Numbered from the stretch's first letter, positions 1 to 64,000 are shown. The stretch is DNA of 64,000 bases from Synergistaceae bacterium (GCA_018436595.1 JAHDLC010000012.1:26953-90952), one strand, 5' to 3'. Translations and numbers: made by a program. Notes: generated by a model from the letters alone, not told the origin.

Positions 1-887
1 AGTCCTTCGCGGCGGCGGTGGTGGCCACGGGAGGCACTGTGGGCATCGTCATCCCCCCGAGCGTCACCATGGTGGTCTACGGCGTCATCGCCGGAACGTC
101 CATAGGAGACCTCTTCATGGGCGGCTTCGCTCCCGGCATCCTCATGGGAGGGGCCACCTGCCTCGTGAGCTGGTTCATTGCCAGGAAAAAGGGATACAAA
201 GGTGAAGGAAAGGCGAGCTTCGCCCGGATCGCCAGGACCTTCAGGGACTGCATCTGGGCCCTCCTCATGCCGGTGATCATCCTGGGCGGCATCTACGGAG
301 GCATCTTCACCCCAACGGAAGCATCGGCAGTCGCAGCCGTGTACGGGGCTTTCATCGGGCTGTTTGTCTACAGAGACCTCAAGTGGAAGGATATTCCCAA
401 GGTGCTCCTGGGAGCTGCAACCAGCACAACCATGATCATGTACGTGGTGGGTGCGGCCAACCTCTTCGGCTGGATCCTCACCAACGCCCAGGTTCCCCAC
501 AAGATCGCGGCCGGCTTCATCGCCCTGACGGACAGCCCGTTCATCTTCCTGATGCTGGTGAACGTACTGCTCCTCTTCATCGGTACGCTGCTCAACGCCT
601 CGGCGGCGGTGGTCATCCTGACGCCCATCCTGCTCCCGGTGGTTCTGCAGCTCGGCATCGACCCCGTCTTCTTCGGGGTGCTCATGGTGGTGAACCTCGC
701 CATCGGGTGCATCACGCCCCCGGTGGGACTGGACCTCTTCGTGGTGTCCAGCATCACCAAGATTTCCATCGACAAGATAATGAGGGACATCACACCCTAC
801 CTCATCGCCCTTCTTGTCGTTCTTTTCGTTCTCACATGGCTCCCCGACATCATCCTCTTCCTGCCGAGGCTTCTCGGGGGAGCATAG
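1..887 (+). CDS. dctM: TRAP transporter large permease (5' truncated by window edge)
   Basis: Open frame from the window start; GTVGIVIPPS, GGIYGGIFTPTEAS and GCITPPVG motifs; multiple TM helices. Confidence 0.9.
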   Translation, partial: SFAAAVVATGGTVGIVIPPSVTMVVYGVIAGTSIGDLFMGGFAPGILMGGATCLVSWFIARKKGYKGEGKASFARIARTFRDCIWALLMPVIILGGIYGGIFTPTEASAVAAVYGAFIGLFVYRDLKWKDIPKVLLGAATSTTMIMYVVGAANLFGWILTNAQVPHKIAAGFIALTDSPFIFLMLVNVLLLFIGTLLNASAAVVILTPILLPVVLQLGIDPVFFGVLMVVNLAIGCITPPVGLDLFVVSSITKISIDKIMRDITPYLIALLVVLFVLTWLPDIILFLPRLLGGA

Positions 888-892
888 CGTTG

Positions 893-924
893 AAAAACCG
901 CCCGGTCCGCCGGGCGGTTTTTTT
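893..924 (+). terminator. Intrinsic terminator after dctM
   Basis: AAAAACCGCCCGG-TCCG-CCGGGCGGTTTTTTT hairpin with T-tract. Confidence 0.85.
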
Positions 925-939
925 CCAAGGAGGTCCGGG

Positions 940-1671
940 ATGAACGGTACTATTGAAAAACTTGCGCACGCACTTCTGAATTCCTCCTCCACGGTGGTTT
1001 TCACCGGTGCGGGAATGAGCACCGAGTCCGGCCTGCCCGATTTCCGCTCGCCGGGAGGATTGTGGGGAAAGTACCGGCCCGAGGACCTGGCGTCCACTGA
1101 CGCCCTGAACAGGAACTTCGAGCAGTTCGCCGCCTTTTACAGGCAGCGCATGGAAACCCTCGGCGAAGTGCGGCCGAACAGCGGGCACCTCACCCTGGCC
1201 GAATGGGAACGGAAGGGGCTGGTGTCGGCTATCGTCACCCAGAACGTGGACGGCCTCCACCAGGCGGCAGGATCAAAAGCCGTGCACGAGCTCCACGGAA
1301 CGCTCCGTATGGTCCGGTGCCAGTCCTGCGGCAGAGAGTTCCCTGCGGAGCTGTTTTCCTCGGAAACGGCCTGCGGACAGTGCGGCGGGAAACTCCGCCC
1401 CGCGGTGGTGCTCTTCGGCGAAATGCTCCCCGAGAGAACTCTGGCCGAAGCCACGGACCTCGCTTCCTCCTGTTCGCTCTTTCTCGTCCTCGGCTCTTCC
1501 CTTGCAGTCTCCCCCGCCAACCTTCTTCCCGAAAGGGCAAAACGGCACGGGGCATGGCTCTTTATCGTGAACAACACCCCCACCCATCTGGATTTCATCG
1601 CCGACGGCGTTATCCGGAATTCCATCGGCGACGTTCTGGCAAGGACCGACGACATTGTTTCGAAAGGATAA
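940..1671 (+). CDS. cobB: NAD-dependent protein deacylase (sirtuin)
   Basis: GAGMSTESGLPDFR, TQNVDGLH, HG, two CxxC Zn pairs, GSSL; AGGAGG before ATG 940 (start moved from ORF track). Confidence 0.92.
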   Translation: MNGTIEKLAHALLNSSSTVVFTGAGMSTESGLPDFRSPGGLWGKYRPEDLASTDALNRNFEQFAAFYRQRMETLGEVRPNSGHLTLAEWERKGLVSAIVTQNVDGLHQAAGSKAVHELHGTLRMVRCQSCGREFPAELFSSETACGQCGGKLRPAVVLFGEMLPERTLAEATDLASSCSLFLVLGSSLAVSPANLLPERAKRHGAWLFIVNNTPTHLDFIADGVIRNSIGDVLARTDDIVSKG

Positions 1672-1878
1672 CAGGTTCTCTTCATTCCTTGTTTGATCAA
1701 AAAACACCCCTCATATGCATCCAGTTGACTTTTCCAATAATGTCATAGACAATCTATGTGCGTCATCACAATTCCACCATCCGATGAAGGGGGGGATTAT
1801 TCCGCTCCCGTACCTGTATTGAAGCTTTTCCGACGAGAGTCTGCACAAACACAGGCATTTCACAAGATCTAAGGAGGG

Positions 1879-3234
1879 ATGAGCATGTTCAGGAAACTCG
1901 GTCAGTCAATGGCAGCATGGTCCTTCAAGTATATCCCCGACCCAAGCATCTTCGCGGTTCTTCTGACGTTCATCGCGTTCGGCCTCGGTATGGCCCTTAC
2001 CCCAAGCGGCCCCATGGACATGGTTCTCCACTGGTACAAGGGTTTCTGGGAACTCCTTACCTTCAGCATGCAGATGGCCCTCATGGTCATCACCGCTTCA
2101 ACAGTGGCGAACGCCCCGGCGATCAAGAAGGGCATCTCCGCTCTCGCGTCCATCCCGAAAAACAGCAAGCAGGCTGTATACTTCGTCGCCCTGGTCTCCG
2201 TGGCGGTCTCCATCGTCCACTGGGGCCTCAGCCTCGTTCTCGGCGCCCTTCTCGCCCGGGAAGTCGGAAAATCCCTGAAGAAAAGAAACATGGCCTTTGA
2301 ATATGGTCTCATCGGCGCCGCCGCCTACCTGGGGCAGATGACCTGGCACGGCGGCATGTCGGCGTCCGTCGGCCTTCTCATCGCCACCCCCGGGCACTTC
2401 CTCGAGAAGCAGATCGGCATAATCCCCATCGCGGACTACATGTTCAACCCCATGAACATCGCCGTCACCATCGGTGTTTTGGTCTTCCCGCCCCTCTTCG
2501 CGTGGATGATCCACCCGAAGGACGACGAGATCAAGCTCCTCGAGCCCGACGTAGCTGAATACCTTGACAGGACCGACGAAGGAGCCCATCGGGCCCGCTC
2601 CGTGGTCACCGTGGGCGACAGGATGAACAACAGCAAAATCATCGCCCTGCTCCTCGCCGCCCTCGGCTTCACGTACATCTATTACCACTTCTCCACCAAG
2701 GGCTTCAGCCTGGACCTCAACATCGTGAACGCCATCTTCTTCTTCGCCGGCATCGCCCTTCACGGCACCATGGCCGATTACGTCCAGGCGGTGAAGGACG
2801 CCACGCCGGGCGTGAGCGGCGTCATCTTCCAGTTCCCCCTCTATGCGGGCATCATGGGCATGGTCCGCTACTCCGGACTGGTGGACGTGTTCTCTGCGGC
2901 CATCGTCTCCATCAGCACGCTGAACACCTTCTATCTCTGGACCTTCATCAGCTCCAGCATCGTCAACCTCTTTGTCCCCAGCGGCGGCGGCCAGTGGGCC
3001 GTCCAGGGCCCCATCGCCATGAAATCAGCGGAAATGATGGGCGCCAGCTACATCAAGTCGGCCCTCGCCGTGGCGTACGGCAATACCTGGACGAACATGC
3101 TGCAGCCCTTCTGGGCCATAGCGCTTCTCGGCATCACGGGACTGAAGGCCCGGGACGTGATCGGCTACGCCACCGCCGTGATGATCCTGAGCTTCGTCGT
3201 CTTCGCGATTCCTCTCCTGTTCCTTCCGGTGTAG
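1879..3234 (+). CDS. atoE: Short-chain fatty acid transporter, AtoE family
   Basis: N-terminal IPDPSIFAVLLT, WELLTFSMQM, FVPSGGGQWAVQGP, NMLQPFWAI motifs; AAGGAGG RBS. Confidence 0.85.
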   Translation: MSMFRKLGQSMAAWSFKYIPDPSIFAVLLTFIAFGLGMALTPSGPMDMVLHWYKGFWELLTFSMQMALMVITASTVANAPAIKKGISALASIPKNSKQAVYFVALVSVAVSIVHWGLSLVLGALLAREVGKSLKKRNMAFEYGLIGAAAYLGQMTWHGGMSASVGLLIATPGHFLEKQIGIIPIADYMFNPMNIAVTIGVLVFPPLFAWMIHPKDDEIKLLEPDVAEYLDRTDEGAHRARSVVTVGDRMNNSKIIALLLAALGFTYIYYHFSTKGFSLDLNIVNAIFFFAGIALHGTMADYVQAVKDATPGVSGVIFQFPLYAGIMGMVRYSGLVDVFSAAIVSISTLNTFYLWTFISSSIVNLFVPSGGGQWAVQGPIAMKSAEMMGASYIKSALAVAYGNTWTNMLQPFWAIALLGITGLKARDVIGYATAVMILSFVVFAIPLLFLPV

Positions 3235-3284
3235 GATAAAGGACGGAGCCGACAGCCTCACCGGAATATTCTGAACGAAAGGAA

Positions 3285-4778
3285 GTGGAACGATTGTCCG
3301 AAAAGGGTTTTCGCGTGGAAGAAGCGACCGTGCGGCAGATCCATGAGGCCATGAAGCGCGGCGAGACATCCTGCAGGGCCATCACGGAAGAGTATATCCG
3401 CCGCATTGAAGCCTACGACAGGAAAGGGCCTTCCCTCCACGCCGTCATCCTGGTCAACCCAAAGGCGCTGGAGGAAGCGGACGAGCTCGACCGGATCTTC
3501 CGGGAAAAGGGCCCCGTGGGACCCCTTCACGGCATTCCCGTGCTGCTCAAGGATAACGTGGAGACGGCGGACATGGTGACCACCAGCGGTTCCCTCTCGC
3601 TTGAACACTACCTTCCCGACGACGACGCCTTCATCACGAGGAAGTTCCGGGAGGCGGGAGCCCTCATTCTCGCCAAGGCGAACATGCACGAGTTCGCCGT
3701 GTGGGGTGAGAGCGTGAGTTCCATCCTCGGGCAGGTGATCAACCCCTACGACCTCACCCGGACGCCGGGTGGCTCGAGCGGCGGCACCGGCGCCGGCATG
3801 GCGGCCAATTTCGCAGCCGTGGGCATCGGCACCGACACCATCAACTCCATACGGTCCCCGTCCTCGGCCTGCAGCTGCGTGGGCATCCGGCCCACCATCG
3901 GCCTCGTGAGCCGGGACGGCATCTCCCCCTACTCGCTGGACCAGGACACGGCGGGCCCCATCTGCCGCACCGTGGAGGACGCCGTCCGGGTGCTCGACGT
4001 CATCGCCGGGTATGATCCGGCGGACCCGGAGACGGCATGGGCCGTTGGGAACGCCCCCGAAAGCTACATGGACTATCTCTGCCCGGACGGGCTGAAGGGA
4101 AAGCGCATCGGCGTCCTCCGGAGCCTCTTCGGAGACAAGCCGGAGCACGAGGACGTGAACGCCGCCATGAAGCGGAGCCTCGACGCCATGAAGGAGGGCG
4201 GGGCCGAGCTTGTGGAGGTATCCGAGCCCATAGACACCAACTACCTGGCGTCGAAGGTGAGCGTCCATCTTCACACCCTCAAGGACGACCTCGAGGGGTA
4301 CCTGAAGAGTCTCGGCGACAAGTGCGAGTACCACACGGTGGAGGCCCTCATCGACTCCGGCAAGATCCACCCCGGCATCGTGGAGAACATGAAGACCGCT
4401 GCGGGACTGAGCAAGGACAGCGACGAATACCGGTCCCGGACACTGAAGCGCCTCGCCCTGAAGACCCAGGTGATGAAGCTCATGGCGGACCTGAAGCTGG
4501 ATGCCCTCGTCTATCCCCACCAGAAGCGGCTCGCCGTACCCGTGGGCGAATCCCAGGTGGAGCGCAACGGAGTCCTCGGCTCAGCCACGGGCTTTCCGTC
4601 CATCGCCGTGCCGGCGGGATTCTCCAGGCCCACGGAGTCGGCTCCCGAAGGAGTCCCCATCGGGCTGGAAATCCTGGGGCGCCCCTGGAGCGAAGGAATC
4701 CTCATCTCCATGGCCTACGCTTTCGAACAGCGTACCGGTTTCCGGAAACCGCCCTTCAGCACTCCACCGCTTTCCTGA
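3285..4778 (+). CDS. Amidase-signature family amidase
   Basis: LHGIPVLLKDN, GGSSGGTG and GTDTINSIRSPS (Lys-cisSer-Ser triad motifs). Confidence 0.88.
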   Translation: MERLSEKGFRVEEATVRQIHEAMKRGETSCRAITEEYIRRIEAYDRKGPSLHAVILVNPKALEEADELDRIFREKGPVGPLHGIPVLLKDNVETADMVTTSGSLSLEHYLPDDDAFITRKFREAGALILAKANMHEFAVWGESVSSILGQVINPYDLTRTPGGSSGGTGAGMAANFAAVGIGTDTINSIRSPSSACSCVGIRPTIGLVSRDGISPYSLDQDTAGPICRTVEDAVRVLDVIAGYDPADPETAWAVGNAPESYMDYLCPDGLKGKRIGVLRSLFGDKPEHEDVNAAMKRSLDAMKEGGAELVEVSEPIDTNYLASKVSVHLHTLKDDLEGYLKSLGDKCEYHTVEALIDSGKIHPGIVENMKTAAGLSKDSDEYRSRTLKRLALKTQVMKLMADLKLDALVYPHQKRLAVPVGESQVERNGVLGSATGFPSIAVPAGFSRPTESAPEGVPIGLEILGRPWSEGILISMAYAFEQRTGFRKPPFSTPPLS

Positions 4779-4798
4779 GGTACAATAGGGGACGGACC

Positions 4799-4835
4799 GG
4801 GGGGAGACCTTAAGGTCTCCCCCCTTTCACTTTTT
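4799..4835 (+). terminator. Intrinsic terminator after amidase
   Basis: GGGGGGAGACC-TTAA-GGTCTCCCCCC followed by TTTCACTTTTT. Confidence 0.75.
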
Positions 4836-4884
4836 CAGGCGGCCGCGGCCGGATGCGGCTCCCCGCCTGCAGGGAGGGAATCGG

Positions 4885-5970
4885 ATGAAAACCTATGCCA
4901 TAGGGCTCGTACCGGGCCCCGTTTCGGTGCCTGAGGAATTCCGGAGAGCCTATCTCGAGAATTACGGCAGCGCCGACCTCGAGGAGGATTTTTTTCTCCT
5001 CTGTGAAGAGACCGAAGGCCTGCTTCGGCAGCTCCTGAAGACTCAAAATCCGGTAACCGTCCAGAGCGGCGAGGCCATGTCCGTTCTCTGGGGGGCCCTG
5101 AAAAGCTGCCTCCTGCCTGGAGACAGGCTGCTGGCCGTATCCAACGGCGTCTTCGGGCGGGGGTTCGGCGAAATGGGGCAGGCCCTCGGAATGGAGGTCC
5201 GTATCGTGGAGGCTCCCGACGGTGACTTTCCCGATCCGGAGGTCATCAGGAGGGAAGCCCTGGCCTTCCGGCCCCGTATGATCACCGCCGTCCACTGCGA
5301 AACGCCCGGAGGCCTGCTGAACCCCGTCGCTCCCCTGGGCGGGATCGCGGAAGAGGCGGGGGCCCTTCTCTGCGTGGACTGCGTGGCCAGTGCCGGAGGC
5401 GCCGATGTGCGCACCGACGGGTGGGGCATCGACATCGGCCTCCTCGGGAGCCAGAAAGTCCTTTCCCTTCTTCCCGACCTCTCCATGGCGGCGGTGAGCC
5501 CGAAAGCCTGGAAGGCCATGGAGCGGGTGAACTACCAGGGATACGACGCCCTCCTCCCCTGGAGGGACGGCGTGAGGAACCGGTATCTTCCCTACACCTT
5601 CAACTGGCAGGCCCTGAGCGCCCTCAGGCTCTCCCTGCTCAGGCTGCTCGGGGAGGGCCTGGAAGCCTCCTTCGAGCGCCATGAACGGACCGCCCGGTAC
5701 TGCAGGGAGCGGCTGGCGGCAATGGGCGTGTCCCTCTACCCGAAGCGGGAGGAACTCTGCTCCCCCACGGTAACCGCCGCCCTCGTGCCGGAAGGGTGGT
5801 CCTGGAAGATGCTGGACGGCGCCCTCAGAGAACGGGGAATGGCCGTGGGAGGCAGCTACGGCCCCCTGGCGGGAAAAGTGTTCCGCATAGGGCACATGGG
5901 ATCCCAGGCTGACATGGAGCTGGTGAAAAACGGCATGGATGTCCTGGAGGACATCCTCGGCGAAAAGTAA
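4885..5970 (+). CDS. PLP-dependent aminotransferase class V (alanine-glyoxylate/serine-pyruvate type)
   Basis: PGPVSVP, VHCETPGG, VDCVAS, GSQK (PLP lysine), FRIGHMG. Confidence 0.88.
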   Translation: MKTYAIGLVPGPVSVPEEFRRAYLENYGSADLEEDFFLLCEETEGLLRQLLKTQNPVTVQSGEAMSVLWGALKSCLLPGDRLLAVSNGVFGRGFGEMGQALGMEVRIVEAPDGDFPDPEVIRREALAFRPRMITAVHCETPGGLLNPVAPLGGIAEEAGALLCVDCVASAGGADVRTDGWGIDIGLLGSQKVLSLLPDLSMAAVSPKAWKAMERVNYQGYDALLPWRDGVRNRYLPYTFNWQALSALRLSLLRLLGEGLEASFERHERTARYCRERLAAMGVSLYPKREELCSPTVTAALVPEGWSWKMLDGALRERGMAVGGSYGPLAGKVFRIGHMGSQADMELVKNGMDVLEDILGEK

Positions 5971-6008
5971 AAATCGGGCGTTCCGGACGGAAAGAAAGGG
6001 GTACGGCC

Positions 6009-7610
6009 ATGAAAATCCTGCGGAAAAGCATCCTTGCGTTCCTGGCGGTCCTGGTTCTCGCGGCGGCGGCCTTCGCTTCCGGCGGCAGGGTCACCCTGCT
6101 GTCGCTGAACGACATCCACGGCCATATCTACCCCGAGGACGGCAAAGGCGGCCTCGCCAAGGCCGCCACGGTGATCGAAGCGATCCGGGGGGAAAACCCC
6201 GGCAACACCTTCCTTTTTGAAATCGGAGACGTGAACGAAGGACCCCTCTTTTTCTACTTCCACGGCCATGCCGAGATGAGGGGGCTCTCCCTGCTCGGCA
6301 CCGACGGGGGCACCCTCGGCAACCACGAGTTCGACCTCGGCGAGGACGTGCTGTTCGAAACGGTGTCCCGAGCCCGGTTCCCCATTGTGGTTTCCAACCT
6401 GAGGTACAGGGACGGCCGCCCGGCCCCCTTCCCCACCCACGGCATAAAAAAGACCGCCGACGGCCTGACCCTGGGCTTTTTCGGCCTCGTTACCCCCGAG
6501 CTGGGTGCCATGACCTCGGGAAGGGGCAATTTCCGCGCCGGGCAGGACCTCCCCTCCGAGGCGGAACGGATGGTGAATCTCCTCCGCCGTGAGGGGTGCG
6601 ACGCAATAGTGCTCCTGAGCCACTGCGGCCTTGACGTGGACCGGATGATCGCCAGGTCCGTGGCGGGTATTTCCGCCATCCTCGGGGGGCACAGCCACAC
6701 CCTCATGGAGCGGGAAGAATTCGTGGAGGGCCCCGGCGGCTGGGTCACCGTCATAGGCCAGGCAGGATCCTATGCCAGATACCTTGGGAGGATGGACCTT
6801 GTCCTTTCGGAAGGCATGGCGGACAGGGAGGGAACATCATGGCGGGCGATTCCTCTGGAGAAGGACATCCCCGAGGATCCCCGGGTCGCCCTGCTGATCG
6901 AGCCCTTCCGGGAGCGGCTGAAGGAGAAGCTGGACATCCCCCTCGCCCCCCAGCCCGAAGACTTCGACGCCCGGAGGGAGACCCTGCGGACAGGGGAAGC
7001 CCCCCTGGGGAATTTCCTTGCCGACGCCTTCCGGTGGAAGGCCGGAGCCGACGTGGCCTTTATCGCCGGGGGCAGCATCCGGGGGGACCGGATCTACCCG
7101 GCAGGATCGGCCACCTACGCCACCCTCACGAACATGATGCCCTTCGGCGGTTCCCTGTGGAAGGGGTCCCTCTCCGGCAGCGACCTGCTCCTGGTGCTTG
7201 AAACGTCCGCTTCGGGCTACGCCCTGGGAGAAGAGAATTACGACGCGGCCATGAGGGTTCCCACCGGGGGCTTCCTCCAGGTCTCGGGGCTGAGGTTCTC
7301 CATCGACCCGGGAAGGCAGCCCCTGCTCATCGACAACAACGGAATCGTCCGCACCCGGGGGTCCAGACTCGTGAAGGCAGAGGTGCGGCAGCCCGACGGC
7401 TCGTGGGCTCCCGTGGACCCGAAACGAATCTACACCGTGGCCACCACCGACTGGACGGCGGGGGGCGGTGACAAGCACTACATCCTGAAGAAAAACGGCT
7501 CCGCCTTCTCCTCCATGGAACAGATGTACCTCGAGGCGGCGGCGGACTACATCCGTTTTCTGAAAGAAATGGGCGGGAAAGCGGAAGGCAGAATCACCAT
7601 TCTTCGATGA
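6009..7610 (+). CDS. Secreted bifunctional metallophosphatase/5'-nucleotidase
   Basis: Signal peptide; NDIHG, GD, GNHEFD, SHCG, GGHSH metallophosphoesterase motifs; C-terminal nucleotidase domain. Confidence 0.9.
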   Translation: MKILRKSILAFLAVLVLAAAAFASGGRVTLLSLNDIHGHIYPEDGKGGLAKAATVIEAIRGENPGNTFLFEIGDVNEGPLFFYFHGHAEMRGLSLLGTDGGTLGNHEFDLGEDVLFETVSRARFPIVVSNLRYRDGRPAPFPTHGIKKTADGLTLGFFGLVTPELGAMTSGRGNFRAGQDLPSEAERMVNLLRREGCDAIVLLSHCGLDVDRMIARSVAGISAILGGHSHTLMEREEFVEGPGGWVTVIGQAGSYARYLGRMDLVLSEGMADREGTSWRAIPLEKDIPEDPRVALLIEPFRERLKEKLDIPLAPQPEDFDARRETLRTGEAPLGNFLADAFRWKAGADVAFIAGGSIRGDRIYPAGSATYATLTNMMPFGGSLWKGSLSGSDLLLVLETSASGYALGEENYDAAMRVPTGGFLQVSGLRFSIDPGRQPLLIDNNGIVRTRGSRLVKAEVRQPDGSWAPVDPKRIYTVATTDWTAGGGDKHYILKKNGSAFSSMEQMYLEAAADYIRFLKEMGGKAEGRITILR

Positions 7611-7624
7611 CGGGGGTGAATTTA

Positions 7625-8710
7625 ATGGAAAGAACGACGGTCGGATACGAAAAACTCAGAAACTACGTGGCGGATATGCTGGAGAAGGGTCTCGGCTATT
7701 CCAGGGAGACGGCGGAGACAGGAGCCTGGGTCCTCGTGGAGGCCGACGCCCGTGGACATGCGTCCCACGGTACGGCCCGGGTCGAACTGTATCATAATCT
7801 TATCGCCAAAGGAAAGGCCGACCCTCACGGGAAGCCGGAAATCGTGCATGAAACACCCGTTTCGCTGGTCCTGAGCGGCAACAACGGCTCCGGGTTCTCC
7901 GCGGCGAAAATGGCCATGGAGAGGACCATCGAAAAGGCCCGGCAGAGCGGCACCTGCATGACCACCGTCAGGGATTCCGGCCACTTCGGCATGGCAGGAG
8001 TCTGGGCTGAGATGGCCGCCGATGCGGGTATGATGGGGGTTGCCCTCACCAACACCATCCGGGCGGCCATTCCGCTCTTCGGCCGGGAGCGCCTGCTGGG
8101 GACCAACCCCATCTGCGTGGCCATTCCCCGGGGGAAAAAGCCCCACTTCATGCTCGACATGGCAACCACCACGGTGGCCATGGGAAAGGTGGAAGTGGCG
8201 GCCCGTCGGGGCGGAACCATGCCCGAGGGGTGGTTCGTGGACGAAAACGGAAAAGACCTGTGCGACGCAGAGAGAGCCCTTGAGATCGCGCGCCTTGGAG
8301 CGAGCCCCTACGGGGGAATCGTCTTTCTCGGCGGGAGCGGCGAGACCCTGGGAGGACACAAGGGGTACGGACTCGGGCTTCTCGTGGAACTGCTCACCGC
8401 CGGCATCTCTCTCGGCGCCCCAACCTTCGACGCCTATTCCGAACGGTGCGGCATCTGCCACTACTTCCAGGCCACCAGCCTGGACCTCTTCGGCGACGGT
8501 ACGGCCATCCAGGAACACGTGGAGTACATCCTCGAAAAGCTCAGAAGCAGCCCGAAGGCCGAAGGGCACGAGAGAATCTACATTCACGGGGAAAAGGAAT
8601 ACGAACGGCGGCTGAAGTCCCTGGAAGAGGGGGTGTATCTCGACCCCGCCACGTGGAAGAAGCTGGACGGCTACGCGGATCTCTTCGGGATGCCCCGCCT
8701 GGAACCCTGA
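7625..8710 (+). CDS. Ldh_2-family (AllD/ComC/YiaK-like) NAD(P)-dependent oxidoreductase, paralog 1
   Basis: ADARGHASHG, HFGMAG, GTNPI, LDMATT, GGHKGYGL, PG/GEKE-type C-terminus. Confidence 0.88.
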   Translation: MERTTVGYEKLRNYVADMLEKGLGYSRETAETGAWVLVEADARGHASHGTARVELYHNLIAKGKADPHGKPEIVHETPVSLVLSGNNGSGFSAAKMAMERTIEKARQSGTCMTTVRDSGHFGMAGVWAEMAADAGMMGVALTNTIRAAIPLFGRERLLGTNPICVAIPRGKKPHFMLDMATTTVAMGKVEVAARRGGTMPEGWFVDENGKDLCDAERALEIARLGASPYGGIVFLGGSGETLGGHKGYGLGLLVELLTAGISLGAPTFDAYSERCGICHYFQATSLDLFGDGTAIQEHVEYILEKLRSSPKAEGHERIYIHGEKEYERRLKSLEEGVYLDPATWKKLDGYADLFGMPRLEP

Positions 8711-8727
8711 AAGGGAGGCGGGGGGTA

Positions 8728-10206
8728 ATGGACGTCTATCTCGGTCTGGACATCGGCACCACCAATATCAAGATGATCCTGGCCGACGGGGAGGGGAAGG
8801 TGATCGAAAGCCGCTCCCACCCCCTCGGAATTTCCGCCCCCGGGCACGGCTGGGCCGAACAGGATCCGGAGGACTGGTGGACGGGAGTGACGGAGCTGCT
8901 CTCGTCCGTGCCCGGGAAGGTCCGGGTGGCGGGGATCGGCCTTTCCGGGCAGATGCACACTCTCGTGCCGGTGGACCGGGAGGGAAGGGTGCTGCGGAAG
9001 GCGATCCTCTGGTGCGACCAGCGCACCGCGGCCGAATGCGCCGAGGCCGAGGCTCTTCTCGGCGGGGAATCCCGGGTGGTGGAAATGACGGGAAACCTCA
9101 TCTATCCCGGCTTTACCCTGCCCAAAATTCTCTGGATCAGGAAGCACGAGCCGGAGATCTACCGAAAGATAGCCACCTGCTACATCGCCAAGGACTACAT
9201 CGGATGGCGCCTCACGGGCGAACGGGCCACGGAGTGGTCCGACGCCTCGGGAAGCGCCTGCTGGGACGTTTCGGCCCGGAAATGGCGGAGCGATCTCCTC
9301 TCCGCCCTGGGCGTGGACGAGGGATGGCTCCCCCCCGTGAAGGGGTCTGCGGAAATCCGGGGAATCCTCAGGCCCGAACTGACACGGCGGTTCGGCTGGG
9401 GAGAAACGAAGGTGATCTGCGGCGGGGCGGACAACGCCGTTTCCGCCTTCGGTCTCGGGGTGGCCTCTCCCGGAGACTGCATGATCTCCATCGGCACCTC
9501 GGGTACGGTCCTCGCAATTACCGGGTCAACGGCTCCCGATCCGACCGGGCGGCTCCATTTCTTCAATTCCGTCCTTCCCGGCCAGTCCTACTACATGGGG
9601 TGCATGCTCGCCGCGGCCGCCTCACTGAACTGGTTCCGGGACGTCGCCGGCAGGGACCTCACGTGGGACGACATCGGGAAGGCCGTCGAAGAGACACCCC
9701 CCGGGGCGGGGGGCATGCTCTGGCTTCCCTACCTCAACGGCGAGCGCACCCCCCACAGAAACCCCAACGCCAGGGGGGTGCTCTACGGCCTGTCCTCCGT
9801 GAGCGACAGGCGTCATGTCTTCCGGGCGGTCATGGAGGGAATCAGCTACGGACTGCGGGATTCCTTCGAGCTCGTCCGGGCGGCCACTCCCGTAAAGCGG
9901 GTCATCATGGCGGGAGGAGGGGCAAAAAGCGCCGTCTGGCGAAAAATGACCGCTTCCGTGATGGGGTTTCCCGTCTCCATACCCGAGACGGAGGAAGGAG
10001 GGGCCTACGGTGCGGCCATGCTTGCCGCCCTCGGCGGCGGCCTTTCCCCGGACGATGTGAGGAGATGGACCCGGATCCTGGAAACTGTGGAACCGGACGA
10101 CGCGGAAAAGAAAACATACGACAGGGGATATCTGCAGTTCCAGGCCCTGTACCGGGACCTCAGGGAGCGGTTCGACGCCACGGCACACAACACGGGCGAA
10201 CAGTAA
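8728..10206 (+). CDS. xylB: Xylulokinase (FGGY family)
   Basis: LGLDIGTT, SGQMH, WCDQRT, GADNA, SIGTSG, PYLNGERTPH, GGGAKS; GGGAGG RBS before ATG 8728. Confidence 0.85.
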   Translation: MDVYLGLDIGTTNIKMILADGEGKVIESRSHPLGISAPGHGWAEQDPEDWWTGVTELLSSVPGKVRVAGIGLSGQMHTLVPVDREGRVLRKAILWCDQRTAAECAEAEALLGGESRVVEMTGNLIYPGFTLPKILWIRKHEPEIYRKIATCYIAKDYIGWRLTGERATEWSDASGSACWDVSARKWRSDLLSALGVDEGWLPPVKGSAEIRGILRPELTRRFGWGETKVICGGADNAVSAFGLGVASPGDCMISIGTSGTVLAITGSTAPDPTGRLHFFNSVLPGQSYYMGCMLAAAASLNWFRDVAGRDLTWDDIGKAVEETPPGAGGMLWLPYLNGERTPHRNPNARGVLYGLSSVSDRRHVFRAVMEGISYGLRDSFELVRAATPVKRVIMAGGGAKSAVWRKMTASVMGFPVSIPETEEGGAYGAAMLAALGGGLSPDDVRRWTRILETVEPDDAEKKTYDRGYLQFQALYRDLRERFDATAHNTGEQ

Positions 10207-10208
10207 GA

Positions 10209-10244
10209 CAGGGGCGGACTGTGAGCCCGCCCCTGTTATTTTTT
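10209..10244. terminator. Terminator between convergent xylB and nadE
   Basis: CAGGGGCGGACT-GTG-AGCCCGCCCCTG then TTATTTTTT. Confidence 0.75.
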
Positions 10245-10248
10245 CCCG

Positions 10249-12300
10249 TCACTCCTCCCCGTCGGGGATGTTCTCCAGGTCCTTCTCCCACGGGGCGGAG
10301 CTGCCGTCGCTCGGTGCCCGGTAATCGCCCCGGGGAGAAAGGGATCCTCCCGAACCGACCTTGGGCCCGTCGGGAACGCAGGATCGCTTGTACTGGCTCA
10401 TTGTGAAAAACCGGCGGAGAAAGACGGAAAGCCAGTGCTTTATTTCGGCAAGGGTGTACTCCGTCCTCCGACCGGGGAGAATGTCGGGCCACACGCCCGC
10501 GGCGGCGTCCCGCCAGGCGGATTGTGCCAGGAAGGCCACCTTGGACGGGAGGTAACCGTACCTCAGGGTATAGAAGAGGTTGAAGTCCTGCAGCTCATAG
10601 GGGCCGATGACGGCCTGGGTACTCTGGGAGGGGCCGTCCTCCGCCGATCCCGGGACGAGTTCCGGACTGATCTCCGTTCCGAGGACAGCTTCCAGCACCG
10701 GCGACACCTCTTTGCCGAGAATTTCGCTTGCGGCGGCCCACCGGACGAGATACTGGATGAGGGTCTTGGGGAGACTGGCATTCACGTTGTAGTGGGACAT
10801 GTGATCCCCCACGCCGTAGGTGCACCACCCGAGGGCAAGCTCGCTGAGGTCGCCGGTGCCCACCACCATGGCATCCCGGGCGTTGGCGATCCGGAAGAGG
10901 ACCGATGTTCTCTGCCCCGCCTGGACGTTCTCGAAGGCCACGTCATAGACCGGTTTCCCTTCCGCGAAGGGGTGCCCCATGTCCTTCAGCATCTGCATGC
11001 ACCCCGGGCGGATGTCGATCTCCCCCGCCTCCACCCCCAGGGATTCCATGAGTTTCCGCGCGCTGCCGGCGGTCCTTTCCGAAGTGGCGAATCCGGGGAG
11101 GGAATAGGCCTTGATGTTCGTCCTCGGCAGCCCCAGGAGATCCATGGTCCTGGCGCAGACGATGAGGGCCTGGGTGGAGTCGAGTCCTCCCGACACCCCG
11201 AGGACGAGGTTCCGTATCCCCGACGATTCCATCCTGGTGGCCAGCCCCTGGACCTGGATGCTGTAAATCTCCCGGCATCTCCGCTCCCGGAGGGACGGGT
11301 CGGAGGGAACATAGGGAAACCGGGGCACGTTACGGGCCAGGGGAATTATGCCAGGCGGCGCGCCCAGGGGAAAGGAAATCCTGCGGAAGGGGGGACGCTC
11401 CGTTCTTCCCCCGGCATCGGAGAAGGTGGTGATGGTCGTCCGGTCTCCGGCAAGGCGGCCAAGGTCGATATCGGCCAGGGTCACGGCGGGTTTCCGGGAG
11501 AACCGCTCCGATTCCGCCAGGATCTCCCCGTTCTCCGCCACCAGGGCATGGCCGTCCCAGGCAAGGTCCGTGGTGGACTCCCCCGCCCCCGCCCCGGCAT
11601 AGACATAGGCGGCGATGCACCGGGCCGACTGGTTGGCCACAAGGGCCCGGCGGTAGTCCGCCTTTCCCGTGGTGACATTCGAGGCGGACAGGTTCACCGC
11701 CACCGTGGCCCCGGAGAGGGCAGCGTAGCAGGAGGGCGGTACCGGAGTCCAGAGGTCTTCGCAGATTTCGCAGAAAAGCCTGAAGCCGGGAATCCCTTCC
11801 GCCTCGAAGATGAGATCGGCCCCCACAGGGATATCCTTCTGCCCCAGGAGGTCCAGGGTGTCCGACGGAAGGGCGGAGGCGGGCCTGAAATGCCTCAGTT
11901 CGTAAAATTCCCGATAGTTGGGGAGAAAGCTCTTGACGGCCACGCCGAGGACTCGGCCCCGGAAGAGGACGGCAGCGCAGTTGAAGAGCCCGTCCCCTAT
12001 CTTCAGCGGGACTCCTGCGGCAATGACCATGTCCAGGGAGGCCGAAGCGCCGAGGATCGTTTCGAGTCCCTTGAGAGCGGACTGCAGCAGGGCGTCCTGG
12101 AAGAAGAGATCCCCGCAGGAGTAGGCGGAGATTCCAAGCTCCGGGAAGACGGCGAGCACCGCCCTGCGGTCCGAGGCCTCCCGGAGCAGTTCGACGGTCC
12201 TCTCCGCGTTATGGGAAGGGTCCGCGGTCCGGACGGCGGGAACGCAGGCCGCCACCCGGATGAAGTCATGGCTGTACAGGTTGAAAAAATCGCTGTTCAC
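10249..12300 (-). CDS. nadE: Glutamine-dependent NAD+ synthetase
   Basis: Nitrilase-like domain (FPELG, ICEDLW) plus synthetase domain (GVSGGLDST, FENVQAG, GTGDLSE, GPYELQDF); GTG 12300 with GGAGG RBS. Confidence 0.95.
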   Translation of the reverse strand: MNSDFFNLYSHDFIRVAACVPAVRTADPSHNAERTVELLREASDRRAVLAVFPELGISAYSCGDLFFQDALLQSALKGLETILGASASLDMVIAAGVPLKIGDGLFNCAAVLFRGRVLGVAVKSFLPNYREFYELRHFRPASALPSDTLDLLGQKDIPVGADLIFEAEGIPGFRLFCEICEDLWTPVPPSCYAALSGATVAVNLSASNVTTGKADYRRALVANQSARCIAAYVYAGAGAGESTTDLAWDGHALVAENGEILAESERFSRKPAVTLADIDLGRLAGDRTTITTFSDAGGRTERPPFRRISFPLGAPPGIIPLARNVPRFPYVPSDPSLRERRCREIYSIQVQGLATRMESSGIRNLVLGVSGGLDSTQALIVCARTMDLLGLPRTNIKAYSLPGFATSERTAGSARKLMESLGVEAGEIDIRPGCMQMLKDMGHPFAEGKPVYDVAFENVQAGQRTSVLFRIANARDAMVVGTGDLSELALGWCTYGVGDHMSHYNVNASLPKTLIQYLVRWAAASEILGKEVSPVLEAVLGTEISPELVPGSAEDGPSQSTQAVIGPYELQDFNLFYTLRYGYLPSKVAFLAQSAWRDAAAGVWPDILPGRRTEYTLAEIKHWLSVFLRRFFTMSQYKRSCVPDGPKVGSGGSLSPRGDYRAPSDGSSAPWEKDLENIPDGEE

Positions 12301-12425
12301 TCTCGATGCCTCCCTCGGCAGTCCTTTTAGCGTTTTCCGACATTCCAACAATACACCAAACGGGGACTTTTGGCATTCTTTTCCCCAATCTCCCCACGGA
12401 AGGGGCGAGTATCCCCGCACCGGGA

Positions 12426-12456
12426 TTGACGGGAAACCACGGGAAGGACGTATAAT
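12426..12456 (+). promoter_or_regulatory. Candidate sigma70 promoter for ftsH
   Basis: TTGACG-N19-TATAAT; spacer is longer than optimal. Confidence 0.45.
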
Positions 12457-12560
12457 AGATTCCGGCCATATCAGAAGAGGCGGCGCTTCTTCCTGGACCG
12501 CCGCCTCTTCCCTGCCGCGGATCCCGGGACGGCGGATCATCCGCACCGAGGAGGATTTTC

Positions 12561-14570
12561 ATGGAAAAGAAAACCCAGCACACCGGCAGATCAAGGGAAA
12601 GCGGCAGATTTCAGCCTTTCCTGCGGAAGAACAGCCCGTCCGGAGGAGGTCAGCCGGGAAAGAATCTCCCCCCGAGCAGGATCTGGCTGTGGTTTCTCGC
12701 CGTTCTCGCCGTCAACTACCTCGTGGCGTCTCTCCTGACACCGGCGCCCAAGGAACCGGTGAACATTCCCTATACCCTCTTCAGGGAGGAAACGGCGAAA
12801 GGGAACGTCCACGCCATCTACAACAGGGGAGAGATCGTCTGGGGGGATTTCCGGAACCCCGTGACGTACCCCGGGGCCGGAACGGAAACAGGTCCTTCCG
12901 GGAGCGGGGCGAAAGCAGTCACACTCTTCACCACCACCCTTCCGGCATTCGTGGACAGCGGCCTGGAGGCGTTTCTGCTCTCCCATGGCGTGGAAATCAG
13001 CGCGAAACCAATGCACGAGGAGCGGAGCGCCTGGGAGACCCTGCTCTACGGTTTCGGCCCGGGACTGCTGTTCATCCTCTTCTACTTCTGGCTGTTCCGC
13101 CGCTCCGCCTCCCAGGGCGGCATGGGCGGCCTCATGGGGCTCGGGAAAAGCAAGGCCCGGCGGTACGACCAGGAGGGTGAAGAAAAGGTCACATTCAACG
13201 ACGTGGCGGGCATCGACGAGGCAGAGAACGAGCTTGTGGAGATCGTCGATTTCCTGAAGGATCCCGAAAAATACACCAGGCTGGGTGGAACCGCCCCAAA
13301 GGGCATTCTTCTCGTGGGAGCGCCGGGAACGGGAAAAACCCTGCTGGCGAAAGCGGTGGCCGGCGAGGCCGGAGTGCCCTTTTATTCGATGAGCGCCGCG
13401 GAATTCGTAGAGATGATCGTCGGCGTGGGAGCGGCAAGGGTGCGGGATCTTTTCAGCCAGGCACGGAAAAACGCGCCCGCCATCATCTTCATCGACGAGC
13501 TGGACGCCATCGGTCGGGCGAGGGGCCAGGTGAGCATCGGGGGCTCGAGCGAGCAGGAGCAGACCCTGAACCAGATCCTGACCGAGATGGACGGTTTCTC
13601 AAGCAGGACCGGGGTTATCGTCCTCGCGGCCACCAACCAGCCCGATGTGCTCGACAAGGCCCTGCTGAGGCCGGGGCGGTTCGACCGGCGGGTCGTGGTC
13701 AATCTTCCCGACAGGCCGGGGCGGGAGGCCATCCTGAAGGTACACACAAGGAACGTTCCCCTGTCCGGGGAAACCAGTCTCGACGAGATTGCCGCCACCA
13801 CTCCGGGCTTTTCCGGGGCCGACCTGAAGAACCTCGTCAACGAGGCCGCCCTTCTCGCCGCCAGGCGGGGACAGGACAGCGTGACCGCGAAGGATTTCCT
13901 GGATGCCCTCGAAAAAATCGTGCTCGGACCGGAACGGCCCCTTCTCCTGAGTACCGAGGACAGGGAGCGGGTGGCGTACCATGAAGGGGGACACGCCATC
14001 CTCGGCCTGACGGTCCCCGGCGCCGACCCCGTTCACAGGGTGACGATCATGCCCCGGGGCCAGGCCCTGGGGGTCACATACCAGCGCCCTGTCTCCGACC
14101 GGTACAGCTACCCGGAAGCCTATCTCCGGGCACGGATCATAGGCATCCTCGGCGGCAGGGCGGCGGAAGAGGTAGTCTACGGGACAAAGACCACGGGAGC
14201 GGAAAGCGACATCGAGCAGGCGACGGGGCTCGCCTGGAGAATGGTCACCCGGTGGGGCATGAGCGAACGGCTCGGCATGGTGCAGCTTGCGCCCCGGGAG
14301 AATCCCTACCTCGGCACCCAGGCGGGATTCGGGGGAACAAAACCTTTCAGCGAAGAGACCGGAAAGATCATTGACGAAGAGGTCCTCCGGATCATCAGGG
14401 AAAGCCTTGACGAAGCGAAAAGGCTGCTGACGGTGCACCGGAGGGAGCTGGACGCCCTGGCGGCCGCCCTTGTCTCCAGGGAAACGCTGGATGAAAAGGA
14501 TATCCTTTCCGTCACGGGGCTGACTCCGCCCCCCGCGCCCCCGGCGGCAAAACTGCCGGCAGAAGGCTGA
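12561..14570 (+). CDS. ftsH: ATP-dependent zinc metalloprotease FtsH
   Basis: Two N-terminal TMs, GAPGTGKT Walker A, IIFIDELD Walker [18 protein letters not shown] Zn motif. Confidence 0.97.
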
Positions 14571-14737
14571 AACAGAGGCCATCCCGGTCTGAATCCGTCC
14601 GTACCGGCACGGGGCAAAAAGCTCAATAGGCAGTATAATCTGAGGAAACACGGGGAATCCGGTGTTTCCCCATGAAGTCATTCCCCGGATTCCCCCGCCG
14701 GGATTCCGGGAAAAAACGCGGAAGGAAGGGATTTCTT

Positions 14738-15826
14738 TTGGCTTTTGAGCGAATACGATATGAAGGGCTCGTTGAACTCTCTGCGGCCGTCCTTGAAAAA
14801 CTTGGCTATCCCGCCCACAAGGCCAGCATCACTGCCGTGGTGCTTGCCGAAGCCGACGCCAGGGGAGTCTCCTCCCACGGGGTCACGAGGCTGAAGGTCT
14901 ACCGGAACGAACTTGAAGGAGGGCACGTCAAGCCGGGTGCGGACCCTGAAATCGTCCACGAAACCCCCATCTCCCTGGTGGTGGACGGGCACTACGGCGT
15001 GGGAGCCCACATCTCCGAGTTCACCATGAAAAGGGCAATCGAAAAGGCAAAGGCCCACGGAACGTGCTACGCCTCGGTGCGGAACTCGAACCACTTCGGC
15101 ATGGCGGGCCTGTGGGCAGAAATGGCGGTGAAGGAAGGCCTTCTGGGCAGCGCCTTCACAAATACCATCCGGTGCGCCGTTCCAACCCTGGGGAAGGAGC
15201 GCCTCCTCGGCACCAACCCCATCGCCGTGGGCATACCCTCCGACGGAGACCTCCCCTGGCTGCTCGACATGGCCACCACCACCGCTCCCAGGGGCAAGCT
15301 CGGCGTCTACAAGCGCCGGAATCTCGAGATGCCCGAGGGCTGGTTCGTGGGCGAGTCGGGCGAAACGGTGACCGATCCGTCGGAGGCCACCTCAATCCTG
15401 GCGGATCCCACGGGACGGTGGGGCGGCCTGCTCTTCCTCGGAGGAGCCGGCGAGCTCATGGGAGGACACAAAGGGTACGGCCTCGCCGTCCTGGTGGACA
15501 TGCTCTGCGGTCCCCTGGCGGGCGGACCCTGGACCCGGGACGTCTTCCAGACCATGGACGCCAACGTGGGGCATTTCTTCTCCGCCACGAGGCTCGACCT
15601 CTTCGGCGACGAAAAGGACATCCGCAGGCGGGTCGGGGACATGCTGTCCGCCCTGCGCTCCTCAGCTCCTTCAGAGGGGAACGAGCGGGTATACGTCCAC
15701 GGAGAGAAGGAATCCCTCCGCAGGAAGGAGGCCCTGGAGTCGGGAGTGCCCCTGGACGATGCCACCTTCAGGATGCTGAAGGACTTCGCCGCGGAATTCG
15801 GCCTCACTCCCCCCGAAAAAGCTTAA
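14738..15826 (+). CDS. Ldh_2-family oxidoreductase, paralog 2
   Basis: ADARGVSSHG, HFGMAG, GTNPI, LDMATT, GGHKGYGL; closely similar to 7625..8710; probable TTG start at 14738 after GGAAGGAAGGG. Confidence 0.88.
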   Translation: MAFERIRYEGLVELSAAVLEKLGYPAHKASITAVVLAEADARGVSSHGVTRLKVYRNELEGGHVKPGADPEIVHETPISLVVDGHYGVGAHISEFTMKRAIEKAKAHGTCYASVRNSNHFGMAGLWAEMAVKEGLLGSAFTNTIRCAVPTLGKERLLGTNPIAVGIPSDGDLPWLLDMATTTAPRGKLGVYKRRNLEMPEGWFVGESGETVTDPSEATSILADPTGRWGGLLFLGGAGELMGGHKGYGLAVLVDMLCGPLAGGPWTRDVFQTMDANVGHFFSATRLDLFGDEKDIRRRVGDMLSALRSSAPSEGNERVYVHGEKESLRRKEALESGVPLDDATFRMLKDFAAEFGLTPPEKA

Positions 15827-15845
15827 AAATTGAGGAGGTAACGTC

Positions 15846-17138
15846 ATGGCACGGATTACTTTCCCCTACGAGGGATTCGGAGACGCGGAAATTCCCGACG
15901 GAAATCTCCTGGCGGTGCTCGCCCCCAGGACGGCCGTCCCTGCCTCCGGGAGTGACCTGGATGAAGTGAAACGGGCCCTCGGAGAACCCATCGGCTCGCC
16001 GAGACTGCGGGAGATGGTGAAAAAGGGAGACTCCGCTCTCATCCTGATTGATGACAACACCAGGAACACCCCCACCGCCCGGCTGCTCCCCCTGGTCCTC
16101 GAGGAACTTGCTGCCGGGGGAGCGGCGCTGCAGGACACCGCCATCCTGATAGCCCTCGGAACCCACCGGCCCATGACGGGCGCCGAGGTGGAAGCCAAGG
16201 TCGGAAAGGACCTTCTGGAGAGGATCCGGGTCTACCAGCACGACGCCCACGACCTGCAGGGACTGGCGAACCTGGGGACCACGGAGCACGGCACGGAGGT
16301 GTGGGTCAACAAGCTGCTTCTCGAGTTCGATCACGTGGTGGCCCTGGGGCACATCACCCCCCACAGGGTGGCGGGCTTCTCCGGCGGAGCCAAGATGGTC
16401 CAGCCCGGCGTCTCCGGGGTGGTCACCACGGGACAGACCCACTGGGTGAGCGCCCTCTACGAAGGTGAAGAGATCATGGGCACCATCGACAACCCCGTCC
16501 GCCGGGAGATGAACGCCGTGGCGAAAAAGGCGGGACTCTCCTTCATCGTGAACGTTGTTCTCGACCGGGAGGAGCGGATCTACCGCTGCGTCTGCGGCGA
16601 CCCGGAAAAGGCCCATGCGGCGGGCTGCGAGGCATCCAGGGAGATCTTCGGTGTTCCCTTCCCTGAATACGCCGACATCGTGATCACCGACACCTTCCCT
16701 GCGGACAGCGAACTCTGGCAGGCCGCCAAGGGCATCTACGCGGGCGACCTCCCCCTGAAGAAGGGCGGTGTCCTGGTGACGGTGACACCCTGCCCCGAAG
16801 GAGTGGCCCAGGGACATCCGGAACTGACGGATATCGGTTATCTCCCCTTCGCCGAGGCGAAGGCCATGGTTGACCGGGGCGAAATCGAAGACCTCACCCT
16901 GGCCGCCCACATTGTTCACGTGGGACGGATCATCCGGGACAAGGGCAGGGGCATTATGGTCTGTCCCTGCATCGGCGCCGAAACCTCCCGGAAGCTTGGC
17001 TTCGCCCCTGCAGCGACCCCTCAGGAGGCGGTGGACCTCGCCTTCTCCATGACCGGCCCCGGAGCGAAGGTCATCGTCCTGCAGAACGGCGGAGATTTGC
17101 TCCCGATCCTCCGTCCCGAAGGAGGCTCCTCGTCATGA
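15846..17138 (+). CDS. larA: Nickel-pincer-dependent lactate racemase family protein (LarA homolog)
   Basis: DDNTRNTP, ALGTHRPM, PHRVAGFSGGAK, GQTHW: the conserved Asp/Arg/His/Lys residues of LarA; GAGGAGG RBS. Confidence 0.85.
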   Translation: MARITFPYEGFGDAEIPDGNLLAVLAPRTAVPASGSDLDEVKRALGEPIGSPRLREMVKKGDSALILIDDNTRNTPTARLLPLVLEELAAGGAALQDTAILIALGTHRPMTGAEVEAKVGKDLLERIRVYQHDAHDLQGLANLGTTEHGTEVWVNKLLLEFDHVVALGHITPHRVAGFSGGAKMVQPGVSGVVTTGQTHWVSALYEGEEIMGTIDNPVRREMNAVAKKAGLSFIVNVVLDREERIYRCVCGDPEKAHAAGCEASREIFGVPFPEYADIVITDTFPADSELWQAAKGIYAGDLPLKKGGVLVTVTPCPEGVAQGHPELTDIGYLPFAEAKAMVDRGEIEDLTLAAHIVHVGRIIRDKGRGIMVCPCIGAETSRKLGFAPAATPQEAVDLAFSMTGPGAKVIVLQNGGDLLPILRPEGGSSS

Positions 17139-17629
17139 AACGGCTGCTTGACCTTGGAATCCTCTTCTACAAAGCGGTGCTCACCGTGATGACCATCGCC
17201 CTTTTCATCATCGTGGGGGTGAGCGTCTTCACCCGGTACTGCCTGAACAGTTCCCTCGGATGGTCTGACGAGCTCTCCCGGTTCCTCTTCATCTGGGTGA
17301 CCTTCCTGGGCGCTGCCTACGCCTACGGGCTGAACGAACACATCGGCCTCGACTTCGTGGTGGACAGGATCAGGAGCGAAAAGACAAGAACGGTGATCCG
17401 CCTTCTCGGGGAAATCTGCATCGGCGTGGTCATCTTCGTCATCGCCTGGTACGGGTGGGACGTCGCGATTTCGGCCACGAACCTCTCCCCTGCCCTGGAC
17501 ATTCCCATGACCTTCGTCTACGGAGTGGTCCCCCTGACGGGCGCACTCATGATCGTCCAGAACATCCTGAAGATCCTGCACTGGATCGGGCGGCTTCGGA
17601 CCCTGTCCGCAGCTCCGGAAAGGAGGTAG
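17135..17629 (+). CDS. dctQ: TRAP transporter small permease
   Basis: 4 TMs; WSDELSR, LGAAY, HIGLD. Confidence 0.9.
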   Translation: MKRLLDLGILFYKAVLTVMTIALFIIVGVSVFTRYCLNSSLGWSDELSRFLFIWVTFLGAAYAYGLNEHIGLDFVVDRIRSEKTRTVIRLLGEICIGVVIFVIAWYGWDVAISATNLSPALDIPMTFVYGVVPLTGALMIVQNILKILHWIGRLRTLSAAPERR

Positions 17630-17633
17630 GCTC

Positions 17634-18917
17634 ATGCTCTGGCTCTTTCTCGGCATCCTGTTCTTCTTCACCATCTTCGGCGTTCCCATCGTTTTCTGCC
17701 TCGGCATCGCCAACCTCGTGATGCTCCTGGTCATGGACATCCCCCTGATGGCCCTTCCGGCAAAGGTCATCCAGGGTGCGGACAGTTTCCCCCTCCTCGC
17801 CATCCCCTTCTTCATGTTCGTGGGAGAGGTCATGAACCGGGGCGGCATCGCCCGGAGGCTGGTGGATTTCGCCGATGCGCTGGTAGGGCACATCACCGGC
17901 GGCCTCGGCCATGTTTCCATCCTCAGCAGCATGTTTTTCGGGGGCATCTGCGGCTCGGCGGTGGCTGAAACTGCTGCCATCGGCGGCCTCCTTATCCCCC
18001 CCATGAAGAAGCAGGGCTTTCCGGGGCCCCTGGCGGCGGCCATCTGCGCTTCCGCGGCGGTCATCGGCATCATCATTCCGCCGAGCATTCCCTTCATCCT
18101 CTTCGGGATCATCACCAGCACATCCATCGCCAAAATTTTCCTCGGGGGCATCATCCCGGGCATCGTCGTGGGGCTTGCGCTGATGGTGACCACCTACTTC
18201 ATTACCAGGAAGAAGGGCATCGCCCGCCCGGCACCGGACAGGAGATTCTCTCTCCGGCGGGTGGGGCAGACCCTCCTGAGCGCCGGGTGGGCCCTCTCCA
18301 TCCCCGTGATCATCGTGGGCGGCATTCTGGGCGGCGTCTTCACCGCCACGGAAGCGGGGGCAGTCTCCGCCTTCGTGGCCATGATCCTCGGCCTCTTCGT
18401 CTACAAGGAGATCTCCTTCAAAGACCTGCCGGGCATCTTTCTCTCCACCGGCAAAACCACGGCCACGGTGCTGTACCTCTGCGGCATGGCCATGTGCACC
18501 GCGTGGCTCCTCACCAGGGCGCGGGTTCCCTTTGAACTGGCGGCCATGGTCCAGTCCATTACCGACTCCCAGCTCGGGGTGCTCCTCATGACCAACGTCC
18601 TGCTCTTCTTCGTGGGGTTCGTCATGGACCTTACGCCGGCCATGCTTATCCTGGCCCCCATTCTTCTGCCGGTGATGCAGCAGGTGGGAATAGATCCGGT
18701 GTACTTCGGCGTGCTCATGTCGGTCAACCTGGGGATCGGGCTCATCACGCCGCCTGTGGGAACGGTACTCTACGTGGCCACCGGCGTCGCGGGGGTGAAG
18801 TTCGAGGAACTGGTGAAGTCCATCGCCCCCTTCGTGGTGGCTGAACTGGCGGTGCTGGTACTGCTCATCTTCTTCCCCCAGGTCGTCCTGTTCATCCCCA
18901 ATCTCGTCCTGCCCTAG
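17634..18917 (+). CDS. dctM: TRAP transporter large permease
   Basis: LLAIPFF, GGICGSAVAE, IIIPPSIP, FTATEAG, GLITPPVG. Confidence 0.92.
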   Translation: MLWLFLGILFFFTIFGVPIVFCLGIANLVMLLVMDIPLMALPAKVIQGADSFPLLAIPFFMFVGEVMNRGGIARRLVDFADALVGHITGGLGHVSILSSMFFGGICGSAVAETAAIGGLLIPPMKKQGFPGPLAAAICASAAVIGIIIPPSIPFILFGIITSTSIAKIFLGGIIPGIVVGLALMVTTYFITRKKGIARPAPDRRFSLRRVGQTLLSAGWALSIPVIIVGGILGGVFTATEAGAVSAFVAMILGLFVYKEISFKDLPGIFLSTGKTTATVLYLCGMAMCTAWLLTRARVPFELAAMVQSITDSQLGVLLMTNVLLFFVGFVMDLTPAMLILAPILLPVMQQVGIDPVYFGVLMSVNLGIGLITPPVGTVLYVATGVAGVKFEELVKSIAPFVVAELAVLVLLIFFPQVVLFIPNLVLP

Positions 18918-19041
18918 GGGACAGGGCTCCGGGGAGGAGACTTCCGACGGAGAAGGGAGGCTGGGAACGGGAAAATTCTCGCAGGAAGGCGCAAAGGGAG
19001 CGATTTTTTCAATGTGTGAAAAAACGAAAGGGGAGAAAACA

Positions 19042-20034
19042 ATGAAAATAAGAACAGGTATCGCGGCATTGATTCTTGTCGGCCTCCTGGCCACCGCCGG
19101 CTTCGGCGCCGAATTTACCATCAACGCGGGCATCGGCCTCAACGACAAGTCGGCCCAGTTCCAGTCCCTGAAGTTCTTCAAGGAGCTCGTGGAGAAGAAC
19201 TCCGAAGGGAAGATCGAAGTGGTCCTCTTCCACTCCAGCCAGCTCGGCGACGACCGCACCATGATGGAAGCCCTCAAGATGGGAACCCAGGAGATGACCT
19301 GCCCCTCCACCGCTCCCATGACGGCCTTCGTCAACGCCTATAAAATCTATGACCTTCCCTTCATCTTCGCCAACGAGGAAGTGGCCGACTACATTCTTGA
19401 CGGCCCCGTGGGGAAAAAGCTCCTCGACATGCTCCCCGCCCAGGGAATGATCGGCCTCGCCTACTGGGAGAACGGCTTCAGGATGCTCACCAACAGCGTC
19501 CACTCCGTCAAGTCCCCCGAGGATCTGAAGGGTCTCAAGATCCGCACCATGGAGAACCCCATCCACCTGGCCGCCTTCAAGGTCATGGGCGCCAACCCCA
19601 CGCCCATGGCCTTCGGCGAGCTCTTCTCCGCCATGCAGCAGAAGGTTGTGGACGGGCAGGAGAATCCCTGGGGCACCATCTTCCTGCAGAACTTCTTCGA
19701 GGTCCAGAAGTTCGCCACCGACACGGGACACGTCTATTCCCCCTTCGTGCTCCTCATTTCAAAAATCTTCTGGGACAAGCTGCCCGACGACATGAAGAAA
19801 GTCGTCCAGAGCGCCGCCGACCTGGCGAAGGTCCACAACCGGGAGATCAACCGGAAGATGAACGCCGAGTACCTGGAGAAGCTGAAGGAGAAGATGGAAG
19901 TGACCATCCTCACCCCGGAGCAGAAGGCCGCCTTCCAGCAGGCCTGCCAGCCCATTTACGACCAGTTCGCCAAGGACATCGGCGAGGACCTGATCAAGGA
20001 AGTCCAGAAGCTTACCTCGGAATACAAGAAATAA
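19042..20034 (+). CDS. dctP: TRAP transporter solute-binding protein
   Basis: Signal peptide, QLGDD, WENGFR, DLKGLKIR, NPTPMAFGE, VDGQENP. Confidence 0.93.
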   Translation: MKIRTGIAALILVGLLATAGFGAEFTINAGIGLNDKSAQFQSLKFFKELVEKNSEGKIEVVLFHSSQLGDDRTMMEALKMGTQEMTCPSTAPMTAFVNAYKIYDLPFIFANEEVADYILDGPVGKKLLDMLPAQGMIGLAYWENGFRMLTNSVHSVKSPEDLKGLKIRTMENPIHLAAFKVMGANPTPMAFGELFSAMQQKVVDGQENPWGTIFLQNFFEVQKFATDTGHVYSPFVLLISKIFWDKLPDDMKKVVQSAADLAKVHNREINRKMNAEYLEKLKEKMEVTILTPEQKAAFQQACQPIYDQFAKDIGEDLIKEVQKLTSEYKK

Positions 20035-20046
20035 AAATCAGCGCAG

Positions 20047-20093
20047 CGCAAAAACAGGGCGGTCTCCCAAAGGGAGGCCGCCCTGTTTTTGCG
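20047..20093. terminator. Bidirectional terminator between TRAP operon and heterocycle operon
   Basis: CGCAAAAACAGGGCGGTCTCCC-AAA-GGGAGGCCGCCCTGTTTTTGCG near-perfect 22-bp stem with A/T tracts on both sides. Confidence 0.88.
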
Positions 20094-20109
20094 GTTCTGA
20101 AAAAAATGC

Positions 20110-21501
20110 CTACTTCATCCTGACGCCGATGCCCCGCTCCTCGTCCGTTCCGGGGACAAGGGAGTCGCAGAAGGCCGCGCAGATGCCCGCCACTGCCATG
20201 GGGGTCTTCAGGATGGCCCAGATCATGCCGCCGATTGTCTGCAGGAAGGGATTGTAGTCAGGGTTCATGAAGAACGCCTGGTTCTGCTCGATCCACCCGG
20301 GAAGACCCATGGCCATGAGGAACGAGAATCCCACGATGAGGACGTTCCGCTGGCTTCCCATGTCGGCCCGCATGAGTACCTGGATTCCCAGGGCGCCGAT
20401 GGTGCCGAAGAGGGCGATGTAGGCGCCGCCGATGACGGGCGACGGCATGGTGGCAACCAGGGCACCGAGCTTCGTGACGAAGCTCATGAGAATGAGGATG
20501 ATGGCTCCGGTGCGGACCACCCAGCGGGAAGCCACGCCGGTAAGGCCGATGAGACCGATGTTCTCCGTGTAGGAGGTGGTTCCCACCGATCCGAAGAGGC
20601 CGGACAGGGCGCAGTTGAGCCCTTCGGCGCCTATGCCCCGGCTGATGGTCGCCTCGTCGGGATCATCGAGTCCCGAAGCGTAAGAAACGGAGTGGTAGTC
20701 ACCCACCGATTCGATCATGACGGCAAAGAACCCGGCGAGCAGGGCACCGAAGGCCAGCATGCTGAACTTGGGGGCGCCCCAGGGCATGATCACGTTATAG
20801 CGGAACCACGGCGCCTCGGCGACCTTGCCCAGGTCAACGTGGGCGGGGTGGCCGGCGGGGAATATTCCCGCCCTGCTCAGCCCCAGGCAGACGAGGTAGG
20901 TCAGCACGATGGAGGAGAGAATGGCGAAGATGTTGGCGTACTTGTTCTTGCTCACGAGGCTGAAGATGAAGATGAGGGCCACCACCATGAGGGAGATGGG
21001 CCAGTAGTTCGCCGCGTTGAACTGGATGGCCGTGGGGGCCAGAGAAAAGCCTATGGCCATGATGACGGGGCCGATGACCACGGGCGTGATGATCTTCCTG
21101 ATGTAGCCGATGATCCCGGTGTAGCCTATCACCGAGAGGATGATGCCGCCCAGGATGAGACCTCCGCCCATGTACTGCATGACCACGTCGGGCCCCATGG
21201 CCTTGTAGGCCCCGATGATGGTCATTACCGACGGGATGAAGCTGAAGCTCGATCCCTGGACGATGGGAAGGCCGGTGCCGAACTTCGGGTGGGTCTGGAT
21301 GAGGGTGGCCACGCCCATCCCGAAGTAAACGCACGAAATCAGGGCGGCGATCTGGAGCTGGTCCATCCCCATGGCGGGGCCGAAGATCAGGGGAACGAGC
21401 GTTGTGGCGCCGAACAGGGTCAGAACGTGCTGGGCGCCCGCGAGGACCATGATGGGGAACGGGGGCCTGTCGAGCAATCCGTAGACTACTTTCTTTGCCA
21501 T
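20110..21501 (-). CDS. NCS2 (uracil/xanthine/urate) permease
   Basis: QHVL motif, PIVQGSSFSF, ESVGD, NCS2 signature TSYTENIGLIGLTG; AGGAGG RBS. Confidence 0.9.
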   Translation of the reverse strand: MAKKVVYGLLDRPPFPIMVLAGAQHVLTLFGATTLVPLIFGPAMGMDQLQIAALISCVYFGMGVATLIQTHPKFGTGLPIVQGSSFSFIPSVMTIIGAYKAMGPDVVMQYMGGGLILGGIILSVIGYTGIIGYIRKIITPVVIGPVIMAIGFSLAPTAIQFNAANYWPISLMVVALIFIFSLVSKNKYANIFAILSSIVLTYLVCLGLSRAGIFPAGHPAHVDLGKVAEAPWFRYNVIMPWGAPKFSMLAFGALLAGFFAVMIESVGDYHSVSYASGLDDPDEATISRGIGAEGLNCALSGLFGSVGTTSYTENIGLIGLTGVASRWVVRTGAIILILMSFVTKLGALVATMPSPVIGGAYIALFGTIGALGIQVLMRADMGSQRNVLIVGFSFLMAMGLPGWIEQNQAFFMNPDYNPFLQTIGGMIWAILKTPMAVAGICAAFCDSLVPGTDEERGIGVRMK

Positions 21502-21611
21502 TGGCGAAAACACCTCCTGTAAGTTAGGTATTCCTTCGAACGAACTTCAGTTTCTTCCCGGCGCACGGGAAATGCTTCACCACACCTCCTTTCGCGGAGA
21601 GTGTCAGTACC

Positions 21612-22991
21612 TCACATTTCGGGACCGTCATCCCCCGAGGCGAGGAAATGGTTGACCAGCAGGTTCATGAGGACACCCACGGTAACGGCTATGAACACGT
21701 TGTTGTTCACGTACATCCTCCAGAAGGGAGTCAGCGTGGCCACCCACTTGGCCCCGGCCGTGCTCGCGTAGAAAGGAAGCATGATGGCCATGCCGAGGGC
21801 CGTACCGGCCACGAGGTTATTTTTGAGATTCCGCTTCTCAGAGGTGATCACGTCAACGCCGGAGAACATGATGAGGCTTGCGCTGATGGCGAAAACCCCG
21901 CCGATGGCCGCCCTGGGAATTGAAGCGAGCATGACGGCGAGTTTCGGTGACAGGCCGTACAGGAGGAACATCACCGCGGCCACCTGGGTGACGAACCTGC
22001 TGGCGATCCCCGTGGCGGCTATGATGCCGATGTTCTGGGTGTAGCTCGTGACAGGCAGGGCCCCAAGAAAACCGCTGACCATGCACCCGGCACCTTCGGC
22101 GGCGATCCCCCGATTGATGTGCTTCACCCTGTACTTCTCGCCGGAAACGGCGCAGGTTGCGGCGTAGTCGCCAAGAGACTCGAAGATCGAGCCGATGTAC
22201 CCCGTGAGCCCCCCGATGATTGCAGCCACGACAAAGGTCACGGCATTGCCGGTGCCGTCAAGGCCCCTGAAGGGGAAAAGCTTCGGCATGGCGAACCAGG
22301 GAGCCTCGGCCACCCTAGCCCAGTCATATTCCCCGAGAAAAGTCGCCGCCGCCACCCCGACGAGGAGGGTGGACACGAGGATAAATCCTCTGGACAGGAT
22401 CCCCCTGCACCGGAACTTGAGAAAGAGGGCAACCAGGAAGGCTACGAGGGCGAGGATCAGGTGAAGCTGCTTGCCGCTGCCGAAGATCCACGTGAGGGAG
22501 ATCCTTGCGGCGACAAAGCCGATGGTGGCCACCACGGAACCGGTCACTACGGGAGGGATGAATTTCCTGATCTTTCCGAGCACCCTCGAGAATCCGAGCA
22601 GGGTTTCCAGCAGGCCGCCCACGAGCACCGATCCCCACATGGCGGTGAAGCCGTACATGGCAGTCACGGGCCCCATGGCGGAGAGCACAGAAGCGGACGG
22701 TCCCTGGACGATGGGAAGTCTGTTTCCCACTGTAGTCTGGATAAGTGTACCCACGCCCATGGCGAGGAAGCATGTGCTGATCATGACGGGCAGCACGTTC
22801 TCGGGAAGCCCCGCAAGGGTGACGAACATTCCTGCCCAGATGAAGGGGGTGAAATCAACCAGGGTCACCTGCCAGGCGTAAAACAGGGTTTCGAGAAAGG
22901 TCTTCGGCCGGTCCTCGATGCCGAGAACCGGCTTGATGGAACTGACCACTTCCTGTTCAAATACGAGCTGTTCCGGATCATAGGAAGCCAT
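21612..22991 (-). CDS. NCS2 family nucleobase permease (second, divergent)
   Basis: RLPIVQGPS, ESLGD, TSYTQNIGIIAATG; QV replaces the usual QH in TM1. Confidence 0.87.
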   Translation of the reverse strand: MASYDPEQLVFEQEVVSSIKPVLGIEDRPKTFLETLFYAWQVTLVDFTPFIWAGMFVTLAGLPENVLPVMISTCFLAMGVGTLIQTTVGNRLPIVQGPSASVLSAMGPVTAMYGFTAMWGSVLVGGLLETLLGFSRVLGKIRKFIPPVVTGSVVATIGFVAARISLTWIFGSGKQLHLILALVAFLVALFLKFRCRGILSRGFILVSTLLVGVAAATFLGEYDWARVAEAPWFAMPKLFPFRGLDGTGNAVTFVVAAIIGGLTGYIGSIFESLGDYAATCAVSGEKYRVKHINRGIAAEGAGCMVSGFLGALPVTSYTQNIGIIAATGIASRFVTQVAAVMFLLYGLSPKLAVMLASIPRAAIGGVFAISASLIMFSGVDVITSEKRNLKNNLVAGTALGMAIMLPFYASTAGAKWVATLTPFWRMYVNNNVFIAVTVGVLMNLLVNHFLASGDDGPEM

Positions 22992-23092
22992 TCTCTCTTT
23001 TCCTCCTTGCTATTTTTTCGTTGGCCCCGGCTGACCGGGCAGAGCCAGGATCCGGGAGAAGAAGCCACCGGGGGACCCTTCGCATCGAAATC

Positions 23093-25033
23093 TTACAATG
23101 TTTCCGGCCATCTCCCCTTCCGGAGATATTCCGCGATGTCCTGAGCGCCGATTTCCATCAGCCCTTCGGGGGTCTGGAGGCCCGTTTCAGGGTCCCATCC
23201 CCGTTCGCGGTAGAATTCATCAAGCATCCCGTCAAAGGACAACCTGTCCATCACCGCCCCGGCATAGGGACCGAAGGTGAGGGGTTCTTCCATGACCCGT
23301 TGGGGCAGAATGTCATCTTTCCTGCCGAACCCCGCGTGGACCGTATTGAAGGCTTTCTCCGCCTCCACGATCCACCGCCCCCTTTTCCACAGCTCTTCAG
23401 GGGTGAGCCCTTCGCAGCCGAAGGCCCCCAGGGCCCGGGACAGGGGTCCAATGTCCGCCAATGCAGGATCATACCATCCGGAAGTGAAATAGCACATCCC
23501 CACCGAGTCAACGATGGCCTTGTAAACTTCGTACCAGGCGACGAGCTTTCCCTTTCCCTTGCAGGAACCGGGAACTCCCGCATCTTCGTTGTCGAAGAGC
23601 CATTTTCCGGTCCAAGGGGGAATCTGCCGGTTTTCCGTCTGGGGGGATCCGTTGAGGTGTCCTCCCCCCCTGGCGCTGACCGCCATACCGAAGCCCCATG
23701 CCTTGTGGGACCGGACCCCCTGTTCGTTCAGACCGACGCCCTTGACGTGCATGGCGAACCGTTCGCTGCCCCGGCCCACAGTCTTCGCCGCCTCGAAAAC
23801 ACCTTCACCGAGAAGCCGGCCGAATCCCTTCCGCTCCGCGATCATTCCGATCAGGGCAAGGATCGCTTCACCGCTTCCCCAGCGGAGTTCCAGGCCGTCA
23901 GTATCCCCTGGGCCGAGGATCCCCCGCTCGAAACACTCGATGGCCCAACCCACTGCGGCGGCCACCCCGTCCACGTCAAGGCCCGACTCGTTGCAAAGCC
24001 TGTGGGCCTCGAGGAGAGCTGCCGGATCGTCCAGGTCGAGGTTGGATCCCAGGCCCCGGACCGAGTTGGCATGCATACCCTCCACCTCGATCCTCTCCCC
24101 GTCCCGTTCCGTTTCGTAGAGGTGGAGGCAGGAGAGGGGGCAATTCCAGCAGGCGGTCCGTTTCTTTTCAAGGGGACGGAAGGCCGCCTCGTTGATGCGG
24201 GCGGATTTTTCGCCGTCCCAGAATTCCTCCTGGAGATTCCTCACGGAAGTGGGGACTTTTCCGCTCCATCCGCCCACTCCGGCCATTCCGTGGGTTCCCC
24301 CGGTCCGAAGGGCGGCCGATGCGGATGACGCCCGAAGAACCCAGGAATATCTCCGGCTCTCCTCCAGGAAGGCATCCCCGTCTGCGGCGGCGGGATAAAC
24401 CCTGCCGGAGGCGGCCACCGCCTTAAGGTTCTTGAATCCCATGACGGCGCCGGAACCTCCCCACGCCAAGGCGTGGGCTTTGCCGATCATGACGCAGGAC
24501 ACGCCGGCAAGCCGTTCCCCCGCGATGCCGATGGAGGCCGTTTCGGCCCCTGGATCGCCGGTCACTCTCCGGACCGCGTCCGCCGCGGCGGAGACGGAAA
24601 GACCCCAAAGATCCGAACCGTCCCGTATTTCCACCTGACCGTCCTTCAGAAGTATCCAGCAGGGAGAGGAAGATCGTCCCGACACCACCAGGGCGTCGAA
24701 CCCGGCCTGCCGGAACTTCGGCCCAAGGTTCCCGCCTCCGCTGGAGGTTGATATGCCTCCGGTCAGAACGTTTTTCGTCACCAGTGCGATCCGGGAACTT
24801 CCAGGAAAGGAGGTCCCGGTCAGGCTTCCCGCCGCGAATACGAGAAGGTTTTCTGCGGACAGGGGATCCGTCCCGGGGGTGACGCCCCGGAGAAGCTCGA
24901 ATACACCGAATCCGCGACCACCGATATTTCCGTAGAAATCAGGAGTGTCGCGGATTTCCACCCTCCGCTCCGTCAGGTCCACCCGGGCGACTCTTCCCGT
25001 TTTAGCTTCCGGCACATCCGTCACATCCTTCAT
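23093..25033 (-). CDS. Aldehyde:ferredoxin oxidoreductase (AOR) family tungsten/molybdopterin enzyme, atypical active site
   Basis: RVDL..GGRG, DPLSAEN, AGFDA, GAVMGFKNLKA, CWNCPLSC, GLD, DSVGMCYF, RGWD; start may lie a few codons downstream. Confidence 0.88.
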   Translation of the reverse strand: MKDVTDVPEAKTGRVARVDLTERRVEIRDTPDFYGNIGGRGFGVFELLRGVTPGTDPLSAENLLVFAAGSLTGTSFPGSSRIALVTKNVLTGGISTSSGGGNLGPKFRQAGFDALVVSGRSSSPCWILLKDGQVEIRDGSDLWGLSVSAAADAVRRVTGDPGAETASIGIAGERLAGVSCVMIGKAHALAWGGSGAVMGFKNLKAVAASGRVYPAAADGDAFLEESRRYSWVLRASSASAALRTGGTHGMAGVGGWSGKVPTSVRNLQEEFWDGEKSARINEAAFRPLEKKRTACWNCPLSCLHLYETERDGERIEVEGMHANSVRGLGSNLDLDDPAALLEAHRLCNESGLDVDGVAAAVGWAIECFERGILGPGDTDGLELRWGSGEAILALIGMIAERKGFGRLLGEGVFEAAKTVGRGSERFAMHVKGVGLNEQGVRSHKAWGFGMAVSARGGGHLNGSPQTENRQIPPWTGKWLFDNEDAGVPGSCKGKGKLVAWYEVYKAIVDSVGMCYFTSGWYDPALADIGPLSRALGAFGCEGLTPEELWKRGRWIVEAEKAFNTVHAGFGRKDDILPQRVMEEPLTFGPYAGAVMDRLSFDGMLDEFYRERGWDPETGLQTPEGLMEIGAQDIAEYLRKGRWPETL

Positions 25034-25132
25034 ACTGTCGCTCTTTTTCTGTCTTCAATAAGTTCCGGGTGCAACCGGACGGTTTTGGGCGACCGGTTGC
25101 ACAAAAAAGATTCTATCACAGGCCCAGGAGAA

Positions 25133-27550
25133 TTACTTCCACTCCTTTATGGCGTTCTTGTACGACTGCTCCAGGGCGTAGGGATATTCCCAGAGGTCCG
25201 TTTCCCCCTTTTTCTTCGCCTGGATGGCCTTGTAGACCCGCTCCCTGCCGAGGGGATAGCTGTGGATCCTTATTCCCAGGGCATCAAAGAGGGCGTTGTC
25301 CATGGCGGGTGCGGGAGAGATCATGGAATGCTCGCCCACCCCCCTGTTGCCGTAGGGGGAAAGCTCCTCGGGGGTCTCCTCCCAGAAGGCGTCCAGGTCA
25401 GGAGGGACATCCAGAGCGGTGGCTATCTTGTAGTCCGTGAAATCGGGGGTAAGGAGTTTGCCGTGCTCGTCGTAGTACATGCCCTCCATGAGCCCCGCCG
25501 ATATGCCCTGGACGGTACCTCCCTCGATCTGTCCCTTCACGTTCACAGGCGAAATGGCCTTCCCCACGTCGTACCCCGCGGAGACCTTGTTCACCTCCAC
25601 GGCGCCGGTGGCCGGGTCCACTTCCACGTCGATGCCCACGGCGCCCACGGTGAAGTGGACCACGCTCTTGGGAGACTGCCCCGTTTCGGCGTCGGGATAG
25701 ATCACATCCGGCGGCACGAAGCTGCCCGTACCAATCACCGGGCCGCCCTTGTAGTTCCCGTCGGGCATGGGGAATCCGCTCTGGATATGTTCGTCAATGG
25801 GTTCCGCCTTGCCCTTTTTCCTGCATTTCACGATGCCATGCTCGATGGTGATGCTCTCGGGCTCCACCTGCCAGTACTCGGCGTACAGGGCGAGGAGTTT
25901 CTGTCGTGCGTCGGACGCCGCGCGCTTCACCGCCATGCCCATGGACCAGCAGGAGCGGCTGGCCACCGTCTGCCAGTCGTAGGGGTGACTCTGGGTGTCA
26001 GGGTAGGGGCACCTGATCTTTTCGATAGGAATGCCCAGTTCTTCGGAGACCATCTGCGAATAGGCGGTATAGGCCCCCTGCCCCATATCCATGGTGGCGG
26101 CGAGGACTTCCACCGTACCGTCCCCCAGAATCTTGACTATGGCGGAGGACGCCGCGTCCGCCGGCATGGCTGGAGCCTTCAGAGCGAGGGCGAAGCCCTT
26201 GCCCCGGACCCATCCTTTCCGGGTGGCGGGTTCCTTTTCGTTGAGCCTGATCCGGTCCACCACCTTGCCCACGATGGTGTCGAGGGCGTGGTTGTTCATG
26301 GGCATGCCCGTACATGTGGGCAGGCCGGGTTTCAGGATGTTCTTCAGCCGGAACTCGATGGGGTCCATGCCGACTTTTCTCGCGGCGATATCGATGACAA
26401 CTTCCATGGCGCCCATGAGCTCCGGAAGACCGAACCCCCGGTAGGCGCCGCCGAAGGGCTTGTTGGTGTAGACGGCGTAGCTGTCGGTCCAGACGTTGGG
26501 AATGTAGTAGCAGCCCGTGGAGGAATAGCCTGCGCTCCGGACGGGATTCGCCCCGTACTCGGCGGAAATGCCGGTGTCGAAGTAGAAGGTGTTCCGGATG
26601 GCGATGATTTTTCCGTCTTTGTCGATGCCAAGCTTGATCTTCGCCACATAGGCCTGGCGCACCCAGGATGTGAGGAGCACTTCCTCCCTGGGGATGTAGA
26701 GCTTCACCGGTCTGCCCCGGACGTCCGGGTTCATGGCCCCGGCGAGGCAGAGGGCCTCCACGGTCATGCCGGCCTTTCCGCCGAAACCTCCCCCGATGGG
26801 AGGGGCGATGACTCTGATTTTGCTCAGGGGATATTTCAGTCCCTTGGACACTATATCCCGGAGGGCGAAGGCCGACTGGGCGGTGGACCAGATCGTCAGG
26901 TCGCCCGTGGCGGGGTCTTCCCTGCAGATGCAGCAGTGGGGCTCGAGGAAGCCGTGGGCGATCTGCGGGCAGTTCACCGCTTCTTCCACGATGTATTCCG
27001 CCTCGGAGAAGGCCTTGTCCACGTCGCCCCTGCGGATACGGAACCAGTTGCCGATGTTCGTTCCGGGGAAGGGGGTGATGAAGTCCACGTGGTCGTAGGT
27101 TTCCAGTTCCGGATGCACCAGGACCGAGTTGTCCGTGGCGGCCTTGACGGGGTCGAAGATGGGGGGCAGCTCCCGGTATTTGGCGGTGACCTTGAGCATC
27201 CCCTCCTCCGCCGCCTCTTCGGACTCCGCGATCACGAGAGCCACCGGTTCGCCCATGTAGCGGACCTTGCCGATGGCCATGGGGGTGCGGTCCATGAGGT
27301 AGAGGCCGAAGCGGTGGACAAAATCCTTTCCGGTAACCACCTTGACGACGCCCTTTACCTTGAGGGCTTCGGAAAAGTCGATGGACAGGATCTCACCGTG
27401 GGCCACCGTGGAGCGGACCGCTCTCGCGTGGAGCAGCTCCGGCCCGAAACGGAGGTCATCAGTAAAGGCCAGGGTCCCCGCTGCCTTTTCAACATCGTAT
27501 TTTCTCTCGGTCCACGCTCCGATGCCGTTTTTCGTCACGGTCTGTTTCAT
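25133..27550 (-). CDS. Xanthine dehydrogenase family molybdopterin-binding subunit
   Basis: FLEPH, GGGFGGK, YRGFG, DMGQG, TVASRS, GQIEGG..QG, GVGE. Confidence 0.92.
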   Translation of the reverse strand: MKQTVTKNGIGAWTERKYDVEKAAGTLAFTDDLRFGPELLHARAVRSTVAHGEILSIDFSEALKVKGVVKVVTGKDFVHRFGLYLMDRTPMAIGKVRYMGEPVALVIAESEEAAEEGMLKVTAKYRELPPIFDPVKAATDNSVLVHPELETYDHVDFITPFPGTNIGNWFRIRRGDVDKAFSEAEYIVEEAVNCPQIAHGFLEPHCCICREDPATGDLTIWSTAQSAFALRDIVSKGLKYPLSKIRVIAPPIGGGFGGKAGMTVEALCLAGAMNPDVRGRPVKLYIPREEVLLTSWVRQAYVAKIKLGIDKDGKIIAIRNTFYFDTGISAEYGANPVRSAGYSSTGCYYIPNVWTDSYAVYTNKPFGGAYRGFGLPELMGAMEVVIDIAARKVGMDPIEFRLKNILKPGLPTCTGMPMNNHALDTIVGKVVDRIRLNEKEPATRKGWVRGKGFALALKAPAMPADAASSAIVKILGDGTVEVLAATMDMGQGAYTAYSQMVSEELGIPIEKIRCPYPDTQSHPYDWQTVASRSCWSMGMAVKRAASDARQKLLALYAEYWQVEPESITIEHGIVKCRKKGKAEPIDEHIQSGFPMPDGNYKGGPVIGTGSFVPPDVIYPDAETGQSPKSVVHFTVGAVGIDVEVDPATGAVEVNKVSAGYDVGKAISPVNVKGQIEGGTVQGISAGLMEGMYYDEHGKLLTPDFTDYKIATALDVPPDLDAFWEETPEELSPYGNRGVGEHSMISPAPAMDNALFDALGIRIHSYPLGRERVYKAIQAKKKGETDLWEYPYALEQSYKNAIKEWK

Positions 27551-27565
27551 GGCTGACACCTCCCG

Positions 27566-28063
27566 TCACCGCGCCCTGCCGGGGATGTGCCCCAGCTCGC
27601 GCATGACCGCGGCGGCTTTGTGAACCGCCCTGAAGATGGGGATGTACCCCGTGCACCGGCACAGGTTTCCCGCGAGGGCGACCCGGATTTCCTCTTCCGT
27701 GGGGTCCGGGGTCTTCCGGAGAAAGGCGTAAGCCGACATGATCATCCCCGGGGTGCAGAAACCGCACTGGATGGCTCCCTCGTCCACGAAAGCCTGCTGG
27801 ATGGGATGAAGCTCGCCCTTCGGGCCCACAAGCCCCTCCACCGTCAGGACGGATTTCCCTTCAGCCTCGAGGGCGAGGACCATGCAGGATTTCTGGGCCA
27901 GGTCGTCGATCACCACGGTGCAGGTGCCGCACTCGCCTTCTTCACAGCCCCGCTTGACGCTGGTGACGCCGTATTCCCGGAGCGCCCGGAGAAGGGTCGT
28001 CCGGGGTTCCACCGAAAAGGTCACCGGTTTGCCGTTGAGTATGAAGTGAACGTCTCTTTTCAT
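27566..28063 (-). CDS. Xanthine dehydrogenase family 2Fe-2S subunit
   Basis: CEEGECGTC, QCGFCTPG, GNLCRCTGY. Confidence 0.95.
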   Translation of the reverse strand: MKRDVHFILNGKPVTFSVEPRTTLLRALREYGVTSVKRGCEEGECGTCTVVIDDLAQKSCMVLALEAEGKSVLTVEGLVGPKGELHPIQQAFVDEGAIQCGFCTPGMIMSAYAFLRKTPDPTEEEIRVALAGNLCRCTGYIPIFRAVHKAAAVMRELGHIPGRAR

Positions 28064-28938
28064 GATGCCCTTCCTCCCTGGAGCCTCTCCGCGCAGAGAG
28101 CGACCGCCCGTTTCGTCAGCTCGTCCACCATGGAGAGCCGGTATTCCCGTGACGCCCGGACGTCGGTGATGGGGTTGGAAGCCTCGGCGGCGGCCTTCCC
28201 CGCCCGGTCAAGAAGATCATCGCCGGGGGCTGTGACCCCCTCAAGGATCTTCTCCGCTCCGGTCGCCCGGACCGGCCTGGGGGCCACCGCCCCGCAGGCG
28301 ATTCTGTAGGTCCTTCCTGCCTCTCCGTCTACGGCGAGGCAGGCCACTCCGACCTGGGCGAGGTCGAGAGCGTTTCGCCGGGCGAGCTTGAGATAGCATC
28401 CGGCACTTCTCTCCCCCGGGAATGGAAGGGTAGCGGAAACCACGATCTCGCCCGGCATGAGGCTGTTCTTCCTCGGCCCCGTAATGAAGTCGGAGAAGAA
28501 AATGTCCCGTTCGCCGCCGGGGCCGAAGACATGGAGCACCGCCTCGTGGACGGCAAAGGCGGGAATCAGGTCCCCGGAGGGGACAGAAGCGCAGATGTTG
28601 CCGAGCACGGTGGCCTTGTTCCGTATCAGGACGTCGGAATGGGAAAGACAGGCATCCCGAAGCGCCGGATAGCAGCGCTTCACGTCCTCGTTCTCTGCCG
28701 TCTCGTTTACCGTGGCGAGAGCGCCGATCTTGATGCCCCGATGAGGGTAGAAGGAGATTCCCTTCAATTCGGGTATTTCCGAAAGATCCACCAGCACTTC
28801 GGGATGCACTGCATGTTTTCGCATCCAGACGAGGACATCCGTTCCCCCCGCCTTCACCATGGCCTGTGAACCGTGCTTCTCCAGGATCTCCGCAGCGGAG
28901 GCGAGAGACCTGGGCCGCTCCATTTCAAAAGCCAGCAC
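28060..28938 (-). CDS. Xanthine dehydrogenase family FAD-binding subunit
   Basis: AGGTD, IGA, RNKATVLGN, P.GD; GTG 28938 with GGAGG RBS (track N-terminal extension rejected). Confidence 0.92.
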   Translation of the reverse strand: MLAFEMERPRSLASAAEILEKHGSQAMVKAGGTDVLVWMRKHAVHPEVLVDLSEIPELKGISFYPHRGIKIGALATVNETAENEDVKRCYPALRDACLSHSDVLIRNKATVLGNICASVPSGDLIPAFAVHEAVLHVFGPGGERDIFFSDFITGPRKNSLMPGEIVVSATLPFPGERSAGCYLKLARRNALDLAQVGVACLAVDGEAGRTYRIACGAVAPRPVRATGAEKILEGVTAPGDDLLDRAGKAAAEASNPITDVRASREYRLSMVDELTKRAVALCAERLQGGRAS

Positions 28939-29057
28939 GAATACCACCTCCCGAAAAGACACAGGCGAACGGCACGGCACAGGGAATGCCGCCGCAGCGG
29001 CCGCCTGCCCTATGGAAAAAGGGCGTCCCTTCAAAAGGGACGCCCGAAAGAACCGGA

Positions 29058-29861
29058 TTATTCCTCTGCGAAAGCGACGATGCGGGAGATGCAGGATTCC
29101 CCGCCGACGAAGCGCCAGGGGAAGCAGCCGATGGTGACGCGCTTGCCGCTGACGAGGTCGATGTCTCCCGCCACGCACTCGGCGTGGATCAGGTTGCTCG
29201 GGAAGAGGGCAATGTGCATCACCTGGTAGTCCTCTTCAGGGAAGAAGTCGTCGAGGCCCTTGCCGTACTTCTTCTTCAGGTGGGCGTCGGCCTGCCTGGC
29301 CTGGACGGGCATCCACTCGCGGATCTTGGTGTTCATGGGGTGGTCAGCGGAGCCGCAGTCCACGCCGATCCACTTGAACTTTCTCTTGAGGGCCCACGTG
29401 GCGAACTCCCTGGTGGGTCCGGGGTGCTTCACCATGTACCGGACTTCGTCCGCCTCGGGCTCGTTCCAGCCATACCGGTGGTAGCCGGTGTTGATGATGA
29501 GGATGTCGCCGTCATGGATGTCCGCCCGGTCCTCGAGGTCCTTGGGGGTGTAGATGCCGTAGTCCTCGGCGATGTCCTTGATATCCACCACGACGCCGGG
29601 TCCCACGAGGAAATCCTTCAGGGGCAGGCTGGCGATGTCGCCGCCGTGGCCGCAGAAGTGGATGGGCCCGTCGAGGTGGGTCCCCACGTGGTTGGAGTGG
29701 GTGACAAGCTGCCCGTTGGCTCCGTTGGGGGCCAGGCGCTTGAAGTATTTCACCTGCAGGGGTTCATAGGTGGGCCAGGGCGGAGTCTGCACGCCGATGG
29801 GAATGGTGAGGTCATACACCTTGATGTTGCTCCAGTTCTTCAGTTCGAGACTATTGCTCAT
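29058..29861 (-). CDS. Cyclase-family metal-dependent amidohydrolase (kynurenine formamidase/isatin hydrolase-like)
   Basis: YDLT, HVGTHLDGPIH (HxGTHxDxPxH), GDILIINTG, GVD..SAD, HIALF. Confidence 0.88.
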   Translation of the reverse strand: MSNSLELKNWSNIKVYDLTIPIGVQTPPWPTYEPLQVKYFKRLAPNGANGQLVTHSNHVGTHLDGPIHFCGHGGDIASLPLKDFLVGPGVVVDIKDIAEDYGIYTPKDLEDRADIHDGDILIINTGYHRYGWNEPEADEVRYMVKHPGPTREFATWALKRKFKWIGVDCGSADHPMNTKIREWMPVQARQADAHLKKKYGKGLDDFFPEEDYQVMHIALFPSNLIHAECVAGDIDLVSGKRVTIGCFPWRFVGGESCISRIVAFAEE

Positions 29862-29906
29862 TCAAAAGCGCCTCCTTTGAGATTGAATCAATCCAGTCTT
29901 CCCGGG

Positions 29907-31166
29907 TCATTCGCCCAGGTACCGGTCAGCGAACGCCCCGGCGGCCTTGAGAAAAGCCTCCGCGGGCATCCGGACAATTCCAGCGCCCACCTGTCCCTTT
30001 CCGGGTTCCCTGTGGGCCGCGCCGGTATCAAGAACGGGAGTCACTCCCGTCTCCGCCACCTTGAGAATGTCGATCCCCGTGGGGGTTCCCCTGAAGTTCA
30101 GGGCGGGGATGGTGAACATGTTGTTTTCGCCCCCCGTGATCTCGTACATTTCGAGGGTGTAGTTGGCCGCGTCCTTCGGCGTTCCGCCGATGAACTGGAC
30201 GATGGCCGGGGCTGCGGCGAGGGCGAATCCTCCCACGCCGTAGGTTTCCATGATGGCGCTGTCACCGATGTCCCGGTTGGTGTCCTCCCTGGTGAAGCCG
30301 GGGAAGAGAAGCACATCGGGGAGGGCCGCCTGACAGGTGAACCAGTCATCTCCGAGGCCGGACACCTTGATGCCGAACTCCGTGCCGTTCCGTGCCATGA
30401 TGGTGACGAGGCTGGAACCCTCCACTCCGTGGGCCGCTTCCGTGGACGCCTTGGCGGCCGCCATGGCGAGATTCAGGAAGAAATGGTCGTTCTTGTCGAT
30501 GAACCGGATGACCTCGGCGAGTTCCGCTGCGTTCTTGCAGGTTTCGACGAGGAAGGGGGCGATGGCCCTCAGGAAGAGGGACGTTCCCGCCTTGTTCCTG
30601 TTGTGGAGCTCGTCTCCCATGTGGAGCGCCTGGGCGACAATGTTTTTCACGTCCACCTCCTGTCCCCGCTCGACGCTGAGCCGGATTCCGGCGTCAAGGA
30701 CAGGGTACAGAACCTTCTCCATCCAGCGGAGCCTCTCGATGACCTCGGGGGCGAAGGCCCCCATGCGGAGCACCTTGCCGAGTCCCTCGTTCATGGTGAC
30801 ATAGGATGTGTTGCCCGCCGTCCTGTTCTCAAGGACGAAGACGGGCATGCTGGGAGAGACGATTCCCGCCATGGGACCCACCGCGTGGTGATGGTGGCAG
30901 GGGTCGAAGGTGATAGCCCCGCCGGCGGCGAGTTTTTCAGCTTCCTCGGGAGTGTCCGCCCACCCTTCGTACATGCATGCGGCCATAACGCCTCCCCGGA
31001 TGGGTCCGGACGCCGTCTCCCACGTAAGAGGAGGTCCGGCGTGGAGAAGCATCCTGTCCTTCATTCCCGGCACGGTATCCTTTGCCTTCCCCATGCCCAC
31101 CAGCAGAGGCTGGGCGGAAAGCAGCCGGGAAAGGGCCTCCCCGTTCGCCTTTTCGATGTCGATCAC
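29907..31166 (-). CDS. DUF1116 protein (YahG/YlbE-AllG-like)
   Basis: LHAGPP, PCHHHHAVGPMAG, MGDELHNRN, NDHFFLN, RNGTEFG, DIGDSAIMETYG.GG, GQVGAG. Confidence 0.88.
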   Translation of the reverse strand: MIDIEKANGEALSRLLSAQPLLVGMGKAKDTVPGMKDRMLLHAGPPLTWETASGPIRGGVMAACMYEGWADTPEEAEKLAAGGAITFDPCHHHHAVGPMAGIVSPSMPVFVLENRTAGNTSYVTMNEGLGKVLRMGAFAPEVIERLRWMEKVLYPVLDAGIRLSVERGQEVDVKNIVAQALHMGDELHNRNKAGTSLFLRAIAPFLVETCKNAAELAEVIRFIDKNDHFFLNLAMAAAKASTEAAHGVEGSSLVTIMARNGTEFGIKVSGLGDDWFTCQAALPDVLLFPGFTREDTNRDIGDSAIMETYGVGGFALAAAPAIVQFIGGTPKDAANYTLEMYEITGGENNMFTIPALNFRGTPTGIDILKVAETGVTPVLDTGAAHREPGKGQVGAGIVRMPAEAFLKAAGAFADRYLGE

Positions 31167-31168
31167 TG

Positions 31169-31351
31169 TCAGTTTCCTCCCTTCCTGAGCTTTTTCAGCC
31201 GGGCGAGGAGATCCCCGCCCGCAGCGGAGGGCTTCCAGTCCATGGAGACCGCCTCCGCCTTCTGGGTCTTCAGATCGGCGTAAAACTGTTCCACGCCGAT
31301 ATTCACAACCTTGGGTCCTTCCTTGAGCAGTTTCGTCACGGACATGGTCAT
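31169..31351 (-). CDS. Small FdrA/YahG-associated protein (60 aa)
   Basis: KVVNIGVEQFYADLKTQ..DWKP motif; overlaps the fdrA stop (ATGA); GGAGGG RBS. Confidence 0.7.
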   Translation of the reverse strand: MTMSVTKLLKEGPKVVNIGVEQFYADLKTQKAEAVSMDWKPSAAGGDLLARLKKLRKGGN

Positions 31352-32907
31352 CCCTCCAGGATCATGGCCGCCAGGCGGGCCGCCCGGGCGTTGCTTTCGC
31401 AGACATGCACGCCCAGCTCCTCGAGAATACGGCGCTGCTCCGACGCATTCTGGGGATCTGTATCCACGCCGCAGATGGACGCCACGAAGGCTATCCGATC
31501 GCCGGCGGCGGACCGGGCCTTGCGGATCCCTTCAGCGAGCCCCGCGGCGGGATCGTCGTTGCACCCGTAGCCGAGGACCACGTCGAAGAGGATCACTCCC
31601 ACTTCGGGGTCCTTTGCCTCCTCGTAGATCCGCTCCGCCCGCAGGGAGACGTCGATCATGGGATGGAGCCGCCCCTGGGTGAATTCGTCCTCGCCGTAAT
31701 CCACCATGGAATGCTGTTCGCTCCTCAGGCTGTCTTCGAGCTTCATCTCTTTTTCCAGTGGGGTGTTGCTCCGGATGGGACCAAGGATGTCCCGGGCGAT
31801 GAGCTGTCCCTCGTAGCACAGTGTCCCGCCGGAATAGAGCCCCCGGAGGAATCCCTTCCGCCTCCCGATGGTTTCGGCCCTCTGCCGGAGCGACTCATAG
31901 TCCCGAAAGAGGTTCTCCCTCGCGCGGGCCCCGTCCTCGCCTTTTGCAAGAGCGGCGGCCACGGCGGCGGTTTCCTCGAGCTCCCGGCAGATGAACACGC
32001 CGTCGGAATCACCCTTCGCCTCGCCTCCGATGAAGCCGAGAACGGCAGGCTTCTTCCCCGCCTTCACAGTCTGGAGGATCTTCTGCTCCACTTCCGGTGC
32101 GGGAGGCTTGCCGAGGACGGTAAGCACCTCCACCTCGTCGTCGGCGAGAAGGGCGTTCACCGCCTGGAGACACATGATGCCCCCCACCTCGCGGCGGACG
32201 TCCCTGCCTCCCGTCCCGATACCGTGGAGGACGCCCACTCCCCGCCTTGCGAGCTGGACGTGAACCTCCTGGAGCCCGGTTCCTGCAGCCGCGACGATGC
32301 TCACGGGTCCCGGAGGGCAGGCGTTCGCCATGCCCAGAGCCACGCCCCGGACGATGATGGTGCCGCAGTCGGGGCCCATGACGAGCAGCCCTTTTTCGGC
32401 GGCAGCCTTCTTTATCTCCACTTCCTTCTCCACCGGCACGTTGTCGGAGTAGAGCATGACGTTGAGTCCCTTCCCGATGCAATCCATGGCGACGTCGCCG
32501 GCGTATTTTCCCGCCACGGAGATCAGGGCGAGGTTCGCGTCGGGGAGGATCGAGAGCGCTCCGTCAAGGCTCTTGGGACGGTAGTCGCCCCCTGAATCCG
32601 CTTTTCTCCCGGGGGGATTGGCGAGGTATTCCTTCGCTTTTTCAAGGGCTCCTTCCAGGAGAGCCTCCCTTTCCCCTTCAGGGGCATCGGTCTTAACGGC
32701 AATGATGAGGTCGTTGGGGGTGGCGTCCACCCCGCCGAGGTCGAAACCTCCCGAGCCCATGATCTTGTAGTTCGCCTCGGTTCCCATGCTCAGCGAGGCC
32801 ACGGACACTCCTTCAGTCTTGAGAAGCTCCTTCGCCACAAGCATGAGGGTGACGCTGTCATAATAGGTCCTTCGGATAATTTGAATCCGCTGATTCGAAG
32901 AGGGCAC
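31348..32907 (-). CDS. fdrA: Acyl-CoA synthetase-like FdrA (YahF/AllF family)
   Basis: YYDSVTLM, GTEAN, ANLALISVAG, YSDNV, MGPDCGT, GTGGRD, GLYSGGTL, DEFTQGRLHPMID. Confidence 0.92.
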   Translation of the reverse strand: MPSSNQRIQIIRRTYYDSVTLMLVAKELLKTEGVSVASLSMGTEANYKIMGSGGFDLGGVDATPNDLIIAVKTDAPEGEREALLEGALEKAKEYLANPPGRKADSGGDYRPKSLDGALSILPDANLALISVAGKYAGDVAMDCIGKGLNVMLYSDNVPVEKEVEIKKAAAEKGLLVMGPDCGTIIVRGVALGMANACPPGPVSIVAAAGTGLQEVHVQLARRGVGVLHGIGTGGRDVRREVGGIMCLQAVNALLADDEVEVLTVLGKPPAPEVEQKILQTVKAGKKPAVLGFIGGEAKGDSDGVFICRELEETAAVAAALAKGEDGARARENLFRDYESLRQRAETIGRRKGFLRGLYSGGTLCYEGQLIARDILGPIRSNTPLEKEMKLEDSLRSEQHSMVDYGEDEFTQGRLHPMIDVSLRAERIYEEAKDPEVGVILFDVVLGYGCNDDPAAGLAEGIRKARSAAGDRIAFVASICGVDTDPQNASEQRRILEELGVHVCESNARAARLAAMILEG

Positions 32908-32927
32908 GGTTCCTCCTCCTTTCCCGC

Positions 32928-33620
32928 TTATCCGGTCCGCTCCCCGCAGAGGGCTTCCGAAAGCCCTGCAAGCCAGGCCCGGCCGGAGGTATGACCCCAG
33001 TCCGCAATACTCCCGGCACTTCCCGTTACTGCCACCGGATCCTCCGATGCAAGAGCGCCGAGAAGCCGCTTTGCCCGAAACCAGATTCCGCCTGCGAGGG
33101 TGTCCCGGAGCATTTCTTCAGAAAGCCAGGTCGTTTGGCCGGGAACAGGATGAAAAGGAACGGCTTTTCCCTGCCAGATCATCCCCGAGGCAAGGCCGGA
33201 GAGAAAGTCGTCCCCGGCGGGGGTGCTGCCCGGCCCGCGGCCGATGAGTTCATCCCAGGTCCGCCGGATGACCGGCTCCTGCAAATCCTCGAGCTCATCG
33301 GCAAGAAAATCCCGCCACTCGCCCACGAGCCCCCTCCAGCGCGGGTTCATCTTTCCCGCCGGAAGGGCGGGATCGTAGATCACCTGAACGCCCTCGGGAA
33401 CGACAATAACGTTTTCCCCTCCACGGAAATTGGGGAGCGTTTTCACGAGAAAGGTTCTCGGCCCCATGTCCTCTGCCGAGGTCACGAGGGACCATCGTCT
33501 CAGGCCTTCTTTTTCCTCGAGATTGACTGTTCTTCTATAAATTTCCCGGACGGAGAGAGAGACCGGTTCTTCGCCGGTATCGGCACTCCGTCCGGAGACG
33601 GGGATTGCAATTCCGATCAG
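32928..33620 (-). CDS. DUF2877 protein (YahE/YlbF-AllH-like); start uncertain
   Basis: IGRGPGSTPAGDDFLSG and GHTSG motifs; no canonical start codon upstream of the conserved-looking N-terminal segment. Confidence 0.75.
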   Translation of the reverse strand: MIGIAIPVSGRSADTGEEPVSLSVREIYRRTVNLEEKEGLRRWSLVTSAEDMGPRTFLVKTLPNFRGGENVIVVPEGVQVIYDPALPAGKMNPRWRGLVGEWRDFLADELEDLQEPVIRRTWDELIGRGPGSTPAGDDFLSGLASGMIWQGKAVPFHPVPGQTTWLSEEMLRDTLAGGIWFRAKRLLGALASEDPVAVTGSAGSIADWGHTSGRAWLAGLSEALCGERTG

Positions 33621-34801
33621 ACGACGCCGTCCTTCTTGAGGGCCTCGAATTCCTCGGCGCCGAGACCGAGGAAGGAGGTGAGCACCTCTTCGGTATGCTG
33701 GCCGAGAAGGGGGGCGGGTTCCTTTACCTCCGCCGGCGTGTCGGAAAACTTCACAGGAACGCCGGGAATCTTCATGGCTCCCGCCACGGGGTGAACCACG
33801 TCCACGATCATCTTTCGGGCGAGCACCTGGGGATCGTGCACCACGTGGGCCATGTCGTTGATGGGCCCGCTGGGGACATTCACCTTCTCGAACTCGCCAA
33901 GCCAGTGCTCCGAGGTATTCTTCATGGTCCTCTCTTCGAGGATTTCCTTCAGGGCGTGGAAATGCTCCACCCTGGCGGGGTTGTCGGCAAAGCGGGGATC
34001 GTTCACATATTCTTCCATGCCGAGCACGGCGCACATTCTCTTCCAGATTTCATCGTTCCCCACGGCGATGTTCATGGCACCGTCCGACGTCGCGAGGGTG
34101 GTGAAAGGGGAGATGGAGGGATGGCGGTTGCCGATGGGGTGGGGGATCTCTCCGCTGACCAGGTACCTGGAGACGGCGTTCTCGAGGACGGCCACCATGC
34201 AGTCGAGCATGGCTACATCCACGAGCTGGCCCCTGCCGGTACGGATCCTGGCGTTCACGGCGGATAGAACGCCGATGACGGTGAACAGTCCGGCGAAGAT
34301 ATCCGCCACGGAGCTTCCCACTTTCGTGGGGCTGTGCTCGTCCGGTCCGGTGACGCTCATCATGCCGCCCATGCCCTGGATGATGAGGTCATAGGCGGGG
34401 CGGGAACTGTAGGGTCCCGTCTGGCCGAAGCCCGAGCTTGCGGCGTAGATGAGCCGGGGATTGACCTTCCTGAGATCTTCGTATCCGACGCCGAGTTTGT
34501 CCATGGTTCCCGGCTTGAAGTTTTCTATGAGGATGTCGCTTTTTTTCGCAAGGTCCTTCAGGATCTCCTTGCCCCTGGGGTGTTTCAGGTTCAGCGTAAC
34601 GCTTCTCTTGCCCCGGTTGAGGCTCATGAAATAGGCGCTCTCGCCCTTCTGGAAGGGAGGATAGGCCCGGGTATCGTCCCCTCCGTCGGGACGTTCGATC
34701 TTGATCACTTCCGCCCCCAGGTCGGCGAACATCATGGCGGCAAAGGGGCCCGCAAGAACGCGGGTCATGTCCAGTACAACAAGTCCTTCCAACGGTTTCA
34801 T
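33617..34801 (-). CDS. Family III CoA-transferase (CaiB/BaiF/Frc-like)
   Basis: LAGP, DLGAEVIKIE..GDDTR, NRGKRS, ENFKPG, GFGQTGP, DVAMLD (catalytic Asp), APLLGQHT. Confidence 0.93.
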   Translation of the reverse strand: MKPLEGLVVLDMTRVLAGPFAAMMFADLGAEVIKIERPDGGDDTRAYPPFQKGESAYFMSLNRGKRSVTLNLKHPRGKEILKDLAKKSDILIENFKPGTMDKLGVGYEDLRKVNPRLIYAASSGFGQTGPYSSRPAYDLIIQGMGGMMSVTGPDEHSPTKVGSSVADIFAGLFTVIGVLSAVNARIRTGRGQLVDVAMLDCMVAVLENAVSRYLVSGEIPHPIGNRHPSISPFTTLATSDGAMNIAVGNDEIWKRMCAVLGMEEYVNDPRFADNPARVEHFHALKEILEERTMKNTSEHWLGEFEKVNVPSGPINDMAHVVHDPQVLARKMIVDVVHPVAGAMKIPGVPVKFSDTPAEVKEPAPLLGQHTEEVLTSFLGLGAEEFEALKKDGVV

Positions 34802-35146
34802 AGGGCAAACACCTCCAAAATTCTAGCTGCGGCGCACATGGTTCCAGCCCGCTCTCCTCACTGCTCCCCGGCCCCGTCAAATGTAAGTTTGTGACAAGAT
34901 GACGGGAACCGCACGCCTCTCTCGAAATGTCATCGCTATCCAGCTTCGGCGCGGACCGGGGTGGAATCCCCCGGGTGCCGGGAAAAACGCGAAATGGCAC
35001 AAATTCATGTTTTACATAGAGTTTATTTTATCATACACTATGTTTGGTCCCAAGGAATTACAATGTCAACACATAACATAAATGCTCTTCCATTCCCGCA
35101 CTCCGTGACACCTGCCGGGAGGAGGATGCACACAAAAAAAAGAGGT

Positions 35147-36712
35147 ATGTCCTGCATGATCGTCGCCGATCTTCTGAAAAAGAACCTTTTTCCGGACTTC
35201 CAGATTCTTGCCGGCAGCGGCGGCATGGGCCGCGAGATCAGCGCCGTCTCAGTCCTTGAGGCTCCCGATGCGGACCACTGGATGCGCGGCGGCGAGTTTC
35301 TCGTGGGAAGCGGTTTTGTTTTCAGGGACGACCCCGAGCAGCTCACTCCCCTCATCAGGAGAATGAACGGCAAGGGAATCGCGGCGGTGGGCTTCAAGCT
35401 CGACCGCTTCCACCACAAGCTGCCGGAAAGCATGACCGAGGAGGCGGACATCCTCCAGCTCCCCATCCTGGAGATACCTATGCACTACCGCTGGACGGAC
35501 ATCATCGACGTGATCCACACTCACCTGGTCCAGGAGCGGAACAGGGACCGTCCCGACGACCTGAGCGCCTTCTGGGAGGAAGGGCTCGACTTCCGGAAGC
35601 TCATGTCCGGCTTCGCCCAGAATCTCAGGAGAGACCTCCTGGTTCAGGCCCCCCAGCTTGATCTCAACAACCTTTTTCTCGCCGACGGTTCCATCCTCGG
35701 CGGAGAAGACGTGCAGAAATGCCTGGATCTTCCTGTGGTGCAGGAGACCGCCCTTCCCAAAAAAGGGCAGGTCCATTCCTGCGTGGAGGTCCGGAACAGC
35801 GGGCAGGTCCAGCGGTTCGCCGCCTACCGGCTGCGGCTCGACACCCCCATCTCCATCTTCGTGGTCCTCTCCCCGGGTGAACTCTCCCCGTCGGCCCGGC
35901 AGGAGCGCATGGTGCTGAGAGCCCTGACCATGCTCAGGGCGTCGGCCCTCGAGATCGCCATCGTGTCCAGCAAGAAAGTGATGAAGAAGGAGCGGTTCCT
36001 GGAGGGGCTGTGCTTCGGCCTCTACTGCGATCCCTCCATGATCCGGATCAATCTCAGGGAGCTGGGAATTCCCCTCTCCCTTCCGGCGTCAGTTCTCATC
36101 GCCTCCACCGCCGACAGACTTTCCACGCCCCGCTGGACATCACCGTCAGGACTGAGCTACAGGCTCGGCAACACATGGGTCACCCTTATCCCCTCTTCCA
36201 CCATCGAGGACCTGAAGAACGCCCTCCAAAAGGAAGGGCATGCCCTGGGGTTTCATTTTTCTTTCGGCTCTCCCGCCGCGGACCTCATGGAAATTTCCCG
36301 GTCTTACCAGGAGGCCCGGAGAACCTTTTCCCTGCTTCGGGATTTCTCCCTTCCCCCCGGGGTCTACTTTTACGAGGAACTCTCCCTGTACGGCCTCCTG
36401 CAGAGCATGTCGAAGCTGCCCGAGGCACGGGATGTCTGGGAGAGATTCTGGGAACCCCTGGAAAAAGACTCAAACCAGGCCCGGCGGAGCCTGCCCCTGA
36501 AGGAGCTTGCTTCCATGCTCGTGGCCAGGGATTTCAACGCCAAGTCATGCGCCGACGGGCTCCACCTCCATTACAACACCGTGAGGAACTACCTCAGGGA
36601 GATCGAGACGGTGCTGAAAGTGGACCTCAGCAATCCCCACCATCGTCTCGGCATCACCCTGGGCTGCCACATCAACGGAAGCATCGCCGGGCAACGCTCC
36701 TCCCTGGGGTAA
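35147..36712 (+). CDS. PucR family transcriptional regulator
   Basis: N-terminal PucR ligand domain (LAG..G..REI..VSVLEAPD..WMRGGE) and C-terminal HTH (LHLHYNTVRNYL); divergent from the heterocycle operon. Confidence 0.9.
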   Translation: MSCMIVADLLKKNLFPDFQILAGSGGMGREISAVSVLEAPDADHWMRGGEFLVGSGFVFRDDPEQLTPLIRRMNGKGIAAVGFKLDRFHHKLPESMTEEADILQLPILEIPMHYRWTDIIDVIHTHLVQERNRDRPDDLSAFWEEGLDFRKLMSGFAQNLRRDLLVQAPQLDLNNLFLADGSILGGEDVQKCLDLPVVQETALPKKGQVHSCVEVRNSGQVQRFAAYRLRLDTPISIFVVLSPGELSPSARQERMVLRALTMLRASALEIAIVSSKKVMKKERFLEGLCFGLYCDPSMIRINLRELGIPLSLPASVLIASTADRLSTPRWTSPSGLSYRLGNTWVTLIPSSTIEDLKNALQKEGHALGFHFSFGSPAADLMEISRSYQEARRTFSLLRDFSLPPGVYFYEELSLYGLLQSMSKLPEARDVWERFWEPLEKDSNQARRSLPLKELASMLVARDFNAKSCADGLHLHYNTVRNYLREIETVLKVDLSNPHHRLGITLGCHINGSIAGQRSSLG

Positions 36713-36851
36713 GCGGCTTCCCGGCGTCGCCGGACATCAAGGCTCCATTCCCGTTTCCGGAAAACAGGAGGGACGAATATTCCCGGAGACCGAAATGTGT
36801 TACAATTGCATCAGTACCGCATACGACTCATTTTCAGGAGGGATTCCGGAC

Positions 36852-37862
36852 ATGAAAAAACACGGCAGACTGTTGACGGTTCTCGCGGGGGCGCTTCTCG
36901 TCCTGTCGCTTCTTTCCGGGGCGGCGGCGTCGAAGGAGCTGGTGGTCTACTCCAGCGTGGACGAGGAGAACGCGAAGAACATCCTCGACGAATTCTCCAA
37001 GGCCACCGGCATCCGGGTGAACATGGTCTTCCTCTCTTCCGGCCCGGCCATGAGCCGCATCGAGGCTGAAAAGGGGAACCCCCAGGCTGACGTGTGGTTC
37101 GGCGCCCCCAGCGAAAACCACATCGTGGCGAAAAACCGGGGCCTGACCCAGCCGTACCTTCCCCCGTCCGCCGCTGACCTGGCGGCGGGTTTCAAGGATC
37201 CCGAGGGCTGCTGGGTCGCCTTTTACATGAACCCCCTCGGCTTCGGCGTCCTGGCCGAGGAGCTGAAGAAAGACGGCAAGCCCGTGCCGGCATCATGGAA
37301 GGACCTTCTCGACCCGGCATACAAGGGCATGATCCAGATGCCCTCCCCCCAGTCCTCGGGCACGGCTTACGCCATGATCATGACTCTCGTCGAAACCTAC
37401 GGCGAGGACGAGGCCTTCAAGTACATGAAAGCCCTCAACCCCAACATCCAGACCTACACCCAGAGCGGCACGGGACCGAGCAAGAACCTGGCCATCGGGG
37501 AGACCCAGATCGCCATTCAGTTCACACCGGCCTTTCTGAAGCTCGTTGACGAGGGCTTCCCCGCCTCGGTCATCTTCCCGGCCGAGGGTGTGGGCTTCGA
37601 GGCCGCCGCCATGTCCATCCTCAAGGGAGCGAAAAACATCGACTCCGCCAAGGCCCTCGCCGACTGGATCGTGTCAGTGGACGGCCAAAAGGTGCTGAGC
37701 GCGAAGAAGACCTACTTCTTCCCCGTCCGCTCCGACGTCTCCGCAGGGAAAGGGCTGCCTCCCCTTTCGGAGATCAAGCTCATCGACTACGACCGCATCA
37801 GGGCGGCCCAGGAGAAAAAGCGCATCATCGACCGCTGGGTGACCGAGGTCCTGGGACAGTAG
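36852..37862 (+). CDS. ABC transporter substrate-binding protein (AfuA/FbpA/thiamine-like)
   Basis: Signal peptide, ADVWFG, SW.DLLDP.YKG, PQSSGTAY, FPAEG. Confidence 0.85.
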   Translation: MKKHGRLLTVLAGALLVLSLLSGAAASKELVVYSSVDEENAKNILDEFSKATGIRVNMVFLSSGPAMSRIEAEKGNPQADVWFGAPSENHIVAKNRGLTQPYLPPSAADLAAGFKDPEGCWVAFYMNPLGFGVLAEELKKDGKPVPASWKDLLDPAYKGMIQMPSPQSSGTAYAMIMTLVETYGEDEAFKYMKALNPNIQTYTQSGTGPSKNLAIGETQIAIQFTPAFLKLVDEGFPASVIFPAEGVGFEAAAMSILKGAKNIDSAKALADWIVSVDGQKVLSAKKTYFFPVRSDVSAGKGLPPLSEIKLIDYDRIRAAQEKKRIIDRWVTEVLGQ

Positions 37863-37884
37863 GAACTCCCGGAAGACAGACAGC

Positions 37885-37918
37885 GCGGGGGGAAGGTCTG
37901 CGCCTTCCCCCCGCTTTT
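37885..37918 (+). terminator. Hairpin/attenuating terminator after SBP gene
   Basis: GCGGGGGGAAGG-TCTGCG-CCTTCCCCCCGC-TTTT. Confidence 0.7.
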
Positions 37919-37929
37919 CAGGAGGCGTC

Positions 37930-39621
37930 ATGGTCACATTCGCACACGGGCGGAGGGAGATCCGGCTCCTCGCCCGGGATCCTCTTCTCGCGTTTCTGGT
38001 AGTGCTCCTCTTTCTCTCCCTGGCCCTCTTCGTGGCCTATCCCCTGCTCTCGGTGCTCGTGAAGAGCCTCCAGAGCGACGAAGGGACCTTCACCTTCGGG
38101 AACTACACCCGCTTTCTCACCTTCAAATATCTCCGATCGTCCTTATGGAACAGCCTCATCACCGGCTTCGCCACGGCGGCGGCCAGCGTGGCGGTGGGCT
38201 ACGCGGCGGCCTTCACCATCACCCGGACGTCGATCCGGTGGAAGAAAGCCCTCCACCTTGTCTTCATCCTGCCCATCATCTCCCCGCCCTTCACGAGCGC
38301 TCTCTCCATCCTCATGCTCTTCGGCGCCAACGGCCTCATCACCCGGGGACTGCTGGGCATACGGAACTACAACATCTACGGCTTCAAGGGAGTGCTTCTC
38401 TCCCAGATCTTCACCTTCGCCCCCGTGGCCTACCTCACCCTGAAGGGGGTGCTTGAATCGCTGAACCCCACCCTGGAGGACGCCGCCATGAACGTAGGAG
38501 CAGGCAGGATGCAGACCTTCCTCAGGGTAACCTTGCCCCTCAGCCTTCCGGGCATCGCCAGCGCCTTCCTCGTGGTGCTCATCGAATCCCTGGCGGACTT
38601 CGGCAACCCCCTGGTGCTCGCCGGAAGCCGGTTCCCCATGCTCTCCACCCAGGCCTACCTGGAGATCACCGGCTCCTTCAACCTTCCCCTGGGAGCGGCC
38701 CTCGCCGTGGTGCTCCTCATCCCGTCCATCACGTCCTTCGCCATCCAGAGGTACTACCTCCAGAAAAGGCAGTACACCACCGTGACGGGAAAGCCCACCG
38801 CCTCGTCGTCGAAGCTGGTCAGCCGGGGGGCCCGGCGGGGGCTCGTCACGTTCGCGGCCCTGTTCTCCGGCTTCGTTCTCCTCTTCTACGGCACCATTTT
38901 CCTCGGGGCCTTCACCAGGGTCTGGGGGTACGACTTCTCCCCCACTCTCGATCATTTTTCATACGCCTTCGGCGTCGGCATGGGGACCATCCGGGACACC
39001 CTTATCGTGGCCCTCTGCTCCACGCCCCTCTCGGGGTTCCTGGGAATGCTCATCGCCTTCCTCGTTGTCCGCACATCCTTTCCCGGCAAGGGGCTCATGG
39101 AGTTCACCTCCATCCTTAATTTCGCCGTGCCGGGAACCGTCATCGGCATCGGCTACATCCTCGCCTTCAACCGGCCTCCCGTAGTGCTCATGGGGACCCT
39201 GGCGATCCTGGTGCTGAACTTCGTCTTCCGGTACATCCCCGTGGGCATCCAGTCGGGCATCGCCGTGCTCCGGCAGATCGACCCCTCCATCGAGGAAGCG
39301 GCCCAGAACCTGGGAGCGGACAGGATGACCACCTTCCGCAAGGTCACCCTGCCCATCATCGCACCGGCCTTCTTCTCGGGCCTTGTCTTCGCCTTCGTCC
39401 GGGCCATGACCGCCATCAGCGCCGCCATTTTCCTGGTGTCGGCCAACTGGAACCTGCTCACCGTGCAGATCCTCAACCAGGTGGGCTCAGGAAGGCTCGG
39501 CGTCGCCGCCGCCTTCAGCGTGATTCTCGTGGTCATCGTCGTAACGGCCATGGCCGTCATCGCGCGCCTCGTCCCCGGCCGGACCGGGGGTATGGCGGCA
39601 ATCCGGATACAGGAGGAATAA
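37930..39621 (+). CDS. ABC transporter permease (fused double domain, AfuB/FbpB-like)
   Basis: Two EAA loops (LEDAAMNVGA, IEEAAQNLGA); LADFGNP. Confidence 0.9.
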   Translation: MVTFAHGRREIRLLARDPLLAFLVVLLFLSLALFVAYPLLSVLVKSLQSDEGTFTFGNYTRFLTFKYLRSSLWNSLITGFATAAASVAVGYAAAFTITRTSIRWKKALHLVFILPIISPPFTSALSILMLFGANGLITRGLLGIRNYNIYGFKGVLLSQIFTFAPVAYLTLKGVLESLNPTLEDAAMNVGAGRMQTFLRVTLPLSLPGIASAFLVVLIESLADFGNPLVLAGSRFPMLSTQAYLEITGSFNLPLGAALAVVLLIPSITSFAIQRYYLQKRQYTTVTGKPTASSSKLVSRGARRGLVTFAALFSGFVLLFYGTIFLGAFTRVWGYDFSPTLDHFSYAFGVGMGTIRDTLIVALCSTPLSGFLGMLIAFLVVRTSFPGKGLMEFTSILNFAVPGTVIGIGYILAFNRPPVVLMGTLAILVLNFVFRYIPVGIQSGIAVLRQIDPSIEEAAQNLGADRMTTFRKVTLPIIAPAFFSGLVFAFVRAMTAISAAIFLVSANWNLLTVQILNQVGSGRLGVAAAFSVILVVIVVTAMAVIARLVPGRTGGMAAIRIQEE

Positions 39622-39625
39622 TCCC

Positions 39626-40699
39626 GTGAAACTTCGCATCAACTCTCTCGTCAAGGATTTCGGCAGCTTCGACGATCCGGGAGGCCTCTTCCGCGCCGTG
39701 GATTCCGTCTCCCTGGAGGTGGACGACGGGGAGCTCGTCACCCTGCTCGGGCCGTCGGGGTGCGGCAAGACCACCCTGCTCCGGATGGTGGCGGGGTTCG
39801 AGGACCCCACCTCAGGCGGCATCTTCTTCGGCGAACAGCGGATGAACGACGTCCCTCCGAACAAGAGGAACGCCGCCATGGTCTTCCAGTCCTACGCCAT
39901 CTTCCCCCACCTGAACGTGCGGGACAACATCGCCTTCGGGCTGCGGCTCAGAAAGCTGACGGGCATGGAAATCCGCGAGCGGACGGAGAAGGTGGTGGAC
40001 CTGGTGGGGCTCGGCGGCATGGAGGCACGCCAGCCAAGCCAGCTCTCGGGGGGACAGCAGCAGCGGGTCGCCCTTGCAAGGGCGGTGGTGATGGAACCTT
40101 CCCTGCTCCTCTTTGACGAACCCCTGTCGAACCTGGACGCCAAGCTCAGGGAGCAGATGAGGATCGACATCCGGAAACTCCAGCAGCGGCTGGGGATCAC
40201 CAGCATCTACGTCACCCACGACCAGATCGAGGCCATGAGCATCTCCGACAGGGTGGTGGTGATGAACCGGGGAAAAATCGAGCAGACGGGAGCCCCAAGG
40301 GAGCTGTACTCAAAACCGGCGAACCGCTTCGTGGCCTCCTTCATCGGGAAGGCCGCCTTCCTCCCGGGAGAAAAGACGGCGACAGGATGGACTCTTCTCG
40401 GAAGGCCGTGGAATCCGGAAGCGGGAGGATACCTGCCTCAGGGAAAATACGACGTCATGATCCGCCCGGAGGGAATCCGGCTCTCTCCCGCAGGAAGCGG
40501 GCTGGGACACCTCAAGGGAACGGTTATCCGGTCCACCTACCTCGGCAGCCTCATGGAATACGAAGTGGACCTCCCCGGCACGGAACCGCTCACAGTACAT
40601 ATCCCAAACCCTTTTGAACGGAATCCCCTCGCTCCGGGGGCCGCGGCGGAGCTCACGCTGATACCGGAAGGCCTCCATTTTCTTCCGGCGGAAAAATAG
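39626..40699 (+). CDS. ABC transporter ATP-binding protein (PotA/FbpC-like)
   Basis: GPSGCGKT, LSGGQQQR, DEPLSNLD, VTHDQ; TOBE-like C-terminus. Confidence 0.95.
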   Translation: MKLRINSLVKDFGSFDDPGGLFRAVDSVSLEVDDGELVTLLGPSGCGKTTLLRMVAGFEDPTSGGIFFGEQRMNDVPPNKRNAAMVFQSYAIFPHLNVRDNIAFGLRLRKLTGMEIRERTEKVVDLVGLGGMEARQPSQLSGGQQQRVALARAVVMEPSLLLFDEPLSNLDAKLREQMRIDIRKLQQRLGITSIYVTHDQIEAMSISDRVVVMNRGKIEQTGAPRELYSKPANRFVASFIGKAAFLPGEKTATGWTLLGRPWNPEAGGYLPQGKYDVMIRPEGIRLSPAGSGLGHLKGTVIRSTYLGSLMEYEVDLPGTEPLTVHIPNPFERNPLAPGAAAELTLIPEGLHFLPAEK

Positions 40700-40727
40700 A
40701 AAAAGGGGAGAGCCTTAGGCTCTCCCC
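40700..40727. terminator. Terminator between convergent genes
   Basis: AAAAAGGGGAGAGCC-TTA-GGCTCTCCCC; T-tract on the minus strand. Confidence 0.75.
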
Positions 40728-40742
40728 GGAAACCATTCCCTT

Positions 40743-41972
40743 TTACGGACAGCTGCATCCGCCTCCGCTGCCCCCGTTGCCTCCCTCTCCTCCGCCGCTT
40801 CCCGTATCTGCAGGAGACTGGTAATCTCTCCGTGCGTTCAGGCTTTCCAGGAAAGCCTGCCTGTCGGGGGCGTTCAGGTACCCGGCCAGTTCCTCCGGTG
40901 AAAGGGTTCTTCTCCCTGTCGTATTGGCAATCTCGTCCCCGGTGGCTCCGAGAACGGCCAGGGTGATTTCCTTCGGGTCACCGCTCACCACTCCGATCAG
41001 GGACGTAGCCTGGTTTATTCGGGTCGTCGCCGTTTCGACATCCCCCGCGCCTCTTCCCCCATGGATCTGGCTCATGTCGTTGGCAAAAGAAACACAGGCC
41101 CCGACATTCGCGGCCGTGTAGACAGCCACGGCGGTCAGGGCTCCCGCAGTCGATACGGCGGGGGCAGAAATGACTACAACAAGACCTACACCCGCAAGGG
41201 TAATCGCCGTGACGAACTTCGTTCCCGCCATGGCCGTCGCCCAGTTCTTCTGTCCGACAACGCTGCCGATTTTGTGATGTCCTGCGGCGACTTTGTCAGC
41301 GACCCATCCCACGGCGTTCTTCAGTCCTCTGCCGATGCTGGAAGCCGTATTCTGGACCGTCTGCGCCGCCCTGGAAAAACCGTCCATAACGGCACCGAAC
41401 TCCTTGTTCAGCTGTTTTCCTACCTCCTGCATCTGGTATTCCATCTCGTCCATCGGGGTATCAAAAGCAATTGCCGGAGAAGCGGCGAGCACCTCCACGA
41501 GGAACGGGAAGACTTCAAAAAGCTCGTCCAGGGCTGCCGAAAAACTCTCCGGGCCTGCCTCTCCCTTCAGAGCCACCCTGACTATCCTCACTGAATCCTC
41601 CAGGCGTTTTCCCGCCTTTTCAAGGGCGTCGCAGGCCTCGACGGCATGATTCAGCCGGGCCTTCATCTCCTCCCCGGTCGCTTCTCTTGTGTCAAGCTCT
41701 TCGAGATTCCTCAGCGCAAGGCTCGCCTGAATGCCTGTGAGCCGAACAAGCTCGAGGCTGTCCGCCAGCCGCGTTTTCTGGTTCTTCGGCAGGTCGAGCC
41801 TGGCTACCGTTCCCTTGCTGCTCTCCCCGCGGGAGGACGGGGCTGGTTTCCCGTTTTTCTTCACCGGGGCGGCTCCACCTCCGGAACTCTCAAAAGTGAC
41901 TGCCTCCACCACTGAGGAAAAACCCGTGAGGAAAAGAAACAAAACAAGAAAAATTCCGCTCGCTTTCCGCAT
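40743..41972 (-). CDS. Hypothetical exported protein with hydrophobic hairpin and Gly-rich GGGCSCP tail
   Basis: Signal peptide MRKASGIFLVLFLFL..VEA; helical N-half; Gly/Ala-rich hydrophobic segment; 409-aa open frame. Confidence 0.75.
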   Translation of the reverse strand: MRKASGIFLVLFLFLTGFSSVVEAVTFESSGGGAAPVKKNGKPAPSSRGESSKGTVARLDLPKNQKTRLADSLELVRLTGIQASLALRNLEELDTREATGEEMKARLNHAVEACDALEKAGKRLEDSVRIVRVALKGEAGPESFSAALDELFEVFPFLVEVLAASPAIAFDTPMDEMEYQMQEVGKQLNKEFGAVMDGFSRAAQTVQNTASSIGRGLKNAVGWVADKVAAGHHKIGSVVGQKNWATAMAGTKFVTAITLAGVGLVVVISAPAVSTAGALTAVAVYTAANVGACVSFANDMSQIHGGRGAGDVETATTRINQATSLIGVVSGDPKEITLAVLGATGDEIANTTGRRTLSPEELAGYLNAPDRQAFLESLNARRDYQSPADTGSGGGEGGNGGSGGGCSCP

Positions 41973-42184
41973 TGCCGCTCCACCGCCTTTCACATAATTC
42001 TCAACTCGTCCGCAGGCTCCCCGAAGCTTCCTGCGATAATGAGCCCGGACAGCCGATACAGCACCACATTCCGTCGCACCGGCAAAAACTCTCTTTACAT
42101 TAAAAGACGTTCAAAAATACAATAAAAAAGGAGAATATACAGGCAAAAACAACCAACACCCAAGGGACTCAAGACTCATTCAAG

Positions 42185-42213
42185 TTGAAAACACAGGCTT
42201 ATTGTTTTATAAT
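42185..42213 (+). promoter_or_regulatory. Sigma70-type promoter for the exported-protein operon
   Basis: TTGAAA-N17-TATAAT in an AT-rich intergenic region. Confidence 0.7.
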
Positions 42214-42315
42214 TATACATCAAAATGATCCACATGATTGTTATTTTTTCCTTCTTCGCTTTGTATGCTTTTACGTTGTGATTTTTTTTTCGGACAGACG
42301 AGAGGGGGATTCAAG

Positions 42316-43281
42316 ATGCTTCCAAAAAAAATGTTCCGATGCCTGCTGCTGGTTCTTCTGTTGGCCCTTCCCTCATGGGGGGAGGAACTGGTTCTTCCTC
42401 CGATTGAGGAACTGCCGGCGGGAGAAACTCCCCCCGCCGCCCCGGTCATTCCCTCCCTTCCTGCTGTTCCTGCCGTTGACGCGGTCCCGGCTTTCGAGAC
42501 AAGCGGTTCTACAGGGCAGCCTCCTGCTCCTCCGGCAGGGGGAGACGTGCTGGATGAAACGGAGTTCGCAAAGATCAACTGGACAGGGGACTACGTGGAG
42601 GCAACCGGTCAGGCTGTGCCTCCCCCGGGAATGGAAAATTCTCCCCAGGGCAAGCTTCTTGCCCGTCGGGGCGCCGTGGTGGATCTCCAGCGGAACCTTC
42701 TCGAGGCCGTCCAGGGAGTGAAGGTCGACTCGAAAACCATCATGACCGATTTTATGGCCTCCGACCTTGTCAGGACCGAGGTGCAGGGCCTGATCAAAGG
42801 CGTGGAGGTCCAGGAAGGCTCATGGGACGGAGCCGTCTATACCGTCAAGGGGAGGGTGAAGCTTGAGAAGGTCCGGGCCGCCGTGCTGCCGGCCCTGCCG
42901 AAGCAGCCCGGAAAAAAGGCCGTTCCCTCGCTCCAGCCGAAAACAGGCGGAGCGTCGGGGCTCCTTGTGGATGCCCGCCATCTTCCTCTGATCCCCGCCC
43001 TGATCTTTCGTATAGTGGACGGAAACGGAAAGGAAGTGTACGGGCTCGACTTCGTCGACCAGGAACGTTTTCTCGCTTCAGGCCTCTGCGACTACCATAC
43101 GAATATCGACTACGCGCGGGGGGCTCCCCGCATCGCGTCGTCCCCCCTGGTGATCAAGGCAGTCAAAACGGTGTCCCCCGGAAATGCGGATCTGGTGATT
43201 TCGAACGCCGATGCGGCAAAAATACGGGGAAACGCCTTCGACTTCCGGATTCCCTGCAGGGTAACCGTGGTGAAGCGGTGA
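42316..43281 (+). CDS. Exported protein with LPP20-like domain
   Basis: Signal peptide, Pro-rich linker, INWT..VEATG..LARRGAVVDLQRNLLE..GV.VDS.T; GAGGGGG RBS. Confidence 0.7.
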   Translation: MLPKKMFRCLLLVLLLALPSWGEELVLPPIEELPAGETPPAAPVIPSLPAVPAVDAVPAFETSGSTGQPPAPPAGGDVLDETEFAKINWTGDYVEATGQAVPPPGMENSPQGKLLARRGAVVDLQRNLLEAVQGVKVDSKTIMTDFMASDLVRTEVQGLIKGVEVQEGSWDGAVYTVKGRVKLEKVRAAVLPALPKQPGKKAVPSLQPKTGGASGLLVDARHLPLIPALIFRIVDGNGKEVYGLDFVDQERFLASGLCDYHTNIDYARGAPRIASSPLVIKAVKTVSPGNADLVISNADAAKIRGNAFDFRIPCRVTVVKR

Positions 43282-43285
43282 GATC

Positions 43286-44419
43286 ATGAGAAGATCTTTT
43301 GCCGCCCTTTGCATTCTGCTGTCGGTTCTGATTCCCCGGCCCGCTGCATGGAGCGCCGACCCTGTTGCCGTACAGGCCGAAGGAATGGCTGCCGTTATTG
43401 AAGGAAACACCGCCCGTGCCCGTGAGGAAGCCACCCGCCATCTGTACAGGGACGCCGTCGAGAAGGCCCTGGGCGCCTACGTCCAGGGGATCACCGAGAT
43501 GAAGGATTTCGCCGTCGTCAGGGACAGGGTTTTTTCCCAGTCCCAGGGAATAGTGACTTCAACGAAAAACCTGGCGGAGACCCTCGGACAGGACGGCATT
43601 CTTCGCCTCACGGCGGACTGCACTGTTTCCACGACCGTTCTCGACGGGGTTCTCGGTCCCGCCGTCATCGACATGCTCGGCAACCCGAGGGTCATGGTGC
43701 TGGTGGACGAAGTGGTGGAAGGAGAGCGGCAGTTCCTCTCCACTGCTGAAGGAGAGGTGCTGCGGGTTTTTCAGAAGGCGGGCTACCTGATCGTGGACCC
43801 GGCGCAGGCGGGAGTCATCAGGGAAGGAGAACTCGAGGCCGCCAGGCTCTCGGGCGACCCGGCGAAACTCCGGGAAGTGGCAAAATCCTTCCGCTCCGAT
43901 GTGCTGATCCACGGCAAGGCCCAGGGAAATTCCTTCGCCAGGCAGAAGATTGAAGGCGTTACCCTGTTCGGTGTGCGGTCCCAGCTCCAGCTCAAGGCCG
44001 TCATCACCCAGAACGCCGTCGTTCTGGGAACGGAGATCGCCGAAGCGAAGACCAAAGGGACATCCCCCGGGGACGGAGCGGTGAAGGGTTTCACCACCCT
44101 CGCTCCCAGATCGGCGGCGGAACTCGTCCACAAGGTGGCCTATGCCCTCGTGAGCGGGTCTTCCGGCGGCATTCCTGGGAGGACGTACCGGGTCTCCGTA
44201 TCCGGCGTTTCGTTCAGCGAAGCCAGAAACCTCCGGGAAGGCCTGGCGGGAAAGAAGGGTATAACGGGGGTTTACCAGAGAAGCTTTGCCGACAGGACTC
44301 TCGAGATGGACGTGACGGCGGAGCTCACATCTGAAGAGGTGGCCCTTGCCCTGGAAGCCCTCGGCGTTGAGGTAACCGGCCTGACCGGGGGGACCGTTGA
44401 AGGGAGAAAGCATCCATGA
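43286..44419 (+). CDS. Exported protein with FlgT_N-like N-domain and CsgG-like middle domain
   Basis: Signal peptide; V.AEG.A....ARAREEA...AVEKA.G pattern; GY.IVD middle domain. Confidence 0.65.
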   Translation: MRRSFAALCILLSVLIPRPAAWSADPVAVQAEGMAAVIEGNTARAREEATRHLYRDAVEKALGAYVQGITEMKDFAVVRDRVFSQSQGIVTSTKNLAETLGQDGILRLTADCTVSTTVLDGVLGPAVIDMLGNPRVMVLVDEVVEGERQFLSTAEGEVLRVFQKAGYLIVDPAQAGVIREGELEAARLSGDPAKLREVAKSFRSDVLIHGKAQGNSFARQKIEGVTLFGVRSQLQLKAVITQNAVVLGTEIAEAKTKGTSPGDGAVKGFTTLAPRSAAELVHKVAYALVSGSSGGIPGRTYRVSVSGVSFSEARNLREGLAGKKGITGVYQRSFADRTLEMDVTAELTSEEVALALEALGVEVTGLTGGTVEGRKHP

Positions 44420-44865
44420 AAGGGATCCTGCCGCTGTTCCTGCTCCTCTTTCTTCTCGCGGCCGCCCGGGGATGTGCCTCCCTGTCCCTGGAACAGATCG
44501 ATCAGATACGGCGGAACAACGGCGGAGCGGAGGGAATACAGGTGTTCCGGTACGGTGTCGTGGACTGGAGCGGGGGATCCGTCACCGCCGAAGGCAGAGG
44601 CCCCCTTCTCTCCGGTTCACCCCATGACAGGCTTCTGGCCAAAAGGGGAGCCGTTTCCGATGCCCGCCGGAATCTTCTCTGCCTTCTGTACGAAATGAAG
44701 TTCGGCCTTCCGGAAAAGCTGGAGTCCATCGAGGTATCGGGAGAAGTCGTCGAGGGGAACATTGACTTCCAGGGAGTCAGGAACGGCATGTACATCGTCG
44801 AAGTGACCGTTTCGCTGGACAGGTTTCTCTCGGAGAGCCTGATTTTCAGCAGCACGGTGAGGTGA
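44416..44865 (+). CDS. Small exported/possible lipoprotein, LPP20-like paralog of 42316 N-domain
   Basis: VDWSGGSVTAEG..LLAKRGAVSDARRNLL aligns with 42316; signal ends AARGC. Confidence 0.65.
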   Translation: MKGILPLFLLLFLLAAARGCASLSLEQIDQIRRNNGGAEGIQVFRYGVVDWSGGSVTAEGRGPLLSGSPHDRLLAKRGAVSDARRNLLCLLYEMKFGLPEKLESIEVSGEVVEGNIDFQGVRNGMYIVEVTVSLDRFLSESLIFSSTVR

Positions 44866-44870
44866 TTTTC

Positions 44871-45668
44871 ATGAAATGGCGTCCATGGATACTCCTGGTA
44901 TTGCTTGTCATCTCCTGCCTCCTCCTTCCGGATGCCGAAGCCCTGGGAGCCGCCCTTCCTCAAGGAAAGACCATCGCCGTTCTCGTCAGGGGGACACCCT
45001 CTCATGCGGCTGCGACCCGTTCTCTCCTGGTCCGGGCCCTTCTCGACGGGGGCTATCGGGCAGTGGACGAGCAGCAGCTCGAAAAAATCAGGCGCAGCAA
45101 GGCCGCAGCCCTGGCTCTTGAAGGGAATGTGGATGCCATTCTTCAGCTCGGCCGAAGTTTCGGGTTTTCCGTGCTTCTCTCAGGCGCGGTCACCGTTCCG
45201 AAACCGGTGCGAAATGAATTCGGACTTTTTACAGCCACGGCCTCCGTTTCGGTCACGGCCTGCCATGCAGCCAACGGCAGGCAGATTCTGGCCCTGACGG
45301 AATCGGCGAAAGAGATCGGCTACACTCCGGAAGAGGCGGCGCAAAAAGCGGCGGAAAAGGCCGCCTCGTCCGCAGGAGATGTCATCCTGGGAAAAAGAGC
45401 CGCCGGAAAGCCGGAGAACCCGGCGTCAAAATACACAGTCATCGTTTCGCCGGTGAGATCCTTCGCGGAAGCCCACGGCATAGTGGAAAGCTGCAGGGAT
45501 GCCGGAGCCCTCTCCGCTTCCCTTCTGCGGTTCGCCGCCGGAAAGGCCGAGGTGGAGGCGGAGTTCGGAGGAACGGCGGCGCAGCTTGTTGCCGCCCTTC
45601 TTCGGGTTCGCAAGGAGTTCTTCGAAGAGTCCGCGGAGGGGAACGTCATCAGGCTGGGGAAGCAGTGA
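44871..45668 (+). CDS. Exported protein, paralog of the middle and C-terminal domains of 43286
   Basis: Signal peptide; GYRAVDE; YTVIVS.V.SFAEA aligns with YRVSVSGVSFSEA of 43286. Confidence 0.7.
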   Translation: MKWRPWILLVLLVISCLLLPDAEALGAALPQGKTIAVLVRGTPSHAAATRSLLVRALLDGGYRAVDEQQLEKIRRSKAAALALEGNVDAILQLGRSFGFSVLLSGAVTVPKPVRNEFGLFTATASVSVTACHAANGRQILALTESAKEIGYTPEEAAQKAAEKAASSAGDVILGKRAAGKPENPASKYTVIVSPVRSFAEAHGIVESCRDAGALSASLLRFAAGKAEVEAEFGGTAAQLVAALLRVRKEFFEESAEGNVIRLGKQ

Positions 45669-45693
45669 AACGGCCTTTTCATGAAAGGAAGGG

Positions 45694-46413
45694 ATGATGA
45701 TGATCCACGGGAAAAGAATCGCGCTCCTGATGCTCGCAGGGATCCAGTTTTTCCTCGTTCTCTCCGGCACGACGGCTGCACGGGCCGAGGTCAGTCTGTT
45801 CATCGATGCCCATACCGTCCGGGTCCATGATCCCTCTCTCGGGCGCCAGTCAGTTCTCAACGACTTCCGGACAAAAGGTCACCGGACCCACAACTACCTT
45901 GCCCTTGTATGGAGCGAAGATACTGCATGGGTATACGACACCAGGACCCATCAGTGGCTCACCCAGGGAGATTTCCGGACCCTGCTCGGTTCCCTCTCCG
46001 ACGAATTCGCCCTCGTCTGGAACGACAGCGAGGCGGCAGTTTTCGACGCGAAGAAGCAGGAATGGATACGGAGCGAAACCATGCCCTGGACCGTCAGCGG
46101 CGCCCATCTCTCCCGGGGAATGGCCGCTCTCTCCGGAGACGACGGCTTCGTGGTCTACGATCCCGTACTGAAGCAGTGGCAGTACGCCAACGATTTTCCG
46201 GTACTGAAGGCCCAGGTGGGAGATGTGCTTGCGGCGGCATGGGATGCGGACAACCTCGTCCTTTATGATCTGACGGTGCACCAGTGGGTTCTCCGGGAAG
46301 GAATCAGGGCTCAGGCATGTATCATCAACGGACACAAGGCCATTATCTACACCGCGGACAAAATCCTTGAATACGACGCCATGACCCACCGCTGGACCGA
46401 GAAAAACCGGTAG
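45694..46413 (+). CDS. Exported repeat protein (probable beta-propeller)
   Basis: Signal peptide then about six 36-38-aa repeats with [YF]D....W. Confidence 0.75.
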   Translation: MMMIHGKRIALLMLAGIQFFLVLSGTTAARAEVSLFIDAHTVRVHDPSLGRQSVLNDFRTKGHRTHNYLALVWSEDTAWVYDTRTHQWLTQGDFRTLLGSLSDEFALVWNDSEAAVFDAKKQEWIRSETMPWTVSGAHLSRGMAALSGDDGFVVYDPVLKQWQYANDFPVLKAQVGDVLAAAWDADNLVLYDLTVHQWVLREGIRAQACIINGHKAIIYTADKILEYDAMTHRWTEKNR

Positions 46414-46439
46414 GGAAGCCCACGAAAGGAGAATCGGGC

Positions 46440-47597
46440 ATGAAAGAGGCACTCCGCAGAATATCCATTCTTTCCGCAGTTCTTTTCCTGTTCCTTCTCC
46501 CGGGAGCGGAGGGAGCCTCCCTTTCCGTGGCCGTCCAGCCCTTCCTTTCCCAGGGAACGGAATTCCACCTCGGGCCGGCCGTCTCGGACATCGTCTCCAC
46601 CAGCCTGGCCGGGGCCAGGGACATCACGGTGGTCGAACGGATGCGCCTCGCGGAGGTCGCCAGACAGCACCGCCTTTCCATGTCCGGAGTGGTGGATACG
46701 GCAACCGCTGCCACAGCGGGAAAACTCTCCGGGGCCAGGTATTTCATTCTCGGCGCGGTCAGCCGTTTCGGCGCCCTTCTCGTGGTCACCGCACGGCTGG
46801 TGGACGTGGAGTCCGGCAGGGTTCTCGGGAGCTTCGAACAGACTTCACGGCAGGGAGAGGATGAGATCGTCCTTGTCTCGAGAAACCTCTCGGCGGAGCT
46901 TCTGGCCTTTTTCAGCGGAGATGCCCCTGCGCCGGGCGATCCTCTGAAGGACTACAGGTACTATCTCTACGAAGCCCTGGGCTACTACAACCTGGGTGAG
47001 TACAGAAAATCCCTTCCCTTCTGGGAGAAGATGACCCAGCTCAGTCCCCGCAACGGACTCCTCCGGTTCATCGCCGCGGGGATCTACTTCCAGGCGGGGA
47101 GGCACTCCGACGCCCTTATCGCCGCCCAGCAGGCGGTCACATGGGATCCCTCCTTCGCCGAAGCCCATCTTCTCGTCGGGAAAGCCTATTTCCTCCTCGG
47201 GGACAACCATAAGGCCACACCGCCCCTTGACAGGGCCCTGGAGCTGAATCCCAGGCTGACGGAAGCCCTTTTTCTCAAGGGATCGGCCTTCAAAAACAGG
47301 AAGCGGACCGAAGAGGCGGCCGATTTCTTCGTGGAGGCTATCCAGACCGATGAAACCTATGTTCCCGCGTATCTCGCCCTCGGTCAGCTGCTCCTGGAGA
47401 ACGGGGCGGCAGAGGAAGCCGCAGGCGTTCTTCTTTCGGGAATGAAGCACCAGCCGGGCAACGGCAATCTCCGGTTTCTTCTCGGCACGGCCCATCTGAT
47501 GCGGGGCAATCTCCAGGGAGCGAAGGAACAGGCCGCAGCCCTGAAATCCATAGATACTGCGCTGGCAAAAAAACTGGAACAGCTCTGCAGCCAGTGA
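46440..47597 (+). CDS. CsgG/HfaB/FlgO-like domain plus TPR repeats
   Basis: Signal peptide; VVERMRL, AGKLSGARYFILGAV, ARLVDVESG; several TPR-like helix pairs. Confidence 0.8.
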   Translation: MKEALRRISILSAVLFLFLLPGAEGASLSVAVQPFLSQGTEFHLGPAVSDIVSTSLAGARDITVVERMRLAEVARQHRLSMSGVVDTATAATAGKLSGARYFILGAVSRFGALLVVTARLVDVESGRVLGSFEQTSRQGEDEIVLVSRNLSAELLAFFSGDAPAPGDPLKDYRYYLYEALGYYNLGEYRKSLPFWEKMTQLSPRNGLLRFIAAGIYFQAGRHSDALIAAQQAVTWDPSFAEAHLLVGKAYFLLGDNHKATPPLDRALELNPRLTEALFLKGSAFKNRKRTEEAADFFVEAIQTDETYVPAYLALGQLLLENGAAEEAAGVLLSGMKHQPGNGNLRFLLGTAHLMRGNLQGAKEQAAALKSIDTALAKKLEQLCSQ

Positions 47598-47631
47598 GAG
47601 CTGCAATCTGCAGAAAGGGAGTGACGCGATC

Positions 47632-48366
47632 ATGAAGTTGAAAGCCCATGTATCGGCAGGAATCCTGATTCTCGGCTTCGCTCTCCTCCTCTCCCCAGTC
47701 CGGGGATTCGGATGAGGCGGAGGAAGCGACGGGGGCGGCGGGGCGTCGTCCACAGCAGAGGAGAAGGCCATCGAGAGAATAGTGAGCGTGTTTACCTCGA
47801 AGGGAATGCTTGAGGGCAGGGATCTCGACGAGGCGGTCAAGCTGGCGGGGTCCGTCACGAAGGAAGGGGAATGCAAGGCGGCATACCTGGCCGGCGCCAG
47901 CCTGCTGCGAAAGGGAGAGTATGACAGGGGCAGGGAGTTCATGCTGAAGGCCCTTGACGGATGCTACGATCTGTCCGTGAATTTCTGGGGCGACATGGAA
48001 CGGCTCCGGACCATCGCGGCCGGAGAACTCGCCCTCCACGCGGGCACCAGGGGAGATTACCGGACCATCATCGCCGTTGAGGAGAAAGTGGCAAAGGACA
48101 TTGCCACGGACAGGCTTCTGGTGAGAGACGCGAAATGCATTCTCCAGGGAAGGACCAAGCTCGGTGATATACTGAAATTCCACAAGGCTCGGGCGTACCA
48201 TGCTTCGAAGATGACCGCCGATGCAAAGAACACCCTGAACGAACTCCAGTTCGCTTCGGGGAAAGTGTTCGTTGACGGCGAAGTGGTCGGTTTGAAGGAC
48301 GCTATTTCGAAACTGCAGCTTCAGGTGGACGGAGCGGCCTTTCTGCCTTTCCTGAAGGCTGTTTGA
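47632..48366 (+). CDS. Exported TPR-like protein interrupted by in-frame TGA at codon 28 (recoded or pseudogene)
   Basis: GAAAGGGAG RBS, ATG 47632, signal peptide, TGA 47713-47715, then the same frame stays open to 48366. Confidence 0.65.
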
Positions 48367-48388
48367 CGTGTTTCGGGAGGAATGAGTG

Positions 48389-48880
48389 ATGGGCAGAGTG
48401 CCGGCGGCTGTTCTGCTGCTTCCTGTTTTTCTGGGGATCCTTTTGTTCCCCTGCCCTTCAGCGGGAGAAATGGTTCTTGCCGTACCTGATTTCCAGGCCG
48501 TGGGCTGCATGCCCTACCTTGGCTCCGGAGTGGCTGAACAGGTAAGGGCGAAACTGACGGGCCGGGGCCCGTGGACACTTCTTGAATCCTCCCAGATGGC
48601 GAAGATCGCCTCGGAACATCGTCTCTCCATGTCCGGGCTGATGGATGAAAAGAAAGCGATATCTGTCGGAAAGGTTCTCGGGGCCCAATATCTTATTGTC
48701 GGTTCCGTCAGCCTGACGGGATCCGTATTCACTCTGACTGCCCGTCTGGTGGACGTCAGTACCGGGGTGGTTCATGCCGGTTTTCAGACCGTCACCCATG
48801 AGGGAGAGGAAGGCCTGCCGGCTGCCGCAGGGTTCCTGGCGGAGGACATCGCCGCGGAGCTGGGCGGACCTGATGCCTGA
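48389..48880 (+). CDS. CsgG/HfaB/FlgO-like exported protein
   Basis: Signal peptide; LAVPDF, EHRLSMSGL, VGKVLGAQYLIVGSV, ARLVDVSTG; paralog of 46440 N-domain. Confidence 0.8.
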   Translation: MGRVPAAVLLLPVFLGILLFPCPSAGEMVLAVPDFQAVGCMPYLGSGVAEQVRAKLTGRGPWTLLESSQMAKIASEHRLSMSGLMDEKKAISVGKVLGAQYLIVGSVSLTGSVFTLTARLVDVSTGVVHAGFQTVTHEGEEGLPAAAGFLAEDIAAELGGPDA

Positions 48881-48891
48881 TACAGGAATAT

Positions 48892-48922
48892 AAAAGAGGG
48901 CGGGGGATTTCCCCCGCCCTCT
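48892..48922. terminator. Terminator between convergent genes
   Basis: AAAAGAGGGCGGGGG-ATTT-CCCCCGCCCTCT. Confidence 0.8.
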
Positions 48923-48944
48923 GCTTATCAGCCGCCCTGGCTCG

Positions 48945-50102
48945 TTACGGCTTTATCTTCTTGAAGAAGACCGCCTTTTTGCCGGCGATGTCGGACACGA
49001 GCATGATGCCGTCCTTGTCCTTGGGGTTGTGGAACTCGTCCATGGTCAGGGTGGCGTGCATGAGCTTCAGGTCCTTCGTGGCCTCCAGGGCGTCCCGTAC
49101 CTTCACGGGATCGTCGCTGCCGGCCCGCTCCATGGCGTCCTTCACCCAGTAGACGCTGTCATAGGCCATGACGGCGTTCATGAACTCCATGCACTCGGTG
49201 CCGGTCTGCTCCTCGTACTTCTTGAAGAAACCGGCGAGGGCCGGGTCCGCCTTGTCCACGTGGCTCACCCAGTAGGTATCCTTCATGGCGTCGCCGGCGA
49301 TCTCCCACATGAAGTCGCCGTAGCCGTCGCCGCCCACGATCTCAATGTTCAGGTCAAGCTCCCGGGCCTGCTTCACCGCCAGGGGGAGGCACTTGCCCAT
49401 GGTGGGGATGACCAGCACGTCGGGGTTGGCCTGCTTGATCACCGTGAGCTGGGCGCGGAAGTCCACGTCCTCGGCCCTGTGGCCTTCGTCGGCCACGATC
49501 TCTCCGCCGTATTCCTTGAAGGACTTCATGAAGAACTCCCGGAGCCCCTGGGAGTAGTCGCTGGACACGTCATAGAGGACGGCCGCCTTTTTCTTCCCGA
49601 GGTCCTTGGCCGCAAAAGCGGCAATCATCTTGCCCTGATAGGGGTCAAGGAAGCAGATGCGGAAGTTGTAGGGACGGACCTGCCCCTTCTCGTCCACGGT
49701 CACCAGGGGATTCGTGGGGAGGGTTCCGATGTGGGGCACCTTGCCGCGGTTGAACACAGGGGCGGCGGCGATGCAGAGTCCGCTTCCGCTGGGCCCGATG
49801 ACCACGCTGACCTTGTCCTGCTCCACAAGGCGCCGGGCCGCGTTGACCATGTCCTCCTGGCGGGTGCGGCAGTCGTACATGACGACTTCCACGGGCCTGC
49901 CGAGGATTCCGCCTGCGGCGTTGATCTCAGCCACGGCAATCTTCACCGATTCCACTTCCGCCACGCCGTAGGCGGCAAAGTCACCCGTCACCGTCGCGAT
50001 TTCACCGATCCGGATAGGATCCGCCGCACAGGCGGGCACGGCAAAAAGACACACCAGGAACACCAACGCCATCGCTTTCCGAATGCTGCCGAAACTCCTC
50101 AT
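48945..50102 (-). CDS. Branched-chain amino acid ABC substrate-binding protein (LivJ/K-like), orphan
   Basis: Signal peptide, IRIGE, EINAAGGILGRPVE, VIGP.GSG, DYSQG, DF..QL, YDSV. Confidence 0.88.
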   Translation of the reverse strand: MRSFGSIRKAMALVFLVCLFAVPACAADPIRIGEIATVTGDFAAYGVAEVESVKIAVAEINAAGGILGRPVEVVMYDCRTRQEDMVNAARRLVEQDKVSVVIGPSGSGLCIAAAPVFNRGKVPHIGTLPTNPLVTVDEKGQVRPYNFRICFLDPYQGKMIAAFAAKDLGKKKAAVLYDVSSDYSQGLREFFMKSFKEYGGEIVADEGHRAEDVDFRAQLTVIKQANPDVLVIPTMGKCLPLAVKQARELDLNIEIVGGDGYGDFMWEIAGDAMKDTYWVSHVDKADPALAGFFKKYEEQTGTECMEFMNAVMAYDSVYWVKDAMERAGSDDPVKVRDALEATKDLKLMHATLTMDEFHNPKDKDGIMLVSDIAGKKAVFFKKIKP

Positions 50103-50273
50103 TCTTCCAACCTCCTCACATGATATGGTGCCTTTCGGAACAGTATGACTCAATCAAGTTCAGGCGAACGGAATATCCGCCCGCCGGTCCTCCGGGGAAA
50201 AAGACCAACATTGAGAAAAAATTCTCCGCATGGCACAAATAATAATACTACAGCCGAACCTTTTCCGCATCAG

Positions 50274-50867
50274 TCATTCCTTCGGGACATACAGCCCCTC
50301 GGGATTGGATCCGGCAAGACCGGCCTGAAGAAGATGGTCCGGGACAGGCGAAAGACCGGCGATCTGTTCTTCTCCGAGCAGGGGGTAATAGGGCAGCCTG
50401 TTGAAGCCGTCGGCGATGTATTCGAGATCGTCATCTCCGTCCGCCCATCTGCAGCCGTCGTACCGTTCCAGCTTCAGGGGGCGGGAATACGCCCTGAGGG
50501 TTTTCTGCCCAAGGGTGTTGAAATAGAAATCGAAATAGGACATGGCCAGTTCCCTGAGGTTCCGGTAGACCGGCTCCCGGAACCGGAGAGTGGTGAAGTT
50601 GGACTTCGCCACGGCCCCCCAGCACCCTCTCTCCCGGAAGACAGCGATCACGTGGTCGTCGTCGTTCCAGGCTTTGAGGTCCACCACCAGGGGAGGGTAT
50701 CCGAGCTCCCGGAGGCATGCCGCCGCAAAGAGGGCGCCCTCGAAACAGTGGGCGTTCTTTTCGGTGAAAACCCTTTCCGGCGGTTTGCACTCCTCTTTCG
50801 CATTGTAGGGAATGGAGTCGAGAAACCGCTGTATTTCCGCAGGACTTCCAAAGCCTGGCCGGAACAT
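50274..50867 (-). CDS. Hypothetical protein, transglutaminase/cysteine-protease-like
   Basis: AHCFEGALFAA (Cys), DDDHVIA (His), WGAVAKSN; GGAGGG RBS. Confidence 0.6.
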   Translation of the reverse strand: MFRPGFGSPAEIQRFLDSIPYNAKEECKPPERVFTEKNAHCFEGALFAAACLRELGYPPLVVDLKAWNDDDHVIAVFRERGCWGAVAKSNFTTLRFREPVYRNLRELAMSYFDFYFNTLGQKTLRAYSRPLKLERYDGCRWADGDDDLEYIADGFNRLPYYPLLGEEQIAGLSPVPDHLLQAGLAGSNPEGLYVPKE

Positions 50868-50883
50868 GAAACCACCCTCCGGA

Positions 50884-50917
50884 ATAAAAATGGCCGGAAG
50901 GCATAATCCCTTCCGGC
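50884..50917 (-). terminator. Terminator downstream of CofE-like gene
   Basis: GCCGGAAGG/CCTTCCGGC stem followed on the minus strand by CATTTTTATT. Confidence 0.6.
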
Positions 50918-50927
50918 ATTGTTTCCA

Positions 50928-52106
50928 TCAATCGTCCAGGTAAGAATCGAAGTAGCCCGAAATGTGGATCACCGGGGTTCCCTTGTCTCCCGACCCGGAC
51001 GTGAGATCGCAGAGGGATCCGATAAGGTCGGTGAGCCTCCGGGGGGTCGTCCCGAGAGTGGAATGGCTGAACCGGTCCATGGCGCCCTTCGAGCGGATGG
51101 CGTCCCGTACGGCCTCTTCCGGAGACTTGTCCCCGGAGTTGTCGGCGACGTACTTGAGCTTGATCTCCTTCGGCATTCCGTCGAGGCCGTCGGTGTAACC
51201 GGGTGAGACCACCGGGTCGGCCAGTTCCCAGATGCCGCAGACGGGGTCCTTGAAAGCTCCGTCGCCGTAGACGAGGACTTCCATGCGTTTTCCCGTCCGG
51301 GTCTGAAGCTCCTTCTGGAGATCCAGGGCAAAGGGGCGGCTGTCCCGGGGAAAGAGCTTCACTGTCCCGTCGTTCGTGTAATTCGATCCCAGAAGCCCGA
51401 ATTCCGGGTTGTATCCCATGCCCACCCTGTGGGGCTCCGAACAGAGCTGGTCGAGGGATACCACCAGGGCCCCCGACTGCTCCAGTATCTCCCTGTGAAG
51501 CCGGCGGGCATGGATGCTCGCCGCGATGACCGTGTTCGAGAATTCCAGGGCCGCCAGCGGGGTATCGGCGAAATGGATCTCAACCCTGCCGGGCTCCATC
51601 TCCCTGTAATACCTGACGTAATCCACGCCGGTAAAGGGGTGGAGGTAACGCCCGAAGACCTGCTCGTACTCCTTTTCGTCAAAAAGGCCGCCTTTCAGCC
51701 TGCCGCTCCTGAGGAAAAACTCCCGGGGATCCATGACAAGATTGCCCACCTCGTCGGCCGGGTAGGAAAGAAGAATGTGGACCTTCCCCCGGACGCCCCG
51801 CAGGATGCCTTTCAGTATCTGCCCGAACCGGTTCCTGCTGAGGATCGGGAACAGAAGGGCCACGTCGCCCTCCGGAACCTTGCGGCGGACATCCTCCGCT
51901 ATGTCCTCCAGGGTGGCGTAATTGCCCTGGGCCCTCGCCAGGAGAGATTCCGTCACGCCGACGATGTCGCGGTCACGGAGGGGAAAGGGGTCGCAGGGGC
52001 ACTCCGATGCTGTAATCAATTCCGAGGAAACGATATCAACGAGGTCTGCACCCCGGGAAATGACGGGGAGACGAATTCCCCGCGAAACGGCGCCGATGCA
52101 GCGCAT
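50928..52106 (-). CDS. Coenzyme F420-0:L-glutamate ligase (CofE)-like family protein
   Basis: GIRLPVI..GADL, DIVGVTES, YGDGAFKD, DLIGSLCDL.SGSG.KGTP. Confidence 0.75.
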   Translation of the reverse strand: MRCIGAVSRGIRLPVISRGADLVDIVSSELITASECPCDPFPLRDRDIVGVTESLLARAQGNYATLEDIAEDVRRKVPEGDVALLFPILSRNRFGQILKGILRGVRGKVHILLSYPADEVGNLVMDPREFFLRSGRLKGGLFDEKEYEQVFGRYLHPFTGVDYVRYYREMEPGRVEIHFADTPLAALEFSNTVIAASIHARRLHREILEQSGALVVSLDQLCSEPHRVGMGYNPEFGLLGSNYTNDGTVKLFPRDSRPFALDLQKELQTRTGKRMEVLVYGDGAFKDPVCGIWELADPVVSPGYTDGLDGMPKEIKLKYVADNSGDKSPEEAVRDAIRSKGAMDRFSHSTLGTTPRRLTDLIGSLCDLTSGSGDKGTPVIHISGYFDSYLDD

Positions 52107-52239
52107 GGGTCCTCATTCCTTCCGAAGAGGGTGTGTGGATGGCTGCAGGAACGGCGTCCCGCGCCTCCGATATTGTATCATTTTTCCGCCACCCGACAAA
52201 AGGAGGAATTACGCCGGGAAAAGGATCGTTCCCCCGCGT

Positions 52240-52788
52240 TTAGGGAAGAGAGGCACAGATCGAAGCGGCCGTTTCGACCCTGGAGAAAGCGCTGAGAGCC
52301 GCGAGGAAGGCCGCCTGGACATGCTCCGCGGGAACGGCAGTCTCTCCGAAGACAAGGGATCGTGTCGCGCAGGCATCCCCGGCAAGGGTGCAGTTGAAGG
52401 CCAGGTCAGCGGCAGCCCGGACCGTGGTGTCGATGCACATGTGGGTCATCATGCCCGCGATGACCAGCCGGTCGGGATTCAGTTCCCGCAGACTGTCGAG
52501 GAGCGGAGTGTCCCGGAAGCTGTTGGGGAAATGCTTGACGAAAACAGCCTCTCCGTCTTCAGGGAGGACACAGGGGCGGATATCCGCGCCCTTCGTTCCG
52601 GGCAGGAAAAAAGTCGATCCCGGCCGGGTCGAAACATGGCGGACATGAATCACCGGGAGCTTCCGGCTTCTGAAGGCGGAAAGGAGTTCGGCAGCCTTCC
52701 CGCCCGCCGCTTCGCTCCCATGGAGTTCCATGGCCCCTCCGGGGAAATAGTCGTTCTGGAGGTCAACAAGCAAAAGGACAGGGTTCAT
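52240..52788 (-). CDS. Isochorismatase-family cysteine hydrolase
   Basis: LLLVDLQNDYF, KHFPNSF, GMMTHMCIDTT, DAC. Confidence 0.9.
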   Translation of the reverse strand: MNPVLLLVDLQNDYFPGGAMELHGSEAAGGKAAELLSAFRSRKLPVIHVRHVSTRPGSTFFLPGTKGADIRPCVLPEDGEAVFVKHFPNSFRDTPLLDSLRELNPDRLVIAGMMTHMCIDTTVRAAADLAFNCTLAGDACATRSLVFGETAVPAEHVQAAFLAALSAFSRVETAASICASLP

Positions 52789-52863
52789 AAGACACCTCCC
52801 ACGTCGTGATGCCGCCCCCTTCGGGCGGAACAGGTTTCCATTATACGCCCTTGTTCGTTTCGG

Positions 52864-53159
52864 TCATGGAGGATCCGTACGGGAGGGAAAGGAGTTCAGC
52901 TGCTTTTTTTCATCCTGTCGAGCTCCATTTTCAGGCGCCCGATTTCCTCGTAGAGCACGGCCGATGGCTCTTCCCGGTTCTTTTTCATCTGTTTCCCCGT
53001 AAAAACAAGAACCGCATTCGACTGCAGCTTCTTTTTCCATCTGCATATCTGTTCAGGAGACACACCGAACTCCCGAGAAAGCTGGGCAAGCGTCCTGTCT
53101 TCCTTGCACGCCTCAAAAGCGACATGGACCTTGAAATCGACAGAATACCGCGTGGACAT
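52864..53159 (-). mobile_element. IS3-family remnant: intact orfA, orfB lost
   Basis: RYSVDFK.HVA.EA....TLAQLSREFGVSP.QI.RWKK HTH; LYEEIGRLKMELD; A7G slippery site at the orfA end; the -1 frame stops about 12 codons after the shift. Confidence 0.8.
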
Positions 53160-53319
53160 CCCGAAATTCCTCCCGGCATGGCTGATCCTGAACGGGAACA
53201 TCCATAACCGGACATCGGCCCCGGGCTCAAAAAAAGAATTCCAGGGCAAAACCAGCCATGGAAACAAAAGGACATGCCGATCCATGCTGTACTGCCGCAA
53301 CGGCACACCCCGGCCAGGC

Positions 53320-53868
53320 CTACATATCCCGAACAGTCAGAACCAATACAGCCTGCCCCGCCCCGGGCGCAAGGCTGTTGTTGCCCGTCATTTTCACCGT
53401 CCCCCTGCCGCCGGCGCAGAAAATCCCCCGAACCCCCGTAAGGAGGTCGACCTCTCCGGTTCCGAGAGCCTGGGGTCCGGTGGACCGCCCTTCCCTTGGT
53501 GAAGTTATCTCCACCGTCAGCGACAGCCCTGCCGGCAGAGGCGACACAAGACGGCCCGTCAGCTTTCTCGGCGCATCCCCGGTGGAGGAAAGGAGAAAGA
53601 AAAAGGCGCTCTCGCCCGGTTTTCCGCCGATCATGGCGGCCATTGAGACGGAAGTGTTCGTGAGATGGACCCCGCGGAATTCCGGAATGGTCACTTCCAG
53701 GGAAAGCGCGGCCGATTCCGCCGCCTCCGAGGGGAAATCCATGGCCCCCAGCAGCAGCGCTCCCGCGGCGCACGCGAGAAGAATCGAAAGAATCGAAAGA
53801 ATCGGAAGCGATCCGGAACCGGACCGAGAAATCATCATTGTGCCCTTCCCCTTTCCCCGAGGGTTCAT
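53320..53868 (-). CDS. Exported pilin-like subunit (terminal gene), paralog of 58160
   Basis: Signal peptide; K..G..LP.G.S..TGPQ.LGT..VDL shared with 58160; start 53868 (ATGA overlap) or 53838. Confidence 0.65.
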   Translation of the reverse strand: MNPRGKGKGTMMISRSGSGSLPILSILSILLACAAGALLLGAMDFPSEAAESAALSLEVTIPEFRGVHLTNTSVSMAAMIGGKPGESAFFFLLSSTGDAPRKLTGRLVSPLPAGLSLTVEITSPREGRSTGPQALGTGEVDLLTGVRGIFCAGGRGTVKMTGNNSLAPGAGQAVLVLTVRDM

Positions 53869-56693
53869 TTCTTTTTTCCGGAAGAGGACGTCGTCGTAAC
53901 GGTGCCGCTGTCGATAAACTGTATGGTCCGTTTCTTCCGGAAAATGTGATTCACCATCTCCATCACGTCCCCAGGCGCCAGATCAATGGTTTTCGACTCG
54001 GTCTCGAACTGGTAGCCGGCGGGGATGCCCGCTTCGTAAAATGTCAGCTGCCAGTTCCCGGGGCGGATGTTGTCGAACACGAACTCCCCGTTCATGTCGG
54101 TGGAACGTCTGACTGTCTGGTCATCCCTTGTCAGCTCCACCAGTATGTGGGCCAGGCTGACAGGCTTGGCGCCGGATTCCGTCGCCGGCGGTCCCCCGGC
54201 ACCTTCCTTTCCGCCATCTCCCGTTCCTCCCTCCCTGAGAGCGAGCCTTCCCCTGAAAATCGCCCCTTTGGTTATGCCGATATCCATGGAGACAGGTTTG
54301 GGCCCTCCCGCGATCTCGAGGGAGATGGGGTACTTCTGCACCGTGGTGAAACCGTAGCCGATGGACTTGGGGTCGATCATGACGCGGTAAAAACCGGGCT
54401 CCAGGGCGGGGAAGAGGAAAAGACCGTCCTTGTCGGTCACCACGGCTTCAGTCCCTACCCTGACAACAATGTCAGGAAGCCCCGGCTTTTCCGGATTCAT
54501 GGAGTCGAATACCTTGCCCCTGAGAATCCCCACGTTCGTCTTCTTCACCGTCTTGATGCCCACCGGAATCTGGTAGGAAAGGCGGTATTCCGTTTCATAA
54601 TCGTCCCTGGTGACTTCCAGGGTAAGAAGCCGTTCTTCCGTCATCTCGTAGGTTGCGATAAGGTCGAACTGGTTTGACAGCATCTCGGCGTTGTCCCCGA
54701 TGCCGGATCTCGTATAGGCCAGGGAAAGGGTGAGCCGGGGAGAGGCCCTCCAGAAGACAGCCCCTCCGAAACTGCTCGACCCCCTGAGAAGGTAGCTCTC
54801 GCTCAGGACATCGTTGTCGCCGAGGTTCCAGAAAAAGCTCAGGGTGAGGTTGGGCGACGGGAAATAACTCACGAGGAAATTCACGTTCCAGGCCGATTCC
54901 GACACCCCGGTGAGATGATTGTGCTGGTCGCTGAACCGGGGCTCCACGGACCAGTTGATCTGGCCGAAATTCCGGCCGAACCGGATCCAGTACGATGTCT
55001 CCGAATAATCGAAGTTTGCGGGAGCAAGCCGATCGACCCGCCCGAAATCATCAAAGCCGACCATGAGGAACCAGCCGTTCTGCAGAGAGAAATCGAGGGT
55101 CGCCTGCACCAGGTTCTCGGATACGGCCGTATCCGACTCTCCCGGCCTGCGGTCGAGATTGTTCTCGTAGGAGGACGCTCCTATCCCCAGCCGCATTTTT
55201 GGACCTACCGGCAGGCTGACGGAAGCGTTTTCGTAATCGTAGCTGTGGAAATAGCCCCAGTAGTCGGCCCCGGCATGGGTCTTGCCAAGGGAGTAGGACA
55301 TCTTTCCCGCCGTCATCCCCCGCCACAAAAAGCGGTAGGCATCGTCGTCGTTTTTCGCTCCGGGCCGGTCAGTGCTGCTGCGCCCGTACTCAACTTCAAG
55401 CGTGCTGTTCTTTCCCGTCCTGAAGCGCCCTTCCAGGCTCCAGAGCTTGTCCTCCACCTCCGGTTCGCTGCTCGTGGCTTTTGTCTCGGACTGGGCCACG
55501 TTCAGGCGGAGAAAGGAATCATCCCCGAGGGAACGCTGCAGGTAAAATCCCCTGTCGATCCAGTCCTCTTCCCCGGCCCGGTCCCTCACGTAGAACAGGC
55601 CTGCGGACATGTTCCCTCCGGCCATGGACTTGAAATCCACCCCAAACCCCCTTCCGTAGGAGGAATAAACGGTCAGGGGGGAGACGCCGTAGGGCTGGTC
55701 CCCCATCAGGATCCCGAGGGAGCGGCTCGAGTAATTCATCCAGTATTCGTCGGTCCTGCTGAAGAAGGAGGAATCGTCCACATCGGGCCCCCGGAAGGAA
55801 AAGGAAAATTGCTGTTCTCCCTCTTCGTCGAGGGTACCCGCCCCTTTCCATTCGAAGGACGGCTTTGTGTCTCCTCCAGCGGTTCTCGCAGCCGATACGG
55901 CGAACGTGGAAGGGAGGATATGGTAGGGTTCCGGTTTTTTAAAGAGGGCGGGTACGACCTCCAGGAGGACAGCAGTGGAGACGGCCTCCTCTTTTTTTCC
56001 GTCCTTCTCGATTTCCGCCGTTAACTGGATGACGGTGACAGTTCCCCGGAATCCGGGGTCGATCTTTCCCGAGACGGAAATGGCCGCCCCTTCCCCGGGC
56101 TTGAGTGAAACTTCCGATGGAGCCGCCAGAGCTGGTGAGTTCGGATCCGTGTTCTTCGCCCGTATCAGGAAGGTACGGGGGATATTGCCCGAATTGACCA
56201 GCCGGGCGGAAAACTCGTATTCTTCCCCCGCCATGAGCGATGCCGGAGGGTTCTCCACCATCAGGTCAGTCTTCGCCACCGCGAGAACGACCACCTCATA
56301 TTCCATCGAGCCCCGTATGGACGGATCCCGGTCAGACTGCACCGAATATTGGATTTTCGCCCGTCCCTCTGCGGCATTGATGGGTATCTGGAACGACAGG
56401 AGGCGGGCCGTCGAGGCCTGGGGAGGCAGCACGAAGGACGTCATGGGGATCACCATTGACCAGCCTTTCGGCAGGATGACGTCTTCCCGGAACCGTTCCT
56501 GCCTGTTCGTCCGGTTGGTAACCTCGATACTGATGGTGTGCATGCGGCTCGGCTCGGACACGATCTGGACCGGTGAAACAACCCGGACCTCCGCTCCCCT
56601 GCCGTGAAACTGGGCACAGGAAGGCCCTCCTCCCAACAGAAGGAGAAAGACAAGCCCCGCCGACAATCCCCTGCCGACCCGCATGGCGTCCAT
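53865..56693 (-). CDS. Usher-like outer-membrane protein (Ig-like domains, beta-barrel, carboxypeptidase-regulatory-like domains)
   Basis: Signal peptide; two Ig-like N-domains; long run of amphipathic aromatic beta-strands; G.LRGKVFD..TDKDG.F.F..L.PG.Y domain occurring twice. Confidence 0.65.
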   Translation of the reverse strand: MDAMRVGRGLSAGLVFLLLLGGGPSCAQFHGRGAEVRVVSPVQIVSEPSRMHTISIEVTNRTNRQERFREDVILPKGWSMVIPMTSFVLPPQASTARLLSFQIPINAAEGRAKIQYSVQSDRDPSIRGSMEYEVVVLAVAKTDLMVENPPASLMAGEEYEFSARLVNSGNIPRTFLIRAKNTDPNSPALAAPSEVSLKPGEGAAISVSGKIDPGFRGTVTVIQLTAEIEKDGKKEEAVSTAVLLEVVPALFKKPEPYHILPSTFAVSAARTAGGDTKPSFEWKGAGTLDEEGEQQFSFSFRGPDVDDSSFFSRTDEYWMNYSSRSLGILMGDQPYGVSPLTVYSSYGRGFGVDFKSMAGGNMSAGLFYVRDRAGEEDWIDRGFYLQRSLGDDSFLRLNVAQSETKATSSEPEVEDKLWSLEGRFRTGKNSTLEVEYGRSSTDRPGAKNDDDAYRFLWRGMTAGKMSYSLGKTHAGADYWGYFHSYDYENASVSLPVGPKMRLGIGASSYENNLDRRPGESDTAVSENLVQATLDFSLQNGWFLMVGFDDFGRVDRLAPANFDYSETSYWIRFGRNFGQINWSVEPRFSDQHNHLTGVSESAWNVNFLVSYFPSPNLTLSFFWNLGDNDVLSESYLLRGSSSFGGAVFWRASPRLTLSLAYTRSGIGDNAEMLSNQFDLIATYEMTEERLLTLEVTRDDYETEYRLSYQIPVGIKTVKKTNVGILRGKVFDSMNPEKPGLPDIVVRVGTEAVVTDKDGLFLFPALEPGFYRVMIDPKSIGYGFTTVQKYPISLEIAGGPKPVSMDIGITKGAIFRGRLALREGGTGDGGKEGAGGPPATESGAKPVSLAHILVELTRDDQTVRRSTDMNGEFVFDNIRPGNWQLTFYEAGIPAGYQFETESKTIDLAPGDVMEMVNHIFRKKRTIQFIDSGTVTTTSSSGKKK

Positions 56694-56708
56694 GACCGTT
56701 ACCTCCCG

Positions 56709-57533
56709 CTACTTGAGCTCCAGCGTGTAATTCGCCCCAAACACGTTGTCGTCCCCGTTGTCCGCAACGACAACGGCCTTGTACCCTCCCGGCGCAAGCT
56801 TCGACAGGTCGAGCACGAACCGTGCCGAACACCCCGGGTAGATCCGGTGCCTGCTCCCGTCGATCTTCCCGCTCGACTGCCCCTTTTTGTTGAACAGTTC
56901 GGTCCACACATGGGGTGTCAGCAGCCGCTCCCCCGTGTTTTCGAGATCGAGGGTCAGGAAACGGCCGTTCTTTTCCTTCGCCAGGCTCCTGCTCTGGAAG
57001 CTGAGCTTCGCTTCCCCGGAAGAGCCAATGGTGGTGATCATCTGCACGGCAAGGCGGATCACGGTAACGACCTGGATGTCCACGTCGCTTTCCTGCTTTC
57101 CCGGCGTCAGGAGGCTTTTCGGGACAGGTTCGATCATGAGCAGGCTCCAGTAGGTTCCCTTGAGTTTCGGGTCAGGAGGAACGGAAAGGGTGAAATTGAT
57201 CGTCAGGGATCCCTTTGCCGGTATCACCGCCTGGTTGGGAGTCAGGCTTATCCAGGAGGCGTTTGACCGTCCCACGGTCCCGGTTTTCTGGAAGAGAGCC
57301 CGTCCGTCCGCGTAGTGAAGATAGTCCTGGAGAAAAATCTTGAGCTCGCTTTCCTCGTCTCCGGTGTTCTGGACGACGATCTCCCCCCGGGTCTTTCCCC
57401 CCGGATCGAGGGTAAACGACCTGGTCAGCGTTCCGTCCACATTCAGGTTGATGCCGGCCGAAAGGCTGCCGCACATCCCTGCCAGCAACAGGCAGGCCAG
57501 GCACAATCCGTTCACGAGCACCCTGTATTTCAT
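56709..57533 (-). CDS. Periplasmic pilus chaperone-like protein (PapD/DUF916-like)
   Basis: Signal peptide; V.NTG, SWISLTP, V.IPA, GTYWS.LMIEP, L.LENTG, IYPG. Confidence 0.65.
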   Translation of the reverse strand: MKYRVLVNGLCLACLLLAGMCGSLSAGINLNVDGTLTRSFTLDPGGKTRGEIVVQNTGDEESELKIFLQDYLHYADGRALFQKTGTVGRSNASWISLTPNQAVIPAKGSLTINFTLSVPPDPKLKGTYWSLLMIEPVPKSLLTPGKQESDVDIQVVTVIRLAVQMITTIGSSGEAKLSFQSRSLAKEKNGRFLTLDLENTGERLLTPHVWTELFNKKGQSSGKIDGSRHRIYPGCSARFVLDLSKLAPGGYKAVVVADNGDDNVFGANYTLELK

Positions 57534-58030
57534 CGCGTTCTCACCACCGTAAAAATCAGGCTGGTCCGTATCGTTGCCCCGGGCGTCCGGGGGGTGATCC
57601 CCCCAATTTTGAGCTGCAGGGGGACCTGCATCCTGTCACCTGTTCCGGAAAAAAGAAGCACCGGGCTCTCGCCGACGGGTACAAACCCCAGTCCGTTGCG
57701 GATCCAGCCTGCCCCATGCCCGCTGCCGCTCCGGCGCACCCAGAGCTTCACTCCCTCCGGAAGAGGTGAACCCTGTATTTTGACCTCAATTCCCCACTGT
57801 TCACGGGTATTTCCCGCATTGACCACGCTGAGAGCAGCGGATCCCGGCATGCTCTGCATCGAGGGATCGGAAGAGGACCAGAAAGAAGCCCTGAGAGGAA
57901 ATCTCCAGCTTCCCGAAACGATGACGTCAAGACCTTCCGCAGCCAGGGGAGACAAAACCGCCCCGGACAAAAAGAAGCACAGGAAAAGAAAAACTGCGGG
58001 TGCCTTCCAACGTTCCGTTCTCATGAACAT
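57530..58030 (-). CDS. Exported pilin-like minor subunit
   Basis: Signal peptide; LPEGVKLWV motif; terminal beta-strand TSLIFTV. Confidence 0.6.
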   Translation of the reverse strand: MFMRTERWKAPAVFLFLCFFLSGAVLSPLAAEGLDVIVSGSWRFPLRASFWSSSDPSMQSMPGSAALSVVNAGNTREQWGIEVKIQGSPLPEGVKLWVRRSGSGHGAGWIRNGLGFVPVGESPVLLFSGTGDRMQVPLQLKIGGITPRTPGATIRTSLIFTVVRTR

Positions 58031-58159
58031 GTCCCCCCTCGATGGTGCCGTATTCGTATTGCTTGTATAGAAAAGCCGGCGGGGCCTTCCAAGACACTTC
58101 ATTCAGTTCTTCCGGCCGATGAAGCAAACGACGAGTACCTGTCTGTCCGCTTCCCTGCA

Positions 58160-58690
58160 CTAAATCTGGTCGAGAATGGTGAGCTTCAGGACAACCATTC
58201 CGTTGCCGCCTGCGGCGGTGTTGTCGGCGAAGAGGCTGACCTCACCCGTCCCGTTGGCCATGTACAGTTTCTCGAGATCCTTCACGAGATCCACGTCCGC
58301 GGTCCCGAGCACCTGGGGTCCCGTGGTATGTCCGATTCCGTCAGGCCTGTTCAGCAGGCCCCACATGGACACGCCCGTGGGAAGGGCAGGCGAAATGGAC
58401 CCGACGATCTTCCGGAGCCCTACGCCTGTCGCCGCGGCCATGTACTTGAAACCCTTATGGAAGTTGCCTGACCCGGGAGCGCCGATATAGGTGCAGATCT
58501 TCAGTTCGTCGTCAAAAATATAGATCGTTGACATCGGCTGGACTTTCCAGAAGATGTTCAACGAATCGGAATTGGGAAGGGGATCGCAGGACGGAGGACA
58601 AAACAGCAAATCCACTTCCTCCGCCAGGACAGCCCCTGCCACACCTACCACAAACAGCACCGCGAGAAGCACCAGTATCGCTTTCTTCAT
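58160..58690 (-). CDS. Exported pilin-like major subunit candidate
   Basis: Classic signal peptide MKKAILVLL..VLA; N-terminal Cys pair CPPSC; terminal strand VVLKLTILD; GAGGTG RBS. Confidence 0.65.
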   Translation of the reverse strand: MKKAILVLLAVLFVVGVAGAVLAEEVDLLFCPPSCDPLPNSDSLNIFWKVQPMSTIYIFDDELKICTYIGAPGSGNFHKGFKYMAAATGVGLRKIVGSISPALPTGVSMWGLLNRPDGIGHTTGPQVLGTADVDLVKDLEKLYMANGTGEVSLFADNTAAGGNGMVVLKLTILDQI

Positions 58691-58983
58691 TTCACTCACC
58701 TCTTCTTTCTCGGTAAATTGCCCCAAAGAAGGCCCCGCCGGCCTTCGGACACAAAGAACCACCTGTCTGCGGAGACAATTTCCTGTCCGCGCAGCAAACG
58801 CCGAAAATACATTTCAGACCCTGAAATGCAGAACCGCTGCGACCGGGAAAGAATTACGGAAATGAGAGAACGGAAAAACTGAAGGGATTATGGAAGACCG
58901 GGATAAAGCCTGGATAAATGGAACGACCATCAAAAAGAAAAAAATTCCATGCCCCACAATGTGCCTTTACGTCGTACCACGAC

Positions 58984-59110
58984 CTGCCCCACGCATTGCC
59001 ACTGTATTGCCTTTTGTTTTGCCCCTTGTTTTGCACCCTGCATTGCCCCATGCCTTGCAGGTTGCTTTACCCTTTGCCTTGTGCCTTGCATTGCATACTG
59101 CCTTTCTTGT
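58984..59110. repeat. Degenerate 12-bp tandem repeat array (about 10 units, TTGCnnnnTGYn)
   Basis: Units: CTGCCCCACGCA, TTGCCACTGTA, TTGCCTTTTGTT, TTGCCCCTTGTT, TTGCACCCTGCA, TTGCCCCATGCC, TTGCAGGTTGCT, TTACCCTTTGCC, TTGTGCCTTGCA, TTGCATACTGCC. Confidence 0.85.
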
Positions 59111-59170
59111 TTCGCCCCTTTGCACATCAAAAATCTTCTTTTCTTTTGCACTACTATTTATTTCAGCTCA

Positions 59171-59198
59171 ATTATAACCATTGCATCTTCTTTGTCAA
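59171..59198 (-). promoter_or_regulatory. Consensus sigma70 promoter facing the pilus-like operon
   Basis: TTGACA-N16-TATAAT on the minus strand. Confidence 0.75.
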
Positions 59199-59398
59199 TC
59201 ACCCTGTCTTTGTATTATGTATTTTCTGATTTCATGTATTCGCTCACCCCTTTTCATGGTTCTGATCCGGCAGTATGCAGGATGAACGAAGAAGAATCAG
59301 CAACCCCGAAGGGGGACAAAACATTGTTTCCGGCAGATGCATGACGAAGGGAGCCGAAGAAAAACATTCTCCGGCTCCCTTCGTCCTCCCGCTAAATA

Positions 59399-60475
59399 TC
59401 AGGCTTTCAGCGCCACCGCCACTGCCGGGTCGAACAAGAGGCTGACCGCCTCTCCCTCGGCCCACATCCTTTTCCCGGGAAGGAAGGGGTCGAAGGAGAG
59501 CACCGTCCGGCCGCTTTCCAGGGCGACTTCGTACTCCATGCGCCCGCCGAGGAAGGTCGCGGTGAGAATTGTCCCCTTCATCCCGTCTCCTGAGGAGGGC
59601 AGGAGGTTTTCCGGCCGGACGACCACCGCCGCTTCGTCTCCGGGTACGAAGGAAGCGTCTTTAACGGCCCGTACGGACACGCTGATATCCGGAAGGGAGA
59701 CGGAGACTGCCCCTCCCTCCGCGGAGAGGACTTTGCCCGGTATGATGTTCGCCTGGCCGATAAAATCGGCCACGAAAAGGGAGCTCGGGTCGCTGTAAAT
59801 ATCGAGGGGGGCCCCGATCTGTTCCACCTTTCCCCTGTTCATCACCATGATCCGGTCGGACATGGTGAGGGCCTCCCCCTGGTCATGGGTGACATAGAGG
59901 CAGGTGATGTCCAGGTGTTTCTGAATCCTCCGTATTTCGGTGCGCATGTGGATTCTCAGCTTTGCGTCGAGGTTTGACAGGGGCTCGTCCATCAGCAGCA
60001 CCCTCGGCTGCAGCACGAGCACCCTGGCCAGGGCCACCCGCTGCTGCTCGCCCCCCGAGAGCTGGTTCGGGAACCGGTTTTCCGCCTTCGCCAGGCCCAC
60101 GAGGTCGAGCCCCTCCCGGACCTTCCGGCGGATCTCCTCCTCACGGCCACCCTTGACCCGAAGCCCGTAGGCCACGTTCTCGAAGACGCTCATGTGGGGG
60201 AACAGGGCGTAATTCTGGAAGACGAAGCCGATATCCCTCCTGTTCACCGGGACATTGGTCACGTCCTGGCCGTCGATGGTGATGGTTCCACCGGAGGGGG
60301 TTTCGAACCCCGCCACCATCCTGAGGGTCGTGGTCTTCCCGCATCCGGAGGGACCGAGAAAAGTGACCATCTCTCCCGGCGCCACCGTCATGGAGACGTT
60401 GTCCACAGCCCGGACCAGTTCCCGGTCCTTCCGGAATATTTTCGACACATTCAAGAGTTCGAGTGTTACGGCCAT
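59399..60475 (-). CDS. ABC transporter ATP-binding protein (PotA/FbpC-like), second copy
   Basis: GPSGCGKT, LSGGEQQR, DEPLSNLD, VTHDQ. Confidence 0.95.
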   Translation of the reverse strand: MAVTLELLNVSKIFRKDRELVRAVDNVSMTVAPGEMVTFLGPSGCGKTTTLRMVAGFETPSGGTITIDGQDVTNVPVNRRDIGFVFQNYALFPHMSVFENVAYGLRVKGGREEEIRRKVREGLDLVGLAKAENRFPNQLSGGEQQRVALARVLVLQPRVLLMDEPLSNLDAKLRIHMRTEIRRIQKHLDITCLYVTHDQGEALTMSDRIMVMNRGKVEQIGAPLDIYSDPSSLFVADFIGQANIIPGKVLSAEGGAVSVSLPDISVSVRAVKDASFVPGDEAAVVVRPENLLPSSGDGMKGTILTATFLGGRMEYEVALESGRTVLSFDPFLPGKRMWAEGEAVSLLFDPAVAVALKA

Positions 60476-62172
60476 CAGCCTCGGCCTCCTTCACCGGAAA
60501 TGCGCCTCGTTGCGAAGCGGGTCAGGCCCGTCAGGACGGCGGTGGCGCCGAAGACGAGCAGAATGAGCACGACGGAAAAGGCGCAGGCCTGGGCGAACTG
60601 CAGCTCCGTCATGCACTCGAGGATGCGGGTCGTGAGCAGGCTCCACTTGACGGACACGAGGAAAATGGTGGCGCTGATGGCGGTCATGCAGTGGATGAAC
60701 AGGTACCGCATCCCCATGAGCACCGCGGGAACCACCAGGGGGACGGTCACCCTGAAGAAGGTCCTGGCCGCCCCGGCGCCGAGACTTGCCGACGCCTCCT
60801 CGATGGAGGGATCGATCTGGTGGAGGGACGCGATCACCGCCCGGATGCCCGCGGCGTGGTAGCGGAACATGTAGGCCGCCACGAGGATGGTCATGGTGCC
60901 CGTGAGCAGGATGGGCTTTTCGTTGAAGGCGATGACGTAGGCGATGCCCACCACCGTTCCGGGAAGGGCGTAGTTCAGCATGGAGAAAAATTCCATGGCC
61001 CTGGTGCCGAAAAACCGCTTCCGCTGGGCGATATAGCCTACCACCACGGCCATGAGACCTCCGAGAGGCGTGGCCACCGCAGCGATGGACAGGGTGTCGG
61101 CAATGGCCTTGCGCCCGTGGGTGAACACGTACCGGAAATTCTCCCAGGTCATGGAGTTGTCCACGCCCCAGACCTTCACCAGGGCTCCCCAGAGGATCAG
61201 GGAATACAGGTACAGGATGAAGGCGGTGACGGCGAAGCACACCCCGAGCACGAGCCCCTCCGCGAGCTTGCCCTTGCTCTTGAAGCCCGAGCGGCTTCCC
61301 GTCTTTCCGCTGATGGTCACGTAATTTTTCCGTCCAACCCAGAAGCGCTGCAGGGCGTAGACCCCCATGGCGGGAAGAAGGAGAAGGAAGGAAAGGGCCG
61401 CCCCGCCCCGCAGGTCATAGAGCCCCGTGATCTGGAGGTACGCCTGGGTGGGAAGCACGGGGAAGCTGTGGCCCGCCAGCACCAGGGGAGTGGCGAAATC
61501 CGCCAGGGAGCTGGCGAAGAGGAGCAGCACCGAGTTGGCGATGCCCGGGGTGGACAGGGGCAGGGTCACTGTCCGGAAAACCCGCCCCGGCGAAGCCCCC
61601 AGGGACAGCCCGGCGTCCTCGAGGTTCGGGTCGATGGCGGAAAGGACCGCCGCCAGGGTGAGGAAGGAGACGGGAAAATAGGTGAGCGTCTCGGACATCC
61701 AGGTACCCCAGAATCCGTAGAAACTGAAGTTCTCTATGCCGAAGAACTTCAGGAGGATGCCGTTGGGCCCCAGGGAAAGGGTCAGGGCGATGCTGCTCGT
61801 GAAGGGCGGGGAAATGAGGGGCAGCGTGGTGACCGCTCCGAGAAACCATTTCAGCCAGGAGGGAAGGGGAATCCTGGTTACCGCGAAGGCGTAGATGTAC
61901 CCCAGCACCGTCCCGGCAAACGAAACGGCCCCCGCGAGCCAGAGGCTGTTCAGGAAGGCCTGCCGGTCGTACCAGCTGTCGAGAACCGCCCCGAGGTTCG
62001 CGAAGGAAAACTGGCCTTCCACCATAAACGTCATAAGAAAAAGCCGAAGGACCGGGTACAGGACGAACACCGCCAGGGAAATCCAGATGGCGGCAAGGGC
62101 AGGGAGAAGGGCCGGGTCCCGTTTGAGCGGCGACACCTTCTCCGGAGCGGAGAGCGCGGATGGTCGGTTCAT
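60475..62172 (-). CDS. ABC transporter permease (AfuB/FbpB-like), second copy
   Basis: Two EAA loops (LEDAGLSLGA, IEEASASLGA); LADFATP. Confidence 0.9.
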   Translation of the reverse strand: MNRPSALSAPEKVSPLKRDPALLPALAAIWISLAVFVLYPVLRLFLMTFMVEGQFSFANLGAVLDSWYDRQAFLNSLWLAGAVSFAGTVLGYIYAFAVTRIPLPSWLKWFLGAVTTLPLISPPFTSSIALTLSLGPNGILLKFFGIENFSFYGFWGTWMSETLTYFPVSFLTLAAVLSAIDPNLEDAGLSLGASPGRVFRTVTLPLSTPGIANSVLLLFASSLADFATPLVLAGHSFPVLPTQAYLQITGLYDLRGGAALSFLLLLPAMGVYALQRFWVGRKNYVTISGKTGSRSGFKSKGKLAEGLVLGVCFAVTAFILYLYSLILWGALVKVWGVDNSMTWENFRYVFTHGRKAIADTLSIAAVATPLGGLMAVVVGYIAQRKRFFGTRAMEFFSMLNYALPGTVVGIAYVIAFNEKPILLTGTMTILVAAYMFRYHAAGIRAVIASLHQIDPSIEEASASLGAGAARTFFRVTVPLVVPAVLMGMRYLFIHCMTAISATIFLVSVKWSLLTTRILECMTELQFAQACAFSVVLILLVFGATAVLTGLTRFATRRISGEGGRG

Positions 62173-62216
62173 GGCGTCATTCTCCTTGAGTGAGCTGTAA
62201 TGCCTGCAGAACAGGG

Positions 62217-62249
62217 AAAAAGCCCCGGCGGGAGACACTCCCGCCGGGG
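62217..62249 (-). terminator. Hairpin/terminator after SBP gene
   Basis: CCCCGGCGGGAG/CTCCCGCCGGGG stem with T-tract on the minus strand. Confidence 0.75.
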
Positions 62250-62281
62250 ATGGGGTCTGCGTCGGATTCCAGAAAAAGGGC

Positions 62282-63289
62282 CTACTTGATGACTTCGTTG
62301 ATCCAGCGGTCAACGAAGGCCTTGCGGTTCTGGCCCTTCCAGGTCACGTCCACTTCCACCAGGCTGACCTTGGAAAGGTCAAGGGCGGGATTGGTCACTT
62401 CCACGTCGCCCCGGGTGGGGATGTAGTTGATCTTCCTGTCCACCAGCAGCTGGGCGAAGGTTTTCGAGGAAGCCCAGTCCATAAACTTTTTGGCGTTCTC
62501 CAGATTTCTGGCGCCCTTCAGGACACCGGTAGCCTCGATGCCGAAGGAAACTCCCTCCTTCGGGTAGCTGATCACGACAGGGTGTCCCTGCTGCTGGATG
62601 TCCAGGGCGTCCACGATGTAGAAAATGCCGGAGGCCGCCTGTCCCATCGCCACGGGCATGGCGCCGCCGGCGCCGCTCTTTGTGTACATCTGGATGTTCT
62701 GGTGGAGTTTCTTCTGGTAGGCGAAGGCCTCGTCCTCGCCCAGAATCTTCACAAGGGAGTAGATTCGCTCCGTGGCCGTGCCGGAGGTCCGGGCGTCGGC
62801 CATCTGGAGGCCGTTTTTATAGGCGGGGTCCAGGAGATCATTCCACGACGCGGGAGCTTCGAGCCCCTTGTCCGCCAGGAACTTCGTGTTGGTGAGGAAA
62901 ACCAGCGGGATGATCCCGATGCCGGTCCAGAAGTTCTCTTTCGAGCGGAACTTGTCCGGGATGCCGTCAGCCCCTGCGGGCCTGTAGGCCTCGAAGACCC
63001 CTTCCTTTATGCCCGCCTCGTAGGTGTCGGCGGGGCCGCCGAGGATCATGTCCACCTGGGGATTGTTCTTCTCCGCCACTACCCTGGCGAGCGCCTCGCC
63101 GGAGGAAAACCGCATGAAATTCACCTTGATTCCCGTTTCGGCGGTGAAGGCCTCAAAAACCTGGGAGGCGTACTTCTCCGGCATGATGGTGTAGGCGTTC
63201 AGTTCTCCCGAAGCGAACGCTCCTCCGGCCATGACGGCGACAAGGAGCAGTGAAGCGATGACGACTCTGAGTCTGGACACAACGATCAT
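62282..63289 (-). CDS. ABC transporter substrate-binding protein (AfuA-like), second copy
   Basis: Signal peptide; SSGE, SWNDLLDP.YK, RTSGTA, YPKEG; start at ATG 63289 or GTG 63280. Confidence 0.85.
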   Translation of the reverse strand: MIVVSRLRVVIASLLLVAVMAGGAFASGELNAYTIMPEKYASQVFEAFTAETGIKVNFMRFSSGEALARVVAEKNNPQVDMILGGPADTYEAGIKEGVFEAYRPAGADGIPDKFRSKENFWTGIGIIPLVFLTNTKFLADKGLEAPASWNDLLDPAYKNGLQMADARTSGTATERIYSLVKILGEDEAFAYQKKLHQNIQMYTKSGAGGAMPVAMGQAASGIFYIVDALDIQQQGHPVVISYPKEGVSFGIEATGVLKGARNLENAKKFMDWASSKTFAQLLVDRKINYIPTRGDVEVTNPALDLSKVSLVEVDVTWKGQNRKAFVDRWINEVIK

Positions 63290-63337
63290 CTCCTTCTTTT
63301 TTTGCATGCAATGTAAACGCTTTGTTCCTGCACCTTT

Positions 63338-63366
63338 ATTATGGCCCCGGTGCTCCTGTTTCGCAA
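63338..63366 (-). promoter_or_regulatory. Candidate sigma70 promoter for second ABC operon
   Basis: TTGCGA-N17-CATAAT on the minus strand. Confidence 0.55.
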
Positions 63367-63430
63367 CATGGACCTGAAAAGAAAGAAAAAAGAGAAAAGA
63401 GGCCGATCTGCTTTCCTCTCTTCTCCATGC

Positions 63431-63476
63431 GAAAATACAGCGGGATCCGCCCGGAGGCGGATCCCGCTGTATTTTC
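63431..63476 (-). terminator. Strong terminator after dctP-like gene
   Basis: Perfect 21-bp stem GAAAATACAGCGGGATCCGCC-CGGA-GGCGGATCCCGCTGTATTTTC. Confidence 0.85.
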
Positions 63477-63499
63477 TTTGCCTGTTTTCTGCCGGCGGA

Positions 63500-64000
63500 T
63501 TACTTTGAGAAGCCGAGTTCCTTCGCTTCGTCCTTGTAGCCGAGATCCCACAGGACCGTACGGTAGATCTCGAGGAATTCCTTGCCCTCTGCAGACTTGC
63601 CGCACTCTTCGACCACGAGCTTGTGTCCCACACTGCGGGCCTTGGCTTCGTCCTCAGGGCTCCAGCGGACCACGGTGACGTTGGGCATTTCCTTCCACTT
63701 CTCCCGGGCCTTGATCTCATGGACGTAGACCATGGCAGAGAGATAGCGGATGCGATCGCGGGCGATAATCACAATATCCTTGTACTCCTGGGGAAGGTCA
63801 TTCCACCTGTCGGGATTGACCACCAGGGGGAAGTACTCGCAGGTCCCGTTCTGGAAGGCGGGGTCCACGGCGTAGGCGGCCACTTCGTGGAAGCCCATGC
63901 GCATGTTCTCATCCCAGAAGGTCCACTCGGCGGCGTCAATGTTCTTCGTCTGGAAGGCGGTGTAGATCTCGGGGGCGGAGAGAGACACCGTGGTGGCTCC
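63500..64000 (-). CDS. dctP: TRAP solute-binding protein C-terminal part (5' truncated by window edge)
   Basis: LSAPEIYTAFQT..IDAAEW, MGFHEVA, VN..RWNDLP..YK. Confidence 0.75.
   Translation of the reverse strand, partial: GATTVSLSAPEIYTAFQTKNIDAAEWTFWDENMRMGFHEVAAYAVDPAFQNGTCEYFPLVVNPDRWNDLPQEYKDIVIIARDRIRYLSAMVYVHEIKAREKWKEMPNVTVVRWSPEDEAKARSVGHKLVVEECGKSAEGKEFLEIYRTVLWDLGYKDEAKELGFSK

What the first reader, a model, noticed from the sequence alone, without database searches (positions are those of the whole stretch)
53320..58690. Five-gene chaperone-usher-like pilus operon with non-classical components
Seen: order subunit, subunit, chaperone-like, 942-aa usher-like, subunit; all are exported, and three of the four junctions overlap or lie within 15 bp. 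The first and last small proteins share K..G..LP.G.S..TGPQ.LGT..VDL and a terminal alternating beta-strand; the second shares LP.GV.L. Known: the same order defines archaic (Csu/Mcu-type) chaperone-usher systems, mostly described in Proteobacteria. Classical ushers do not carry N-terminal NEW3-like Ig domains. Inference: a divergent CU-like fibre assembly pathway in a non-proteobacterial anaerobe, possibly for aggregation or syntrophic attachment.
Basis: partly seen in the sequence, partly recalled or inferred. Interest (0 to 1): 0.72.

Follow-up and report, generated by a model that had tools for sequence, protein, structure and literature searches.

The report
Usher-like pilus operon with WxLIP-type chaperone
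A Synergistota bacterium carries a uncharacterised gene cassette, found in at least ten outer-membrane-bearing phyla, that looks built to export and assemble small surface proteins like a chaperone-usher pilus machine, but its "chaperone" is a relative of a Gram-positive cell-surface protein (WxLIP), not of the classical pilus chaperones.

Summary
The five co-oriented minus-strand genes are real. All five products start with signal-peptide-like sequences. The core order is small protein A, small protein B, a ~270-aa protein C, then a ~940-aa protein U. That order recurs in about 45 genomes from Synergistota, Verrucomicrobiota, Planctomycetota, Zixibacteria, Ignavibacteria, Nitrospirota, Desulfobacterota, Armatimonadota, Bacteroidota and Parachlamydiaceae.

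None of the proteins belongs by sequence to the PapD chaperone, usher or fimbrial/SCPU families. The large protein models confidently as two N-terminal Ig domains, a barrel of about 26 strands and two C-terminal beta-sandwiches. Its best solved-structure matches are the FimD and PapC ushers, but it has no inserted plug domain.

The "chaperone-like" protein is a remote homologue of Gram-positive WxL-interacting protein (DUF916+DUF3324) and lacks that protein's membrane anchor. The small proteins form two paralogous beta-sandwich families. The modelled one resembles donor-strand-complemented pilins only weakly.

In digester and sludge metatranscriptomes the first subunit gene gives a discrete ~640-nt RNA, roughly 20-100 times deeper than the downstream genes in the two digester runs and about 10-fold or less in the two sludge runs.

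Best reading: a new, widespread chaperone-usher-like surface-assembly pathway. Polymerisation and strand donation remain inferred.

The parts
58160..58690 (-). P1: family-A small exported beta-sandwich protein, candidate major structural subunit
   Evidence: ORF. Family A alignment. AF2 model has pLDDT 88.8 and is all-beta. Weak Foldseek matches to donor-strand-complemented pilins. RNA depth is 200-2000 in X30/X32 and about 20-160 in X33/X36, against 2-15 for downstream genes.
58116..58756 (-). Discrete abundant P1 RNA of about 640 nt. It carries a 7-bp stem (58728-58746) near its 5' end, and its 3' end lies in the P1-P2 gap.
   Evidence: In the two digester runs contig depth steps from about 10 to at least 200 at both edges; the two sludge runs cover only part of the stretch at lower depth. 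Sequence read.
57530..58030 (-). P2: family-B small exported beta-sandwich protein. It is single-copy and lies directly upstream of C in most loci (downstream of U in Mariniphaga, absent from the Parachlamydiaceae locus). Candidate minor, adaptor or anchor subunit.
   Evidence: Related to family A (hhalign 95%). C-terminal motif P-x-T-Y-x-T-T-v-v-F-T-V-V-D.
56709..57533 (-). P3: soluble periplasmic two-domain protein. Remote homologue of WxL-interacting protein (DUF916+DUF3324) without the C-terminal TM helix. Candidate chaperone.
   Evidence: Profile against PDB EfmWxLIP1: E = 5e-5 over both domains. hhalign against 8 plasmid WxLIPs: probability 95.3%, E = 2e-8, 218 columns. WxLIP_PGBD hits in 22 of 70 members and no PapD hits. 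768 clusters at E <= 1e-30.
53865..56693 (-). P4: usher-like outer-membrane protein (whole gene)
   Evidence: AF2 model pLDDT 83. Top Foldseek PDB hits are FimD and PapC. 45 genomic relatives.
55953..56594 (-). P4 residues 34-247: two N-terminal Ig-like (NEW3/FixG_C-like) domains, presumably periplasmic docking domains
54543..55925 (-). P4 residues 257-717: beta-barrel of about 26 strands. No inserted plug; the longest inter-strand stretch is 15 residues or fewer.
   Evidence: DSSP of the model. Faint porin Pfam hits BBP2 and Porin_4.
53937..54530 (-). P4 residues 722-919: two C-terminal prealbumin/CarboxypepD_reg-like beta-sandwich domains
   Evidence: Pfam CarboxypepD_reg E = 7e-10, present in 29 of 29 members. 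Model.
53320..53868 (-). P5: second family-A paralogue. A trailing copy directly after U occurs in all Synergistota loci and also in Mariniphaga and Parachlamydiaceae.

Best explanation
This is a four-component core, plus one extra subunit here, of a previously undescribed chaperone-usher-like pathway that exports small beta-sandwich proteins and assembles them on the surface of diderm bacteria.

Proposed mechanism:
1. The small proteins (family A: P1 and P5; family B: P2) are exported by Sec into the periplasm.
2. The soluble two-domain protein P3 captures them there. P3 is a homologue of Gram-positive WxL-interacting protein that has lost the membrane anchor.
3. P3 probably stabilises them by lending the long hairpin strand at the end of its first domain (GTYWS..MVEP - loop - V.RYAIQMVT.I). 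AlphaFold predicts such strand donation for WxLIP:WxL, and PapD-type chaperones do the same.
4. P3:subunit complexes dock on the periplasmic Ig and prealbumin-like domains of P4.
5. The subunits pass through P4's barrel of about 26 strands to the cell surface.
6. P1, by far the most abundant transcript, is the major structural subunit. It most likely forms a fibre or dense surface array. P2 and P5 are minor subunits (adaptor, tip or anchor).

Shown here: the gene cassette and its conservation; signal peptides (by inspection); P3-WxLIP homology; the P4 architecture and its usher-like best matches; paralogy of families A and B; high P1 RNA.

Inferred: strand donation, passage through P4, surface location, and polymerisation.
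For: - The order A-B-C-U is conserved in about 45 loci from at least 10 diderm phyla, in otherwise unrelated genomic contexts. No other family is conserved around it.
- P4 model: pLDDT 83, with 2 Ig domains, a barrel of about 26 strands and 2 C-terminal beta-sandwiches. The seven best PDB matches are FimD ushers (E = 5e-14 to 2e-12, about 770-815 aligned columns), followed by PapC. LptD, TonB-dependent receptors and MtrB rank lower.
- P3 is homologous to WxLIP: PDB EfmWxLIP1 E = 5e-5 and hhalign probability 95.3%. [quoted passage not shown]
- P3 ends right after its second domain, whereas the WxLIPs carry a TM helix.
- P1 model: pLDDT 88.8. Its weak structural matches are enriched for donor-strand-complemented fibre subunits: archaeal cannula 9h8b (TM 0.50), CfaB, FimA, the PapG pilin domain, PapA and FimG.
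- Conservation follows the gradient typical of pilus systems. Identity to the window protein across phyla is 39-48% for C, 26-34% for U, and 11-31% for A and B.
- Family-A genes are multiplied in some loci.
- P1 RNA depth is 200-2000 in runs X30 and X32 and about 20-160 in X33 and X36. Downstream genes are at 2-15. This is the pattern seen for major pilin genes.
Against: - There is no detectable sequence homology to PapD-family chaperones, ushers, or fimbrial/SCPU subunits.
- Foldseek TM-scores of P4 to ushers are low (0.25-0.38), and large barrels match each other promiscuously.
- No plug domain is inserted in the barrel.
- P1 has no structural match at E <= 1e-3. The monomer model cannot show whether the fold is incomplete.
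- Coordinates and PAE were not available, so neither domain packing nor a strand-accepting groove could be inspected.
- Homology of families A and B to WxL domains is inconclusive. There are no Pfam WxL hits, and the hhalign scores are no better than those of unrelated forward pairs, except for a 16-column C-terminal match.
- No experimental evidence for a fibre exists.
- RNA depth comes from assembler contig depth, which is a rough measure.
Confidence: 0.55

Rival explanations
1. It is a non-fibrous surface or envelope complex, a diderm counterpart of the Gram-positive WxL/Csc cell-surface complex. A and B are WxL-like peptidoglycan- or envelope-binding proteins held by P3. They link the outer-membrane protein P4 to the cell wall, or decorate the surface as a heteromeric complex or coat. 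There is no donor-strand-exchange polymerisation.
For: - P3 is homologous to WxLIP.
- There are two distinct small-protein families per cluster, as WxL clusters have two WxL proteins (PMC9772566).
- The C-terminal motifs of B (Y-S-T-T-V-V-F-T-V-V-D-I-P) and A (T-V-T-L-T-L-T-D-G-P) resemble the second WxL motif (Y-x-T-T-L-x-W-x-L-x-D-x-P).
- Very high P1 RNA also fits an abundant envelope or coat protein.
Against: - WxL homology of A and B is not statistically established.
- A barrel of about 26 strands with usher-like flanking domains is more than an anchor needs.
- P3 has lost the membrane anchor, so it looks like a shuttle rather than a scaffold.
- Multiplication of family-A genes and the weak pilin-like structural matches favour a polymer.
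Confidence: 0.25
2. It is a nutrient-capture or uptake system. P4 is a large outer-membrane channel. A, B and C are substrate-binding accessory proteins, analogous to Sus-like systems or to the carbohydrate-utilisation role once proposed for Lactobacillus Csc clusters.
For: - CarboxypepD_reg domains also occur on SusC-type transporters.
- TonB-dependent receptors and porins are among the P4 structural matches.
- ABC-transporter and binding-protein genes flank the locus in the window and in L001.
Against: - There is no plug or TonB-box domain, and no TonB-dependent receptor Pfam hit.
- A and B have no lipoprotein signal.
- Flanking genes are not conserved across loci, and no enzymes or regulators of a substrate pathway co-occur.
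- The CarboxypepD_reg domains are C-terminal rather than N-terminal.
- The roughly 10-100-fold excess of one small subunit's RNA is atypical for an uptake system.
Confidence: 0.08
3. The five genes are functionally unrelated neighbours, and the resemblance to a pilus operon is coincidental.
For: None of the proteins has a curated family assignment.
Against: The same four families occur in the same order in about 45 loci across phyla, with overlapping or near-adjacent stop and start codons.
Confidence: 0.02

Closest known systems
Chaperone-usher pili, especially the archaic/sigma class (Csu of Acinetobacter, CupE, Mcu of Myxococcus) and type 1/P pili (FimC/FimD, PapD/PapC)
   Same: - The gene order is subunits, periplasmic two-beta-sandwich protein, large outer-membrane barrel protein, then a further subunit.
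- All products are Sec-exported.
- The outer-membrane protein has N-terminal beta-sandwich domain(s), a large barrel and two C-terminal beta-sandwich domains. FimD and PapC are its best solved-structure matches.
- The subunits are beta-sandwiches of about 140-150 aa (mature) with an alternating C-terminal strand. The modelled one, P1, weakly matches pilins.
- The first subunit gene is by far the most highly expressed.
   Different: - No sequence homology to PapD, usher, Fimbrial or SCPU families.
- The barrel has about 26 strands rather than 24, and no inserted plug domain.
- There are two N-terminal Ig domains of NEW3 type, and the C-terminal domains are prealbumin/CarboxypepD_reg-like.
- The chaperone candidate belongs to the WxLIP lineage.
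- The system is found mainly outside Proteobacteria.
WxL / Csc cell-surface clusters of Firmicutes (small WxL + large WxL + WxLIP = DUF916-DUF3324; E. faecium Swp/Lwp/Duf loci; PDB 9i25 and 9i1y EfmWxLIP1)
   Same: - P3 is a full-length remote homologue of WxLIP, covering both Ig-like domains.
- One WxLIP-type gene sits next to two different small exported beta-rich proteins.
- The C-terminal motifs of A and B resemble the second WxL motif.
- WxLIP is predicted to donate a strand that completes the partner's beta-sandwich (PMC10599100).
   Different: - P3 lacks the C-terminal transmembrane helix.
- A and B lack the dual Trp-x-Leu signature and give no Pfam WxL hit.
- There is no LPXTG partner.
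- The hosts are diderm, and a 940-aa outer-membrane barrel is an obligatory fourth component.
Chaperone-free donor-strand fibres (archaeal cannulae CanA, archaeal threads/bundling pili, TasA)
   Same: The best single structural match of the P1 model is the Pyrodictium cannula subunit (9h8b, TM 0.50, E = 6e-3). That subunit polymerises by donor-strand complementation.
   Different: The match is weak. Those systems have no dedicated periplasmic chaperone or outer-membrane barrel, and no sequence similarity was detected.
LptD and other large outer-membrane barrels (MtrB, TonB-dependent receptors)
   Same: The barrel has a comparable strand number of about 26, and these proteins appear among the structural matches (E = 1e-9 to 1e-6).
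   Different: - They rank below the ushers.
- There is no LptE-like partner, no TonB plug and no cytochrome partners.
- The gene context is entirely different.

Membership tests
Chaperone-usher pathway (classical, alternative or archaic) | Periplasmic chaperone of the PapD superfamily (PapD_N PF00345 / PapD_C PF02753) | tested here: not met
   No PapD_N or PapD_C hit at E <= 1 in any of 70 P3-family members. hhalign of the P3 family against FimC gives probability 0.4%. P3 is instead homologous to WxLIP.
Chaperone-usher pathway (classical, alternative or archaic) | Outer-membrane usher of family PF00577: 24-strand barrel with an inserted plug, an N-terminal domain and two C-terminal domains | tested here: not met
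   Usher/PapC Pfam families are not among the families shown for 29 members. hhalign against FimD gives probability 0.6%. The model has about 26 strands and no inserted plug. Only the overall architecture resembles an usher, and FimD/PapC are the top Foldseek hits with TM 0.25-0.38.
Chaperone-usher pathway (classical, alternative or archaic) | Subunits of the Fimbrial (PF00419) or SCPU (PF05229) families | tested here: not met
   No such Pfam hit at E <= 1 in 42 family-A and 40 family-B members. Profile searches against PDB sequences found nothing.
Chaperone-usher pathway (classical, alternative or archaic) | Subunits with an incomplete Ig fold, completed by the chaperone's strand and then by the next subunit's N-terminal strand | tested here: inconclusive
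   The P1 monomer model is confident (pLDDT 88.8). Only secondary structure and pLDDT were available. The first 30 mature residues have no regular structure. Weak Foldseek hits are enriched in donor-strand pilins. No complex model was possible.
Chaperone-usher pathway (classical, alternative or archaic) | Operon order: major subunit(s), chaperone, usher, further subunit or adhesin | tested here: met
WxL / WxLIP (Csc) cell-surface cluster | WxLIP protein with DUF916 (PGBD) followed by DUF3324 (HBD) | tested here: met
   This is remote homology only. The P3 profile matches EfmWxLIP1 at E = 5e-5 over both domains. hhalign gives probability 95.3%, E = 2e-8. PF06030 hits occur in 22 of 70 members, all below the Pfam gathering score.
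WxL / WxLIP (Csc) cell-surface cluster | C-terminal transmembrane helix on WxLIP | tested here: not met
   The P3 family ends a few residues after the second domain. Seven of the eight plasmid WxLIP tails read show a hydrophobic C-terminal helix.
WxL / WxLIP (Csc) cell-surface cluster | Two proteins carrying a WxL domain with two Trp-x-Leu motifs | tested here: inconclusive
   No Pfam WxL hit. hhalign of B against WxL gives P = 0.006 over 101 columns. A against WxL gives P = 2e-5, but over only 16 C-terminal columns. Unrelated control pairs reach similar scores. The motif-level resemblance is limited to the C-terminal strand.
WxL / WxLIP (Csc) cell-surface cluster | Monoderm (Firmicutes) host, often with an LPXTG partner gene | tested here: not met
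   All carrier taxa named in the record titles belong to diderm phyla. No LPXTG protein is present in the cassette.
TonB-dependent / SusC-like transporters | N-terminal plug domain with a TonB box inside a 22-strand barrel | tested here: not met
   No Plug or TonB_dep_Rec Pfam hits. About 26 strands and no plug.

The most novel reading that the evidence does not exclude
This is a new class of donor-strand-based pilus or surface-fibre machinery in diderm bacteria that arose independently of the PapD/usher lineage. Its chaperone shares ancestry with Gram-positive WxLIP. If so, the enigmatic WxL clusters of Firmicutes and this outer-membrane 'WxLIP-usher' system would be monoderm and diderm versions of one ancient surface-assembly principle. 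WxLIP itself would then be an assembly chaperone rather than a host-binding adhesin.
Probability: 0.35. Interest if true: 0.85.

Novelty: new variant of a known kind. Interest (0 to 1): 0.74.

Why it matters
- The cassette is widespread. The C family alone has 768 clusters at 50% identity with E <= 1e-30. Carriers span at least ten diderm phyla, several of which (Verrucomicrobiota, Planctomycetota, Zixibacteria, Synergistota) are, to my knowledge, not known for chaperone-usher pili. Every component is annotated only as 'hypothetical'.
- If it builds surface fibres or coats, it would add a new assembly pathway to the short list of known bacterial pilus systems.
- It would give a first functional handle on abundant surface proteins of anaerobic-digester Synergistota, where the major subunit is very highly transcribed.
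- It would also recast the Gram-positive WxLIP/WxL complexes, which are implicated in enterococcal virulence and lactobacillus adhesion, as chaperone-assisted assemblies.
- Cultured carriers make it directly testable: Desulfotalea psychrophila DP1963 locus, Mariniphaga anaerophila DSM 26910, Chryseobacterium sp. MOF25P, Niabella aquatica and Arcticibacterium luteifluviistationis.

Tried and rejected
- **Family scans of the five proteins.** Pfam and NCBIfam gave only generic C-terminal prealbumin domains in P4.
- **PDB sequence searches.** Single-sequence searches with P4 and P3 found nothing useful. Profile searches with families A and B found nothing.
- **First genome scan.** The scan with the 29-sequence alignment failed for lack of a conserved stretch. 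It was repeated with a closer 15-sequence set.
- **Classical chaperone-usher homology.** hhalign against FimC and FimD was negative, so membership in the PapD/usher lineage was rejected.
- **Homology of A and B to WxL domains.** I collected eight small WxL proteins from Enterococcus, Bacillus, Lactiplantibacillus, Lactococcus and Melissococcus plasmids and ran hhalign with reversed and unrelated controls. The result is inconclusive and is not claimed.
- **RNA features.** An Rfam scan of the whole window gave no match. Folding the P1-P2 gap gave no structure beyond shuffled controls (z = -0.05).
- **Literature.** Searches for a described diderm WxLIP/usher system, for the Desulfotalea locus tags, and for the paper behind PDB 9i25 found nothing relevant.
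- **Neighbourhood.** Two-component regulator genes lie near the cassette in 15 loci. These families are generic, so I did not count them as part of the system.
- **Chaperone-subunit complex model.** I considered modelling a fused chaperone-subunit chain and dropped it.

Full report
**1. The observation**

Window 53320-58690 holds five co-oriented minus-strand ORFs:
- P1, 58160-58690, 176 aa.
- P2, 57530-58102 as the longest ORF. The start with a ribosome-binding site is ATG 58030.
- P3, 56709-57533, 274 aa.
- P4, 53865-56693, 942 aa.
- P5, 53320-53868, 182 aa.

P2/P3 and P4/P5 overlap by ATGA. P3 and P4 are 15 nt apart. The P1-P2 gap is 57-129 nt. All five N-termini have a basic start, a hydrophobic core and a small-residue cleavage site. 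I judged this by reading the sequence; no predictor was run.

P1 and P5 are paralogues (phmmer E = 1e-16). P2 belongs to a second family that profile comparison links to the first (hhalign probability 95%, E = 3e-8).

**2. Conservation**

The 942-aa protein has only about 30 relatives in the word-indexed protein search, all unnamed. A scan of one genome per species found 45 loci.

The closest are Synergistales, Synergistaceae and Aminivibrio MAGs (80-96% identity). The window is therefore from a Synergistota bacterium of wastewater or anaerobic digesters, consistent with the runs that hold it.

More distant relatives (20-34%) occur in Armatimonadota, Zixibacteria, Ignavibacteria, Nitrospirota/Thermodesulfovibrionia, Desulfobacterota, Verrucomicrobiota, Planctomycetota, Bacteroidota (including cultured Mariniphaga anaerophila) and Parachlamydiaceae.

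I translated all ORFs of these loci and searched them with the five window proteins. The order is family A, family B, P3-like, P4-like in almost every locus with enough flanking sequence.
- Trailing family-A copies after U occur in all Synergistota loci, in Mariniphaga and, three in tandem, in the Parachlamydiaceae locus.
- Extra A copies upstream of B occur in Planctomycetota, Desulfobacterales, Armatimonadetes, Zixibacteria and Mariniphaga loci.
- In Mariniphaga the B gene lies downstream of U.

All-against-all clustering shows that A, B, C and U are the only families conserved around the locus. The remaining clusters are antisense artefacts or generic two-component regulators. Flanking genes differ completely between phyla. 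This is a mobile or ancient four-gene module, not a chance neighbourhood.

**3. The large protein (U, P4)**

Pfam sees only two C-terminal CarboxypepD_reg/prealbumin-like domains, plus faint Ig (NEW3, FixG_C) and porin signals. The Usher, PapC_N and PapC_C families are not among the hits in any of 29 members.

An AlphaFold2 model from a 29-sequence alignment is confident (mean pLDDT 83, pTM 0.56). It shows:
- two N-terminal Ig-like domains (residues 34-136 and 142-247);
- an uninterrupted run of about 26 antiparallel strands (257-717), with no stretch between strands longer than about 15 residues;
- two C-terminal beta-sandwiches (722-819 and 851-919).

Foldseek against the PDB puts seven FimD usher structures first (E = 5e-14 to 2e-12, 770-815 aligned columns). 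PapC follows, and LptD, TonB-dependent receptors and MtrB rank lower.

TM-scores are low (0.25-0.38), and large barrels cross-match easily. What is shown is an usher-like architecture: beta-sandwich, big barrel, two beta-sandwiches. Homology is not shown; hhalign against FimD gives 0.6% probability. The refutation criterion 'no TM barrel' is not met, because a barrel is there. The classical plug is absent. Which flanking domain, if any, gates the pore could not be checked without coordinates.

**4. The 'chaperone-like' protein (C, P3)**

This is the best-conserved component: 39-48% identity across phyla, with more than 258 relatives in the indexed search. An exhaustive profile search found 768 clusters at E <= 1e-30, 1998 at E <= 1e-10 and 5909 at E <= 1e-3. 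All named relatives are called 'hypothetical', apart from an evidently wrong JGI 'archaellum FlaG' label.

No member hits PapD_N or PapD_C, and hhalign against FimC gives 0.4%. Instead:
- 22 of 70 members weakly hit PF06030 (WxLIP_PGBD, formerly DUF916), and 2 hit PF11797 (WxLIP_HBD, formerly DUF3324).
- The family profile finds the solved Enterococcus faecium WxLIP1 (PDB 9i25_C, 9i1y_A) at E = 5e-5, over both domains.
- hhalign against eight WxLIPs that I collected from Firmicutes plasmids gives 95.3% probability, E = 2e-8, over 218 columns.

The plasmid WxLIP tails that were read end in a transmembrane helix in seven of eight cases. P3 and its family stop right after the second domain, so P3 is a soluble periplasmic version.

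Hassan et al. (PMC10599100) report confident AlphaFold predictions for WxLIP:WxL complexes. In them, a long hairpin of the first WxLIP domain becomes ordered and pairs in parallel with a strand of the WxL domain, filling a gap in its beta-sandwich. That is the operating principle of PapD-type chaperones.

In P3 the aligned segment is the most conserved part of the family: GTYWS..MVEP, a variable loop, then V.RYAIQMVT.I, with invariant R160 and near-invariant Q164 and T167. It sits at the end of domain 1, where the donor G1 strand of PapD-like chaperones sits. Mapping the published WxLIP hairpin onto this segment is my inference; the paper does not give residue numbers. Strand donation by P3 is likewise inferred, not shown.

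**5. The small proteins (families A and B)**

Neither family has any Pfam, NCBIfam or PDB sequence match.

Family A (P1, P5) typically starts, right after the signal peptide, with an alternating strand (T-Q-T-V-T-Y-E-V-S-A-I-N-E-I-S-V-S-G). It ends with T-V-T-L-T-L-T-D-G-P. Family B (P2) starts A-I-D-I-T-A-T-G-G-W, has a conserved W-R-V-D-V-R-R segment, and ends P-x-T-Y-S-T-T-V-V-F-T-V-V-D-I-P.

The mature P1 model, built from a 75-sequence alignment, is confident (pLDDT 88.8, pTM 0.78) and all-beta. Its first 30 residues have no regular secondary structure.

Foldseek finds nothing at E <= 1e-3. The weak list is nonetheless headed by, and enriched in, donor-strand-complemented fibre subunits: the Pyrodictium cannula subunit (TM 0.50), CfaB of CFA/I pili, FimA in rods, the PapG pilin domain bound to PapD, PapA and FimG. 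That is suggestive, not proof.

The C-terminal motifs resemble the second WxL motif of the Gram-positive partner proteins (Y-x-T-T-L-x-W-x-L-x-D-x-P). Profile comparisons are no better than unrelated control pairs, except for a 16-column C-terminal match. I therefore leave homology of A and B to WxL open.

**6. Expression**

Four metatranscriptome runs from two studies (anaerobic digester, bioreactor sludge) carry contigs of this organism. The stretch 58116-58756 covers P1 plus about 65 nt upstream and about 45 nt downstream.
- In the two digester runs (X30, X32) this stretch has contig depth 200-2000.
- In the two sludge runs (X33, X36) it has depth about 20-160.
- P2-P5 and most neighbouring genes have depth 2-15. 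The periplasmic binding-protein gene at 48945-50153 reaches 13-64.
- In the digester runs the edges are sharp steps.
- In run X36 the P1 bin (15.3) is no higher than the best neighbouring bins.

Contig depth is a rough measure and has no strand. Two other 'RNA' runs are flat and look DNA-derived. Even so, a consistent excess, roughly 20-100-fold in the digester runs, is what one expects of a major structural subunit whose mRNA is separately terminated, processed or stabilised, as is known for papA.

A 7-bp stem sits about 10 nt from the RNA's 5' end. No convincing terminator was found in the P1-P2 gap.

**7. How it most likely works**

The parts fit a chaperone-usher-like logic:
1. Sec export of the A and B subunits.
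2. Capture and fold completion by soluble WxLIP-like C.
3. Delivery to the periplasmic domains of U.
4. Translocation through the barrel.
5. Surface assembly, with P1 as the bulk component and P2/P5 as minor components.

The conservation gradient (C > U >> A, B), the multiplication of A genes, and strain variants of P1 within single metatranscriptomes are typical of exposed, diversifying structural subunits.

I put 0.55 on this pathway as a whole. Within it, a true strand-exchanged fibre is somewhat more likely than a non-polymeric surface complex.

The main rival (0.25) is a non-fibrous envelope or surface complex analogous to the WxL complex, possibly bound to peptidoglycan. A nutrient-uptake role is unlikely: no plug, no lipoproteins, no conserved metabolic neighbours.

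**8. Comparison and novelty**

The system works like a chaperone-usher system but fails the membership tests for that family on chaperone, usher and subunit sequence, and on the plug. It shares one homologous component with Firmicutes WxL clusters. It differs from them by lacking the anchor helix, WxL signatures and an LPXTG partner, and by requiring an outer-membrane barrel.

I found no description of this cassette, or of WxLIP homologues in diderm bacteria, in the searchable literature. That library is incomplete, and the paper behind PDB 9i25 was not found.

I rate it a new variant of a known kind: chaperone/usher-type surface assembly. It is widespread and entirely unannotated, and it has an evolutionary link to a Gram-positive system that has not, to my knowledge, been described.

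**9. Limits**

- Only two structure jobs were available, and they returned no coordinates. Groove, plug and interfaces could not be examined, and P2, P3 and P5 were not modelled.
- Signal peptides were judged by eye.
- Expression rests on assembler depths.
- No experiment links any of these proteins to a surface structure.

Noticed in passing
window 59171-59198 (-), and L007 about 3440-3470: A perfect sigma-70 consensus promoter (TTGACA, 16 nt, TATAAT; 12 of 12) lies about 480 nt upstream of P1. It is conserved in the 92%-related Synergistaceae locus L007. RNA depth downstream of it is low (about 1-35), so it is not the obvious source of the abundant P1 RNA, unless that RNA is a processed and stabilised product.
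   Followed up: partly
window 58985-59094 (-), L007 3538-3615: Tandem 12-nt repeats lie just downstream of that promoter. L007 has 6.4 copies of CAAGGCAAAAAG at 90% match; the window has degenerate copies. They overlap a 73-aa basic Gln/Lys/Arg-rich ORF (58930-59151, minus strand). This could be a small basic repeat peptide, a protein-binding array or a regulatory leader. There is no Rfam match.
   Followed up: partly
window 58810-58828 and 58728-58746 (-): An 8-bp inverted repeat, CATTTCAG-GGT-CTGAAATG, lies about 55-70 nt upstream of the 5' end of the abundant P1 RNA. It is almost fully conserved in L007 and is a candidate regulator site. A 7-bp GC-rich stem, GAAGGCC/GGCCTTC, lies about 10 nt inside the RNA's 5' end and is a candidate mRNA stabiliser or attenuator.
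   Followed up: no
window 58116-58640, runs X30, X33 and X36: Several contig variants of P1, differing by about 10% in sequence, coexist at high depth within single metatranscriptomes. This suggests co-occurring strains with divergent major-subunit alleles.
   Followed up: no
L047 8737-10232; L045 and L046: The Parachlamydiaceae locus has no upstream A/B pair but three tandem family-A genes downstream of U. The Mariniphaga loci carry two or three A-type genes upstream, and an A plus the B gene downstream of U. The order of the subunit genes is therefore more plastic than the C-U pair.
   Followed up: partly
loci L010, L017, L020, L023, L027, L028, L032, L033, L038 and others: Response-regulator and histidine-kinase genes lie within a few kb of the cassette in 15 loci, mainly Verrucomicrobiota. 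These are generic families, but they may be local regulators. None is adjacent in the window.
   Followed up: partly
P0036, P0040, P0137 (P3 homologues): JGI annotates some P3-family proteins as 'archaellum component FlaG (FlaF/FlaG flagellin family)'. NCBI names one P4 homologue (Niabella aquatica) 'COG1470 family protein'. Both labels look like carry-over from generic beta-sandwich similarity.
   Followed up: no
L001 13554-16001: In the related Synergistaceae MAG, CsgG-family and TPR protein genes (curli-secretion-like lipoproteins) lie about 3 kb downstream of the cassette on the opposite strand. I did not check whether the window has the same genes.
   Followed up: no
window 48945-50153 (-): The periplasmic branched-chain-amino-acid-type binding-protein gene is the second most highly covered gene of the 20-kb stretch in the metatranscriptomes (depth 13-64).
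   Followed up: no
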